IMG/VR virus record: IMGVR_UViG_3300035562_000119
Coordinates: 1 to 41,742 of that record
Origin: a virus
Taxonomy: Duplodnaviria; Caudoviricetes
DNA: 41,742 bases
Strand: one strand, 5' to 3'
The first letter of the stretch is position 1. Every line of letters begins with the position of its first letter. A program made the position numbers and the translations under genes. Below, one piece after another: positions 1-41,742 of this stretch. The notes beneath the pieces were generated by a model. That model was not told the origin of the DNA and searched no databases. It saw only the letters and a list, made by a program, of their open reading frames with translations.

Positions 1-186
1 ATCATCCGGTGAACCAATAAGAGGCGTATATGAAACCACCGCCCCCTGCCCATCAGTAAGCATCAGATAATAACGCTGGGAGTAAATGTTATAAGGGACT
101 AAACCAAATACTTTAGCCCCACCAACAGTTGCCCGGAATGAAAACGGTGTTTGCCCACTAGGGGTAAAGGGAATAACTGTGGTCAT
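1..186 (-). CDS. Baseplate-associated small protein, partial (runs off window)
   Basis: ATG at 186, open to base 1 (MTTVIPFTPSGQTPFSFRATVGG...YNIYSQRYYLMLTD...PLIGSPDD); lies two genes after the tape measure. Confidence 0.6.
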   Translation of the reverse strand, partial: MTTVIPFTPSGQTPFSFRATVGGAKVFGLVPYNIYSQRYYLMLTDGQGAVVSYTPLIGSPDD

Positions 187-194
187 ACCAATAC

Positions 195-869
195 CTACGG
201 GAATTTTGGAATTGAAGGGATCATGTTCCCATTGCTCCACCAGGACTTAGTGTCAGCAGGGAATGATGCTGGCATCCCTGATTCGAATTTACTCATCAGG
301 TTACCAAGCGCCGCATCGAGCTGTGAAATTGTCAGTAACGGTTGGTCAAACTCGAACTGCCAGGTATGCTGAACCTGCTTGTTCTGCCCTGAGAAGCCTG
401 AAACGTCCACCAGCGCCCTCAACAGGCATCCGGTATAGATAAACGACGGCGTGAGTACCGTGTAGCTTCCGCCGCTCTGGTTGTGTTTGTCGAGGGCCAA
501 TTTGAGAGCGGTGAACGTCATGCTTTTTGTGGCATAACCTCCTCCCGACGTAAATGCCGGACGGAGCATCTGCATAACTACTCTATTTGGTTTGTTAATA
601 ACGGCATTCGCCGCAGTCACCATGTTGTAAAAATTCATGTTCCCGATTTCCTGCTGCACCAGCGTAGTGCCCCCCATAGGGGTAAATGCAGCAGTTGGCC
701 CTGCTTTCAATTCACCATGCAGCAGTCCATCAGCAATGCTAAGCCCTTCTGTTAGAACAGCTATCGGCATCACACCGCCAGGAATATCGGCGGCGATACC
801 ATCAACCAGCATTATCGGGGAGACTTCGAAGGCCAGCTTGAACGCCTGACCAAGATAATTTAAAGACAT
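195..869 (-). CDS. Baseplate hub / tail tube initiator-like protein
   Basis: 224 aa ORF immediately downstream of the tape measure; call is from synteny. Confidence 0.6.
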   Translation of the reverse strand: MSLNYLGQAFKLAFEVSPIMLVDGIAADIPGGVMPIAVLTEGLSIADGLLHGELKAGPTAAFTPMGGTTLVQQEIGNMNFYNMVTAANAVINKPNRVVMQMLRPAFTSGGGYATKSMTFTALKLALDKHNQSGGSYTVLTPSFIYTGCLLRALVDVSGFSGQNKQVQHTWQFEFDQPLLTISQLDAALGNLMSKFESGMPASFPADTKSWWSNGNMIPSIPKFP

Positions 870-871
870 TT

Positions 872-2761
872 TTACCTCGGAGTCACATAGATCCCTTTCA
901 CCTGAGCAGCAATATCGGATCCCGGTTTCTGGTCAATTTGGAGGTTAATAGTCGCACGGTCATTTTTACCACCAGCCCCCAGAACTGTATTAGCGGCCTC
1001 CAACTGGCGCATAATTCCTGGATGCTGCTCCGTCGCCCCATCAACCTGTGGAAGAATCTTGAGCAGATAGTCTACGGTCTCTTTTTTCAGGCTTAGATTT
1101 CCATCTTTATCAATCCTACCGCCGTTGTAACTTGTCAGCATTTTCGCCACATCCCCCTTGTGACGATTGTTCAAGTCATTGAGATATCGGCCTGCAGCTA
1201 CCGTGGCTTTGTTTGGATCGTAGACATCGTTTCCCTCCAATCCATAGGCTTTTGCAGTCCCGGGCATAAACTGGAACAGCCCCGCTGCACCACTTACCTC
1301 GTTCAGTGCTAACGGGTTCCATGATGATTCCTTTTGAGCTATCGCTGACATCAGCCCATTTGGCAGATTTGCCGTTTTATTTGCAGCCTCAACAAATGTC
1401 TGGACGTTAGTTTTTAAGGCATCCGGCATCTGATATTTTTTGTGGACATCGCTTTCTTTGAAATATTCCCCTGTGTATTGGTTGGTCATCGGATTTGCGC
1501 CCGGCAAGTTACCACCCAGATACTTATTGCCGAAGTCCACATATGCTGAACTGGCACCATCTGGACCTACACCTGCGCCCTTCAGATTTACGCCTGGCAC
1601 GTTGCCGGCGATCCACTTAATGGCATCCCCCAACGCACTGACGATAACTTTCACGCAGTCAGCGAACGTCTTCAGGTCGGTCTGGAAGTCAGCCCCGCCC
1701 AGCCAGTTTCCCAGCTTCTGCAGACCGTTGGCGAGGGTGTCAAATAGAGCGTTGCCATTCCGTCCATTGAGAAAACGGTCAATGCTGGTGGTTAGGTTGT
1801 CGGAGATAAGCCCAATTGGGCGACTAAGGCCGGATAACGCTTTCAGGAACGAGTTGCCTATCCTGTCCGCGTTATAAGCGAATCTGGCTGATAAATCCTG
1901 ATAACTCTGCTGGGTACCTGACCCCATGTTCCTATCGAGTTGATTTGACTGCGCCTGATACTGTTTATTCAGCTCCGGCAGCCTGTCGCTATTCGCCAAT
2001 AGCTGGTTTGCCGTTGCAACATCGATAATGCCTCCAAGCCCCCTGCTGTTCAGCACAGTCTGGGAGACGCCAGTTCCCTTGTACTGACTCAACAGCGACG
2101 CCACGCGCTCCATCAAAAGTGGCAGGTTCTGCGCCGCGCCGTTCTGCGGATTAATGCCAAGACTCATTAGCCCGGCATACTCAGGATTTCTCGGGTCATT
2201 CTGTGCTGCTGCAAGCGACTGCAGTATGTTACCAGTACCGGAAATGCGAGAGCCGTACACATTTTTGGCAGCCTGCATCTGCCCGGTGGTAATCCCCAGC
2301 CCCTGCGACGCTTTATATTGCTCGGTCGCGCGGTGCGCCATGTAACCATAACCAAACGGCCCGGCCACGCTGATAGCGGCGAGCTTTGCCCCCCATGAAA
2401 TCGTCGTGGTAAACAGCCCCTTCAGAGTGTTGGTGGTCGCTCCAAGGGTTTTGTTGATAAGGGTGAAGGTTTTGAGTGTCCCCTGAGCCTCTTTGTTGAG
2501 ATTCTTCAGGAACTTCTCAAAGCCGGTATCGCCTGGCGTTTTTTTGCCACCTGCACCACCACCCTCCGGCCGGGTTGCCGGAGGAGATGCAGTAGGAACG
2601 GGAAATGGTGCTGTGGGTGCTGGCTGCGGCGTTGTCGGATATGGCAGACCGCCGGGCCCGATACTCAGGGCATTTTTAAATTTGTCGGCAATCTCCTGGA
2701 GTTTCTGGATCTTTTCATCGCTGAAATCCAGTGTGAGTACCGGAAGCTGGTTTCCTGCCAT
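872..2761 (-). CDS. Tape measure protein with C-terminal lytic transglycosylase (SLT) domain
   Basis: 629 aa, Ala/Gly/Gln-rich helical body; SLT motifs QKESSWNP, GAAGLFQFMPGTA, SYNGG; follows the tail chaperone. Confidence 0.88.
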   Translation of the reverse strand: MAGNQLPVLTLDFSDEKIQKLQEIADKFKNALSIGPGGLPYPTTPQPAPTAPFPVPTASPPATRPEGGGAGGKKTPGDTGFEKFLKNLNKEAQGTLKTFTLINKTLGATTNTLKGLFTTTISWGAKLAAISVAGPFGYGYMAHRATEQYKASQGLGITTGQMQAAKNVYGSRISGTGNILQSLAAAQNDPRNPEYAGLMSLGINPQNGAAQNLPLLMERVASLLSQYKGTGVSQTVLNSRGLGGIIDVATANQLLANSDRLPELNKQYQAQSNQLDRNMGSGTQQSYQDLSARFAYNADRIGNSFLKALSGLSRPIGLISDNLTTSIDRFLNGRNGNALFDTLANGLQKLGNWLGGADFQTDLKTFADCVKVIVSALGDAIKWIAGNVPGVNLKGAGVGPDGASSAYVDFGNKYLGGNLPGANPMTNQYTGEYFKESDVHKKYQMPDALKTNVQTFVEAANKTANLPNGLMSAIAQKESSWNPLALNEVSGAAGLFQFMPGTAKAYGLEGNDVYDPNKATVAAGRYLNDLNNRHKGDVAKMLTSYNGGRIDKDGNLSLKKETVDYLLKILPQVDGATEQHPGIMRQLEAANTVLGAGGKNDRATINLQIDQKPGSDIAAQVKGIYVTPR

Positions 2762-2825
2762 CAGAAAATACTCCTCGGCTGCTTGAATTTCAGCAGCTCT
2801 CTGAGTTGAGCTGCTGTTTTAAGGT

Positions 2826-3443
2826 TTATTCCGGTATCGCTCCAGAGTTCGGAGAAGCCGATCCCGGCGCAATAGTCGAGGATTTCGCTGATGACGTTTT
2901 CTCCGTCTCGCCAGAACTGGCGGGAGGCGTCGACGTCAGCAATGAAGCAATCCATTCCGTAAGTGTCGAGGATGAAATTGCACTGCCCCACAGTCCAGCG
3001 ACCTGATCCATCACCTCTTTCGCCTGATGCGGTTTGTTTATCGATGAGACACATGTAAAAAAAACGAGCTCACCCACCGCTTCATCCGGATCGATCACCT
3101 GCCGCTCGATGGCGACATCCAGAGGAACTGTGTCCCATCCCTTCTCATCGACTGGATAGACAAGGTTGGACAGGCGGATGATCTCGTTAAGTAACGTGTT
3201 CTTGACACCAGTTTCCCCATCCCAGACTTTCTCGTTCTGGCTTATTTTTTCCAGCATCAGGTAAGCGACGCGCGGCCCCGCAACAACCCCAAGCCCCTCG
3301 GAGAAAATCGCAGAAAATGTTTTACTCAGAATGTAGAAGTGTTCGCGGTAAACCTCCTTGGAAATAGGTGTCGCGTGGACATACCCCTTCCCCATGTCAG
3401 TTTCAACAGGCAGTACAAAATTCATATTTCGTGCAATTTTCAT
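2826..3443 (-). CDS. Tail assembly chaperone (probable -1 frameshift extension to 2761)
   Basis: Between tail tube and tape measure; ATG at 3443 overlaps the tube stop (TGATG); T8 slippery run at 3057-3064. Confidence 0.7.
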   Translation of the reverse strand: MKIARNMNFVLPVETDMGKGYVHATPISKEVYREHFYILSKTFSAIFSEGLGVVAGPRVAYLMLEKISQNEKVWDGETGVKNTLLNEIIRLSNLVYPVDEKGWDTVPLDVAIERQVIDPDEAVGELVFFTCVSSINKPHQAKEVMDQVAGLWGSAISSSTLTEWIASLLTSTPPASSGETEKTSSAKSSTIAPGSASPNSGAIPE

Positions 3444-3883
3444 CAGAGATCCCACATTTCTGAGTTGATGTAATAGGTGCCGGTAATGGTGATGGCCACG
3501 CCCGGCTCGCCACCAGCAAACGACATATCCTGCACGTTGGTAATGGCGGTATTCAGCACGGTGAAGTCACCAAAGGTGCTGCTGTCGGAGTAGACCTTTG
3601 CGTCACCGATCGCCGTGTTCGCTTCCCATTGCGTTTTGTACTGAGCACCCAGCGCCTGGCTGCGCAGCAGATGCACCTTCGCCTGCATAATCATGTACGG
3701 TTGTGGCGACTGGACGGCCCCGGTCATTGCCGGGAGAAAATCGGTCATATTTCCCTGGAAAATCAGTTCAACGCCCTCCTTCGCAAGAAAAGACGCCGAC
3801 ACGTTTAGTTCAGGGTGGTCGGTAAATTTGATGCTGGCACGTACGCGGTTAAGCACGCCAACGGGAATCATTGGATTTGGCAC
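3443..3883 (-). CDS. Tail tube protein
   Basis: 146 aa beta-rich ORF directly after the sheath; typical size and position. Confidence 0.72.
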   Translation of the reverse strand: MPNPMIPVGVLNRVRASIKFTDHPELNVSASFLAKEGVELIFQGNMTDFLPAMTGAVQSPQPYMIMQAKVHLLRSQALGAQYKTQWEANTAIGDAKVYSDSSTFGDFTVLNTAITNVQDMSFAGGEPGVAITITGTYYINSEMWDL

Positions 3884-3896
3884 GGTTCAACTCCTG

Positions 3897-5225
3897 TTAA
3901 GGTAACTGCATGGTCACGTTGATATTGAAGATTATTGAGGTAAACCCGCGCATTGGCGTATAGGTCGCAGAAAGCCCTGCATATCGGCCAATGTTGTAGT
4001 CATTAGGGTTATTTTTGACGTAGGTTTTGAAGGGAATGGCATTAACAGGCGTTTTACCATTTACCAGTCCGTAAGATACACCGGAATCAAACACACCTTC
4101 GGCTACCTGCTGAAGCCTATCGATACCATCCTGGTCGTAATACAATGGATTAATCGGGTTGTTGCTGCCGTTAATGATGGCGTTGGCCAGTTGCATATCG
4201 ACGTTGATCTGGACCCAATCAACGGAGTACCAGTACGTCATATCTTTGCCGTCGCTGGTCACCCCTTTTACCAGCATGGTGTTGGAGATACCGCCTTCTG
4301 CCCCGGTGTCGACGTAGTTGATGTTCTGCGCAACCATCGTTTTGAGAATGCTATTTTTTGCCTTGTTTGCATTCACGGCCTGCAGATAACGGAAAGCCAT
4401 CGGCGGTACTTTATTGATTGGCGACGGGGAAGGAGAAACAAACTCGCGCATCACCGCAGCGGCGGCGTTTGTCGTGGGGTACGTATCATCAGCCATCGCG
4501 ATGATAGATTTGATGCTGGCATATGGGCTGACGTAGTTCGTATCATCCGGCGTGTCTGACAGCACAAAGAAATACTGCTTCGCTTCGTTCGCGGTGTACA
4601 GCTTCGCCAGCGTGATGAAGTCCTCGTCTTCCTTCCAGGCTTCTGGTACCAGATAGGCATAGAAGCGCTTGAGCGGCTCTTCCATGTAAAGTTTCAGAGC
4701 GGCGACCTCATCCTTCACCACATCCTTTTGATAGCCCAGCTCCAGCAGGTAGGTACCCACGGAGTTACCCTGAGCGAAGAAAGTGTTCACCGCCGTCACC
4801 AGATCGGCGCTGCCACCAATGGTGAATTGCCCCACCGTCATCGGGGAGCCATCCAGCGTGGAGTTGCTGACCGTCCATTCGAGTGTGCTGGTGGTCGTCA
4901 GCGTTGCGGTATAGGTGCCGTTCCACGTCGTCGGGGAGCACCCCACGATGGTGATATCAATCTCGCTACCCGGATCCCGGTTGATGGTCTTGCCCGGCGG
5001 TAGCGTCAGTGTGAAATCAGAGCCGTGAGACTGAGCCTCTGCCTCAAGAGTGCCGATCGCGTTATTCACCAGGTCGGTAATATCTGAATCCTGAGTGAGC
5101 AGCACCGGCTTGCCCGGTTCCTGCAGCGTGGCCCCAAAGGAAAGGATGGCTGACATCTGCTGCAGATTGGACGGCGTAGCGCCGATTGTCTGCGAGACGT
5201 TGACTGTGACTATTTCGTAGCCCAT
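3897..5225 (-). CDS. Tail sheath protein (DUF3383-like)
   Basis: 442 aa; C-terminal YWYSVDWVQIN...PLYYDQDGIDRLQ typical of this sheath family; upstream of the tube gene. Confidence 0.78.
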   Translation of the reverse strand: MGYEIVTVNVSQTIGATPSNLQQMSAILSFGATLQEPGKPVLLTQDSDITDLVNNAIGTLEAEAQSHGSDFTLTLPPGKTINRDPGSEIDITIVGCSPTTWNGTYTATLTTTSTLEWTVSNSTLDGSPMTVGQFTIGGSADLVTAVNTFFAQGNSVGTYLLELGYQKDVVKDEVAALKLYMEEPLKRFYAYLVPEAWKEDEDFITLAKLYTANEAKQYFFVLSDTPDDTNYVSPYASIKSIIAMADDTYPTTNAAAAVMREFVSPSPSPINKVPPMAFRYLQAVNANKAKNSILKTMVAQNINYVDTGAEGGISNTMLVKGVTSDGKDMTYWYSVDWVQINVDMQLANAIINGSNNPINPLYYDQDGIDRLQQVAEGVFDSGVSYGLVNGKTPVNAIPFKTYVKNNPNDYNIGRYAGLSATYTPMRGFTSIIFNINVTMQLP

Positions 5226-6175
5226 TAGATGACCTCGTAATTGAAGATGGCTTCTTTGATGAGTTTTTGGGAGATTTCCCTCGTCGTCTGCTGGTAGTAA
5301 TTCACCTCAAAATCGACGATTTTCTTTTTCGCCAGCGCGTTGATTTCCACCTGATTCGATTTGACGTCGACCGGGATCGGCATATTGGTAATACCGAATT
5401 CCTCATCCTCCAGCGCCTTGTTAACCACGAAATCGACATAGTCCAGGGCCATCTGGTTACTGAACCCGTACAACGTGATCCGCACTGAATCCTGTGCAAA
5501 CTGATAGCGCTGTTTGCTTCCCGCGTCATAGCGTGAAGCCATCGCCAGCGGCATCGTGTTGCGCACGTCAGCGGCGATGTACGGCGGCCTTAAATTCGAC
5601 GGGACCAGAAAGGACGGGTAAACGGTGGCAAACTGCTTCAGTGCCAGCCAGATTGGTGTGCTGTTCGAAATAATCTGCTCGTCGCTGATATCGTCGGGAC
5701 TGTCGATAATCTGCGACCGCATCGTGGGCAGGATCGCCATACCGCGGTAGTGGTAAATGCCAGACTGCGTATACCGGCTTTCCATCCGGGAGAACGCAAA
5801 CTGCGTCCCTTCGTACTCCCCGAGGTAAATGGCATTCGGATCTTCAACGTTAAAATCATCCGCTTTTTCTATCGGCGTGAAAATGATGTTGTTGACGTCC
5901 CGCGACAAACTTTCTGACTGCTCGGTCACCACCTGCCGGTGCAGGCTGCCCTTTATCGTGGCAGTCAGCGGGGCCATAATATTCATCCGCGCCAGCTCCT
6001 GCGGCGCGATAATTGCGGCATTCACCCAATACACGAAACCGTCGATCGGCAATACCTGCCGGACGTACAACCGGAAGGAAATCTCCTGGCCGGATGAAAT
6101 GGTTTCGACTGCAGACTGGAGAACACCGGAAAGCTGACTTCCTGTCGCTTCGGCTAATTCATCAAGACTCGGCAT
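5225..6175 (-). CDS. Head closure / tail completion protein
   Basis: 316 aa coupled ORF between neck genes and sheath; synteny. Confidence 0.55.
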   Translation of the reverse strand: MPSLDELAEATGSQLSGVLQSAVETISSGQEISFRLYVRQVLPIDGFVYWVNAAIIAPQELARMNIMAPLTATIKGSLHRQVVTEQSESLSRDVNNIIFTPIEKADDFNVEDPNAIYLGEYEGTQFAFSRMESRYTQSGIYHYRGMAILPTMRSQIIDSPDDISDEQIISNSTPIWLALKQFATVYPSFLVPSNLRPPYIAADVRNTMPLAMASRYDAGSKQRYQFAQDSVRITLYGFSNQMALDYVDFVVNKALEDEEFGITNMPIPVDVKSNQVEINALAKKKIVDFEVNYYQQTTREISQKLIKEAIFNYEVI

Positions 6176-6590
6176 CGTCGTCTATCCATGCAACAAAAGA
6201 TGATTTAAACAGGCCTCCATCGATAAACGACGGCCGGCGTTCGCCACGCTCAACCTTCAGGCGGGAGTTTTTACCCTCCAGCGCCGCCTGCGTTGGCACC
6301 CCATCAACGGAAAGCCCCGCCATCTCCTCACCTTCGAGGAAAACGTTAAACGCCTTCATGGTTTCGCCCAGCAGCTCGCCGCCGTGCATCGGGGCGCCGT
6401 ATTTGATGTGATTGATGAGGGCCAGTCCTACCGCCTCCCCGACCTCAGGAACGATGTCGTCGACATGCGTCTCCCAGAAGTGAGTGAAAATCTGATAACG
6501 GTCCTGGAGGTCTTCGGCTACTTCGTAGGTGGTGGCAGAGGTGTCGCCATAGTCGTACGGCATATCGATGACGCCCAGGCAGACTTTCAT
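6162..6590 (-). CDS. Neck / tail completion protein
   Basis: 142 aa; C-terminal RPSFIDGGLFKSSF resembles the PLIDTG motif of neck proteins; synteny. Confidence 0.55.
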   Translation of the reverse strand: MKVCLGVIDMPYDYGDTSATTYEVAEDLQDRYQIFTHFWETHVDDIVPEVGEAVGLALINHIKYGAPMHGGELLGETMKAFNVFLEGEEMAGLSVDGVPTQAALEGKNSRLKVERGERRPSFIDGGLFKSSFVAWIDDDAES

Positions 6591-7042
6591 GGTGTCAGCC
6601 CCCAGACAGAAGGCCCCAGATCCATGAGAACGGCAACGGCAGCCCGGCCATACGGATCCTGCAACAGCATAAGGTCAGTCAGTGTGAGATTACTCAGCGC
6701 ATCACTGATGGACAGTGCACCGGAAGTTCCCTGGTCTGCGGCTGAATTAACCAGTCCATACACCGGAGTGTTCAGGTTCAGTTTTTTACGTTGGTCAGCG
6801 AAGTAAGTACTGGGAGGTTTATCGGTCGCATAATGCAACAGTAGAGAGCCTCCCGCGTTATACACTGTGCTCATGTAGATAATGGGGAGGCATTGCAGCC
6901 CCATATTCACCGGAATCAGCTCCAGCGCCGAGCAATAACAGCATTGCAGTTGCGGGTCATCGTCGGCTATGGCTGTTTCCGGCACGCCCATTACGCCACG
7001 AACAAAACGGATAAATCCGTCGAGAGTCGGGCGCATGGTCAT
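6587..7042 (-). CDS. Head-tail adaptor (DUF4054-like)
   Basis: 151 aa; LQDPYGR near the C-terminus resembles the TxYG motif; position after the capsid genes. Confidence 0.6.
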   Translation of the reverse strand: MTMRPTLDGFIRFVRGVMGVPETAIADDDPQLQCCYCSALELIPVNMGLQCLPIIYMSTVYNAGGSLLLHYATDKPPSTYFADQRKKLNLNTPVYGLVNSAADQGTSGALSISDALSNLTLTDLMLLQDPYGRAAVAVLMDLGPSVWGLTP

Positions 7043-7512
7043 TATTTTTGTACCTTAACGGTTTTACTCAGTTTCGGCGGGTTCTCCTGCTCGGTGTTTA
7101 CCGCTTCACCTTTAATCTCGATTTCGATACCGCCACCGACTGGCTTCTCCCCGCTCTGGGCGACAGCCTGGTCAACCGCGTTATTCAACGAAACTGCATT
7201 AGCGTTAAGGATCTCCTGAGACAAGTTGTCGAGGTTCTCCACTTTTTGATCAGCATTGTCGATGATTTCGCTGGAAGTGACCGTTTTCTCGATGGAATAA
7301 CAGATACCAGAGAATTTATCGTCAACCCGCTCTTTTGGCTGAAATCCGTAGGGCTCATGCTGCTGGATAATGTGGGTGATAACTTCCGGCGGGTACTCAA
7401 GCATATGCTGCTGCCCGGCCTTAATCGTCACCCCAAATGACTGTAATTTTTCAGGGATTTTGTAGTTGAACGTATGCGACTGGCGGGAGCAGTTTGCGAT
7501 GAAGAGTTTCAT
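7042..7512 (-). CDS. Hypothetical virion-module protein
   Basis: 156 aa ORF with GAGG RBS, between major capsid and adaptor. Confidence 0.65.
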   Translation of the reverse strand: MKLFIANCSRQSHTFNYKIPEKLQSFGVTIKAGQQHMLEYPPEVITHIIQQHEPYGFQPKERVDDKFSGICYSIEKTVTSSEIIDNADQKVENLDNLSQEILNANAVSLNNAVDQAVAQSGEKPVGGGIEIEIKGEAVNTEQENPPKLSKTVKVQK

Positions 7513-7523
7513 TGGTTTTCCTC

Positions 7524-7549
7524 AAAAAAATTAGGGAGCCTGAGCTCCC
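7524..7549 (-). terminator. Rho-independent terminator after the major capsid gene
   Basis: Minus strand GGGAGC-TCAG-GCTCCC followed by TAATTTTTTT. Confidence 0.65.
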
Positions 7550-7577
7550 CAAATCGGACTAAAAATTAGCGAGGGTA

Positions 7578-8606
7578 TTACTGATATTTCGCGGAAAGCA
7601 GCGTGATGCCTTCAGAACGGAAGTTCCATCCTGGCGTAGAACGCATGGTGTACAGCGTGGTAATACCACCATCCGGGATCGGTGACGGGATTTCAGTCGG
7701 CGCGGCGACGTCACAGAACATGACGTTTACCGCCTTCTGATTCGGCATCAGGGTGGCAAAAATATTGGTGTTAATGTCCTGACGAGCCTCCGGGATAACG
7801 AGATCGGGGTTTGTGACCACAATCAGGTCGGTACCACCGGCACCCTTCCCAATGAGCGTGTCATCCTGACAGAAAATCAGGTTGTCATCACTCGCATCCC
7901 TCACGATGGTTTTTGCAAGCGTACCCACCGTCGCGGTACCGGCACCCGGGCGCTGATAAGAAGTCAGTTCTACGATGCCCGTCCACTCCATTGCCTTCAT
8001 GAAGCGCATCGGGCACAGCACAACTGTGGTCAGCGACTGACCCAGCAACATCATGCGGGTTTTAAGGTCCGCAATCAGACCGATCAGGAATTTCGCCATT
8101 TCTCCAGAATCCCAGGTGGTGTAAGCGTCATTGCCCTTACTGTCGCTACCCAAGTTAACGGTGATGGCGTTTGGCGAGTTAGTTACCCCCTCGTTGTTGG
8201 AAGCCTTCACGCCATACAGCAGCATATTACGCAGGTTCTGTGCATGCCCCTGACGGTTAGCCAACTGCAGACCGTTAGTCAGTGAGTACCCCCATCCGTT
8301 CGCCGCTTCGGTATCGAAGTGGCTGTACTGAGAACGGGTAGAGGTACGGTAAGTCATCATCTGATCATACGAAGGCACAATGCTCGCAGATGGCAACTGC
8401 CCGGGCAGAGACTGGCCTACGTGGGCCTGAGTGGTTACGCGCAGGAATTTTTGATAAACGAGCAGATCGTTTGAGCTGAGTCGTGGCTGCGGTGCCCCGC
8501 TGGACAAAATGTCGAATGCACCGGAAGCCATGCTGTACTGCATGACGATCTCCGGCAACATCATGGAAGGCGATACCGTGGTAATCGCAGGTGCAAATGC
8601 GCTCAT
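7578..8606 (-). CDS. Major capsid protein (HK97 fold, DUF2184-like)
   Basis: 342 aa after protease/scaffold and decoration genes, followed by a terminator. Confidence 0.8.
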   Translation of the reverse strand: MSAFAPAITTVSPSMMLPEIVMQYSMASGAFDILSSGAPQPRLSSNDLLVYQKFLRVTTQAHVGQSLPGQLPSASIVPSYDQMMTYRTSTRSQYSHFDTEAANGWGYSLTNGLQLANRQGHAQNLRNMLLYGVKASNNEGVTNSPNAITVNLGSDSKGNDAYTTWDSGEMAKFLIGLIADLKTRMMLLGQSLTTVVLCPMRFMKAMEWTGIVELTSYQRPGAGTATVGTLAKTIVRDASDDNLIFCQDDTLIGKGAGGTDLIVVTNPDLVIPEARQDINTNIFATLMPNQKAVNVMFCDVAAPTEIPSPIPDGGITTLYTMRSTPGWNFRSEGITLLSAKYQ

Positions 8607-8616
8607 TGCTTACTCC

Positions 8617-9228
8617 TTAAATTAAGAACAGGCCGCAAGGCTTGTTGTCTTCCCAAGCCACGGTACCGTCGGTGTTTTTCTTCACGGTCAGGTTGCCCTG
8701 CTGCGATACCATAATCAGTTTGATATTCACTTTCGGGTTACCAGAGGTAGAGCTCTTATAAACATCGATGATGTTGTTGGTCAGATCCCAGACAAAACCA
8801 TCTGAACCGACGGGTTCGGTACCGTTGGCCAGAGCTGCAACTTCAGCACTGATTGGCAGAGGAATACGCGCCCCTGAGCCAACGCGGTAGTAATGGACGG
8901 AGCCACCCCCCACATACAACGGGACGTTATTCCCCGGCGTGATGATGCTGTGGTAGGCCTGGTTGGAAACGGTGAATGCATTACAGACAGAAGCCGTAGC
9001 AGGCACGATAGCGGAGCCTGCTACGTTGGTTTGCGTTGTGGCAATACATTCGATTACCCCCATCCCAGCCCAGACTGGATTAGTGCTATTCAGCGAGCCA
9101 GAGCATAACTGCAGGCGAATTGCGGGATCGTCCTGCGCATCCCCTTGCGTAAGACCACGGGATTCGACGTTGAACATTCCGCTCGGGGAACCCTGTGTTT
9201 TGAAGGGGTTAAAAGTGATATCAGACAT
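8617..9228 (-). CDS. Capsid decoration / cement protein
   Basis: 203 aa beta-rich ORF between scaffold and capsid; YRVGSGARIPL motif; synteny. Confidence 0.65.
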   Translation of the reverse strand: MSDITFNPFKTQGSPSGMFNVESRGLTQGDAQDDPAIRLQLCSGSLNSTNPVWAGMGVIECIATTQTNVAGSAIVPATASVCNAFTVSNQAYHSIITPGNNVPLYVGGGSVHYYRVGSGARIPLPISAEVAALANGTEPVGSDGFVWDLTNNIIDVYKSSTSGNPKVNIKLIMVSQQGNLTVKKNTDGTVAWEDNKPCGLFLI

Positions 9229-10531
9229 TGCTCATGCTCCCTGGAGAGTTAATTTTCGCGATACGCAGCGGAGGGGTTTTAAACGCAGCCAGCCAGACGT
9301 TCGGATCACCAGAGAATTCGGTGATACGTCGACCCGCTTCGTCCATTCGGACACGCTTGTGCAGCTGCCCCTGAGTGTTATTCACCTCATCGTCGATGGC
9401 CTTGCGGGCATCTTCGTAGATAGCTCTTTCCAGGACACCCAGCACCGCGGCATCGGAGACGGCGCGAATGTTAATGTCCTTGTTATCAGGGGAATATTTC
9501 TGGAGGGCCATCAGCGCACGTTTGCGGAAATCGAGAGCCTTTTCGCCAGAGAACGGCGACGGAGACTGCTGACCGCAAGCTGTATAAGCGCTGTCACAGC
9601 GCACTCGTGCCTCGGTCATAGCTGAGTCTTCTCGCGCTTTTTCTTCTTCATCCTGCTTGGCTTTTTCCTCTGCTTCTGCAGCATCCTGTTTGGCCTTTTC
9701 TTCGTCTTCCTTTTTCTTAGCCTCAGCGTCTTCGGCATCCTGCCGTTCTTTATCAGCTGCATCCTGCTTCGCCTTTTCTTCCGCTTCGGCCTTTTCCCTT
9801 TCCTCGGCATCCTGTTTCGCTTTTTCGTCGGCATCCTGACGAGTTTTAATCCACTTATCCTGAGAGTCCATTCGCGCGGACATGGCTTCAAGTTTCGTGT
9901 TTACTCCACCCAGCGCGTCGGAAACGGCCTTCGAGAGCAAGCTCTGGAGTTCTTCTTTGTCCATCTCTATGTCACCTTTATTGGTTACCTCGATCCCCTC
10001 GGGGACCCCATCTTTGTCCCAGACTCCGAGGGAGCCGTGGTCTTTCGTTACAACAGCAATGTGGTCGAGCAGGAACGGTTCACCTTCGATAAGAAAATTC
10101 GACTCCCCCTCCTGCCGTTCAATGCATCCGGAGTCACCGCCGAAAATGACCGACGGGCTCGTGGAGACTTCCTCTTTGACGATCTTCGCCACAACCTCTT
10201 TGACGTAGATCCGCACCACAGCCCAGACTTCATCCCCCCGAATGTAGGGAAGCATCACGCTTCCCACGCATCGTTTTTTGAACTCCTCCTCACTCATTGG
10301 TGCCTGTTCAGCATGGTCCCAAAGCACTGGCAACCCGTTGCATCGGAGAAGAAACTCTTCATTGAGATACAGGCTCGGATCCCGCCAGACGAATTCCTTC
10401 AATCCGTAGCGGTATGCCGCGCCAGTTCCCGTTATGCGCAGATTGACCAACCACATATTTGAGAACTGCACAGGCGAAGGAAGAGTGCCGTCACGTATGC
10501 GTTGTGCCGCTTCAAACTCGGTTAAATTCAC
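9221..10531 (-). CDS. Prohead protease-scaffold fusion (DUF2213-like)
   Basis: N-terminal protease-like region (GLPVLWDH, STSP, LLDHIAVV) followed by a charged coiled-coil with QDA..EKAK repeats. Confidence 0.75.
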   Translation of the reverse strand: MNLTEFEAAQRIRDGTLPSPVQFSNMWLVNLRITGTGAAYRYGLKEFVWRDPSLYLNEEFLLRCNGLPVLWDHAEQAPMSEEEFKKRCVGSVMLPYIRGDEVWAVVRIYVKEVVAKIVKEEVSTSPSVIFGGDSGCIERQEGESNFLIEGEPFLLDHIAVVTKDHGSLGVWDKDGVPEGIEVTNKGDIEMDKEELQSLLSKAVSDALGGVNTKLEAMSARMDSQDKWIKTRQDADEKAKQDAEEREKAEAEEKAKQDAADKERQDAEDAEAKKKEDEEKAKQDAAEAEEKAKQDEEEKAREDSAMTEARVRCDSAYTACGQQSPSPFSGEKALDFRKRALMALQKYSPDNKDINIRAVSDAAVLGVLERAIYEDARKAIDDEVNNTQGQLHKRVRMDEAGRRITEFSGDPNVWLAAFKTPPLRIAKINSPGSMSNV

Positions 10532-11342
10532 GTTTTCCCTTCTCCGTTAAAAATTCGATGGGCAGTTTTTGAGGTGCGTAAATCGGGAATACGCCGCAGC
10601 TGCAGAACGGCTCCTCGGCAGCTGCGGTAATTTCGTCATAGAAACCATGCACGGGTTTAATCAGCCCCTGCAGCACGGCCCACGAATCCCTGATGAGGTA
10701 AATCAGCGTGTCTCTGTGCTTATGGTCCACCCGGTAGTTGTATCCGGGCCTGCGCCAGTTCGAGTGCCACTGCAGCGCGATAGCACCGCTCTGAACCGAG
10801 AGGAGGTATTTCACGTTGCTGGCGAGTTTATGGCCCTGGTCAATCGCCACCCGGCGGCTGATAAAGTCCATATCGCTGACTGATTTCCGCATCGCGGATT
10901 TTTGTGCGTTTTTATCGAGTTCGCTCACGCCATCAGGTGGTATTGAAGTGACCCATCCCTGAAAACGCTGCACCGTACGGTCAATGGCCTGTTCACGGTT
11001 GAGCTGTATCAGGTTGGCGCTGGCGAAAATCCGCTTATTGAGTTCCTCGCGAAACTGAGGTTTCAGTTTGTCGAGGGTGACCCTTGTAGGCCCATCAGGA
11101 GGTTGTTCTCGGAGTGCTCCGCCGTGGACGACCAGGCGGCTGTATATGGCGGTAAGGTGTTTACGCGTGACATCGTCGTTTGGTGACTCTCTGCTGGCGG
11201 CAATGCGCAGCTTGTGAGACCAGTCGAGCAGTGAATCCTGTGAATCCCACCCGTTGTTGACGTAATAGTTCACCGCGTCCGTAAGAACCTCGTAGAGACT
11301 CTTAGGCTGCCTCTTTTTCCCCGCCCGGTTCGATGTAGCCAT
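10512..11342 (-). CDS. Head morphogenesis protein (Mu gpF / SPP1 gp7-like)
   Basis: Follows portal; RRVAIDQ, WHS...YRVDHKHRD and EPFCSC motifs; start taken at ATG 11342. Confidence 0.75.
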   Translation of the reverse strand: MATSNRAGKKRQPKSLYEVLTDAVNYYVNNGWDSQDSLLDWSHKLRIAASRESPNDDVTRKHLTAIYSRLVVHGGALREQPPDGPTRVTLDKLKPQFREELNKRIFASANLIQLNREQAIDRTVQRFQGWVTSIPPDGVSELDKNAQKSAMRKSVSDMDFISRRVAIDQGHKLASNVKYLLSVQSGAIALQWHSNWRRPGYNYRVDHKHRDTLIYLIRDSWAVLQGLIKPVHGFYDEITAAAEEPFCSCGVFPIYAPQKLPIEFLTEKGKREFNRV

Positions 11343-12726
11343 TGTTCGGATCCGGTGGTGGTGGTGGTTCGTAGTTTGCGAGCGCCTCAACATCGATAAT
11401 CAGCGGTACATCCCCATAGGTCTGTGTTGCGTTGACTACGCTCGAAAGCCAGTCTGCGATGGTTGCTCGGTTTTCCGGGTCAACATTGGTTGTCAATGCC
11501 GTATAAAGGGCGGTAGCCTGCTGGATCACTTTGCTGTCCGACTCCCGACGCTTGTCCGGTGACTCCTCCACCAGCTCCTGCCAGGTCGCGCTAAATTCAC
11601 GGCGCCACATGTAAAACGTGCTCTCGTAGTCTCCTGTGAAGATATCTGGGAAATCACTCTTCATTGAGTTGAAGAAATCCTCATTCCAGGCGATGTACTG
11701 GACTATTTTTTCGAAATAATCCATCACAGGCTCGATATCCTGCCGCACCCCGTCGATGTACTGACTAACGGCTTTGGAGTCCTCTGAGCCTTCCCCCCAC
11801 CCCTGAGAAAACGCCTCCTCTTTGATGAGAATGGCCGGAACGTCACTGCCCGAAGCAATGTCAGAAATGATGTTGTCTCGCGCGGCATTGAGCGCTCCAT
11901 CGATATTCTGAAGGTTAAGCGACGTCACATCCTCTTTATCGCCAACACTGATCACGCCACCATTACGGGCAAACTTAACCACCTTTCGTTTCATCGCAGT
12001 GGCCATCTCTTTGATGGCATTCATGACAGAACCGTTTTGCGTGGTCTTTGCCACCAACACCCCAGCCTTTTGGCTAACGAGATCGTTAGCGGTCATGGTG
12101 CTGATGTAGGACTTCATCGGGTAAAGAACTCGCTGAAATACACTTCGCCCGGTGAAGCCAAACGTTGAGTTCTGATACTCCAGATAAATAGGCGTACCGT
12201 TAAAGTTTTTCAGCGTTCGTGACGGGTGCCATTTCTTGCCATTAATCTTCAGCGTGCTGTTAGCCTGCTGGAAGAAGCGGCTGTTTGGGTTCTGGTCTGT
12301 AACCATCGACCCGGCGGTATTCAGTGGATCCCAAACGTTGATGTACACGTCCTCCTCCCTCAGACCAAACGTCGGAAGGGGGTTTGCGCAAGGATCTCCA
12401 TCGGTACCGACACCAATCGCCCCAGCGCCGTAACAGCGAGTGATAAAGAAATAATTCTTTATCTTGTCGTTCAACTTCATGCGCTCCCACACTTCACGAA
12501 ACCGCCTCACAACACGTTCGTCCGGATCCGTATCGACGTTGTACTGTCGCGGTTTGCACATCGCCATTGAGATCGGCTTTTCTACCAGTTTCCCGCCGAG
12601 TGGGTGATACATCCATAACAGTTTGCAGAGGTCATAGCCGACTTCGGTACCGGGCTGAATTTCATCAGCATCGAGTATTTTCGTCAGCTCTGCCCCCATA
12701 TTGTCGTTGAGCTGAATTTCCGCCAT
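11302..12726 (-). CDS. Portal protein (DUF1073-like)
   Basis: 474 aa directly after terL; FGFTGRSVFQR and IASGSDVPAILI segments typical of this portal family. Confidence 0.85.
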   Translation of the reverse strand: MAEIQLNDNMGAELTKILDADEIQPGTEVGYDLCKLLWMYHPLGGKLVEKPISMAMCKPRQYNVDTDPDERVVRRFREVWERMKLNDKIKNYFFITRCYGAGAIGVGTDGDPCANPLPTFGLREEDVYINVWDPLNTAGSMVTDQNPNSRFFQQANSTLKINGKKWHPSRTLKNFNGTPIYLEYQNSTFGFTGRSVFQRVLYPMKSYISTMTANDLVSQKAGVLVAKTTQNGSVMNAIKEMATAMKRKVVKFARNGGVISVGDKEDVTSLNLQNIDGALNAARDNIISDIASGSDVPAILIKEEAFSQGWGEGSEDSKAVSQYIDGVRQDIEPVMDYFEKIVQYIAWNEDFFNSMKSDFPDIFTGDYESTFYMWRREFSATWQELVEESPDKRRESDSKVIQQATALYTALTTNVDPENRATIADWLSSVVNATQTYGDVPLIIDVEALANYEPPPPPDPNNGYIEPGGEKEAA

Positions 12727-12741
12727 TACAGAAGTTCCTGT

Positions 12742-14064
12742 TTACAGTGCCTCGTAGTTGCCGAACGCGATGATCAGCCCGTACGTGTAGCAGTCGAAAA
12801 GGTCATCAGCGCGTTTGTGCGCCTTAGGGTCGGCCAGGTGGAACCCGGCGATTTGTTTGATGAGGTGATTGGCGGTGACCTGCTTGAACGTCACCGTCTT
12901 GTCGTACGCTTCCTTGGTGATTTTGCACTTACCCATGAAGTGGTGACCGGAGGCCATCACCGCACGTTCGTCCTTCCCTTTCCCGGTCAGCGCCGACTTG
13001 ATGGGTTTCATGTCCCACCCTTCGGTCTCCGCTTTCTGGTTCAGAATGGCGCCCATCGCCGCGTCTTCCATGAACACGCCCTGACTCCCCAGACGTGGGC
13101 GGCAAATCTTCGCCAGTCGCTCCAGGTTGTCGTAGACGCTCGGCATGTACTCCGGCAGCAGCGACGCCTTAATCTGCGTGACATCCCAATCGATAATCGT
13201 CAGGCGCGGCTCTGAGTAAGTCTCTTCATAGGCGAAGTAAACGAAGCCGGTACCATCGTTCTCTGTGCCGCCTTTAAGGGCCGTATCAGCTATGGCGAAG
13301 ATCATGTCGCAGGTGGTCGGCATCGCCACCGGCAGGTCGTCCTCCATCAGCTTGTTGATATCGAGCAACGCTTCAGCTGACCAGTCGACGAATTCCGCCT
13401 TAAATTCCTGCTGGAAAACACGCGGGTCGTTGCTGGCCTCTTCCTTCGCCAATTCGTCAGGAGGAACAAACGGGTTGCTCGACGTCGGCGCGTGGTGCTC
13501 GTGAAAGCCCAGCGATTTGTCGTTGCAGATGGCGTAGAAGAAGTTGTTGTCGTCGGTACCGTTCGGGGTTGAGAACACCCACGCACGACCGCGACGGGTC
13601 AGCAGTGTTGGCTTGATGGACTTGGGCCAGATTTCATTCAGCATTTCCGGTGATTTGGTAAATGCCGATTCATCCAGCAGCACAACGTCGTATTCGCGCC
13701 CACGCCCGGCTAGCGGGTTGTTGTTCGTCACCCAGAAGTCAATTTTTCCGCCGTTTTTCAGGCGAATCCGACCATCGCTGCGCGACTTTTTCTTGATGAG
13801 CGGCTGCAGCGCTTCTTCCAGATAATCGAAGATTTCCTGCTGCTGTTTGTACTCGGCGGTGAAGATGCCGACCATGCCGCCCTGTAGCCGTTCGCCGCCT
13901 GTCTCCTTGAACAGTGACGTAGCGTAGGAAATGGCAATATTGCCCAGAATAGCGGTCTTACCCCAGCGTCGTCCGCATCGCACGACGTTGTACTGGTGCT
14001 GACTGCCTTCGGTCCATACACGCGACTGAGCGGCATGCAGCTTCCTACAAAAGATTTCTGCCAT
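12742..14064 (-). CDS. terL: Terminase large subunit
   Basis: Walker A GRRWGKT, GRGREYD, Walker B VVLLDE, motif C STP, RNase H-like nuclease (IADTA...ADDLFD). Confidence 0.95.
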   Translation of the reverse strand: MAEIFCRKLHAAQSRVWTEGSQHQYNVVRCGRRWGKTAILGNIAISYATSLFKETGGERLQGGMVGIFTAEYKQQQEIFDYLEEALQPLIKKKSRSDGRIRLKNGGKIDFWVTNNNPLAGRGREYDVVLLDESAFTKSPEMLNEIWPKSIKPTLLTRRGRAWVFSTPNGTDDNNFFYAICNDKSLGFHEHHAPTSSNPFVPPDELAKEEASNDPRVFQQEFKAEFVDWSAEALLDINKLMEDDLPVAMPTTCDMIFAIADTALKGGTENDGTGFVYFAYEETYSEPRLTIIDWDVTQIKASLLPEYMPSVYDNLERLAKICRPRLGSQGVFMEDAAMGAILNQKAETEGWDMKPIKSALTGKGKDERAVMASGHHFMGKCKITKEAYDKTVTFKQVTANHLIKQIAGFHLADPKAHKRADDLFDCYTYGLIIAFGNYEAL

Positions 14065-15188
14065 CAGTCTTCGTCCTCGTCGTTTGCCTCCAGCGGGGTC
14101 TGAACAGCGCCAGGCACCTGCAGGGCGTTATGGACGACGACAAGGTTGTCTCCGTTTTTACCGTTCCGGACGTTCTCAATTTGAGCCTGAAGGAGTTCGT
14201 TGCGCAGACGAAGCGCCTCAAGTTCCAGCGCCTCTTTGTTTGCCGAAGGCTGGTTACCACCTCCCGGCGACGACCCGCGAGTGGCTTTGAGATAGGCCAG
14301 CAACTCCTTGCGAGCAGCCTCCGGACTGGCAATCTTCATCTCCAGCCCGTTCATCGTTTCTTTCACACCCAGATAGCCCCAGCGAGCAGGACCATCGAGC
14401 ATTGTGGAGTCGGCAAAAAATTGCTGCCCCCTCCCTTCCCCGTAGCAACGCGGGCAATCAGGATGAGGAGCAGCAGAATCAACAAAGCCAACTCCACCAA
14501 ATTCAGGAGGGGCGCTCTCGTTTTTTATCGCCAGGTCACAGGCTCGCTCGAACTCGTCCATGTCATTCCACTGGTACTGGTGGTCTTCACCCCAGCAGTA
14601 GCGGCAGTTGACGCGGCGGTATTGAGTCAGCTCGTTCGGGTCCATCGAGGCGATGGAAGAGAGTTGGTGAATGATTTCCGCCTCAGTGAGGGCAAGGCGT
14701 TTCTGACGCTTGTCACGTAGCCAGCGAACAGCACTCATTACCCTGGCATTTCTAAGCATGCGTGAAGCGTTGGAATTGGCCGTTGCACCCTCGCCTTCAT
14801 ATCCGGCAAGGCGGTATGCCTCAGTGAGCGACTTACCCGCAGCAACGTATTGAGCGAAGATTCCCTGCTGCTCAGAAATTCCAAAATAATCAGGGTCGAA
14901 GACGTCGTCCAAATCGTCCGACAATATTTTTTCTGAAATTTTTTCAGGATTTTTTTTCGAGGATTTTTCGGCCCGTTTATGCGCAGTTTGCGCACCATCT
15001 TTTTGCGCAGTTTTTTGCGCAGAATTGCGCAGTTTAGATTGCGCAGTTTTAGGAGGCTTTTTGATGTACCGCCGGGCTGTGGCGTAGTTGAGTCCATTCG
15101 CTTCGCACCATGCCGCCGGAGAGATTCCGGTTCGGGAGTATTCAGCGATGAACTTTTGCTGTAGTGACCCCCAATCCGGTTTACTCAT
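14064..15188 (-). CDS. terS: Terminase small subunit (N-terminal HTH, Zn-finger insert)
   Basis: Coupled to terL (TGATG); MSKPDW...HTH start, TEAYRLAGY...ASRML core, CRYC/CPRC zinc ligands. Confidence 0.88.
   Translation of the reverse strand: MSKPDWGSLQQKFIAEYSRTGISPAAWCEANGLNYATARRYIKKPPKTAQSKLRNSAQKTAQKDGAQTAHKRAEKSSKKNPEKISEKILSDDLDDVFDPDYFGISEQQGIFAQYVAAGKSLTEAYRLAGYEGEGATANSNASRMLRNARVMSAVRWLRDKRQKRLALTEAEIIHQLSSIASMDPNELTQYRRVNCRYCWGEDHQYQWNDMDEFERACDLAIKNESAPPEFGGVGFVDSAAPHPDCPRCYGEGRGQQFFADSTMLDGPARWGYLGVKETMNGLEMKIASPEAARKELLAYLKATRGSSPGGGNQPSANKEALELEALRLRNELLQAQIENVRNGKNGDNLVVVHNALQVPGAVQTPLEANDEDED
14980..15045. repeat. Cluster of six TGCGCA palindromes inside terS (candidate pac region)
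   Basis: TGCGCA at 14980, 14989, 15004, 15016, 15026 and 15040, separated by A/T tracts. Confidence 0.75.
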
Positions 15189-15191
15189 CAG

Positions 15192-15458
15192 TTATTCCTG
15201 GTTCTTCTCCACCTTCAACAACTCGCGGAGAGCAAACGCATCACCTTCCCTTGCGAGTTTGTAGAGCGCCGTTCTCAGCTCGGCTTCGCCTTTGGCTCTG
15301 CCTTTTCGAATACTGGTGTAAAACGCCTGCAGCTGGTCTTTGTCCCGTTTGATGGTGTCGAAATCGATGTCCAGCGCGTCTGCGATTTGCTGCGCCGTCA
15401 TGCGGCAGGCAGCAAGTGCTTCAATCTTCGCCTTGTCGTACTGGATCCGCTGCCTCAT
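15192..15458 (-). CDS. Small HTH protein (TerS-like N-terminal fold)
   Basis: 88 aa; MTAQQIADALDIDFDTI helix-turn-helix; overlaps the ParB-like gene and ends 3 nt before terS. Confidence 0.7.
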   Translation of the reverse strand: MRQRIQYDKAKIEALAACRMTAQQIADALDIDFDTIKRDKDQLQAFYTSIRKGRAKGEAELRTALYKLAREGDAFALRELLKVEKNQE

Positions 15459-16125
15459 CAGGAATTTCCTCCAGCTTCTGAAGCGCCAGCTCGGCGATAG
15501 TCTTCAGGGCTTCGGCGGTATTGATGATGTTCAGCTTGCTCTTGGCATCGATAACGGCTCTGAATACCAGGTCAAAGTCGCTGGCGCGTCCCGCTACAAT
15601 CAGGCGGTCTTTCGCCTTTTTCCCTATTTTTTCCAGCGCCTCTATGAACAGGGCTTTTTCTTCCGGCAGGAAGGCAATCACCATGTCTTCGTAGGTAGGC
15701 TGAACAAACGAGAGTGTCTGCACCTCAACGTCGGTGATTTTGAAATCATCGTCGGTCAGGCCAGAGTAGAGTTTCAGATCCAGGCTGTTTATCGAGTCGT
15801 ACAGCTCCCGGAGGATGTTGCTGTCATCCTTGCCTTTGATGGCGTTGTGACTGAGCTGAATCGCCTTCTGCTCATCCTCCGAGAGTTCGCTAACGATCTC
15901 GATAACGTCAGCTTCTTCCAGCCCGGCTTTTATCGCTGCCTGAGTACGGTGGTTGCCTGACAGCACCGTACCCCGGTAGACGACCGGGAGACTGGTCAGC
16001 ACACCGTCGTTTTTGATGTTGTTAACCAGCCGGGTGAATTCATCCGGATCCATGTAGTGGGCGTTCTTTTCCAGCAGCTTCAGCTCAGCCAGAGCCACGC
16101 GCCGGATGGCGGTTTCAATTGGCAT
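15421..16125 (-). CDS. ParB/Srx N-terminal domain protein
   Basis: KNAHYM...LVNNIKNDG...PVV...VLSGNHRTQAA (GxxR signature)...LSHNAIKG. Confidence 0.85.
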   Translation of the reverse strand: MPIETAIRRVALAELKLLEKNAHYMDPDEFTRLVNNIKNDGVLTSLPVVYRGTVLSGNHRTQAAIKAGLEEADVIEIVSELSEDEQKAIQLSHNAIKGKDDSNILRELYDSINSLDLKLYSGLTDDDFKITDVEVQTLSFVQPTYEDMVIAFLPEEKALFIEALEKIGKKAKDRLIVAGRASDFDLVFRAVIDAKSKLNIINTAEALKTIAELALQKLEEIPDEAADPVRQGED

Positions 16126-17392
16126 ATTTACGGTACCATTCTTGAAAAATTTCCTGCGGCGACTGCTCGCGAACCGCAGACGAGTAATTCAGGAATCCTT
16201 CCCCGCGCTTCGCCAGCTGGTAGATGCCCCGGTACTTCATGGAAACTGGCTTTGTCGTGAACGCAGTGGTGTACACCGACTGGATGTCGATGACGTACTG
16301 GCGATTGATGTGGTCGATGATGCTGCGGCTGGTTGCCAGCATAGGCACCAGCTTTGACAGCTTCCGGTGCCGCGACGTGGAGAAGTCGCTCAGCATGTAG
16401 ATGTTGTGAATTTTGTCACCGTACTGCGCCATCGAGAAGATGAATGCGCCCACCAGCATGCCATCCACAAATACCGCGAAGTTCATCATCCCGGCCTTGT
16501 GGTTGATGCCTTTTGCCAGGTAGATATTTTTCAGGAAATTCAGCTGCTGGGCGTTCAGCTGTTTAATCTCTACCTGGCTGTCAGCGGTCACCGCGTCTGG
16601 ATCGACAATCCGGTACCGGAATGGCTGGGACTTTTTGGTCTCGCGGCGCAGTGATGACCGGGCATCATTTGCGTACATGTAAATCGGCTTGTTGCTGCCG
16701 GCGAACATGATACGCGGCTCGATGTTCTCCATCCGGCGGTCGGACACAATCGCAAAGCTCTGCCCCTCCGCCACCAGCCTGTTAATCAGGTCTTCGGTAT
16801 TTTCCGGATCCCACACGCCATATGACGGTGCCGCCCAGGTGACGCTGGTGTTCACGAATTTGTAGATGTTCTCGTACCCACCCTTGTACGTCGGCGCGAA
16901 CATGATGACGGAACCGTCGTTCTCCCGCGCTGCGTCAATCTGGTGGTGGAAGTCTCCGGCGTGGAACCCGTCAATGGTGAACCCGTCGGTATAGCGCAGG
17001 AGCTTCTCCCGCTCGGTGCGGTGGTAGTCGGCCAGATTACGAATGATGTGCGCGAAATGCGCCTGACTGTATTGATTCGCGCCTTTGTACCGGGCCAGCG
17101 TTATCGCCAGACAGATTGCCGCCGTCGTCGCCACGGCATCGCCGCGCAGCTGGTTCAGCGGCTCCAGACGACCGGAAAATTCAACGCTCATGTCCTGCCC
17201 GGTCAGCAGGTTGCCGACGGCGCAGGACAGCAGCGAAACGTCGTTTCCGAATACCTTTGTATCCGGCATCAGGTTCTTGATAGCGTGTTCTGTACGGAAG
17301 GAACCGGAACAACCGATATACACGCGAGGTTTGAGGTGGATGTTGCCCAGGATCTGGGTGATCAATTTCTTCGGTATCGAGCCTATAAACAT
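16115..17392 (-). CDS. Putative DNA-modifying enzyme: adenine-methyltransferase-like N-terminus fused to a Mom/GNAT-like C-terminus
   Basis: Motif I-like YIGCSGSF, GNDVS, HAGDF, motif IV-like MFAPTY; C-terminal FAVFVDGMLVGAFIF...YMLSDF...RKLSKL...YTTAFT resembles a GNAT fold. Confidence 0.6.
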   Translation of the reverse strand: MFIGSIPKKLITQILGNIHLKPRVYIGCSGSFRTEHAIKNLMPDTKVFGNDVSLLSCAVGNLLTGQDMSVEFSGRLEPLNQLRGDAVATTAAICLAITLARYKGANQYSQAHFAHIIRNLADYHRTEREKLLRYTDGFTIDGFHAGDFHHQIDAARENDGSVIMFAPTYKGGYENIYKFVNTSVTWAAPSYGVWDPENTEDLINRLVAEGQSFAIVSDRRMENIEPRIMFAGSNKPIYMYANDARSSLRRETKKSQPFRYRIVDPDAVTADSQVEIKQLNAQQLNFLKNIYLAKGINHKAGMMNFAVFVDGMLVGAFIFSMAQYGDKIHNIYMLSDFSTSRHRKLSKLVPMLATSRSIIDHINRQYVIDIQSVYTTAFTTKPVSMKYRGIYQLAKRGEGFLNYSSAVREQSPQEIFQEWYRKYAN

Positions 17393-17420
17393 ACATTTCC
17401 CGTTATATATCAGCTATTTA

Positions 17421-17429
17421 TGCTATAAT
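17421..17429 (+). promoter_or_regulatory. Extended -10 promoter for the DUF488-like gene
   Basis: TGCTATAAT matches TGnTATAAT perfectly, ~40 nt before an ATG with GGAAGGAG RBS. Confidence 0.65.
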
Positions 17430-17469
17430 TGATAACGTAAGTTATTGTTTTAAATAGGAAGGAGTTACG

Positions 17470-17838
17470 ATGAAAACGTCCTGTTTTTCCCTCTATCGCG
17501 GCGACGGCCGTATCAGCATTGCCCGTTACGCGCCGCGCAACACGCCAGCCGGGTACCACACTTTTAAAAAGCTGGCACCGGGTGATTGGTTTAATTCGGT
17601 TCCGGTTTCCCGCTATATCGAGCTATACGAGCACGAAATACTGGCGAAACTGAATCCTGAGAAAACGTGGAATGAGCTGCACCTGCTCGCTGGTGATGCT
17701 GAGCCAGTGCTGCTGTGCTGGGAGAAGCCAGGGGAGTTCTGTCACCGGCAGCTGGTTGCCCGGTGGTTCCGGCGAGAGCTGGGGATCGCCGTTGAAGAGT
17801 ACGACCCCCGCGCTACGCCGCAGTATGATTTATTCTGA
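17470..17838 (+). CDS. DUF488-like protein (short subfamily)
   Basis: RISIAR, LAP, LLCWEKPGEFCHRQLV (LLC.E....CHR signature); strong RBS. Confidence 0.78.
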   Translation: MKTSCFSLYRGDGRISIARYAPRNTPAGYHTFKKLAPGDWFNSVPVSRYIELYEHEILAKLNPEKTWNELHLLAGDAEPVLLCWEKPGEFCHRQLVARWFRRELGIAVEEYDPRATPQYDLF

Positions 17839-17845
17839 GGAAATG

Positions 17846-17869
17846 GCCGGGGAAACCCGGCTTTTATTT
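17846..17869 (+). terminator. Rho-independent terminator after the DUF488-like gene
   Basis: GCCGGG-GAAA-CCCGGC followed by TTTTATTT. Confidence 0.75.
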
Positions 17870-18352
17870 GAAGACGAATTTATTATCCATGATTTCGACG
17901 CAAGCGGAGGCCAATATATTAGAATTAATTTCTCCCTTTACGAAATGCTGATGATTATCATAAAGGAATGCCCATCCATCTTTCACTGCTTTATTTTTAT
18001 CAAGAAGCCCCTCAGTAACCATCCACGCATTATAGCAGGCGTTGAATTTATCAATTAGCTCAGAAATCTTCGCTTGGTTTGCGATTATGTCTTTTTGACC
18101 ATTCAACTTTTCCGGTAGATGAAGCAGCGCATAACAATATTGTGAAATTGCCACTTTGAATGCCAGCTTGACCTTCAGTTCGTCTTGTTTTTTCCAACGA
18201 ACCATCGCCCAACCAGCAACGATTACTGCCATTGTCGTAAAAATCGCAGATACTGAGGCCCACACATTTGCCCAATGCGCATGTGTGATGCCCCACCAAA
18301 TGCGCCCCCATTCACAGGCTAAAATCATTTCCCAAACAGCCGCTATGTTCAT
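17864..18352 (-). CDS. Hypothetical membrane-anchored protein (AT-rich moron)
   Basis: AGGAG RBS; TM segment WASVSAIFTTMAVIVAGWAMVRW followed by a helical soluble domain. Confidence 0.7.
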   Translation of the reverse strand: MNIAAVWEMILACEWGRIWWGITHAHWANVWASVSAIFTTMAVIVAGWAMVRWKKQDELKVKLAFKVAISQYCYALLHLPEKLNGQKDIIANQAKISELIDKFNACYNAWMVTEGLLDKNKAVKDGWAFLYDNHQHFVKGEINSNILASACVEIMDNKFVFK

Positions 18353-18376
18353 CAATATCTCCTTGAGTTAAGGAGA

Positions 18377-18994
18377 CTATTCTACCCTAGTAAATGCATA
18401 ACTGCCGATTCCCTCGCGTCCAAGCTGCGTTTCGACCCGGTTAACTTCCATCAACGCGAACCCCTGTTTTGCAAACCAGCCTACGAGCCCGTCGTGAGTC
18501 CAGTACCAGATATGCTCATCCCGGCGGAAGTGGCGAGACTGTAGTACGTGCTCCGCTCCGGTAAATATCGGTACCGACACGAATACCCATTTTTCTGCAT
18601 GCCCCACGGCGACGTCCGGCCTGTCTATGTGCTCCAGACTGTCCCAGAACGTCAACGCCGGGTAGCGGTCGCGGTACAGATTGGCCCATGCGCCGCGCTT
18701 TTTCAACCACTCCACACCAGCAGGGTTTACGTCGTAGCCCTTTGTGTCAGGCCGTGCTTCAACGAATTGCCCCGCGCCAATGCCGACGTCAACAACGGTA
18801 CCGCTGTAGTGCCGTGCCACCAGCCGTATTCTTGATGCCGTCAGTTCGTGACCGAGAGGCGTGTCAGCCAGCTGCTGGTACCGCGCAAAATAGTCCTGGT
18901 CGTATGGCCTGTCTTTCGGTACCGGATAGCGCCCCATTCCCAGCTCTGGCAGCCAGACAAGGCCATGCTTGATGTGTTCAGAGAACTGTTTCAT
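18377..18994 (-). CDS. Class I SAM-dependent methyltransferase (glycan/small-molecule type)
   Basis: YDQDYF, VVDVGIGAG (motif I), GYDVNP, FWDSLEHI, HIWYW; no DPPY/NPPF or PC DNA-methylase motif. Confidence 0.85.
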   Translation of the reverse strand: MKQFSEHIKHGLVWLPELGMGRYPVPKDRPYDQDYFARYQQLADTPLGHELTASRIRLVARHYSGTVVDVGIGAGQFVEARPDTKGYDVNPAGVEWLKKRGAWANLYRDRYPALTFWDSLEHIDRPDVAVGHAEKWVFVSVPIFTGAEHVLQSRHFRRDEHIWYWTHDGLVGWFAKQGFALMEVNRVETQLGREGIGSYAFTRVE

Positions 18995-19899
18995 GCAGCC
19001 CTCCGGCTACGCGCAGCGTTGTAGGTGTTCTCGATGAAACCGTGCACCTTCTCCTGTAGGCGGCTTATCGCCTTGTCGCAGTCATGGACCATTTCCTGAC
19101 AGCTGCAGTAATTATCCGGGTAGATGAACAACGCCCGGGATAAGTCCATGCACCGTGGATCCGTGACCTTCAGATGGTGGTTATTGCCGCCGTTTCCACC
19201 ACCGAGGCAAATCATCGGTCTTTCGTACGCCAGCGCCGCATGCATGATGACGCATGGCCCGGTCAGCACAATGTCGGCGCTCTCCACCAGCGCCAGCATT
19301 TGCCAGATGGTGAGTTCACCGCAGTGAAATTTTTGGTGTGCGAACGGCTCGCCATCGGGGATCCATTCCTGGCCTTCCTGCACGTCAGCCACGCTGATAA
19401 CGTGAAATCCGCGAATGGCGAGCTGGCGGGCGACATCATCAATATACTGGTTCAGCGGCCCACGGCTGGCGTTATGCCATTCGGTCCGCTCGGTGGTAGG
19501 ACGGATAACTGCCACCGGCTTACCGTCCGGCGTACGGATCCCGGCAGGTTTATATCGTGGTAAATCCAAACGGGCCGGACGGGTACCAAACTGCTGTTCC
19601 ATCGCGGCGAAGATGCTGCCCTGCTGCAGGTGCCCATTTCCGTAGAAAATGCGGCTGCGTGGGATGCCTGGCGGTTCCGGTTCAAATCGAACCAGAGAGT
19701 GCTGCTCGCTTTTTTGCTGCGTACGCAACGGCGAGTTCGCATGCACAAAGTGCACATTCGGGATACCGAGATAAATTTCCGGCAGCGGCGTTTTCAGCCA
19801 GATTTCATGGCCTTTCTCCACCAGCGCCTTCACGAAGCAGCGCTGGTTGATGTTATCGCCGATGCCATGCATCCCATCAAAGTAGATTTTTTCAGGCAT
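18991..19899 (-). CDS. Glycosyltransferase, GT9 (ADP-heptose:LPS heptosyltransferase-like) GT-B fold
   Basis: N-terminal HGIGD; C-terminal LTIWQMLALVESADIVLT...MHAALAYERPMICLGG; Cys-rich tail CSC..HDC. Confidence 0.78.
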   Translation of the reverse strand: MPEKIYFDGMHGIGDNINQRCFVKALVEKGHEIWLKTPLPEIYLGIPNVHFVHANSPLRTQQKSEQHSLVRFEPEPPGIPRSRIFYGNGHLQQGSIFAAMEQQFGTRPARLDLPRYKPAGIRTPDGKPVAVIRPTTERTEWHNASRGPLNQYIDDVARQLAIRGFHVISVADVQEGQEWIPDGEPFAHQKFHCGELTIWQMLALVESADIVLTGPCVIMHAALAYERPMICLGGGNGGNNHHLKVTDPRCMDLSRALFIYPDNYCSCQEMVHDCDKAISRLQEKVHGFIENTYNAARSRRAA

Positions 19900-20437
19900 T
19901 AAGTGCCGCCTCAAAGGTTGAGCGTGGAAAACAGGTCAGCGCGGTATGCCGCGAAGCGTTGATGATTCGAACGCCGGGCAGCAGGCCAACCAGTGAAGAG
20001 AAATCGTCGTGCCAGCGCCCTACTTCTCGCGGTACCGGATTATGCATCGTTGCCGGATGCCGACCGTGCCAGTGGGCACCGTTCGCCAGTGTGCAGTCGT
20101 AACCGAGGAGAATGACCCGGTCAGCGCCAAGGTGGGCAGCGAGTTGAATAGCCCGCTGGCCGGAGTTAAAAGGCCCGCTATCGGACGGTCGGAAAATTTG
20201 CACATCGAATCTGTCGCTGGCCCGCTGGCTTTGTGTCCACAGCTGCGCCGTGGCGCTGACGGCGTCACGGTAGTGATTCCACCAGTCATAATCGGCAGCA
20301 AAGATGTGCTGGCAATCCGGCACCGCCAGCCAGCTCGAGTTAACGGCGATAATCGGCAGCCCGGAGCGACTGGCCTGGGCGCAATCCTCCTTCGTCAGCG
20401 ACGGGCCGCTGGCGATGCAGATGAAAGTTTGAGTCAT
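19892..20437 (-). CDS. Maf/CstII/DUF115-like glycosyltransferase-fold protein
   Basis: FICIASGPSL, IIAVN, IFAAD, NSG..AIQLAAHLGADRVILLGYDC, HWH, IINAS: the motif series of CMP-sugar transferase/MptE-like proteins. Confidence 0.72.
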   Translation of the reverse strand: MTQTFICIASGPSLTKEDCAQASRSGLPIIAVNSSWLAVPDCQHIFAADYDWWNHYRDAVSATAQLWTQSQRASDRFDVQIFRPSDSGPFNSGQRAIQLAAHLGADRVILLGYDCTLANGAHWHGRHPATMHNPVPREVGRWHDDFSSLVGLLPGVRIINASRHTALTCFPRSTFEAALNA

Positions 20438-20457
20438 TGGAGTCTTCAGGGGGGTTA

Positions 20458-20495
20458 GCATTATCGCAGGCACTCGGCGAATGCCTGCTGTAATA
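20458..20495. promoter_or_regulatory. Stem-loop of the type found downstream of Rz in lambdoid late operons
   Basis: ATTATCGCAGGCACTC-GGC-GAATGCCTGCTGTAAT imperfect inverted repeat. Confidence 0.55.
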
Positions 20496-20498
20496 CTG

Positions 20499-21104
20499 TT
20501 ACTTGCACAAATCAGTCAGATCTTCAAAACTAACTACGGAGGTCACATAGTTGACATCGATTCTGAACTCTTTAACGGGGGATTTTCCGCTCAAATCCAA
20601 AGTCAATACCTTGCCTTTTCTGGTGAGCAACGAAGGAACAATCGACTTGATCCATAATTCACCCAATGAGTCTGTAGAGAAAAACGCGTAATCGATCAGC
20701 ACAATGTCGTATTCACGCCCACGACCGGCCAACAGATTTACGCCACTCCAGAAATCAACCCGAGTACCATTTTTCAATCGAAGGCGTCCGCTACTCACAG
20801 AACTTTGCTCAATATCTGTTTTCAGGGAGACTTTCAGACGAAGATGTAAATTTTCGCTATCGTCATCTGATGCAGAGAAAATGCCGACACGAAAATCATT
20901 GGGTTTCGCATCGTCATCTTTATTTTTTCCTTCCAGAGCGAAAAACGCTGATGCAACAATTCGTCCCAAGCGTTCGGCCTTGTCGATATCGGCTTTTTCA
21001 TTGCCTTGAGGAAGTACGCAGGGCCTAATCTGTTCGGCAATCATGACCTCCAGTGCCCTGGCCGCATGTTCTTTAGAGCTTTGCGACAAATCATTAAATT
21101 TCAT
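20499..21104 (-). CDS. Protein containing a diverged fragment of the TerL ATPase domain
   Basis: Residues ~73-164 align with TerL 65-159 of this window (VGIF...GRxRLKNG..DFW...LAGRGREYD...W.KSI.P.LLTR.G); ATGA overlap with the Rz stop. Confidence 0.8.
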   Translation of the reverse strand: MKFNDLSQSSKEHAARALEVMIAEQIRPCVLPQGNEKADIDKAERLGRIVASAFFALEGKNKDDDAKPNDFRVGIFSASDDDSENLHLRLKVSLKTDIEQSSVSSGRLRLKNGTRVDFWSGVNLLAGRGREYDIVLIDYAFFSTDSLGELWIKSIVPSLLTRKGKVLTLDLSGKSPVKEFRIDVNYVTSVVSFEDLTDLCK

Positions 21105-21631
21105 TTTTTCTCCGATTGAGCTGTCACTTTGTCGTAGGTTCGCTCGCAGGTGCTGCCGGCGACATAACGCTCATCAGCCTCTTTTGCGAATTTTCCCGCC
21201 AGATCGTCAGCTTCGCCGAGCAGCTGGGCGAGCAGTATTCCGGCCTGGGCTTTTGCCGCGCTTGCTGCTGCAACTGCGGAAAGGCGGCCGGTTTCACTTC
21301 TTGCGAGTTGCCGCTGTATTTCGGTGAGCTGCCGCTGCAGCCCGTCACCAGCACGCTGAGCAGCGTCAGCATCAGCCTGCACTTTTGCCAGTTCTTCGTT
21401 AGCACGTTTCTGCTCCTCATCCGCAGCTCGCTGGCGGCGCTGTTCTTCGGCGCGGTTGGCGACTTCCTGATGCAGGGTAGCGGTTGAATCTGCCAGATCG
21501 CGCTGCAACCACAGTCCCCGCCATTCGGCATCCTTCGAATCAGCCCCGGCGTCATACGTCTTCCATAACAAAAAAGCCACCAGCAGTGTCACCGCCAGTG
21601 GCTTCCAGTATTTTTGGACGAAAAGGAGCAT
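21101..21631 (-). CDS. Rz: i-spanin (Rz-like, DUF2514 type)
   Basis: N-terminal TM helix, long Ala/Gln coiled-coil, C-terminal GSTCERTYD; directly after the endolysin. Confidence 0.85.
   Translation of the reverse strand: MLLFVQKYWKPLAVTLLVAFLLWKTYDAGADSKDAEWRGLWLQRDLADSTATLHQEVANRAEEQRRQRAADEEQKRANEELAKVQADADAAQRAGDGLQRQLTEIQRQLARSETGRLSAVAAASAAKAQAGILLAQLLGEADDLAGKFAKEADERYVAGSTCERTYDKVTAQSEKK
21124..21405 (-). CDS. Rz1: o-spanin lipoprotein embedded in Rz (alternate frame)
   Basis: GAGGAG RBS 7 nt before GTG; signal peptide ending in lipobox LVTG/C; Pro-rich mature part with CSPSC. Confidence 0.75.
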   Translation of the reverse strand: MLTKNWQKCRLMLTLLSVLVTGCSGSSPKYSGNSQEVKPAAFPQLQQQARQKPRPEYCSPSCSAKLTIWRENSQKRLMSVMSPAAPASEPTTK

Positions 21632-21632
21632 A

Positions 21633-22121
21633 TCAGGCCACCGTACCACCAGCGGCCTTGTACCTGGCAATCAGGTCATCCATGCTGTGCTCGCGCTGGC
21701 CATACCCGGCACCCGGGAGGGATGCCCAGATATTCCGGCATTTGCTTACCGCTGATGCGATGTTACCCGCCTCGATATCCGGCAGCGCCTTGCGCTCCTT
21801 GATAAGCTGAATCGCCCATTTGTCCTGAGACTCGGGGCCGAAGTCCGGCAGCCCCAGCTGCGCTTTGTAATGTGCCCAATCCTTCAGCATGAACTGATAG
21901 CGCCCGGAGGCGTTCGAGGTCAGCCCCTTGCTGTTAATCTGCTTAGATGGGCGGCCTTTGTTGAAGGGGTGATCTGAAAAATCCGTGAAAATTTCCGGCT
22001 TACCATCAACGCCGGTGACGATCACGTCGTAACCGTTGCACTTCGTCGCCGGGCTGGTTGATGTCCCCTCCGACCATGCCAGGGTGTCGAGAAATGCCTG
22101 GAGGTTTTTGCTGATTTGCAT
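21633..22121 (-). CDS. Endolysin, lambda R-like transglycosylase (GH104)
   Basis: AFLDTLAWSEGT, ASGRYQF, DFGPESQD, IWASLPGAGYGQRE. Confidence 0.95.
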   Translation of the reverse strand: MQISKNLQAFLDTLAWSEGTSTSPATKCNGYDVIVTGVDGKPEIFTDFSDHPFNKGRPSKQINSKGLTSNASGRYQFMLKDWAHYKAQLGLPDFGPESQDKWAIQLIKERKALPDIEAGNIASAVSKCRNIWASLPGAGYGQREHSMDDLIARYKAAGGTVA

Positions 22122-22125
22122 TGTG

Positions 22126-22407
22126 TTACCTCGTTGATTTGAAGATGCGCATTGCATTACCGCGAGCCTGAACAACGGCAATGCAGAGAACTATGTTGAT
22201 CACCGTTTCCGCCGGGTTTGCCGTCGCATATTTCCCTGTAACAATCAGGATGGTGATGGAGCCACACGCGATCATCAGAACCAGGGCAAACACAGCCCCG
22301 AGGAGCTTGTGCTTTGCGCCCCGGCGCTGGAATGTCCCGAGGCTTGTAGCGATCACCGCGCAGGCCAACGCGTTAGCAATCAGAAGCAGCTCATTTACCG
22401 TTACCAT
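22126..22407 (-). CDS. Holin (three-TM, DUF754-like)
   Basis: Three hydrophobic segments, FQRRGAKH loop, ARGN near the C-terminus; upstream of the endolysin. Confidence 0.75.
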   Translation of the reverse strand: MVTVNELLLIANALACAVIATSLGTFQRRGAKHKLLGAVFALVLMIACGSITILIVTGKYATANPAETVINIVLCIAVVQARGNAMRIFKSTR

Positions 22408-22792
22408 CACCACCTCCCGAGAGCAGACGTCTCAAGATTGTTGGAATGTCGATTTTTTTGACGGAAAGGAGGAAGCAGACGCCCAGAGCTGCGGCGACGG
22501 TCGCGCCTATAGACTGGCCGATGGCAATCCCGCCGGGCAGAAACTTGCCGATGAGAAGATTCAAAATGTCCGTAGATACGCCAGCTGCGAGGATCCCTAT
22601 CAAAAATGAGGCAACGAAATACCCCACCTGTGCCAGCCTGCTTAACTCAGTAGACGAAAGTACATAGACCACAGCGCCCGCGAACGCCCCAACGTATACG
22701 CCTGCATCCGTGCCCGAAAACAGGCTCGCAAATGTCACGCTTGTCAGAGTTAACGTCGTGGCGGCGGTCCCGGAAACGGGGTCTCCCACCAT
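22391..22792 (-). CDS. Putative holin / antiholin
   Basis: M.GDPVSG start, GVYVGAFAGAVVYV, several TM helices; first gene of the lysis cassette. Confidence 0.75.
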   Translation of the reverse strand: MVGDPVSGTAATTLTLTSVTFASLFSGTDAGVYVGAFAGAVVYVLSSTELSRLAQVGYFVASFLIGILAAGVSTDILNLLIGKFLPGGIAIGQSIGATVAAALGVCFLLSVKKIDIPTILRRLLSGGGDGNGK

Positions 22793-22960
22793 CGCTCTTT
22801 TCTCCTGGTAATTTGATCCCGTCGTATGGCGGGGAAAGAAGCAGGCCGTCAGAAGGATGATAACGACGAAGCACTGAAGGATTTTTTCTGCGGCCTGCAA
22901 TTGGGTGGACTGCCACTGTGTCGCCAGTGGTGGTTAGCGCGGAGTCAGTTACTCCAGCCC

Positions 22961-22995
22961 AAAAATGAAAAGGCCCACTCCGAAGAGTGAGCCTT
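22961..22995 (-). terminator. tR'-like terminator downstream of the late promoter
   Basis: AAGGCTCACTC-TTCG-GAGTGGGCCTT followed by TTCATTTTT. Confidence 0.8.
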
Positions 22996-23030
22996 GTGTG
23001 CACTGGATAGACTTGTCGAGCCTGTGGGGA

Positions 23031-23059
23031 AGATTAGGTCAAAATTATTCAGATATCAA
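23031..23059 (-). promoter_or_regulatory. Late promoter (pR'-like)
   Basis: -35 TTGATA, 17 nt spacer, -10 TAATCT; followed by a strong terminator and then the lysis genes. Confidence 0.7.
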
Positions 23060-23073
23060 CCTAATGGTAAATA

Positions 23074-23424
23074 TCACAGCTTATTTTTGGTAAGATAATC
23101 CTGCAGCCGGCGATCATAAAATGCCTTGCGCTCCTGCAGCCTGGCGATGAATTCATCAACTTCGTCGTCAGGTAACGCGTCAAGCAAGTCAATCACCCGC
23201 TGCTGGCGGGCTGTTAGCTCCACAGCGTTTACTTCCGGAACATCATATGGCTTATCCAAAAATCTATCAGGCATGCCATAGTCGCGTTCCAGTCTGCGCG
23301 CGGCTTTCTCACCGATGGATTTACCATTGATGACCTGGGATATGTAGCTTGAATCTTTGTCGGGGTATTTGCCATCGGCAAACCACTCCTTCAAGCGGCG
23401 TCTTCTGATTTCTTTTTCGTCCAT
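23074..23424 (-). CDS. Phage repressor (CI-like HTH, no peptidase domain)
   Basis: RRRRLKEW...SYISQVING.SIGEKAARRLE...FLD HTH; divergent from cro. Confidence 0.85.
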   Translation of the reverse strand: MDEKEIRRRRLKEWFADGKYPDKDSSYISQVINGKSIGEKAARRLERDYGMPDRFLDKPYDVPEVNAVELTARQQRVIDLLDALPDDEVDEFIARLQERKAFYDRRLQDYLTKNKL

Positions 23425-23520
23425 ATAGCAATTTTAATTAGCATTAAATAAAGAGGCAATCCATTTACTTATTAACCAAAACTAACTAAAATTAATTACC
23501 AAATAAGCAAAGGAGTATTT

Positions 23521-23781
23521 ATGCAGTTACAGAACTATGTTGCCTCACTAGACCGGGGTGGTGTTTCCAAACTGGCTGTCCAGCTTGGTGTTACCGTCTC
23601 GTTTCTTTCTCAGATGTCCTCTGGCTATACGCGGATCCCACCTTCCCGTGCACTAGCCATCGAAAAAGCGACAAATGGTCTCGTTACCCGGCGGGAGTTG
23701 CTGCCTAATGATTGGCAGCGCTACTGGCTTGAAGAGGAGCTTGATTTTACCGCCAAGAGAAGGTCGGAGGTTGAACAATGA
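23521..23781 (+). CDS. Cro-like regulator (YdaS family)
   Basis: KLAVQLGVTVSFLSQM HTH; AIEKATNGLVTRRELLP.DW..YW signature. Confidence 0.88.
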   Translation: MQLQNYVASLDRGGVSKLAVQLGVTVSFLSQMSSGYTRIPPSRALAIEKATNGLVTRRELLPNDWQRYWLEEELDFTAKRRSEVEQ

Positions 23782-24266
23782 AAATCACCCCTCCATTGCC
23801 GCTGCTTTGCTCTGCGCTGAATGAATGGTCCCGAGGGATCACTCAGTTCGGAGCAACTCAGCGCATCACCAAAGCGTATTACGAACTCGGGATGTCCTCT
23901 CCACCAGATTTGCACCCGATCGAATACTCAGACGGCACCGTCGACCATGAAGCATGGCGCAACAACAACCAGAACATTTTCCACCGTTGGCGTAAATGTC
24001 GTACCGAGGTCCAACGCGAGAAATTTCAGGCTCTTGCCCCGGCAATACTTCATGCAATGGATCCTGAAATTCGTGCAATGGTAACTGCTGGCAACAGCAT
24101 CGAATTCCTGACTTCACGGCTCCTTAAAGAGCATGCCGATGTCGTTAACGCAGCGCTACTCAACGCCCCTCTTCCTGACTTTGAGAAAGAGTGCGACGAA
24201 CTGGACAAAGCCTTGAGGGACTTCCGGCACGCATATCGCACGAAACAGCAGAGACATGACCACTGA
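23778..24266 (+). CDS. CII-like regulator (YdaT-like)
   Basis: Follows cro with ATGA overlap; QNIFHRW...LAPAILHAM...KEHADVVNAALL pattern. Confidence 0.72.
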   Translation: MKITPPLPLLCSALNEWSRGITQFGATQRITKAYYELGMSSPPDLHPIEYSDGTVDHEAWRNNNQNIFHRWRKCRTEVQREKFQALAPAILHAMDPEIRAMVTAGNSIEFLTSRLLKEHADVVNAALLNAPLPDFEKECDELDKALRDFRHAYRTKQQRHDH

Positions 24267-24292
24267 CCACCGTTTTATTTTGAGGTTTACGT

Positions 24293-25003
24293 ATGGCCCG
24301 TATTCGCACTATCAAGCCTGAATTCTGGCTCAACGAGGAGCTTTCGTTGATCTCAGAATCGGCATGCCTTTTGGCTATCGGGCTGATGAATTATTCCGAT
24401 GATGAGGGCTTTTTCAATGCAAATCCGTTGCTGATCAAAGCAGCCGTTTTTCCGATAAGGGAAACGTCCGGTACTGTTCCGGTACTGCTACAGGAACTGT
24501 ACAACTGCGGGTATATCGACTTGTTTTCATGCAGCGACGGTAAGAGTTACGGAAAAATCGTCAACTTTGGAAAACATCAGGTAATCAACAAGCCAAAAGC
24601 AAGTAAAATCAAAACATTAGCATTAATACCGTACAAGTACGGTATTGAGAATGAATTAGTACCACCTGGAAAGGAAGGGAAAGGAAAGGATCAGGGAAAG
24701 GAAGAGAGAGATCATATCGCACGCGATCTGCCTGTGGATAACTTTTCTGAGACTCTTTCCACCGAAGAAGTGCTCGATAAATTTCGTATGTATCCAGGCT
24801 GGGCGCCATTACCTGGGTTTTGCGATCGGGCATTGGACTGGGGGCACCGGCTGGACAGATTCACACCGTACAACCCTCCCCAATTGCGCCAATTTTGCGA
24901 CTACTGGATACCCGAGGACGTTCAACGTTTTCAGGAGCAGTGGGAAATGGCCTTCGCCAAAAGCCTTGAGCACCAAGCGATAAAAAAATTTAATGAGACA
25001 TGA
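24293..25003 (+). CDS. Replication initiation protein (O-like; DnaT-like C-terminus)
   Basis: MARIRTIKPEFW...DDEG...NF.KHQ N-terminus; internal iteron/purine-rich linker; LRQFCDYW...WEMAFAKSL C-terminus. Confidence 0.85.
   Translation: MARIRTIKPEFWLNEELSLISESACLLAIGLMNYSDDEGFFNANPLLIKAAVFPIRETSGTVPVLLQELYNCGYIDLFSCSDGKSYGKIVNFGKHQVINKPKASKIKTLALIPYKYGIENELVPPGKEGKGKDQGKEERDHIARDLPVDNFSETLSTEEVLDKFRMYPGWAPLPGFCDRALDWGHRLDRFTPYNPPQLRQFCDYWIPEDVQRFQEQWEMAFAKSLEHQAIKKFNET
24467..24741. promoter_or_regulatory. Probable replication origin elements inside the initiator gene
   Basis: TCCGGTACTG x2 (24467, 24478); palindrome AATACCGTAC-AA-GTACGGTATT (24625-24646); purine tract ~24668-24711; consensus DnaA box TGTGGATAA (24733-24741). 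Confidence 0.6.
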
Positions 25004-25006
25004 CCA

Positions 25007-26716
25007 ATGACCAGTGAAGTTTTCAACACAGACGAATTTTTCTCTCCAGCCCCAAGTGACCTTGTGGACAACCTGATGGGGAGATACCACCTTGAACGCC
25101 AAAAAATTGAGTCTTTAGCGGCGATTATGAGCGATAACGACTCTCAGGTAGCCGTGGGGCACTTCCTAACGGGAAACGTCGATAGAGAGCGTTACAGGGG
25201 GGTTCCTGACGTGAGTGAAATTTTTAGGCGTGATGGCGCAATCGCCCACCTCAACGCTACGTACTGGCAGAACGCCCTGCTGCTCACTGATGTGCTCGAT
25301 GTCATGCCAGCGAAGAGGCGCGAGCAGTGGAATGAGCAAATCAGAAACCCGCAGGGAATCAAGGCCCCGCGACTCAGCCAATACGATATTGCCCGTGGGG
25401 TTGAGCAGGAAGAGTGGAGCCTGGCACCGCTTCCGGAATTTGAAGAGGAAACGGTCAGATCGACTCTGATGGACATGCTCAGCTCCCGCGCCAAATTCTT
25501 CGGAGAGCGCGTTGATGGCATTTTCCGGGCGTTATCTGGCGAGCATGTCACAAACCGACCGGAGGGTTTCAGTAAGCGCATGATTTTGTCCAGTGTCTAC
25601 GACTCCTGGGGAATGACGAATTATAAAATGGTCAACTACGTGCTGGATTTGCGGCAGGTGATTGCACGGTTCATGGGTAGGCCAGAACCGTCGTACGAAC
25701 TGACAAACAAAGCGATGAAGACAGCACGTGACTATCCTGGAGAGTGGATATCCATCGACGGCGGCGAAATGCGTATCTGCGCATACCTAAAGGGGACTGC
25801 GCATTTTGAGATCCATCCAAACATGGCCTGGCGTCTGAACTGCATTCTCGCGAGCCTCTACCCCACGGCGATCCCCTCTGAATTTCGCGTGAAGCCAAAG
25901 AAAACAATCAAGAATTTTGTCTTGATGGAAAACGCGCTGCCTGTTTCAGTTCTGCAGGATCTATGCAGTCTCGAAATTGATGAATATCGCCCCATACAGC
26001 GCCATAAGTGGGACAAGCCAATCGAACCCAAAACGCGCAATCCGTTCAATCGGGTGTTCCGCGGCGGCGGGGCAACATCCGATCGCTTCGTCAGGAGCGA
26101 ATCCGAACGCGTGCTCTCATCCGTTGGTGGAGCAAAATTCACCGAAGGGACCTGGACCTGGTGGGAATTCGACTATGATCCAACCCGCGTACTGGCTGAG
26201 ATTATCGCCTCCGGTTGCGTACCAGACGATAAGAGCCATCAATTTTACCCTACCCCGCCTGAGCTGGCCGAGTACTGCGTGGCCCTGGCCGGAATCGAAC
26301 CTAACCACACCTGCCTCGAACCAAGCGCCGGTCACGGTGGTCTCGCGTCATTTATGCCTGTGGACCAGACAATATGCGTTGAAATATCCCCGCTAAAATG
26401 CCAGGTCCTTGATAGCAAGGGGTTTCGGGTATACGAAGCTGACTTTCTGAAATGGGCAGCAAACGGGGGTTGTTTCGACAGGATCGTGATGAATCCCCCC
26501 TTCAGCGATGGCCGAGCATTACTGCACCTGCAGGCGGCTTCCACGCTCACGAAAACAGGCTCAAGAATTATTGCCGTCCTGCCGGCGAGCATGCGCGGTA
26601 AGGACGTGTTACCGGATGAGTGGAATTGCACCTGGTCTGAGCCACGCAGCGGAGAGTTTGCTGGAACAAGCGTGTCGGTAGTTGTGTTGACGGCAGAACG
26701 CCAATGGAAAAAGTGA
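25007..26716 (+). CDS. DUF4942-domain protein with C-terminal amino-DNA methyltransferase
   Basis: GIFRALSGEHVTN..GF.KRMI domain; FYPTP, LEPSAGHG (motif I), MNPPF (motif IV). Confidence 0.82.
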   Translation: MTSEVFNTDEFFSPAPSDLVDNLMGRYHLERQKIESLAAIMSDNDSQVAVGHFLTGNVDRERYRGVPDVSEIFRRDGAIAHLNATYWQNALLLTDVLDVMPAKRREQWNEQIRNPQGIKAPRLSQYDIARGVEQEEWSLAPLPEFEEETVRSTLMDMLSSRAKFFGERVDGIFRALSGEHVTNRPEGFSKRMILSSVYDSWGMTNYKMVNYVLDLRQVIARFMGRPEPSYELTNKAMKTARDYPGEWISIDGGEMRICAYLKGTAHFEIHPNMAWRLNCILASLYPTAIPSEFRVKPKKTIKNFVLMENALPVSVLQDLCSLEIDEYRPIQRHKWDKPIEPKTRNPFNRVFRGGGATSDRFVRSESERVLSSVGGAKFTEGTWTWWEFDYDPTRVLAEIIASGCVPDDKSHQFYPTPPELAEYCVALAGIEPNHTCLEPSAGHGGLASFMPVDQTICVEISPLKCQVLDSKGFRVYEADFLKWAANGGCFDRIVMNPPFSDGRALLHLQAASTLTKTGSRIIAVLPASMRGKDVLPDEWNCTWSEPRSGEFAGTSVSVVVLTAERQWKK

Positions 26717-26717
26717 A

Positions 26718-27362
26718 ATGAGACTGAAATATGCCATAACCATCGGAGACCCAAAATCGGCGCAAATTGTCTCGTATCAGGCTCGATCAACGGGTGAGAG
26801 TCATCTGACGCGAGAAGATGTCGTTACGTCACTGGGGATGACTCAATCGCGCTGCCGAGCTGGGTTATCGCTGATTTATGCTAAATACACGAAGGACCAA
26901 TATTCTGCCGAAACAGCCCTTCGTGAACTGCAACATTACGCGGCATCGATCACAGATAAATACTTTCCTCGGTGTACTCCGGAAGGATTTATTTCTGCCG
27001 TTTCGGTTATGGCTATTCTTGCTCTTGAGGAGTATTGCCGCACAGCAGATACCCCAGGGGCAAAGTGCCGCTGCGGTGGTAAAGGTGAGATCCGAGATCT
27101 CAAAAGTTCGCGAATGAAAGGACGTCCAATTCAGATTCAGTGTCCACGCTGCCACGGAACAGGACTAAGACCTCTTACGCGGAGCCGATGCCATCACGCG
27201 ATCTTAAAGTATTGCTCAGTTTCGCAACCTACATTCTCTCGATACTGGAACCCGTTCTATGACGACCTTCTCAATTGGTGCCTCCGTCAGGAGTCAATGG
27301 CAGAGGACAGCTACAACCTGATCACCAGCCTGAACCCTATAACACGGGAATCAAGCGGGTAA
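26718..27362 (+). CDS. Q: Late antitermination protein Q (lambda-type, Zn finger)
   Basis: LTREDVVTSLGMTQ, EYCR.A...CRCGGKG...CPRCHGTG, C-terminal HTH (VSQPTFSRYW.PFY). Confidence 0.85.
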   Translation: MRLKYAITIGDPKSAQIVSYQARSTGESHLTREDVVTSLGMTQSRCRAGLSLIYAKYTKDQYSAETALRELQHYAASITDKYFPRCTPEGFISAVSVMAILALEEYCRTADTPGAKCRCGGKGEIRDLKSSRMKGRPIQIQCPRCHGTGLRPLTRSRCHHAILKYCSVSQPTFSRYWNPFYDDLLNWCLRQESMAEDSYNLITSLNPITRESSG

Positions 27363-27421
27363 CCCAGCTGAAAAATCATTCTCAGGCTAATGCCTACCAA
27401 TTTCAACTAATGGGGTTACCT

Positions 27422-27652
27422 ATGAAATTTTTAAGATTTTTTACTAACAAAGTCTTAGATCGTAAGGTGCAGCAACCGGAAGCAGTCCCCGCCATCACTG
27501 GAGAAGATTTTGCAGAGTTGATAAAAAACCCTGAAAAAATCTCATCAAAAATGGTTAGGAAGATAGTTTTGAATGGTCTCATGCGACTTGAGAAGGAAGG
27601 ACACGACCCGTTTTCAATGGGTGAAGCTAATCCACCAACAACCAAACGGTAA
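27422..27652 (+). CDS. Hypothetical protein
   Basis: 76 aa AT-rich ORF from ATG 27422. Confidence 0.5.
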   Translation: MKFLRFFTNKVLDRKVQQPEAVPAITGEDFAELIKNPEKISSKMVRKIVLNGLMRLEKEGHDPFSMGEANPPTTKR

Positions 27653-27696
27653 TAAATTTACCTTTATTACTAAATTTACCTTTACTAAAAGGTAAA
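27653..27696. promoter_or_regulatory. Operator/promoter region of the pL-like operon
   Basis: TAAATTTACCTTTA direct repeat (27653, 27671) and palindrome TTTACCTTT-ACTA-AAAGGTAAA (27675-27696) in an AT-rich gap. Confidence 0.6.
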
Positions 27697-27750
27697 AATT
27701 GCTAAGATAACCTCATAGTAAATTTTTCATTCACTATGAGGTTCCTGAAA

Positions 27751-28179
27751 ATGGACATTTACATCCTTAAAGGCAATGCAGTAGACCAGATTATCCCCGC
27801 GTACATTCCCCGCCCTGACGCTATCACAGCAGCCCAGGACGCCGTTCGTGAAGCAGCGCTTCGCGGCATCACGTTAGTCGCCGTAGACGAAAACGGTGAA
27901 GAAATTTTCGACGAAGATTTCAAAACCCTCCTTGAGTTCATCCCGCATGGTCGCCGCATCGCTGCGAACATGATGGATCGTATGGCCCAGAACCCGGCGG
28001 AGCTTCACCTGCTGCTGAGCGGCTCCCCGAAAATGGCTGACCTGATTACCGCGGCTATCACTGAGTATTTCGAAAAGCAGATTGCGATTGGCAAAGAGTA
28101 TCTGGCAATGCCGGAACATAAACGCCAGCGCGTTCGCGAACAGCTGCTGAGCATGATAGCTCCTCAGGCAGCAGCTTAA
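27751..28179 (+). CDS. Hypothetical protein (first gene of the pL-like operon)
   Basis: GAGG RBS, 142 aa. Confidence 0.7.
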   Translation: MDIYILKGNAVDQIIPAYIPRPDAITAAQDAVREAALRGITLVAVDENGEEIFDEDFKTLLEFIPHGRRIAANMMDRMAQNPAELHLLLSGSPKMADLITAAITEYFEKQIAIGKEYLAMPEHKRQRVREQLLSMIAPQAAA

Positions 28180-28228
28180 TTAGCAGAGACATGACCAATG
28201 ACCGCCCCGGAAACGGGGCAATAAAGCG

Positions 28229-28365
28229 AACTTTGTGGTGTGGTGAATGCGGCTATGCGTACGCGACACAGTTAAAAACGGCATGTTATGGGTGGTTGTG
28301 AGTCGGCAATATTTGTTAACTGGATATTGTCACCGGGAGGCACCCGGCACCACACCGATAAAGTT
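28229..28365 (+). ncRNA. Structured prophage RNA (multi-stem; resembles elements often annotated as sRNA-Xcc1-like)
   Basis: Closing stem AACTTTGT.GGTGTGGTG / CACCACACC.GATAAAGTT, inner stem CAGTTAA/TTAACTG, hairpin CCGGG-AGGCA-CCCGG; intergenic. Family name is from memory and unverified. Confidence 0.6.
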
Positions 28366-28393
28366 TGTTTAATTAACAGAAGAGACATGACCA

Positions 28394-28675
28394 ATGGAAA
28401 AAATTAGTTTTGAAGTAGAAGCATCCGACGCAAATATTCGCGCTCAAAGTTATCAGGAAATTCGCGTTGAAGTTGACGGCGTGGATTTATCTGACCTAAT
28501 TGAAGCAATTGAAGACAACGACGCCATTATTAATATTATCGGTGCCGAAGCAATTGCTGACTATTTTTCTACCGAATGCCGCCTGTTCGATTTACTGGGG
28601 CATTTCGACGCTGGTGAACTGGCTGATTTTCTAAAAGAACGAGGCTGGGAGGTTGGAAATGAATCCGACGATTAA
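28394..28675 (+). CDS. Hypothetical acidic protein
   Basis: 93 aa, starts inside a motif copy. Confidence 0.7.
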   Translation: MEKISFEVEASDANIRAQSYQEIRVEVDGVDLSDLIEAIEDNDAIINIIGAEAIADYFSTECRLFDLLGHFDAGELADFLKERGWEVGNESDD

Positions 28676-28958
28676 CTCTCGCTCAGACTGGAACCGCCGC
28701 CCTGCTCACCAGCAGGCTGTGTATCTGCCGCCGTTCTGGGCTGCCGCACGGCGATTCTGTTACCTGATGGCTCAGAAAGGAGACCCAACTATCGAAACGG
28801 TTAAGTGTGCGTACCATGCCTGCAACAACGAAGTGAAAAAAGAGTGGGCGGTAAAATCCACTCTGGTGTATCGCTCCGGTCAAATGCTGCGGCAGGAAGA
28901 AAGAGAATACTGCAGTCAACGATGTGCCGAATGTGATCAGATGGCACATGAGGGTTAA
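28659..28958 (+). CDS. Zinc-binding protein (YdaE-like C-terminus)
   Basis: CAYHAC...EEREYCSQRCAECDQMAHEG; GGAGG RBS. Confidence 0.7.
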   Translation: MNPTINSRSDWNRRPAHQQAVYLPPFWAAARRFCYLMAQKGDPTIETVKCAYHACNNEVKKEWAVKSTLVYRSGQMLRQEEREYCSQRCAECDQMAHEG

Positions 28959-29147
28959 ATAAGTTTCCGCAGCCAGCGGGCAATAATAGCAGCGAGGAGA
29001 GACCGTATTACCCTCACGGTCGCGAGCTTCCGGAGACCTGTTATTCATTGCGATACCGTAAAGCATCAATATTTGGTGTTTTCCGATGTTGCAAAAAATG
29101 ACTGCCAGAAATGGCATGGGATTCTATTACCTGAAATGAGGTTTGTT

Positions 29148-29492
29148 ATGAAAAGTATCACTATTGAACTGAGTACCATTAATACCGTTTTCCCGACCGT
29201 CGCAACAGTATCAATTGATAACGTGATTGCTGGTTATATTTGTGAAAATAAAGAATCGAATCGTGAATAAAAACCTAAATCCATCGTTCTCCTTAATGGG
29301 AAAACGCTGGGCGATTATTGCTGCACTGAGCATGCGGCAAAAGCATTAGCTAAACACCACTGCGGGAATGACGGAATTTATGTCAGTGATAAGGACGCAG
29401 GAAACATGGGACCGCTGGGGATTTTACTTATTGCCGCGCTTATGGCTGCAAAAGAAAAAGCAGAAGAAGAGGAAGAAAAAAGCCCGCACTAA
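29148..29492 (+). pseudogene. Hypothetical gene interrupted by an in-frame TAA
   Basis: MKSITIEL...SNRE*KPKSIVLLNGKTLGDYCC...EEEEEKSPH*; the same frame continues 73 sense codons past TAA 29268-29270. Confidence 0.6.
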
Positions 29493-29626
29493 GGCGGGCT
29501 ATTTCCCGGCTTTACATCCCGGCGATGTGCTGGTTGGCGACCAAGCCTTCCAACAGAGACATGACCAATGACCACCGAGGCGACCACTGGACGCCTCCAT
29601 TCTACATGAATTGAGGAAAATGTGTA

Positions 29627-32620
29627 ATGAGTGATATGCCGCAAGAAATTGCCCTCTTCCAGAAGGTGAAAAACGAAAGCGCAAGAAAGCGTCTGAACAT
29701 CAAGGCCGCTTTCTTCTGGTGCACCAGCAAAAAGGAAAGCCTGGCGCTATCCCGCATGGCGCTGGCAATGGACGAAGCTGGCTTCGACGACGAAGACTTC
29801 GCCCGCCCTATCCGCGTTAACCTCCCTGTCGTTGATGACCTTCCGGATGAAGGCGTCTTCGATACGACGTTCTGCGACCGCTACCAGCTCGGCGACGATG
29901 GTATGACGTTCGGCTTGATCCCGGGTGCCGCGCCGCTGGCTCCTGCAGGTGAAAAAGTAGTGGAAGGTACCGATACAACTGTGGTCGACGGCGTTGACAC
30001 CCAGACTGGTGAAATTGTCGATCACGAAGCGTTGGATGCTGCCGCGAACGGTGGCGAAACTCCAGATCCCGACCTCAGGGTTGATGAAGACGACAACGAT
30101 AAAACCGAATACCCGGTTGCAGAAATGGCATTCAGCCGTCGGCTGCTCTCTCAATATATTGGCGATAAAACAGCTCACCACATCAAGCATAAGCAACGCG
30201 CCCAGGTAATTGCACTGGCGCTTGATACTGATGATCACCATGCTCAGAACTTATTGCTTGCTGCCAGAAATTCACCAGAACTGGAAAACCTCAGCACTGC
30301 GGACCTATGTAAATTCACCAACGCTTATAAAACGGTATTCAACAAAGAAAAGCGCCACGAACTGGCCCGCGTAATCCAGTTCACCAAACTGTGGGTAGCC
30401 ACTGAACACATCGATCGTGGCGTTCTCGTCAAAGAGTGGGCCGCCGGTAACTTAGTGACGGCTTCATCTACAACTGAGCAAAGTCCTCCTGAGCCGGAAG
30501 TCTACAAACGTTCGGTGCCGCAGTCCGCCGCCAACTTATCGATCGAGATCGCAGTTGCCCAACTCTATCCGGATGCTGAACCCGGCAACGTTAGCCGCGC
30601 TCAGCTCACTGGTGCCAAAGCGCTGCAGGATCGTAAGGAGCCCATCCACACCAAAGCCGTTAAAACGCTGGAAAAAATCACCGATATTTTCGAGTACAAC
30701 GCCCCTACCATTTTCGCAGCTACCCGAGCAATTAAATGGAACGGCGAAGAGGCAGTCATCGATTTGCGAGCACAGGCCCGCGACTGGCTGGCTGAGCACG
30801 GTATCTATGAAAATGGTCAACCATCCAACGGCTACGCAGAGTGGAGAGACGACTCTCATTCCGTTAGCCCGTCGGTTGCACCGACAAGCGAAGAAATCGA
30901 CAAGCAGTTGGCAGCGGAACGCGGGGAGTTTGTACCTGGTATCAGTGACCCAAACGATCCGAAATGGGTGAAGACAGAGACTGGCCAACAGAAAGCAGAG
31001 TCGGAACTGGTGAAAAAGGTTGCCGAAGGTGTATTCGACGTTACTGCCCTTCTGCAGGGCTCATCAACTCATGGTACAAAACAGGAAGTGGAGACCACCA
31101 GCGATGTGCAGATTCAAGAAGTTAACAGTCATGAAGAATCGGCTGGTGATGCGCTGCCTCAAAGCGAAAACGCGTTGCAGTCAGACGAAGGCGGTGATGA
31201 CAATGGTATGGAGGCTGCCGTAACCCCGAGTCAGGCAAACCATAACCAGCCAATTACTGACCATTTCGAGGACTTCTCGCACCAGGACGAGCCAGAACAG
31301 CAACAATCCGAACCAGATCCGCAACCAGAGTGGCCCACCCATTTTGAGCCGGGCCGATACGAAGGTGTACCGAACGAAGTCTACCATTCCGCGAACGGCA
31401 TCAGCAGCACCATGCTGAAGGATGCTCGTATTAGCCTCATGTACTACAACGCTCGGCATATGGAGAAAACTATTCCGCGTGAAGAAACGAAAGCCTTTTT
31501 GTTCGGCGGGCATTCTCATGCCTTCATTCTGGAACCGGGAAAAATTGACGCGGAATACGCTGTCCCTACACCACCACCAGAAGATCTCATCCGCACAACT
31601 GCAGATATGACGGCAATTATCAAAGGGCATAACGACACGCTTCCTGCCCTTATGACGCCTGAAGAAATGAAGGCGTGGATTGACGAGTACAACGCTGCCC
31701 TCACCCCTCCGCTGTCACTGAGTGCTGGTGCCGAGGAAACAGCGAATCTGTACGTTTCCTTACCCGAAGAGTTCCAGCGAATCCCTGATGGTACAAAGCA
31801 CACCGCCGTCGCGCAGAGAGCATGCATAAAAGAATACAACGCCAGCCTTCAGCCAATGCTCAAGGTGAGCGGTACTCGGGACCAAATGCTGGATCAGATC
31901 GCCTCCGTTTCGCCGGAACTGGCGGATGAAGAACGCTCCAAACCGCAACCGTTAAACGTCAGTGGTAGCCGTGCGCAGCTCATTGATGCTGTCCGTCAGA
32001 TACGCCCGGATGCGGTATTCACAGAAGATTTTGAGGAAGAGCAGGAGCGTATACGCGCCGGACGAACCTACATCAGTCTTGATATGTATCAACACGTGAA
32101 GGCTGTCGAGAAAGCGGTTTTCTCTCACCCCAGCGCCAGCCGACTTCTCAACCATCCAATGCGTCAGTCCGAGGTCAGTTATTTCGGATTTGACGAAGAA
32201 ACAGGCCTAGAGCTTCGCGTACGCCCGGATCTGGAAATCCAACTTCCTCACTCCCGCATTGGTAGTGACCTGAAGACTGTTTCCCTGGGCAACGTGAAAC
32301 AGGAGCGACTTCGTGACCGTCTGCACCGGGAAATTATTGAGCGCGATTACCACCTGAGCGCAGCCATGTATTGCGACGTAGCCGGGTTAGACGAGTTCTC
32401 ATGGATTTTCGTCAATAAAGATCCGGGGTATCACTGGGTCGCAGTCGTCGAAGCATCCTCCGAATTGCTGGAACTGGGTCGTCTTGAATACCGCCGTACT
32501 CTGCGCCTGATTAACGAAGCGATGGAGACAAATAACTGGCCTGCCCCAATTACCGAAGATTACACCGACCAGCTCAACGATTTTGATCTGCGTCGCTTTG
32601 AAGCCCTGAGTGCCATGTAA
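29627..32620 (+). CDS. recE: Exonuclease VIII (RecE)
   Basis: 997 aa; N-terminal DLPDEGVFDTTFCDRYQL; C-terminal PD-(D/E)XK (SEVSYF, RVRPDLE, SDLKT, YHLSAAMY); followed by recT. Confidence 0.92.
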   Translation: MSDMPQEIALFQKVKNESARKRLNIKAAFFWCTSKKESLALSRMALAMDEAGFDDEDFARPIRVNLPVVDDLPDEGVFDTTFCDRYQLGDDGMTFGLIPGAAPLAPAGEKVVEGTDTTVVDGVDTQTGEIVDHEALDAAANGGETPDPDLRVDEDDNDKTEYPVAEMAFSRRLLSQYIGDKTAHHIKHKQRAQVIALALDTDDHHAQNLLLAARNSPELENLSTADLCKFTNAYKTVFNKEKRHELARVIQFTKLWVATEHIDRGVLVKEWAAGNLVTASSTTEQSPPEPEVYKRSVPQSAANLSIEIAVAQLYPDAEPGNVSRAQLTGAKALQDRKEPIHTKAVKTLEKITDIFEYNAPTIFAATRAIKWNGEEAVIDLRAQARDWLAEHGIYENGQPSNGYAEWRDDSHSVSPSVAPTSEEIDKQLAAERGEFVPGISDPNDPKWVKTETGQQKAESELVKKVAEGVFDVTALLQGSSTHGTKQEVETTSDVQIQEVNSHEESAGDALPQSENALQSDEGGDDNGMEAAVTPSQANHNQPITDHFEDFSHQDEPEQQQSEPDPQPEWPTHFEPGRYEGVPNEVYHSANGISSTMLKDARISLMYYNARHMEKTIPREETKAFLFGGHSHAFILEPGKIDAEYAVPTPPPEDLIRTTADMTAIIKGHNDTLPALMTPEEMKAWIDEYNAALTPPLSLSAGAEETANLYVSLPEEFQRIPDGTKHTAVAQRACIKEYNASLQPMLKVSGTRDQMLDQIASVSPELADEERSKPQPLNVSGSRAQLIDAVRQIRPDAVFTEDFEEEQERIRAGRTYISLDMYQHVKAVEKAVFSHPSASRLLNHPMRQSEVSYFGFDEETGLELRVRPDLEIQLPHSRIGSDLKTVSLGNVKQERLRDRLHREIIERDYHLSAAMYCDVAGLDEFSWIFVNKDPGYHWVAVVEASSELLELGRLEYRRTLRLINEAMETNNWPAPITEDYTDQLNDFDLRRFEALSAM

Positions 32621-32631
32621 GGAGACCGATA

Positions 32632-33750
32632 ATGACGAATTTACCCGAAAATCAAAATCTGGCTCCGGCCACAGTTTCAGCCAGCAGTACCATTTTTAGC
32701 GCCCCTATGCTTACGCAGCTAACGGCATTCGCGAAGCTGATGGCCGACTCCCGGGTTTCCGTTCCGGATCATCTAGCTGGTAAGCCTGCTGATTGCATGG
32801 CTATCGTGATGCAGGCTATGCAGTGGGGCATGAACCCTTACGCGGTTGCTCAAAAGACACATCTTGTCGGCGGAAAACTCGGTTACGAAGCGCAGCTGGT
32901 AAACGCGGTCATATCCAGTTCTGACGCAGTAACAGGGCGATTTCATTACGAGTACGGTGGCGACTGGTCGCGTTGCACCACATCAAAAGAAATCACGGTT
33001 AAAAAGAAAGGCAAGCACGGTGACTACAACGCAACTGAGCGCGTCCGGGGCTGGTCTGATGCAGATGAATCCGGCTTGTTCATACGCGTTGGCGCGGTCA
33101 TTCGAGGTGAAAAGCAAGTCACATGGGGTGAGCCTGTGTACCTTTCCAGCGTGGTTATCCGCAATTCCCCGCTCTGGGTCTCTAACCCTAAGCAGCAGAT
33201 CGCGTATCTGGCACTCAAATATTGGGCGCGTCTGTATACGCCTGATGTAATCCTCGGTGTTTATACAAAAGAGGAACTCGAAGGTCACCAGGAGAAAATT
33301 ATTAATCCGGCTGGCAGCGACAACCGAGCCAGCATTTTCGAAACCACCCATAACGACTCCGGCCCCAGCGTCGTGCTTAACAACGAAGTGCAAACCTACG
33401 GCGATCATGACGCATGGGTTGAAGATTTTCGTATCCGTATCGAGTCGGCCGGAACGTCGGAAGAAACGACTCAGCTCCGCCAGGAAGTTGAGGTTCAGAA
33501 AGACGCGATCGGTATCGCCTTCTACACCGAACTAAAAGGCAAGGTTGTGCAGCGCCATCACCACCTGAACGCAGTCAATCGCATCGAGAAAATGATTAAT
33601 GAGCTTCCCAAGCCGGGCGAGCCGGAGGCCGCTGCACGGTTCACCGCGTTGGAGAATGCACTCAATGCCGCGAAAGCCCACCTGGGCGAACTGTACGAAG
33701 GCTACAGCATCACCCTGTCGGATATGAAACCGGAATACGTTGGCGCTTAA
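32632..33750 (+). CDS. recT: RecT family single-strand annealing protein
   Basis: VPDHLAGKPADCMAIVMQAMQWGMNPYAVAQKT, WARLYTPDVILGVY. Confidence 0.9.
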   Translation: MTNLPENQNLAPATVSASSTIFSAPMLTQLTAFAKLMADSRVSVPDHLAGKPADCMAIVMQAMQWGMNPYAVAQKTHLVGGKLGYEAQLVNAVISSSDAVTGRFHYEYGGDWSRCTTSKEITVKKKGKHGDYNATERVRGWSDADESGLFIRVGAVIRGEKQVTWGEPVYLSSVVIRNSPLWVSNPKQQIAYLALKYWARLYTPDVILGVYTKEELEGHQEKIINPAGSDNRASIFETTHNDSGPSVVLNNEVQTYGDHDAWVEDFRIRIESAGTSEETTQLRQEVEVQKDAIGIAFYTELKGKVVQRHHHLNAVNRIEKMINELPKPGEPEAAARFTALENALNAAKAHLGELYEGYSITLSDMKPEYVGA

Positions 33751-33789
33751 CTGGAGGCTGGCGGTCGGCACCGGCCGCCAGATGAAACG

Positions 33790-34122
33790 ATGACGACATC
33801 ACGTAGAGACGCATACATCAAACGCATCATCGAGGAGACCAACGCCCGGGGTCGTCTGACCGCGCGGGATGCCTCCTCCATCCTGGGTATTTCGGTTGAC
33901 TGCGCCCGCCTCTACTGCCGTTTGGCAGCAAAGCAGGGAAACCTGATTCGCCACGCGAACAGCGGCCTATTTCGGGACCAGCAGTCTCTCGATGCGCTTT
34001 TGGTTGAACGCATGGCAAAACCACACTACCAGAAGCCACCAAAGGGAAATGTGATTGCCGAGGAGTGCCGCCAGAGCGGCGCAATGCAACGAGTCCTTTC
34101 AGTTTACGGAGTGAAATCATGA
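33790..34122 (+). CDS. HTH-domain protein
   Basis: GRLTARDASSILGISVDCARLY (wHTH-like); EECRQSGAMQRVLSVYG tail. Confidence 0.65.
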   Translation: MTTSRRDAYIKRIIEETNARGRLTARDASSILGISVDCARLYCRLAAKQGNLIRHANSGLFRDQQSLDALLVERMAKPHYQKPPKGNVIAEECRQSGAMQRVLSVYGVKS

Positions 34123-34490
34123 GCAAAGTAAAAATGCAGGTCTGCGAGTTGACAGGCAACGCGCTGGATTATGCGGTAGACCGGGCGATTAACGGTAAAA
34201 AATACAGTGAAGCATTCTCCCTTATCCGCGCATCGGGTGATGGCTTCCGCCCATCTTCGAGCTGGAGTGTCTGCGGCGTTCTGATGGAGGCTCACTCGAT
34301 CAGCTGCTACCGATCGATGGATGCCTGGACAGGTGAAGGGCTTCATTGGGTTGGCGTTAATGAAAATTCGACTGCTGAAAAGCGCCGTGGCTGCATTGCT
34401 GATGACCCCAGAACCGCAATCTGCCGCGCAGTCGCCTCTATGGGTGGCGATGAAATCGAAATCCCGCGCGAACTGCTGGGTGGAAAATGA
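34119..34490 (+). CDS. NinX-like (DUF2591) protein
   Basis: ELTGNALDYAV...PSSSWSVCG.LME...PRTAICRAV. Confidence 0.75.
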   Translation: MSKVKMQVCELTGNALDYAVDRAINGKKYSEAFSLIRASGDGFRPSSSWSVCGVLMEAHSISCYRSMDAWTGEGLHWVGVNENSTAEKRRGCIADDPRTAICRAVASMGGDEIEIPRELLGGK

Positions 34491-34600
34491 AAAAACCAAC
34501 CTACTCACACCGTGCGCAAGTCGCAGTTTTCGGCGCCATCGTCGGCAGCATCCTAGGCATCGCCCTGCTGCTGTTCTGGTTAGCAAAAGATATTCAATAA
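34487..34600 (+). CDS. Small single-TM protein (37 aa), not in the ORF track
   Basis: MKKPTYSHRAQVAVFGAIVGSILGIALLLFWLAKDIQ; ATGA overlap with the previous gene and fills the gap to the next RBS. Confidence 0.6.
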   Translation: MKKPTYSHRAQVAVFGAIVGSILGIALLLFWLAKDIQ

Positions 34601-34612
34601 GGACACCAAATA

Positions 34613-35188
34613 ATGAGCAAATCCCCAAAAGAAATGTATGCAGTCCCTGAATGGATGCATCAGTACCTGCCGATGTTCAACAACACTGGTGGTAATAGCG
34701 TCGAAAGTCTTTTGCACGACGAAGATACCAATATGTTTGCCAACAGCATCCGCTACATGTTGATAGTTTCGGCACGCTCCCAGTATGGAATTCTCATGTC
34801 CCTTCATGAGAATGGATTATTACCCCTTAGCGTAGAGCTTAAAGCAACAGCAAATATCCCAAAGTCAGGCTATGCAATGAGCAATGCCGCAATTGACGTG
34901 TTAGCAGAACGTGCTCGACAGGTGGCGGCAGAACTCTGGACACCAGAGCATGACGACGAACATGTTTGCGATGAAATAGCCGCTTTTGCTGCTTTATACG
35001 CGATGCCTGAAGCCTGCCGGGATTGGGAAATGGGAGACAAACTCGGGTACGGAGATACCCTCGCGGAGGCCATCTGCCCCGAAGGATGGGAGCCCAAATT
35101 TGGCGATCGCCGCCGCGAGCTAATCAAAGCTGCAGCATTGACCATTGCGGAAATAGAACGTCTCGATCGCCAGGAGGCTGCACGATGA
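34613..35188 (+). CDS. Conserved hypothetical phage protein
   Basis: C-terminal DVLAERARQ...WTPEHDDEH...RRELIKAAAL..AEIERLDR domain common in phage accessory genes. Confidence 0.75.
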   Translation: MSKSPKEMYAVPEWMHQYLPMFNNTGGNSVESLLHDEDTNMFANSIRYMLIVSARSQYGILMSLHENGLLPLSVELKATANIPKSGYAMSNAAIDVLAERARQVAAELWTPEHDDEHVCDEIAAFAALYAMPEACRDWEMGDKLGYGDTLAEAICPEGWEPKFGDRRRELIKAAALTIAEIERLDRQEAAR

Positions 35189-35910
35189 AAGAACGAGGAA
35201 TGATTTTTAATGGCGATATGGTCCGCGCACTACTGGACGGCAGAAAGACTCAGACTCGGCGGCCTATCAAATGGAGACAGACTCGGGCCACTGAAATTGC
35301 TGAGCGCGACGACGGAAGTAAATGGCCCTGGAGCGAAGATGCAGAGCACTCATGCGATTACTGGCACCCATGCCCGTTCGGTGCCGTTGGCGACCGAATC
35401 TGGGTCCGCGAGACATGGTCTCAACTCGGTAATGAAGATGGATGTGCTATCGATTGGAATGACAACCTTGTTAAAGGTGGTGGCGTTGAGGCTGCTCGCA
35501 TTTATCGCGCCAGCTGCGAACAAAAACCTGGTAATTATGGGCTGTGGTCAATACCTGATGACGCTTCCTGGAAGCCGCATACTTCTGGCATGGAGATCGA
35601 AGGTGCCTGGTGCCCATCCATCCACATGCCACGCTGGGCCAGTCGCATCCTGCTGGAAATCACCACCGTCCGAGTGGAACGACTCCAAAACATCAGTGAA
35701 CGTGATGCTCTGAGAGAGGGGCTATTTCAGTTGCCAGCGTCCGGGCGCTACTGCTTACATCCGGGAATGCAATATTTCGGTATGGCGAGCCACAGTGCGA
35801 AAGAGGTCTATTCATGGCTATGGGAGTCAATTTACGGAGAAGAGTCCTGGAAGGCTAACCCGTGGGTCTGGGTTATCGAATTTAAACGGATAGAAGGCGA
35901 TGCAGCATGA
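35185..35910 (+). CDS. ASCH/PUA-like domain protein
   Basis: MIFNGDMVRALLDGRKTQTRR, CPFG.VGDRIWVRETW, PSIHMPRWASRI, NPWVWVIEF. Confidence 0.8.
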   Translation: MKERGMIFNGDMVRALLDGRKTQTRRPIKWRQTRATEIAERDDGSKWPWSEDAEHSCDYWHPCPFGAVGDRIWVRETWSQLGNEDGCAIDWNDNLVKGGGVEAARIYRASCEQKPGNYGLWSIPDDASWKPHTSGMEIEGAWCPSIHMPRWASRILLEITTVRVERLQNISERDALREGLFQLPASGRYCLHPGMQYFGMASHSAKEVYSWLWESIYGEESWKANPWVWVIEFKRIEGDAA

Positions 35911-36329
35911 CCAAATTGACCAAAAAGCAGCGCACGGAGTTGCGCATGAAATTTGGCGGTCGCTGCGCTTACTGCGGCTGCGAGCTGCCGGAAAAAGGTT
36001 GGCATGCCGATCACGTAGAAGCTGCTCTGAGAAAGTGGGAGTTTGGCGAACGTCAGGCCAATGGAGCACGGCGCACCGTTGCAACGGGGGAATTCTGGCG
36101 GCCGGAGAATGATGCTCTCGATAACCTGTTCCCGGCTTGCGCACCATGCAACCTGTTTAAGGCGACATTCACCATTGAAAACTTCAGGGAGCAAATAGCA
36201 GCTCAACCTGATCGCGCCCATTCCTACAGCGTAAATTTCCGCACGGCTGCGCGTTTTGGTCTCATCAAAGTAGTTCAAAAACCAGTTGTATTCTGGTTCG
36301 AAAAATTTAATGGAGGCGCTTCATTTTAA
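35907..36329 (+). CDS. HNH endonuclease
   Basis: GRCAYCG...HADHVE...NLFPACAPCNLFK. Confidence 0.88.
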   Translation: MTKLTKKQRTELRMKFGGRCAYCGCELPEKGWHADHVEAALRKWEFGERQANGARRTVATGEFWRPENDALDNLFPACAPCNLFKATFTIENFREQIAAQPDRAHSYSVNFRTAARFGLIKVVQKPVVFWFEKFNGGASF

Positions 36330-36341
36330 GCGTAACGAGAC

Positions 36342-36533
36342 ATGACCATGTACAAAATCACCGCCACCGTCAAAAAGGCTGGAAATGCACCCACAGCGTG
36401 GACCCGCTACAGCAAAGAGAAGTTGACCCGCCCTCAGTGCGAAAAAATGCTTTCCGGCAAAACTGAAGCCGGGAGATCCCGCGAGGAGCTGGTGACTCTG
36501 ACCAATTTCAAATGCACAAAGGCACCGAAATAA
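36342..36533 (+). CDS. Small hypothetical protein (DUF1187-like)
   Basis: MYKITATVKK.G..PT.WTRYSK.KLT..QCEKMLSG; start at 36342 or 36348, both within a motif copy. Confidence 0.65.
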   Translation: MTMYKITATVKKAGNAPTAWTRYSKEKLTRPQCEKMLSGKTEAGRSREELVTLTNFKCTKAPK

Positions 36534-36790
36534 TGGACGCCGCACTGAACTACGCCATTCACAGAATCATAGAGCTGGAGACCATGCTGCTGCCAGTTGT
36601 GCCGGAAACCGTCTGGCCTGCCGAAGTCCAGTCCGTTTTTTCACAGATTGAACGTGCCGGGAATCTCCCGGCGCACCACCAACGGCGCCTGATGCATCAC
36701 ATCAACCGGATGTGGCTCGACCGTCTTCCGGTACCGGCGATTACTGTCGCCGCCCGTTCGCTGGCTGAAGCAATGGAGGAGTATGCGTGA
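36533..36790 (+). CDS. Hypothetical protein
   Basis: TAATG coupling upstream and GTGA overlap downstream; 85 aa. Confidence 0.65.
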   Translation: MDAALNYAIHRIIELETMLLPVVPETVWPAEVQSVFSQIERAGNLPAHHQRRLMHHINRMWLDRLPVPAITVAARSLAEAMEEYA

Positions 36791-38769
36791 ACGAAATCAT
36801 CGTAGATAATTTTGCCGGAGGCGGCGGTGCCAGCACCGGGATCGAGATGGCTACGGGCCGTAGCGTGGACATTGCTATCAACCACGACCAAAACGCCGTA
36901 GCGATGCACACGACAAACCATCCTAATACCCTGCATTATTGCGAATCGGTATTTACCGTTAAGCCTCAGGTGGTGACGGCTGGCCGGAAAGTCGGCCTGG
37001 TCTGGCTTTCTCCAGATTGTCGCCACTTCTCCAAAGCCAAAGGTGCAAAGCCGGTAGAACGAGAGATCCGCGGCCTCGCGTGGATCGGAGTTCGCTGGGG
37101 GCTGGACGTCGAGCCCAGAATGATGATTCTTGAAAATGTGCCGGAATTTCAGACGTGGGGGCCGCTACTGGCTCCGGAAATGCGCCCTGACCCTGAACGA
37201 GTCGGCGAAACATTCAAGGCGTTTGTCGGCATGCTGACTACCGGGATATCTCCAGATCATCCAGCACTGGCAGAATGCTGTGAATTTTTGGAGATTTCGC
37301 CAGACAGCAAGCAGGCGCAGCAGCTGGTTAAAGGCCTGGGTTATCAGGTTGAATACCGCGAACTCCGCGCATGTGATTATGGCACCCCCACGATTCGCAA
37401 ACGCTTCTTCATGGTAATGCGTTGCGATGGTCGTCCGATTGTCTGGCCGGAAGCTACCCACGGCGACCCAAAGACCGAGGCGGTCAAATATGGGAAACTC
37501 AAGCCGTGGCGTACGGCGGCGGAATGCATCGACTGGTCGATCCCCTGCCCGTCTATTTTTGGCAGGAAAAAGCCGCTGGCGGCGAACACCATGCGCCGTA
37601 TTGCTCGCGGTATCCAGCGTTATGTGAAAGATACTGACCGACCATTCATCGTTAAGTGCAACCACACCAGCAGCAAGAATTCATACGATTGTTTCCGTGG
37701 GCAGGACCTGCTGGATCCCCTGCAAACCATCACCAAAAAACACGGGTACGCGGTGGTTATCCCGCACCTGACAAAATTCCGTACCGGGGCTACCGGGCAG
37801 CCAGTCACGGCACCGTCACCCACTGTCACGGCAGGCACTTCAGTGCGCCCCGGTGGTAACGGTCACGCACTCGGTCTGGTTCAGGCTCACTGCATTCCGT
37901 TTGCTGCCGGGAACGGCGGGAGTGAGTACCAGGCCAAGCCGCGCCCGCTCAACAAACCTTTCCATACAGTCCTGAAGGAGTCCCGCGCCTGCGTCGTTAC
38001 GCCGATTATCGTACGTCAGTTCGGTAAAAGTGTGGCGCACCGGGCCGATACGCCACTCGGTACCATCACTGCAGGAGGTGGCGGAAAAAGCCAGATTACC
38101 GCTGCTACTTTGATTCAGGTCGGATATGGCGAACGCCCGGGCCAAGCTCCCCGCGTACCGGGGCTGGGGAAACCACTCGGTACCGTAGTCGCTGGTGGTG
38201 GAAAGCATGCACTGGTAGCTGCGCATATGGTGAAGCACTTCGGCGGCAACTATTCCGGTGCTGGCGTTGGCATGAATGAGCCCGCCCACACGGTCACCGT
38301 CACAGATCACCATGCTCTGGTTACTTCTCACCTCGTCAAACTTCGTGGTACCTGCCGTGACGGTCAGCACACCGATACGCCAGCGCCCACGGTAACCGCT
38401 GGTGGTCTGCATCTGGGCAACATCGAGACAACGCTGGCACCTGCAGATGCTCATTACCCGCATGCTGAAGCCGTGCGTGAATTTTTGCGTGAGTATCTCG
38501 GCGAGGACGCCACCGAATTTGTGGAAATTGACGGAGAAATTTATCGGATTGTCGATATCGGCATGCGCATGCTGCAGCCGCACGAGTTGTATCTGTGCCA
38601 GGGCTTCCCGAAGTGGTACATCATCGACCGCGATTATCTCGGCCAGAAGTACCCGAAAGACAAACAAGTAGCACGGTGCGGCAACGCGGTACCACCGCAG
38701 TTCGCTGAAGCACTGGTCAGGGCCAACCTACCCGAAATGTGTGTTCAACGTGAGGACCAGGCCGCATGA
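36787..38769 (+). CDS. DNA (cytosine-5) methyltransferase with a long repetitive variable region
   Basis: Motif I FAGGGG, IV SPDC, VI ENV, VIII TIRKR, IX RML, X GNAV. Confidence 0.92.
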   Translation: MNEIIVDNFAGGGGASTGIEMATGRSVDIAINHDQNAVAMHTTNHPNTLHYCESVFTVKPQVVTAGRKVGLVWLSPDCRHFSKAKGAKPVEREIRGLAWIGVRWGLDVEPRMMILENVPEFQTWGPLLAPEMRPDPERVGETFKAFVGMLTTGISPDHPALAECCEFLEISPDSKQAQQLVKGLGYQVEYRELRACDYGTPTIRKRFFMVMRCDGRPIVWPEATHGDPKTEAVKYGKLKPWRTAAECIDWSIPCPSIFGRKKPLAANTMRRIARGIQRYVKDTDRPFIVKCNHTSSKNSYDCFRGQDLLDPLQTITKKHGYAVVIPHLTKFRTGATGQPVTAPSPTVTAGTSVRPGGNGHALGLVQAHCIPFAAGNGGSEYQAKPRPLNKPFHTVLKESRACVVTPIIVRQFGKSVAHRADTPLGTITAGGGGKSQITAATLIQVGYGERPGQAPRVPGLGKPLGTVVAGGGKHALVAAHMVKHFGGNYSGAGVGMNEPAHTVTVTDHHALVTSHLVKLRGTCRDGQHTDTPAPTVTAGGLHLGNIETTLAPADAHYPHAEAVREFLREYLGEDATEFVEIDGEIYRIVDIGMRMLQPHELYLCQGFPKWYIIDRDYLGQKYPKDKQVARCGNAVPPQFAEALVRANLPEMCVQREDQAA

Positions 38770-39182
38770 AAAAAGATATCTGCATGTTTTGTGGCGAACC
38801 GGCCACGCTGCTATGCGATGGCATCATCGGATGGGACGCAGATGAAAATGAGAGCGGTCAGATGTACGAGTGTCGTGGCATGTTCACCTGCGATGCTCCA
38901 ATGTGCCGCCGCTGCGCAACATGGCAGAACAATATTTTCTTCGATGGGAAGATCAGAATGATGGACACGCATGACCTGTGTCCATTGTGCCAGAAGCTAC
39001 ACGAAGTAGGCGAGCACATACGCGTTGCAGAACACCGTAAGCATTCGGCGGTACCTCAACCATGCCTTACCAAAGAGCAGGCCGCTCGCATCCGCGCAGC
39101 GCATTGGGCCGGATTCGCAAACGCATACACCCGGAACGTGCAGACTATCAAAGGAGGTGGGCAGCAAACCTTTGATTTCTGA
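38766..39182 (+). CDS. Cys-rich (zinc-binding) hypothetical protein
   Basis: CMFCG...LLCD...TCDAPMCRRC...DLCPLC. Confidence 0.7.
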   Translation: MKKDICMFCGEPATLLCDGIIGWDADENESGQMYECRGMFTCDAPMCRRCATWQNNIFFDGKIRMMDTHDLCPLCQKLHEVGEHIRVAEHRKHSAVPQPCLTKEQAARIRAAHWAGFANAYTRNVQTIKGGGQQTFDF

Positions 39183-39205
39183 ACCTGATTATTGATGTTC
39201 AACCC

Positions 39206-39242
39206 TGACCGTCGGCAGCTGCGTATAGTCTGCCGGCGGTCA
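39206..39242 (+). promoter_or_regulatory. Stem-loop with a -10-like TATAGT in its loop, upstream of xis
   Basis: TGACCGTCGGCAG-N11-CTGCCGGCGGTCA. Confidence 0.4.
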
Positions 39243-39263
39243 TGAAGTGAAGAGACATGACCA

Positions 39264-39500
39264 ATGCACGAACTGACGTTATCACCGAGCGAAATTCAGG
39301 AGATTACGGGGTATAAACGGTACACGCAGCAACAGCACCAGCTGCGTTGTCACGGGATCCCTTTCACTACCGGCCAAAAAAATGAGCCTATCGTTTTGCG
39401 CCGAAACTTCCAGCAGCCCGTCGAGCCGCTGCCGAAGGCATCCGAGTACCTTTCTCCTGAACCAAATTATGGAGCACTGGACAATGGGCAGACCACGTAA
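39264..39500 (+). CDS. xis: Excisionase-like protein (DUF4224)
   Basis: LSPSEIQEITGYKRYTQQ...L...GIPF...EPIV; EPNYGAL tail; overlaps the int start. Confidence 0.8.
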   Translation: MHELTLSPSEIQEITGYKRYTQQQHQLRCHGIPFTTGQKNEPIVLRRNFQQPVEPLPKASEYLSPEPNYGALDNGQTT

Positions 39501-40506
39501 GAACCACAAAGATAACCGACTTCCCCCGCGGGTATATCGAAACAATTACAGCTATTTCTGGAAGCCGCAGGACAGCCAGACCTGCATCACCCTGGCACCG
39601 ATCTCCGGTACCAGCATGTCCACGCTGTGGGCAAAGTACGAAGCGATCAAGGCCAAGCAGCATAACGAGATGACCGTTGCCAAGCTCTGGAACCTGTTTC
39701 TCGAAAGTCCGGTGTTCACCGAACTGGCGCCGCGCACTCAGAAAGACTACCGGCAGCACCAGCGGGCGCTGCTGGGGGTGTTTGGAAAAATGCGGGCTGA
39801 CAGCGTTAAGACAGAACAAATCAGGATCTTCATGGATAAAAGAGGGCTTGAGAGTAAAACACAGGCGAACCATGAAATGGCAAGCCTGAGCCGGGTGTAT
39901 GGCTGGGGATTTGAACGAGGGTACGCGAAGGGGAACCCGTGCAAAGGGGTGCGGAAATTCACCTCGAAGCCGCGCACCGTCTACATCAGTGATGAGCAGT
40001 ACGCCGCGATCTATGAAGAGGCAATCCCGGCGCTGCGCGTGGCGATGGAGGTTTCATACCTTTGCGCAGCTCGCCAGGGGGACGTTCTGGAGATGGTCTG
40101 GGGCGATGTTATGGACGCAGGTCTTTTTATCGAGCAGAACAAAACCGGGACCAAGCAGATCAAGGAGTGGTCTCCTCGCCTCCGGTCAGCGTTTCAGCTC
40201 GCAAGAAATACCTTGGGCGAGAATGGAAAATACGTCATCACTAACTCTAACGGTGAAAAGGTAACGGGCAGGACGATTAACAAGTGGTGGGATAAAGCCA
40301 AGAAATCCGCTGAGCAAAAAGCAGGTGTGCCGTTCGGATGCACTTTCCACGATATCAAAGCGAAGTCGATTTCTGACTATAAGGGATCGAGCCGTGACAA
40401 GCAGCTATTCTCCGGTCACAAAACCGAGAGTCAGGTGCTGGTATATGATCGAAAAGTGAAGGTGACGCCGACGTTGGACGCGCCACTTTTGGCGGGAAAC
40501 TCCTAG
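39484..40506 (+). CDS. int: Tyrosine integrase
   Basis: MGRPRK..DNRLPPRVY arm-binding start; AARQGD (R), QNKTG (K), FHDIKAK, GHK, VYDR (Y). Confidence 0.95.
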   Translation: MGRPRKNHKDNRLPPRVYRNNYSYFWKPQDSQTCITLAPISGTSMSTLWAKYEAIKAKQHNEMTVAKLWNLFLESPVFTELAPRTQKDYRQHQRALLGVFGKMRADSVKTEQIRIFMDKRGLESKTQANHEMASLSRVYGWGFERGYAKGNPCKGVRKFTSKPRTVYISDEQYAAIYEEAIPALRVAMEVSYLCAARQGDVLEMVWGDVMDAGLFIEQNKTGTKQIKEWSPRLRSAFQLARNTLGENGKYVITNSNGEKVTGRTINKWWDKAKKSAEQKAGVPFGCTFHDIKAKSISDYKGSSRDKQLFSGHKTESQVLVYDRKVKVTPTLDAPLLAGNS

Positions 40507-40517
40507 ATTTTGTCCAC

Positions 40518-40540
40518 AAAAAAGCCCGCTCAAAGCGGGC
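40518..40540 (-). terminator. Terminator for the minus-strand cassette, convergent with int
   Basis: Minus strand GCCCGCT-TTG-AGCGGGC followed by TTTTTT. Confidence 0.7.
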
Positions 40541-40560
40541 CAGTTCGTAAGCAATACCGC

Positions 40561-40719
40561 TTACGCTGCCTGTTCGGTTCTCGGCTCACCGGTGTTATCC
40601 ATATCCGGAGTACACATATCATCCAATTTCTTAGGATCGAGACTTTGCCAGAAAGCAGTTGCTTGCCCAATCAAAGCAAGCGTTTCGACCACATCGAATT
40701 TAGCTTCTTGATTGTTCAT
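40561..40719 (-). CDS. Small acidic protein (52 aa)
   Basis: AAGGA RBS before ATG 40719; MNNQEAKFDVVETLALIGQATAFWQSLDPKKLDDM... Confidence 0.6.
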   Translation of the reverse strand: MNNQEAKFDVVETLALIGQATAFWQSLDPKKLDDMCTPDMDNTGEPRTEQAA

Positions 40720-40764
40720 GATTGCGTTCCTTATGCATAAATTTTGCGAGTTACAGATCGTGAG

Positions 40765-40821
40765 GTTTACGGATCCGTAAACTGATTGTTTGCAGTATAA
40801 GGGTTGCAGGGTATTTATCAA
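40765..40821 (-). promoter_or_regulatory. Sigma70 promoter with a downstream perfect palindrome (candidate operator)
   Basis: -35 TTGATA (40821-40816), 16 nt spacer, -10 TATACT (40799-40794); GTTTACGGATCCGTAAAC at 40765-40782. Confidence 0.6.
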
Positions 40822-40872
40822 GTATTCTTGACGTATTGCACATGCCTTGCATAGCAAGGCTTACCGAAAAAA

Positions 40873-41430
40873 TTACAGCATCCCGCTCATGGCGCGGCGT
40901 ATAGCCTCTTCAATCTCTTCAAGCGAGGAACTTAAATTTGGGGGGCAGGTAACATCCTCATAAAAACCAAACTTCCTGTATAGAGGTAGGTACTGAGTTA
41001 CTGGGTTCATGACATAAATCTCATCATGCTTCGTAGCCTTGGCTAAGGTATGAGCAAAAACTAAAGTAGAAAGCCATACCCTTTTGGTCAGCGGAGTATC
41101 TTGGTCACGTAGAAAATTTTCGACCATACAAATCTCTAAACGCCGTCTTTTTTTATCTATACGGCACAGAGCCGCACCACCAGGAAAGGTTGCATCAAGG
41201 CCAAGGATTCTCATTGAGAGATCAACGATCTCTTGGTTATCCGGGACACCGTAAGTTTTTAGAGCCCAAGCCCAAGACAGTTTACCGAATGCGCCAGATT
41301 GTAAAAGCTGCAAATCACCGGGCTTAAGTTTTCCATAACCCAATCCCCATTCAAAAGCATCAGCCACGCTCTGCACTGTATTGATGCAAAGATCATGAAT
41401 GTGCCCATAAGCGAAACCGGTAGTTTGCAT
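40873..41430 (-). CDS. GNAT-like N-acetyltransferase
   Basis: 185 aa from ATG 41430; GGAALCRI..RRLEICMVENF beta core; IYVMNPVTQYLPLYRKFGF (GNAT motif B); extended -10 TGGTATACT at 41461-41469. Confidence 0.62.
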   Translation of the reverse strand: MQTTGFAYGHIHDLCINTVQSVADAFEWGLGYGKLKPGDLQLLQSGAFGKLSWAWALKTYGVPDNQEIVDLSMRILGLDATFPGGAALCRIDKKRRRLEICMVENFLRDQDTPLTKRVWLSTLVFAHTLAKATKHDEIYVMNPVTQYLPLYRKFGFYEDVTCPPNLSSSLEEIEEAIRRAMSGML

Positions 41431-41538
41431 TCTCTTATTCCATTTCAAAATGATGTGCCCAGTATACCAAAGAAAAAATTGAGGTGGGGTAAGTGACGTT
41501 GTAAAAAATATGTAATACGGAGGGATGTGAGGGAAAAA

Positions 41539-41570
41539 TATTCTAAGTGGATATTCTAACTGTATTCTAA
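41539..41570. repeat. Three TATTCTAA direct repeats: probable integrase arm-type sites of att
   Basis: TATTCTAA at 41539, 41552 and 41563, 50-80 bp from the tRNA 3' end. Confidence 0.65.
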
Positions 41571-41577
41571 GCGCCAT

Positions 41578-41613
41578 AAAAACAAAGGGGCTACCTTTCG
41601 GTAACCCCTTGTT
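41578..41613 (-). terminator. Terminator downstream of tRNA-Ser
   Basis: Minus strand AACAAGGGGTTACC-GAAA-GGTAGCCCCTTTGTTTTT. Confidence 0.75.
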
Positions 41614-41618
41614 TAATC

Positions 41619-41706
41619 TGGCGGAAGCGCAGAGATTCGAACTCTGGAACCCTTTCGGGTCGCCGGTTTTCAAGACCGGTGCCTTCAACCGCTCGGCCAC
41701 ACTTCC
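41619..41706 (-). tRNA. serT: tRNA-Ser (anticodon TGA), prophage integration target
   Basis: GGAAGTGTGGCCGAGCGGTTGAAGGCACCGGTCTTGAAAACCGGCGACCCGAAAGGGTTCCAGAGTTCGAATCTCTGCGCTTCCGCCA: 88 nt, long variable arm, CCA end. Confidence 0.98.
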
Positions 41707-41711
41707 GGAAT

Positions 41712-41724
41712 GAGGCGCACTATA
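41712..41724 (-). promoter_or_regulatory. tRNA promoter -10 and GC-rich discriminator
   Basis: TATAGT (41724-41719) followed by GCGCCTC. Confidence 0.6.
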
Positions 41725-41742
41725 AACATCCCCGTGCGCCAT

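What the first reader, a model, noticed from the sequence alone, without database searches (positions are those of the whole stretch)
20499..21104. Probably catalytically dead partial copy of the phage's own terminase ATPase: possible decoy or packaging regulator
Seen: residues ~73-164 (20613-20888) align with TerL residues 65-159 (13588-13872), about 45 of ~95 identical by hand count, e.g. GRLRLKNGTRVDFW/GRIRLKNGGKIDFW, LAGRGREYDIVLIDY/LAGRGREYDVVLLDE, ELWIKSIVPSLLTRKG/EIWPKSIKPTLLTRRG. Walker A, the catalytic Walker B Glu (DE to DY), motif C (STP) and the nuclease domain are all missing. The fragment is fused to an unrelated N-terminus, the frame is intact, it is coupled to Rz, and the DNA is diverged and AT-richer, so it does not look like fresh debris. 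Established: Avs (STAND NTPase) defences are triggered by binding large terminase. Inference: a TerL mimic transcribed ahead of TerL that titrates terminase sensors, or a dominant-negative subunit that tunes its own, or blocks a competitor's, packaging motor.
Basis: partly seen in the sequence, partly recalled or inferred. Interest (0 to 1): 0.85.

Follow-up and report, generated by a model that had tools for sequence, protein, structure and literature searches.

The report
Dead terminase half-domain, possible immune decoy
Right after its cell-bursting genes, a bacterial virus carries an intact, swappable gene built from half of a DNA-packaging enzyme with the catalytic parts missing; the protein is predicted to fold and likely acts as a decoy for bacterial sensors of that enzyme, which is untested.

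Summary
Observation confirmed. ORF 20499-21104(-) joins a two-helix phage micro-domain (res 1-63), half of a large-terminase (TerL) ATPase (res 73-169, 47/100 identical to this phage's TerL) and a non-TerL tail. Walker A, the Walker B Glu, motif C and the nuclease are missing.

The gene fills a swappable slot between Rz and a conserved hairpin. In other phages this slot is empty or holds small genes, including Acb2- and Acb4-family sponges (11 of 106 distinct hairpin-adjacent proteins).

Three remote relatives exist, all singletons; none keeps the catalytic Glu, and one shares the tail. Substitution patterns favour selection on the protein, but dN/dS cannot be used because synonymous sites are saturated.

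The kept half holds the putative trans-arginine finger and the face that Avs2's C-terminal sensor binds. The ATP contacts needed for Avs2 activation are gone.

Best reading: a non-activating terminase-sensor decoy (0.35). Rivals: a folded passenger with another role (0.30) or a packaging-ring cap (0.18). Against the decoy: Ksap1/2 bind the same sensor domain and activate it, the family is very rare, and binding and expression are untested. The scan noted two unrelated terminase-fragment genes on other DNA before.

The parts
20499..21104 (-). 201-aa mosaic ORF (P0001): N-module + dead TerL ATPase half-domain + tail
20907..21104 (-). N-module, res 1-66, two predicted helices; phrog_26625-like; also begins P0007 and P0023 and occurs as a stand-alone 87-aa gene in L190
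20598..20888 (-). TerL-derived segment, res 73-169 (VGIF strand, helix, beta-hairpin, Walker B strand, helix, motif C strand); matches T4 gp17 from about residue 180 onward
20721..20723 (-). R128, kept; aligns with P74-26 R139 (trans arginine finger) and T4 gp17 R245 (Avs2 C-terminal-domain contact)
20688..20693 (-). Walker B D138-Y139: catalytic Glu (own TerL E132, T4 E256) replaced by Tyr
20499..20597 (-). C-terminal tail, res 170-201 plus stop; predicted strand + helix; 11/32 identical without gaps to P0017; no stored TerL scores above 34
21110..21113 (-). GGAG Shine-Dalgarno-like motif inside the Rz 3' end; ATG overlaps the Rz TGA (translational coupling, inferred)
21101..21631 (-). Rz-like spanin (DUF2514 / phrog_312): left boundary of the slot
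20457..20497 (-). Conserved hairpin, right boundary of the slot (z -2.7; no Rfam family); exact core found in at least 120 viral contig stretches
12742..14064 (-). The phage's intact TerL (440 aa; Walker A res 31-37, DE at 131-132, STP); residues 65-164 (13573-13872) are the homologous segment

Best explanation
The gene encodes a catalytically dead half of a terminase ATPase, predicted to fold on its own, that likely works as a non-activating decoy for terminase-sensing immune proteins such as Avs2. Shown: the gene's build, the missing catalytic parts, the swappable slot, three remote relatives. Inferred steps: (1) it is made in the late operon, coupled to Rz and about 6.4 kb ahead of TerL; (2) the tail closes the sheet where the Walker A strand was lost; (3) the kept face docks in the sensor's C-terminal domain; (4) without a P-loop, bound ATP and the Walker B Glu, it cannot build the ATP-bridged contact with the TPR domain that promotes tetramer formation, so it would occupy sensors before TerL builds up.
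For: Slot: the ORF replaces a 10-12 nt junction between Rz and the hairpin in 3 of 4 runs laid; the slot is empty in L004, L005 and L011. Of 106 distinct proteins ending at this hairpin, 10 form an Acb2-like cluster (3 of 3 tested hit PF24729) and 1 is PF13876, the Acb4 family. Selection on the protein: codon position 2 identity exceeds position 1 by 0.22 (P 0.001 in each of 3 neutral models, 1000 runs each); changes are conservative (BLOSUM P 0.009-0.02); 2% of 400 neutral runs stay stop-free; conserved TerL columns are kept 20 of 29 against variable ones 7 of 43. The tail is as conserved with P0017 (11/32, 0 of 100000 shuffles reach the score) as the core (20/63). Surfaces: by alignment to T4 gp17 and the contacts listed in bioRxiv 10.64898/2026.08.25.746987, all 7 C-terminal-domain contacts lie in the kept segment and 6 of 7 equal own TerL. 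Of 10 TPR/ATP-side residues, 8 lie in the deleted part and the other 2 (E198, E256) are changed. That paper reports that loss of ATP-contacting sensor residues weakens tetramer formation and activation.
Against: [quoted passage not shown] The 6 of 7 enrichment is not significant once conservation is matched (P 0.12), and the relatives keep fewer contacts (P0007 4 of 7, P0017 3 of 7, P0023 3 of 4). The contact map comes from a different terminase and sensor. The family is very rare: four singletons; 0 of 49 other phage records have a second copy, 37 of them showing their TerL; no full-length relative in viral, genome or metagenome scans. Most slot occupants are of unknown function (DUF2560 35 of 106). 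The P0007 and P0023 fragments end at different points. Hydrophobic-to-hydrophobic retention was not significant (9 of 15, P 0.12-0.24).
Confidence: 0.35

Rival explanations
1. Folded passenger or recycled scaffold. A TerL piece was shuffled into the Rz-coupled slot behind a common phage micro-domain and is kept because it folds harmlessly or has gained a role unrelated to terminase; catalytic residues eroded because nothing needed them.
For: The slot is full of mosaic proteins; P0007 adds a third, common slot module (42 loci). The four fragments differ in length and are no closer to each other (10/34 to 30/70) than to TerL (23/69 to 35/72). Branches are long (0.3-3.8 against about 0.1 or less for most close TerLs). 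All are singletons. Retention tracks general fold conservation, with no significant excess at sensor contacts. G106 and T153 are lost as consistently as E132.
Against: A non-TerL tail is kept between two proteins only 33% identical. Surface arginines R121 and R123 are kept as R or K in 4 of 4 fragments, which folding alone need not require.
Confidence: 0.3
2. Packaging-motor modulator. The fragment keeps the arginine-finger face but not the ATP-site face, so it could dock on one TerL subunit and cap ring assembly. That would slow its own motor or poison that of a related co-infecting phage.
For: R128 aligns with P74-26 R139, the residue mutated in 4znj, described as the trans arginine finger (PMC5727402). 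The closest TerLs are the phage's own cluster. TerL inhibitors exist (Gpi, PMC11417361; TerI, 10.1101/2025.02.27.640495; abstracts only).
Against: Only 46% identity to the cognate TerL, low for a self-interface. A late, Rz-coupled gene would mainly harm its own phage. The closest relatives package without it. The position of the arginine finger differs between terminases (D6E R158).
Confidence: 0.18
3. Ksap-like protein. It has some other phage function, possibly anti-defence against a different system, and is an activator rather than a blocker of Avs2.
For: Ksap1/2 have a 4-6-stranded sheet with helices facing the C-terminal sensor and activate Avs2; the authors suggest they may be anti-defence proteins (PMC13601566). 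The predicted fold here is of similar kind. A cost on Avs2 hosts would fit the rarity.
Against: It gives no reason for deriving the fold from TerL. No sequence link to Ksap was tested.
Confidence: 0.1
4. Neutral duplication debris of TerL decaying in a variable region.
For: Rare, AT-shifted and absent from close relatives. dN/dS cannot exclude it because synonymous sites are saturated even among close TerLs (pS 0.50-0.79). If the donor were a distant TerL, part of the conservative pattern would be inherited.
Against: Open frame at about 54% amino-acid divergence (2% of neutral runs are stop-free), in-frame indels only, position 2 over position 1 bias (P 0.001), and a conserved tail in P0017.
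Confidence: 0.07

Closest known systems
Large terminase ATPase, Terminase_6N / phrog_2 type (own TerL; T4 gp17; P74-26 TerL)
   Same: 47% identity over 100 aa to own TerL. The model aligns to T4 gp17 180-311 (Z 8.6, rmsd 4.0, 115 aligned) and P74-26 57-217 (Z 8.2, rmsd 4.5, 119 aligned).
   Different: No adenine-binding motif, Walker A, catalytic Glu, motif C, lid or nuclease; foreign N-module and tail.
T4 vs.8, a stand-alone terminase-ATPase paralog (PMC13601566)
   Same: A second terminase-ATPase-like gene in a phage that has an intact TerL; function unknown.
   Different: vs.8 keeps Walker A and B and activates EcAvs2 on co-expression. This ORF lacks both, holds only half the domain and is fused to other modules.
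Ksap1 / Ksap2, non-terminase activators of Avs2 (PMC11564622, PMC13601566)
   Same: Small lineage-restricted phage proteins with a terminase-like sheet and helices, predicted to meet the C-terminal sensor domain.
   Different: Ksap proteins show no clear sequence homology to TerL and are shown activators. This ORF descends from TerL and its effect is untested.
Acb2/Tad1 and Acb4 sponge proteins
   Same: Found in the same post-Rz slot in other phages; the same titration logic as proposed here.
   Different: They bind nucleotide signals. No sequence match to this ORF; the Atlas hit of the N-module to the Acb2/Tad1 hairpin (TM 0.51) is under the bar for a name.
Gpi (PLE satellite) and TerI (Listeria prophage) packaging inhibitors
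   Same: Small proteins that block a terminase motor, as in the second rival.
   Different: By their abstracts Gpi is satellite-encoded and TerI defends lysogens. Neither is described there as a TerL fragment.

Membership tests
Active large terminase (TerL) | ASCE ATPase core homologous to TerL | tested here: met
   (the part after the Walker A helix only)
Active large terminase (TerL) | Walker A P-loop | tested here: not met
   match starts at TerL 65; Walker A is at 31-37
Active large terminase (TerL) | Walker B Asp plus catalytic Glu | tested here: not met
   DE reads DY; Glu is 100% conserved in 53 non-redundant TerLs
Active large terminase (TerL) | Motif C and C-terminal RNase H-like nuclease | tested here: not met
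   STP reads LDL and the protein ends at 201
vs.8-like stand-alone terminase ATPase | Walker A and B retained | tested here: not met
   definition from PMC13601566
vs.8-like stand-alone terminase ATPase | Co-occurs with an intact TerL in the same phage | tested here: met
Ksap-like Avs2 ligands | Small alpha/beta domain with a central 4-6-stranded sheet | tested here: inconclusive
   AF2 pLDDT about 90 over res 71-170, but driven by a TerL-rich alignment; single-sequence model pLDDT 40
Ksap-like Avs2 ligands | Binds and activates Avs2 | not testable with these tools
   needs co-expression and pull-down; no Avs2 sequence was in hand
Anti-Avs / terminase-sensor decoy (proposed) | Keeps the sensor-facing surface, lacks the ATP-bridged activation contacts | tested here: inconclusive
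   6 of 7 against 0 of 10 by homology transfer from T4 gp17; matched P 0.12; weaker in relatives
Anti-Avs / terminase-sensor decoy (proposed) | Suppresses TerL-triggered defence | not testable with these tools
   bench test needed
Anti-phage defence system (PADLOC) | Match to a defence-protein model | tested here: inconclusive
   0 families at E 0.01; absence does not exclude an undescribed system
Acb2/Tad1 sponge | PF24729 hairpin domain | tested here: not met
   no PF24729 hit for the ORF, while slot neighbours hit at E 1e-16 or better

The most novel reading that the evidence does not exclude
Phages have turned their own immune trigger into an antidote: a family of late-expressed, TerL-derived half-domains that keep the sensor-docking (arginine-finger) face, drop the ATP-bridged activating face, and act as competitive antagonists of terminase-sensing STAND receptors from an anti-defence slot behind the lysis genes.
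Probability: 0.3. Interest if true: 0.85.

Novelty: new variant of a known kind. Interest (0 to 1): 0.6.

Why it matters
Avs and Upx sensors read terminase features that a phage cannot easily mutate, so how phages escape them is an open question. A natural terminase half-domain without the ATP site is a ready-made test of whether sensor binding can be separated from activation. If it blocks, it is an anti-defence mechanism built from the trigger itself, and my searches found none in print. If it activates, it defines a minimal trigger and links Ksap- and vs.8-like proteins to TerL fragments. If it caps the motor, it is a natural dominant-negative probe of the trans-arginine interface.

Tried and rejected
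Homolog searches without full-length relatives: viral contigs with P0001, A2, P0017 and P0023; genome contigs; metagenomes (none; one search gave 3 loci, two full TerLs and one partial TerL-like match); GenBank phages and plasmids (only TerL-region hits or none); E. coli genomes and phages by DNA (listed best rows cover only Rz or endolysin). The word-index search missed the three relatives with P0001 alone, and N-module fusions over 134 aa gave only the three already known, so absence is weak evidence.

A taxon-wide GTDB search could not be centred from a virus record. No DNA context is available for P0007, P0017 or P0023, so their slot, frame ends and dN/dS are unknown; P0023 (1044-bp contig) and P0017 (2713-bp contig) may be incomplete.

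dN/dS of 0.28 against own TerL was rejected as evidence because pS is already 0.50-0.79 among close TerLs. Residue numbers in the conservation table are off by one; one search has the correct ones. A single origin of the four fragments is allowed (76% of bootstrap trees) but not shown, given long branches.

The single-sequence fold was poor (pLDDT 40). Small-GTPase fold hits (Z up to 9.1) are near the background for this search and were read as topology only. The DUF3297 hit is below its cut-off. P0067 matches the tail through a repeat and was treated as chance.

No RNA holder was listed, which says nothing on expression. No promoter or terminator signal above chance was found near the ORF.

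The 2022 Avs1-4 paper was not held. Paper searches (listings) showed no TerL-derived Avs inhibitor; most subscription journals are not covered.

Full report
SETTING. The window is an IMG/VR provirus record, 80% complete. It is a temperate phage whose TerL clusters at 90% with proteins named from Salmonella, Citrobacter and Yokenella. The late genes run on the minus strand: holins, endolysin, Rz (DUF2514), the ORF, a sialyltransferase-like / GT9 / methyltransferase trio, a DAM-like-GNAT gene, a ParB-like gene, two TerS-like genes, TerL and portal (the endolysin label comes).

OBSERVATION. Confirmed. The 201-aa ORF matches TerL 65-164 with its residues 73-169, 47/100 identical, E 8e-26. Walker A (TerL 31-37) is outside the match, DE reads DY, STP reads LDL, and there is no nuclease. 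GC is 0.44 and GC3 0.45, against 0.56 and 0.73 for TerL; some other slot genes are also AT-rich, so this is not specific. The ATG overlaps the Rz stop, with GGAG 5 nt upstream.

ANATOMY. Three modules. (i) Residues 1-63 match phrog_26625; a related 87-aa stand-alone gene lies among early-region-like genes of another prophage (L190; probability 94%). (ii) The TerL half-domain. (iii) A 32-aa tail that no stored TerL matches (best score 34). AlphaFold2 with a 41-row, mostly TerL alignment gives pLDDT 78, about 90 over 71-170, with two N-terminal helices and a tail strand plus helix. This confidence is borrowed from TerL: the single-sequence model scored 40 and the ESM Atlas model 0.67. The model aligns to T4 gp17 180-311 (Z 8.6) and P74-26 57-217 (Z 8.2), and over 69-200 to small GTPases at similar Z. 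From this I infer that the tail closes the sheet edge left by the lost Walker A strand.

THE SLOT. DNA identity to relatives stops at the end of Rz (about 21123) and resumes at the hairpin (20497). L004, L005 and L011 have Rz directly followed by the hairpin, and 3 of 4 runs join 20494 to 21122/3 with 10-12 other bases. The hairpin core occurs in at least 120 viral stretches (the scan hit its limit). Among 122 ORFs ending at it (106 distinct proteins) are DUF2560 (35), an Acb2/Tad1 cluster (10; 3 of 3 tested hit PF24729), Rha (4), PF13876 (1), Rz itself (6) and many unknowns (which scanned 28 representatives). PF13876 is the Acb4 family (10.1101/2024.12.30.630793, passages). In the 90 loci mapped, Acb2 is the hairpin-adjacent gene in 7 and the Acb4-family gene in 1. 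The slot is thus a swappable late-gene site that sometimes holds anti-defence sponges. Among the other slot proteins I saw no TerL fragment, and 0 of 49 other phage records had a second match to the fusion profile.

RELATIVES. Of 76 hits among 1.84 billion representatives I read 14 sequences directly and aligned the matching regions of most others. Three share the build; the rest that I examined look like TerLs or TerL fragments, plus one repeat protein. P0007 (282 aa) is N-module + fragment + a module common in this slot (42 loci). P0023 (197 aa) is N-module + linker + fragment ending at Walker B. P0017 (96 aa) aligns without gaps to 107-201, 31/95 identical, including the tail (11/32; 0 of 100000 shuffles). 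All are singletons and no DNA context was available for them. None keeps the catalytic Glu (Y, N, D, or absent). Each is closest to the window's own TerL cluster. The tree places all four inside a starred group with it (96/94), on end branches of 1.27, 2.32, 0.31 and 3.81. With the ORF alone, the nearest row is again a cluster member but no starred group holds it. Placing the ORF with distant TerLs was not rejected in one set (p-AU 0.116) and was rejected in the other, from which the three other fragments and three long TerL rows had been dropped (0.028). Two loop lengths resemble the distant group.

SELECTION. dN/dS is unusable: pS is 0.69 to own TerL but already 0.50-0.79 among close TerLs. 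Other tests favour constraint. Position 2 identity is 0.71 against 0.49 at position 1 (P 0.001) and substitutions are conservative (P 0.009-0.02), even against a null that forbids stops. 2% of 400 free neutral runs stay open, and conserved columns are kept 20 of 29 against 7 of 43. Hydrophobic retention alone was not significant. These tests assume a donor close to own TerL. The shared tail does not depend on that assumption.

WHICH FACE IS KEPT. Own R121 (ORF R128) aligns with the P74-26 residue mutated in 4znj, described as the trans arginine finger; D6E uses a different position (PMC5727402, passages). The profile aligns to T4 gp17 183-309, and the residue numbers in bioRxiv 10.64898/2026.08.25.746987 (passages and section 7; figures and supplements not seen) fit that sequence. 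Its 7 C-terminal-domain contacts (E227, D242, R245, N247, Q271, S275, S276) all fall in the kept half, 6 of them identical to own TerL. Of 10 TPR/ATP-side residues, 8 (Q138, R140, Q143, R162, Q163, G165, K166, T167) are deleted, and E198 and E256 are changed. The enrichment has P 0.04 unmatched and 0.12 conservation-matched, and it is weaker in the relatives.

MECHANISM. Best reading (0.35): a late, Rz-coupled, folded half-domain that docks in terminase sensors without forming the ATP-bridged activating contact. Read-through ahead of TerL follows from the lambdoid late-operon layout (recalled knowledge; the window has a Q gene). The main counter-evidence is in PMC13601566 (parts 1-4 of 7 read; figures and supplements not seen): Ksap1/2 are predicted to engage mainly the C-terminal sensor and activate; vs.8 activates; Walker B mutants mostly still trigger Upx. 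PMC11564622 (passages) notes that something seems to prevent terminase recognition during SECphi18 infection, which leaves room for antagonists. Rivals: folded passenger or recycled scaffold (0.30), ring-capping packaging modulator (0.18), Ksap-like activator (0.10), neutral debris (0.07).

KNOWN KINDS AND NOVELTY. It is not a terminase: three defining features fail. It is like T4 vs.8 in being a second TerL-ATPase-derived gene, but it lacks both Walker motifs. Reported anti-Avs proteins in the EVADES preprint (passages) are a DNA ligase and a nucleotide-binding protein, not TerL fragments. PMC13581612, PMC13728456, PMC5512222 and PMC7824862 (passages) added nothing on decoys; Gpi and TerI were seen as abstracts only. 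Paper searches listed no TerL-derived sensor inhibitor. Two earlier scan notes describe unrelated terminase-fragment genes in an archaeal virus and a freshwater phage (not checked by me), so the theme may recur.

VERDICT. A real, probably selected, very rare mosaic gene; a new variant of stand-alone terminase-ATPase paralogs; function untested, with one cheap decisive assay. Interest 0.6.

Noticed in passing
window 20457-20497 (-) and loci L066-L185: A conserved hairpin closes a swappable post-Rz gene slot in many phages; occupants include Acb2/Tad1 and Acb4-family sponges, Rha, DUF2560 and many small unknown families. These unknowns are candidates for anti-defence proteins. The hairpin has no Rfam match.
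   Followed up: partly
window 18377-20473 (-): A three-gene block (sialyltransferase-like/MptE-like, GT9-like glycosyltransferase, methyltransferase) sits between lysis and terminase genes and is conserved in at least 7 related loci (L004, L005, L010-L013, L020); its target is unknown.
   Followed up: no
window 15421-17838: A ParB-like gene, a DAM-like + GNAT fusion (PF22555 + PF22559) and an opposite-strand DUF488-N3a gene lie just upstream of TerS, conserved in L004, L009, L010, L011 and L013; possibly a DNA-modification module.
   Followed up: no
window 15192-15458 and 14064-15188 (-): Two adjacent genes both match small-terminase families (phrog_309, 88 aa; phrog_51, 374 aa).
   Followed up: no
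window 41622-41706 (-): A tRNA gene at the prophage edge near the integrase (39382-40506), probably the attachment site.
   Followed up: no
L190:1501-1761 (+): A stand-alone 87-aa relative of the ORF's N-module lies among early-region-like genes of another prophage.
   Followed up: partly
L046, L047, L049, L053, L055, L058, L060, L062 (slot) and P0007 res 232-282: A ~50-aa C-terminal module is fused to many different N-terminal parts in this slot and has no Pfam family.
   Followed up: partly
L004:5188-6202: Two tandem paralogs of the window's 163-aa gene (17864-18355, phrog_6169), which is AT-rich (GC 0.41).
   Followed up: no
L048:10888-11802: The TerL open frame is only 305 codons in this provirus, against 426-464 in the others, so it may be broken.
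   Followed up: no
window 25007-26716 and 36787-38769 (+): Two methyltransferase-like genes (DUF4942 with MTase hits; C5 cytosine methylase) besides the DAM-like gene.
   Followed up: no
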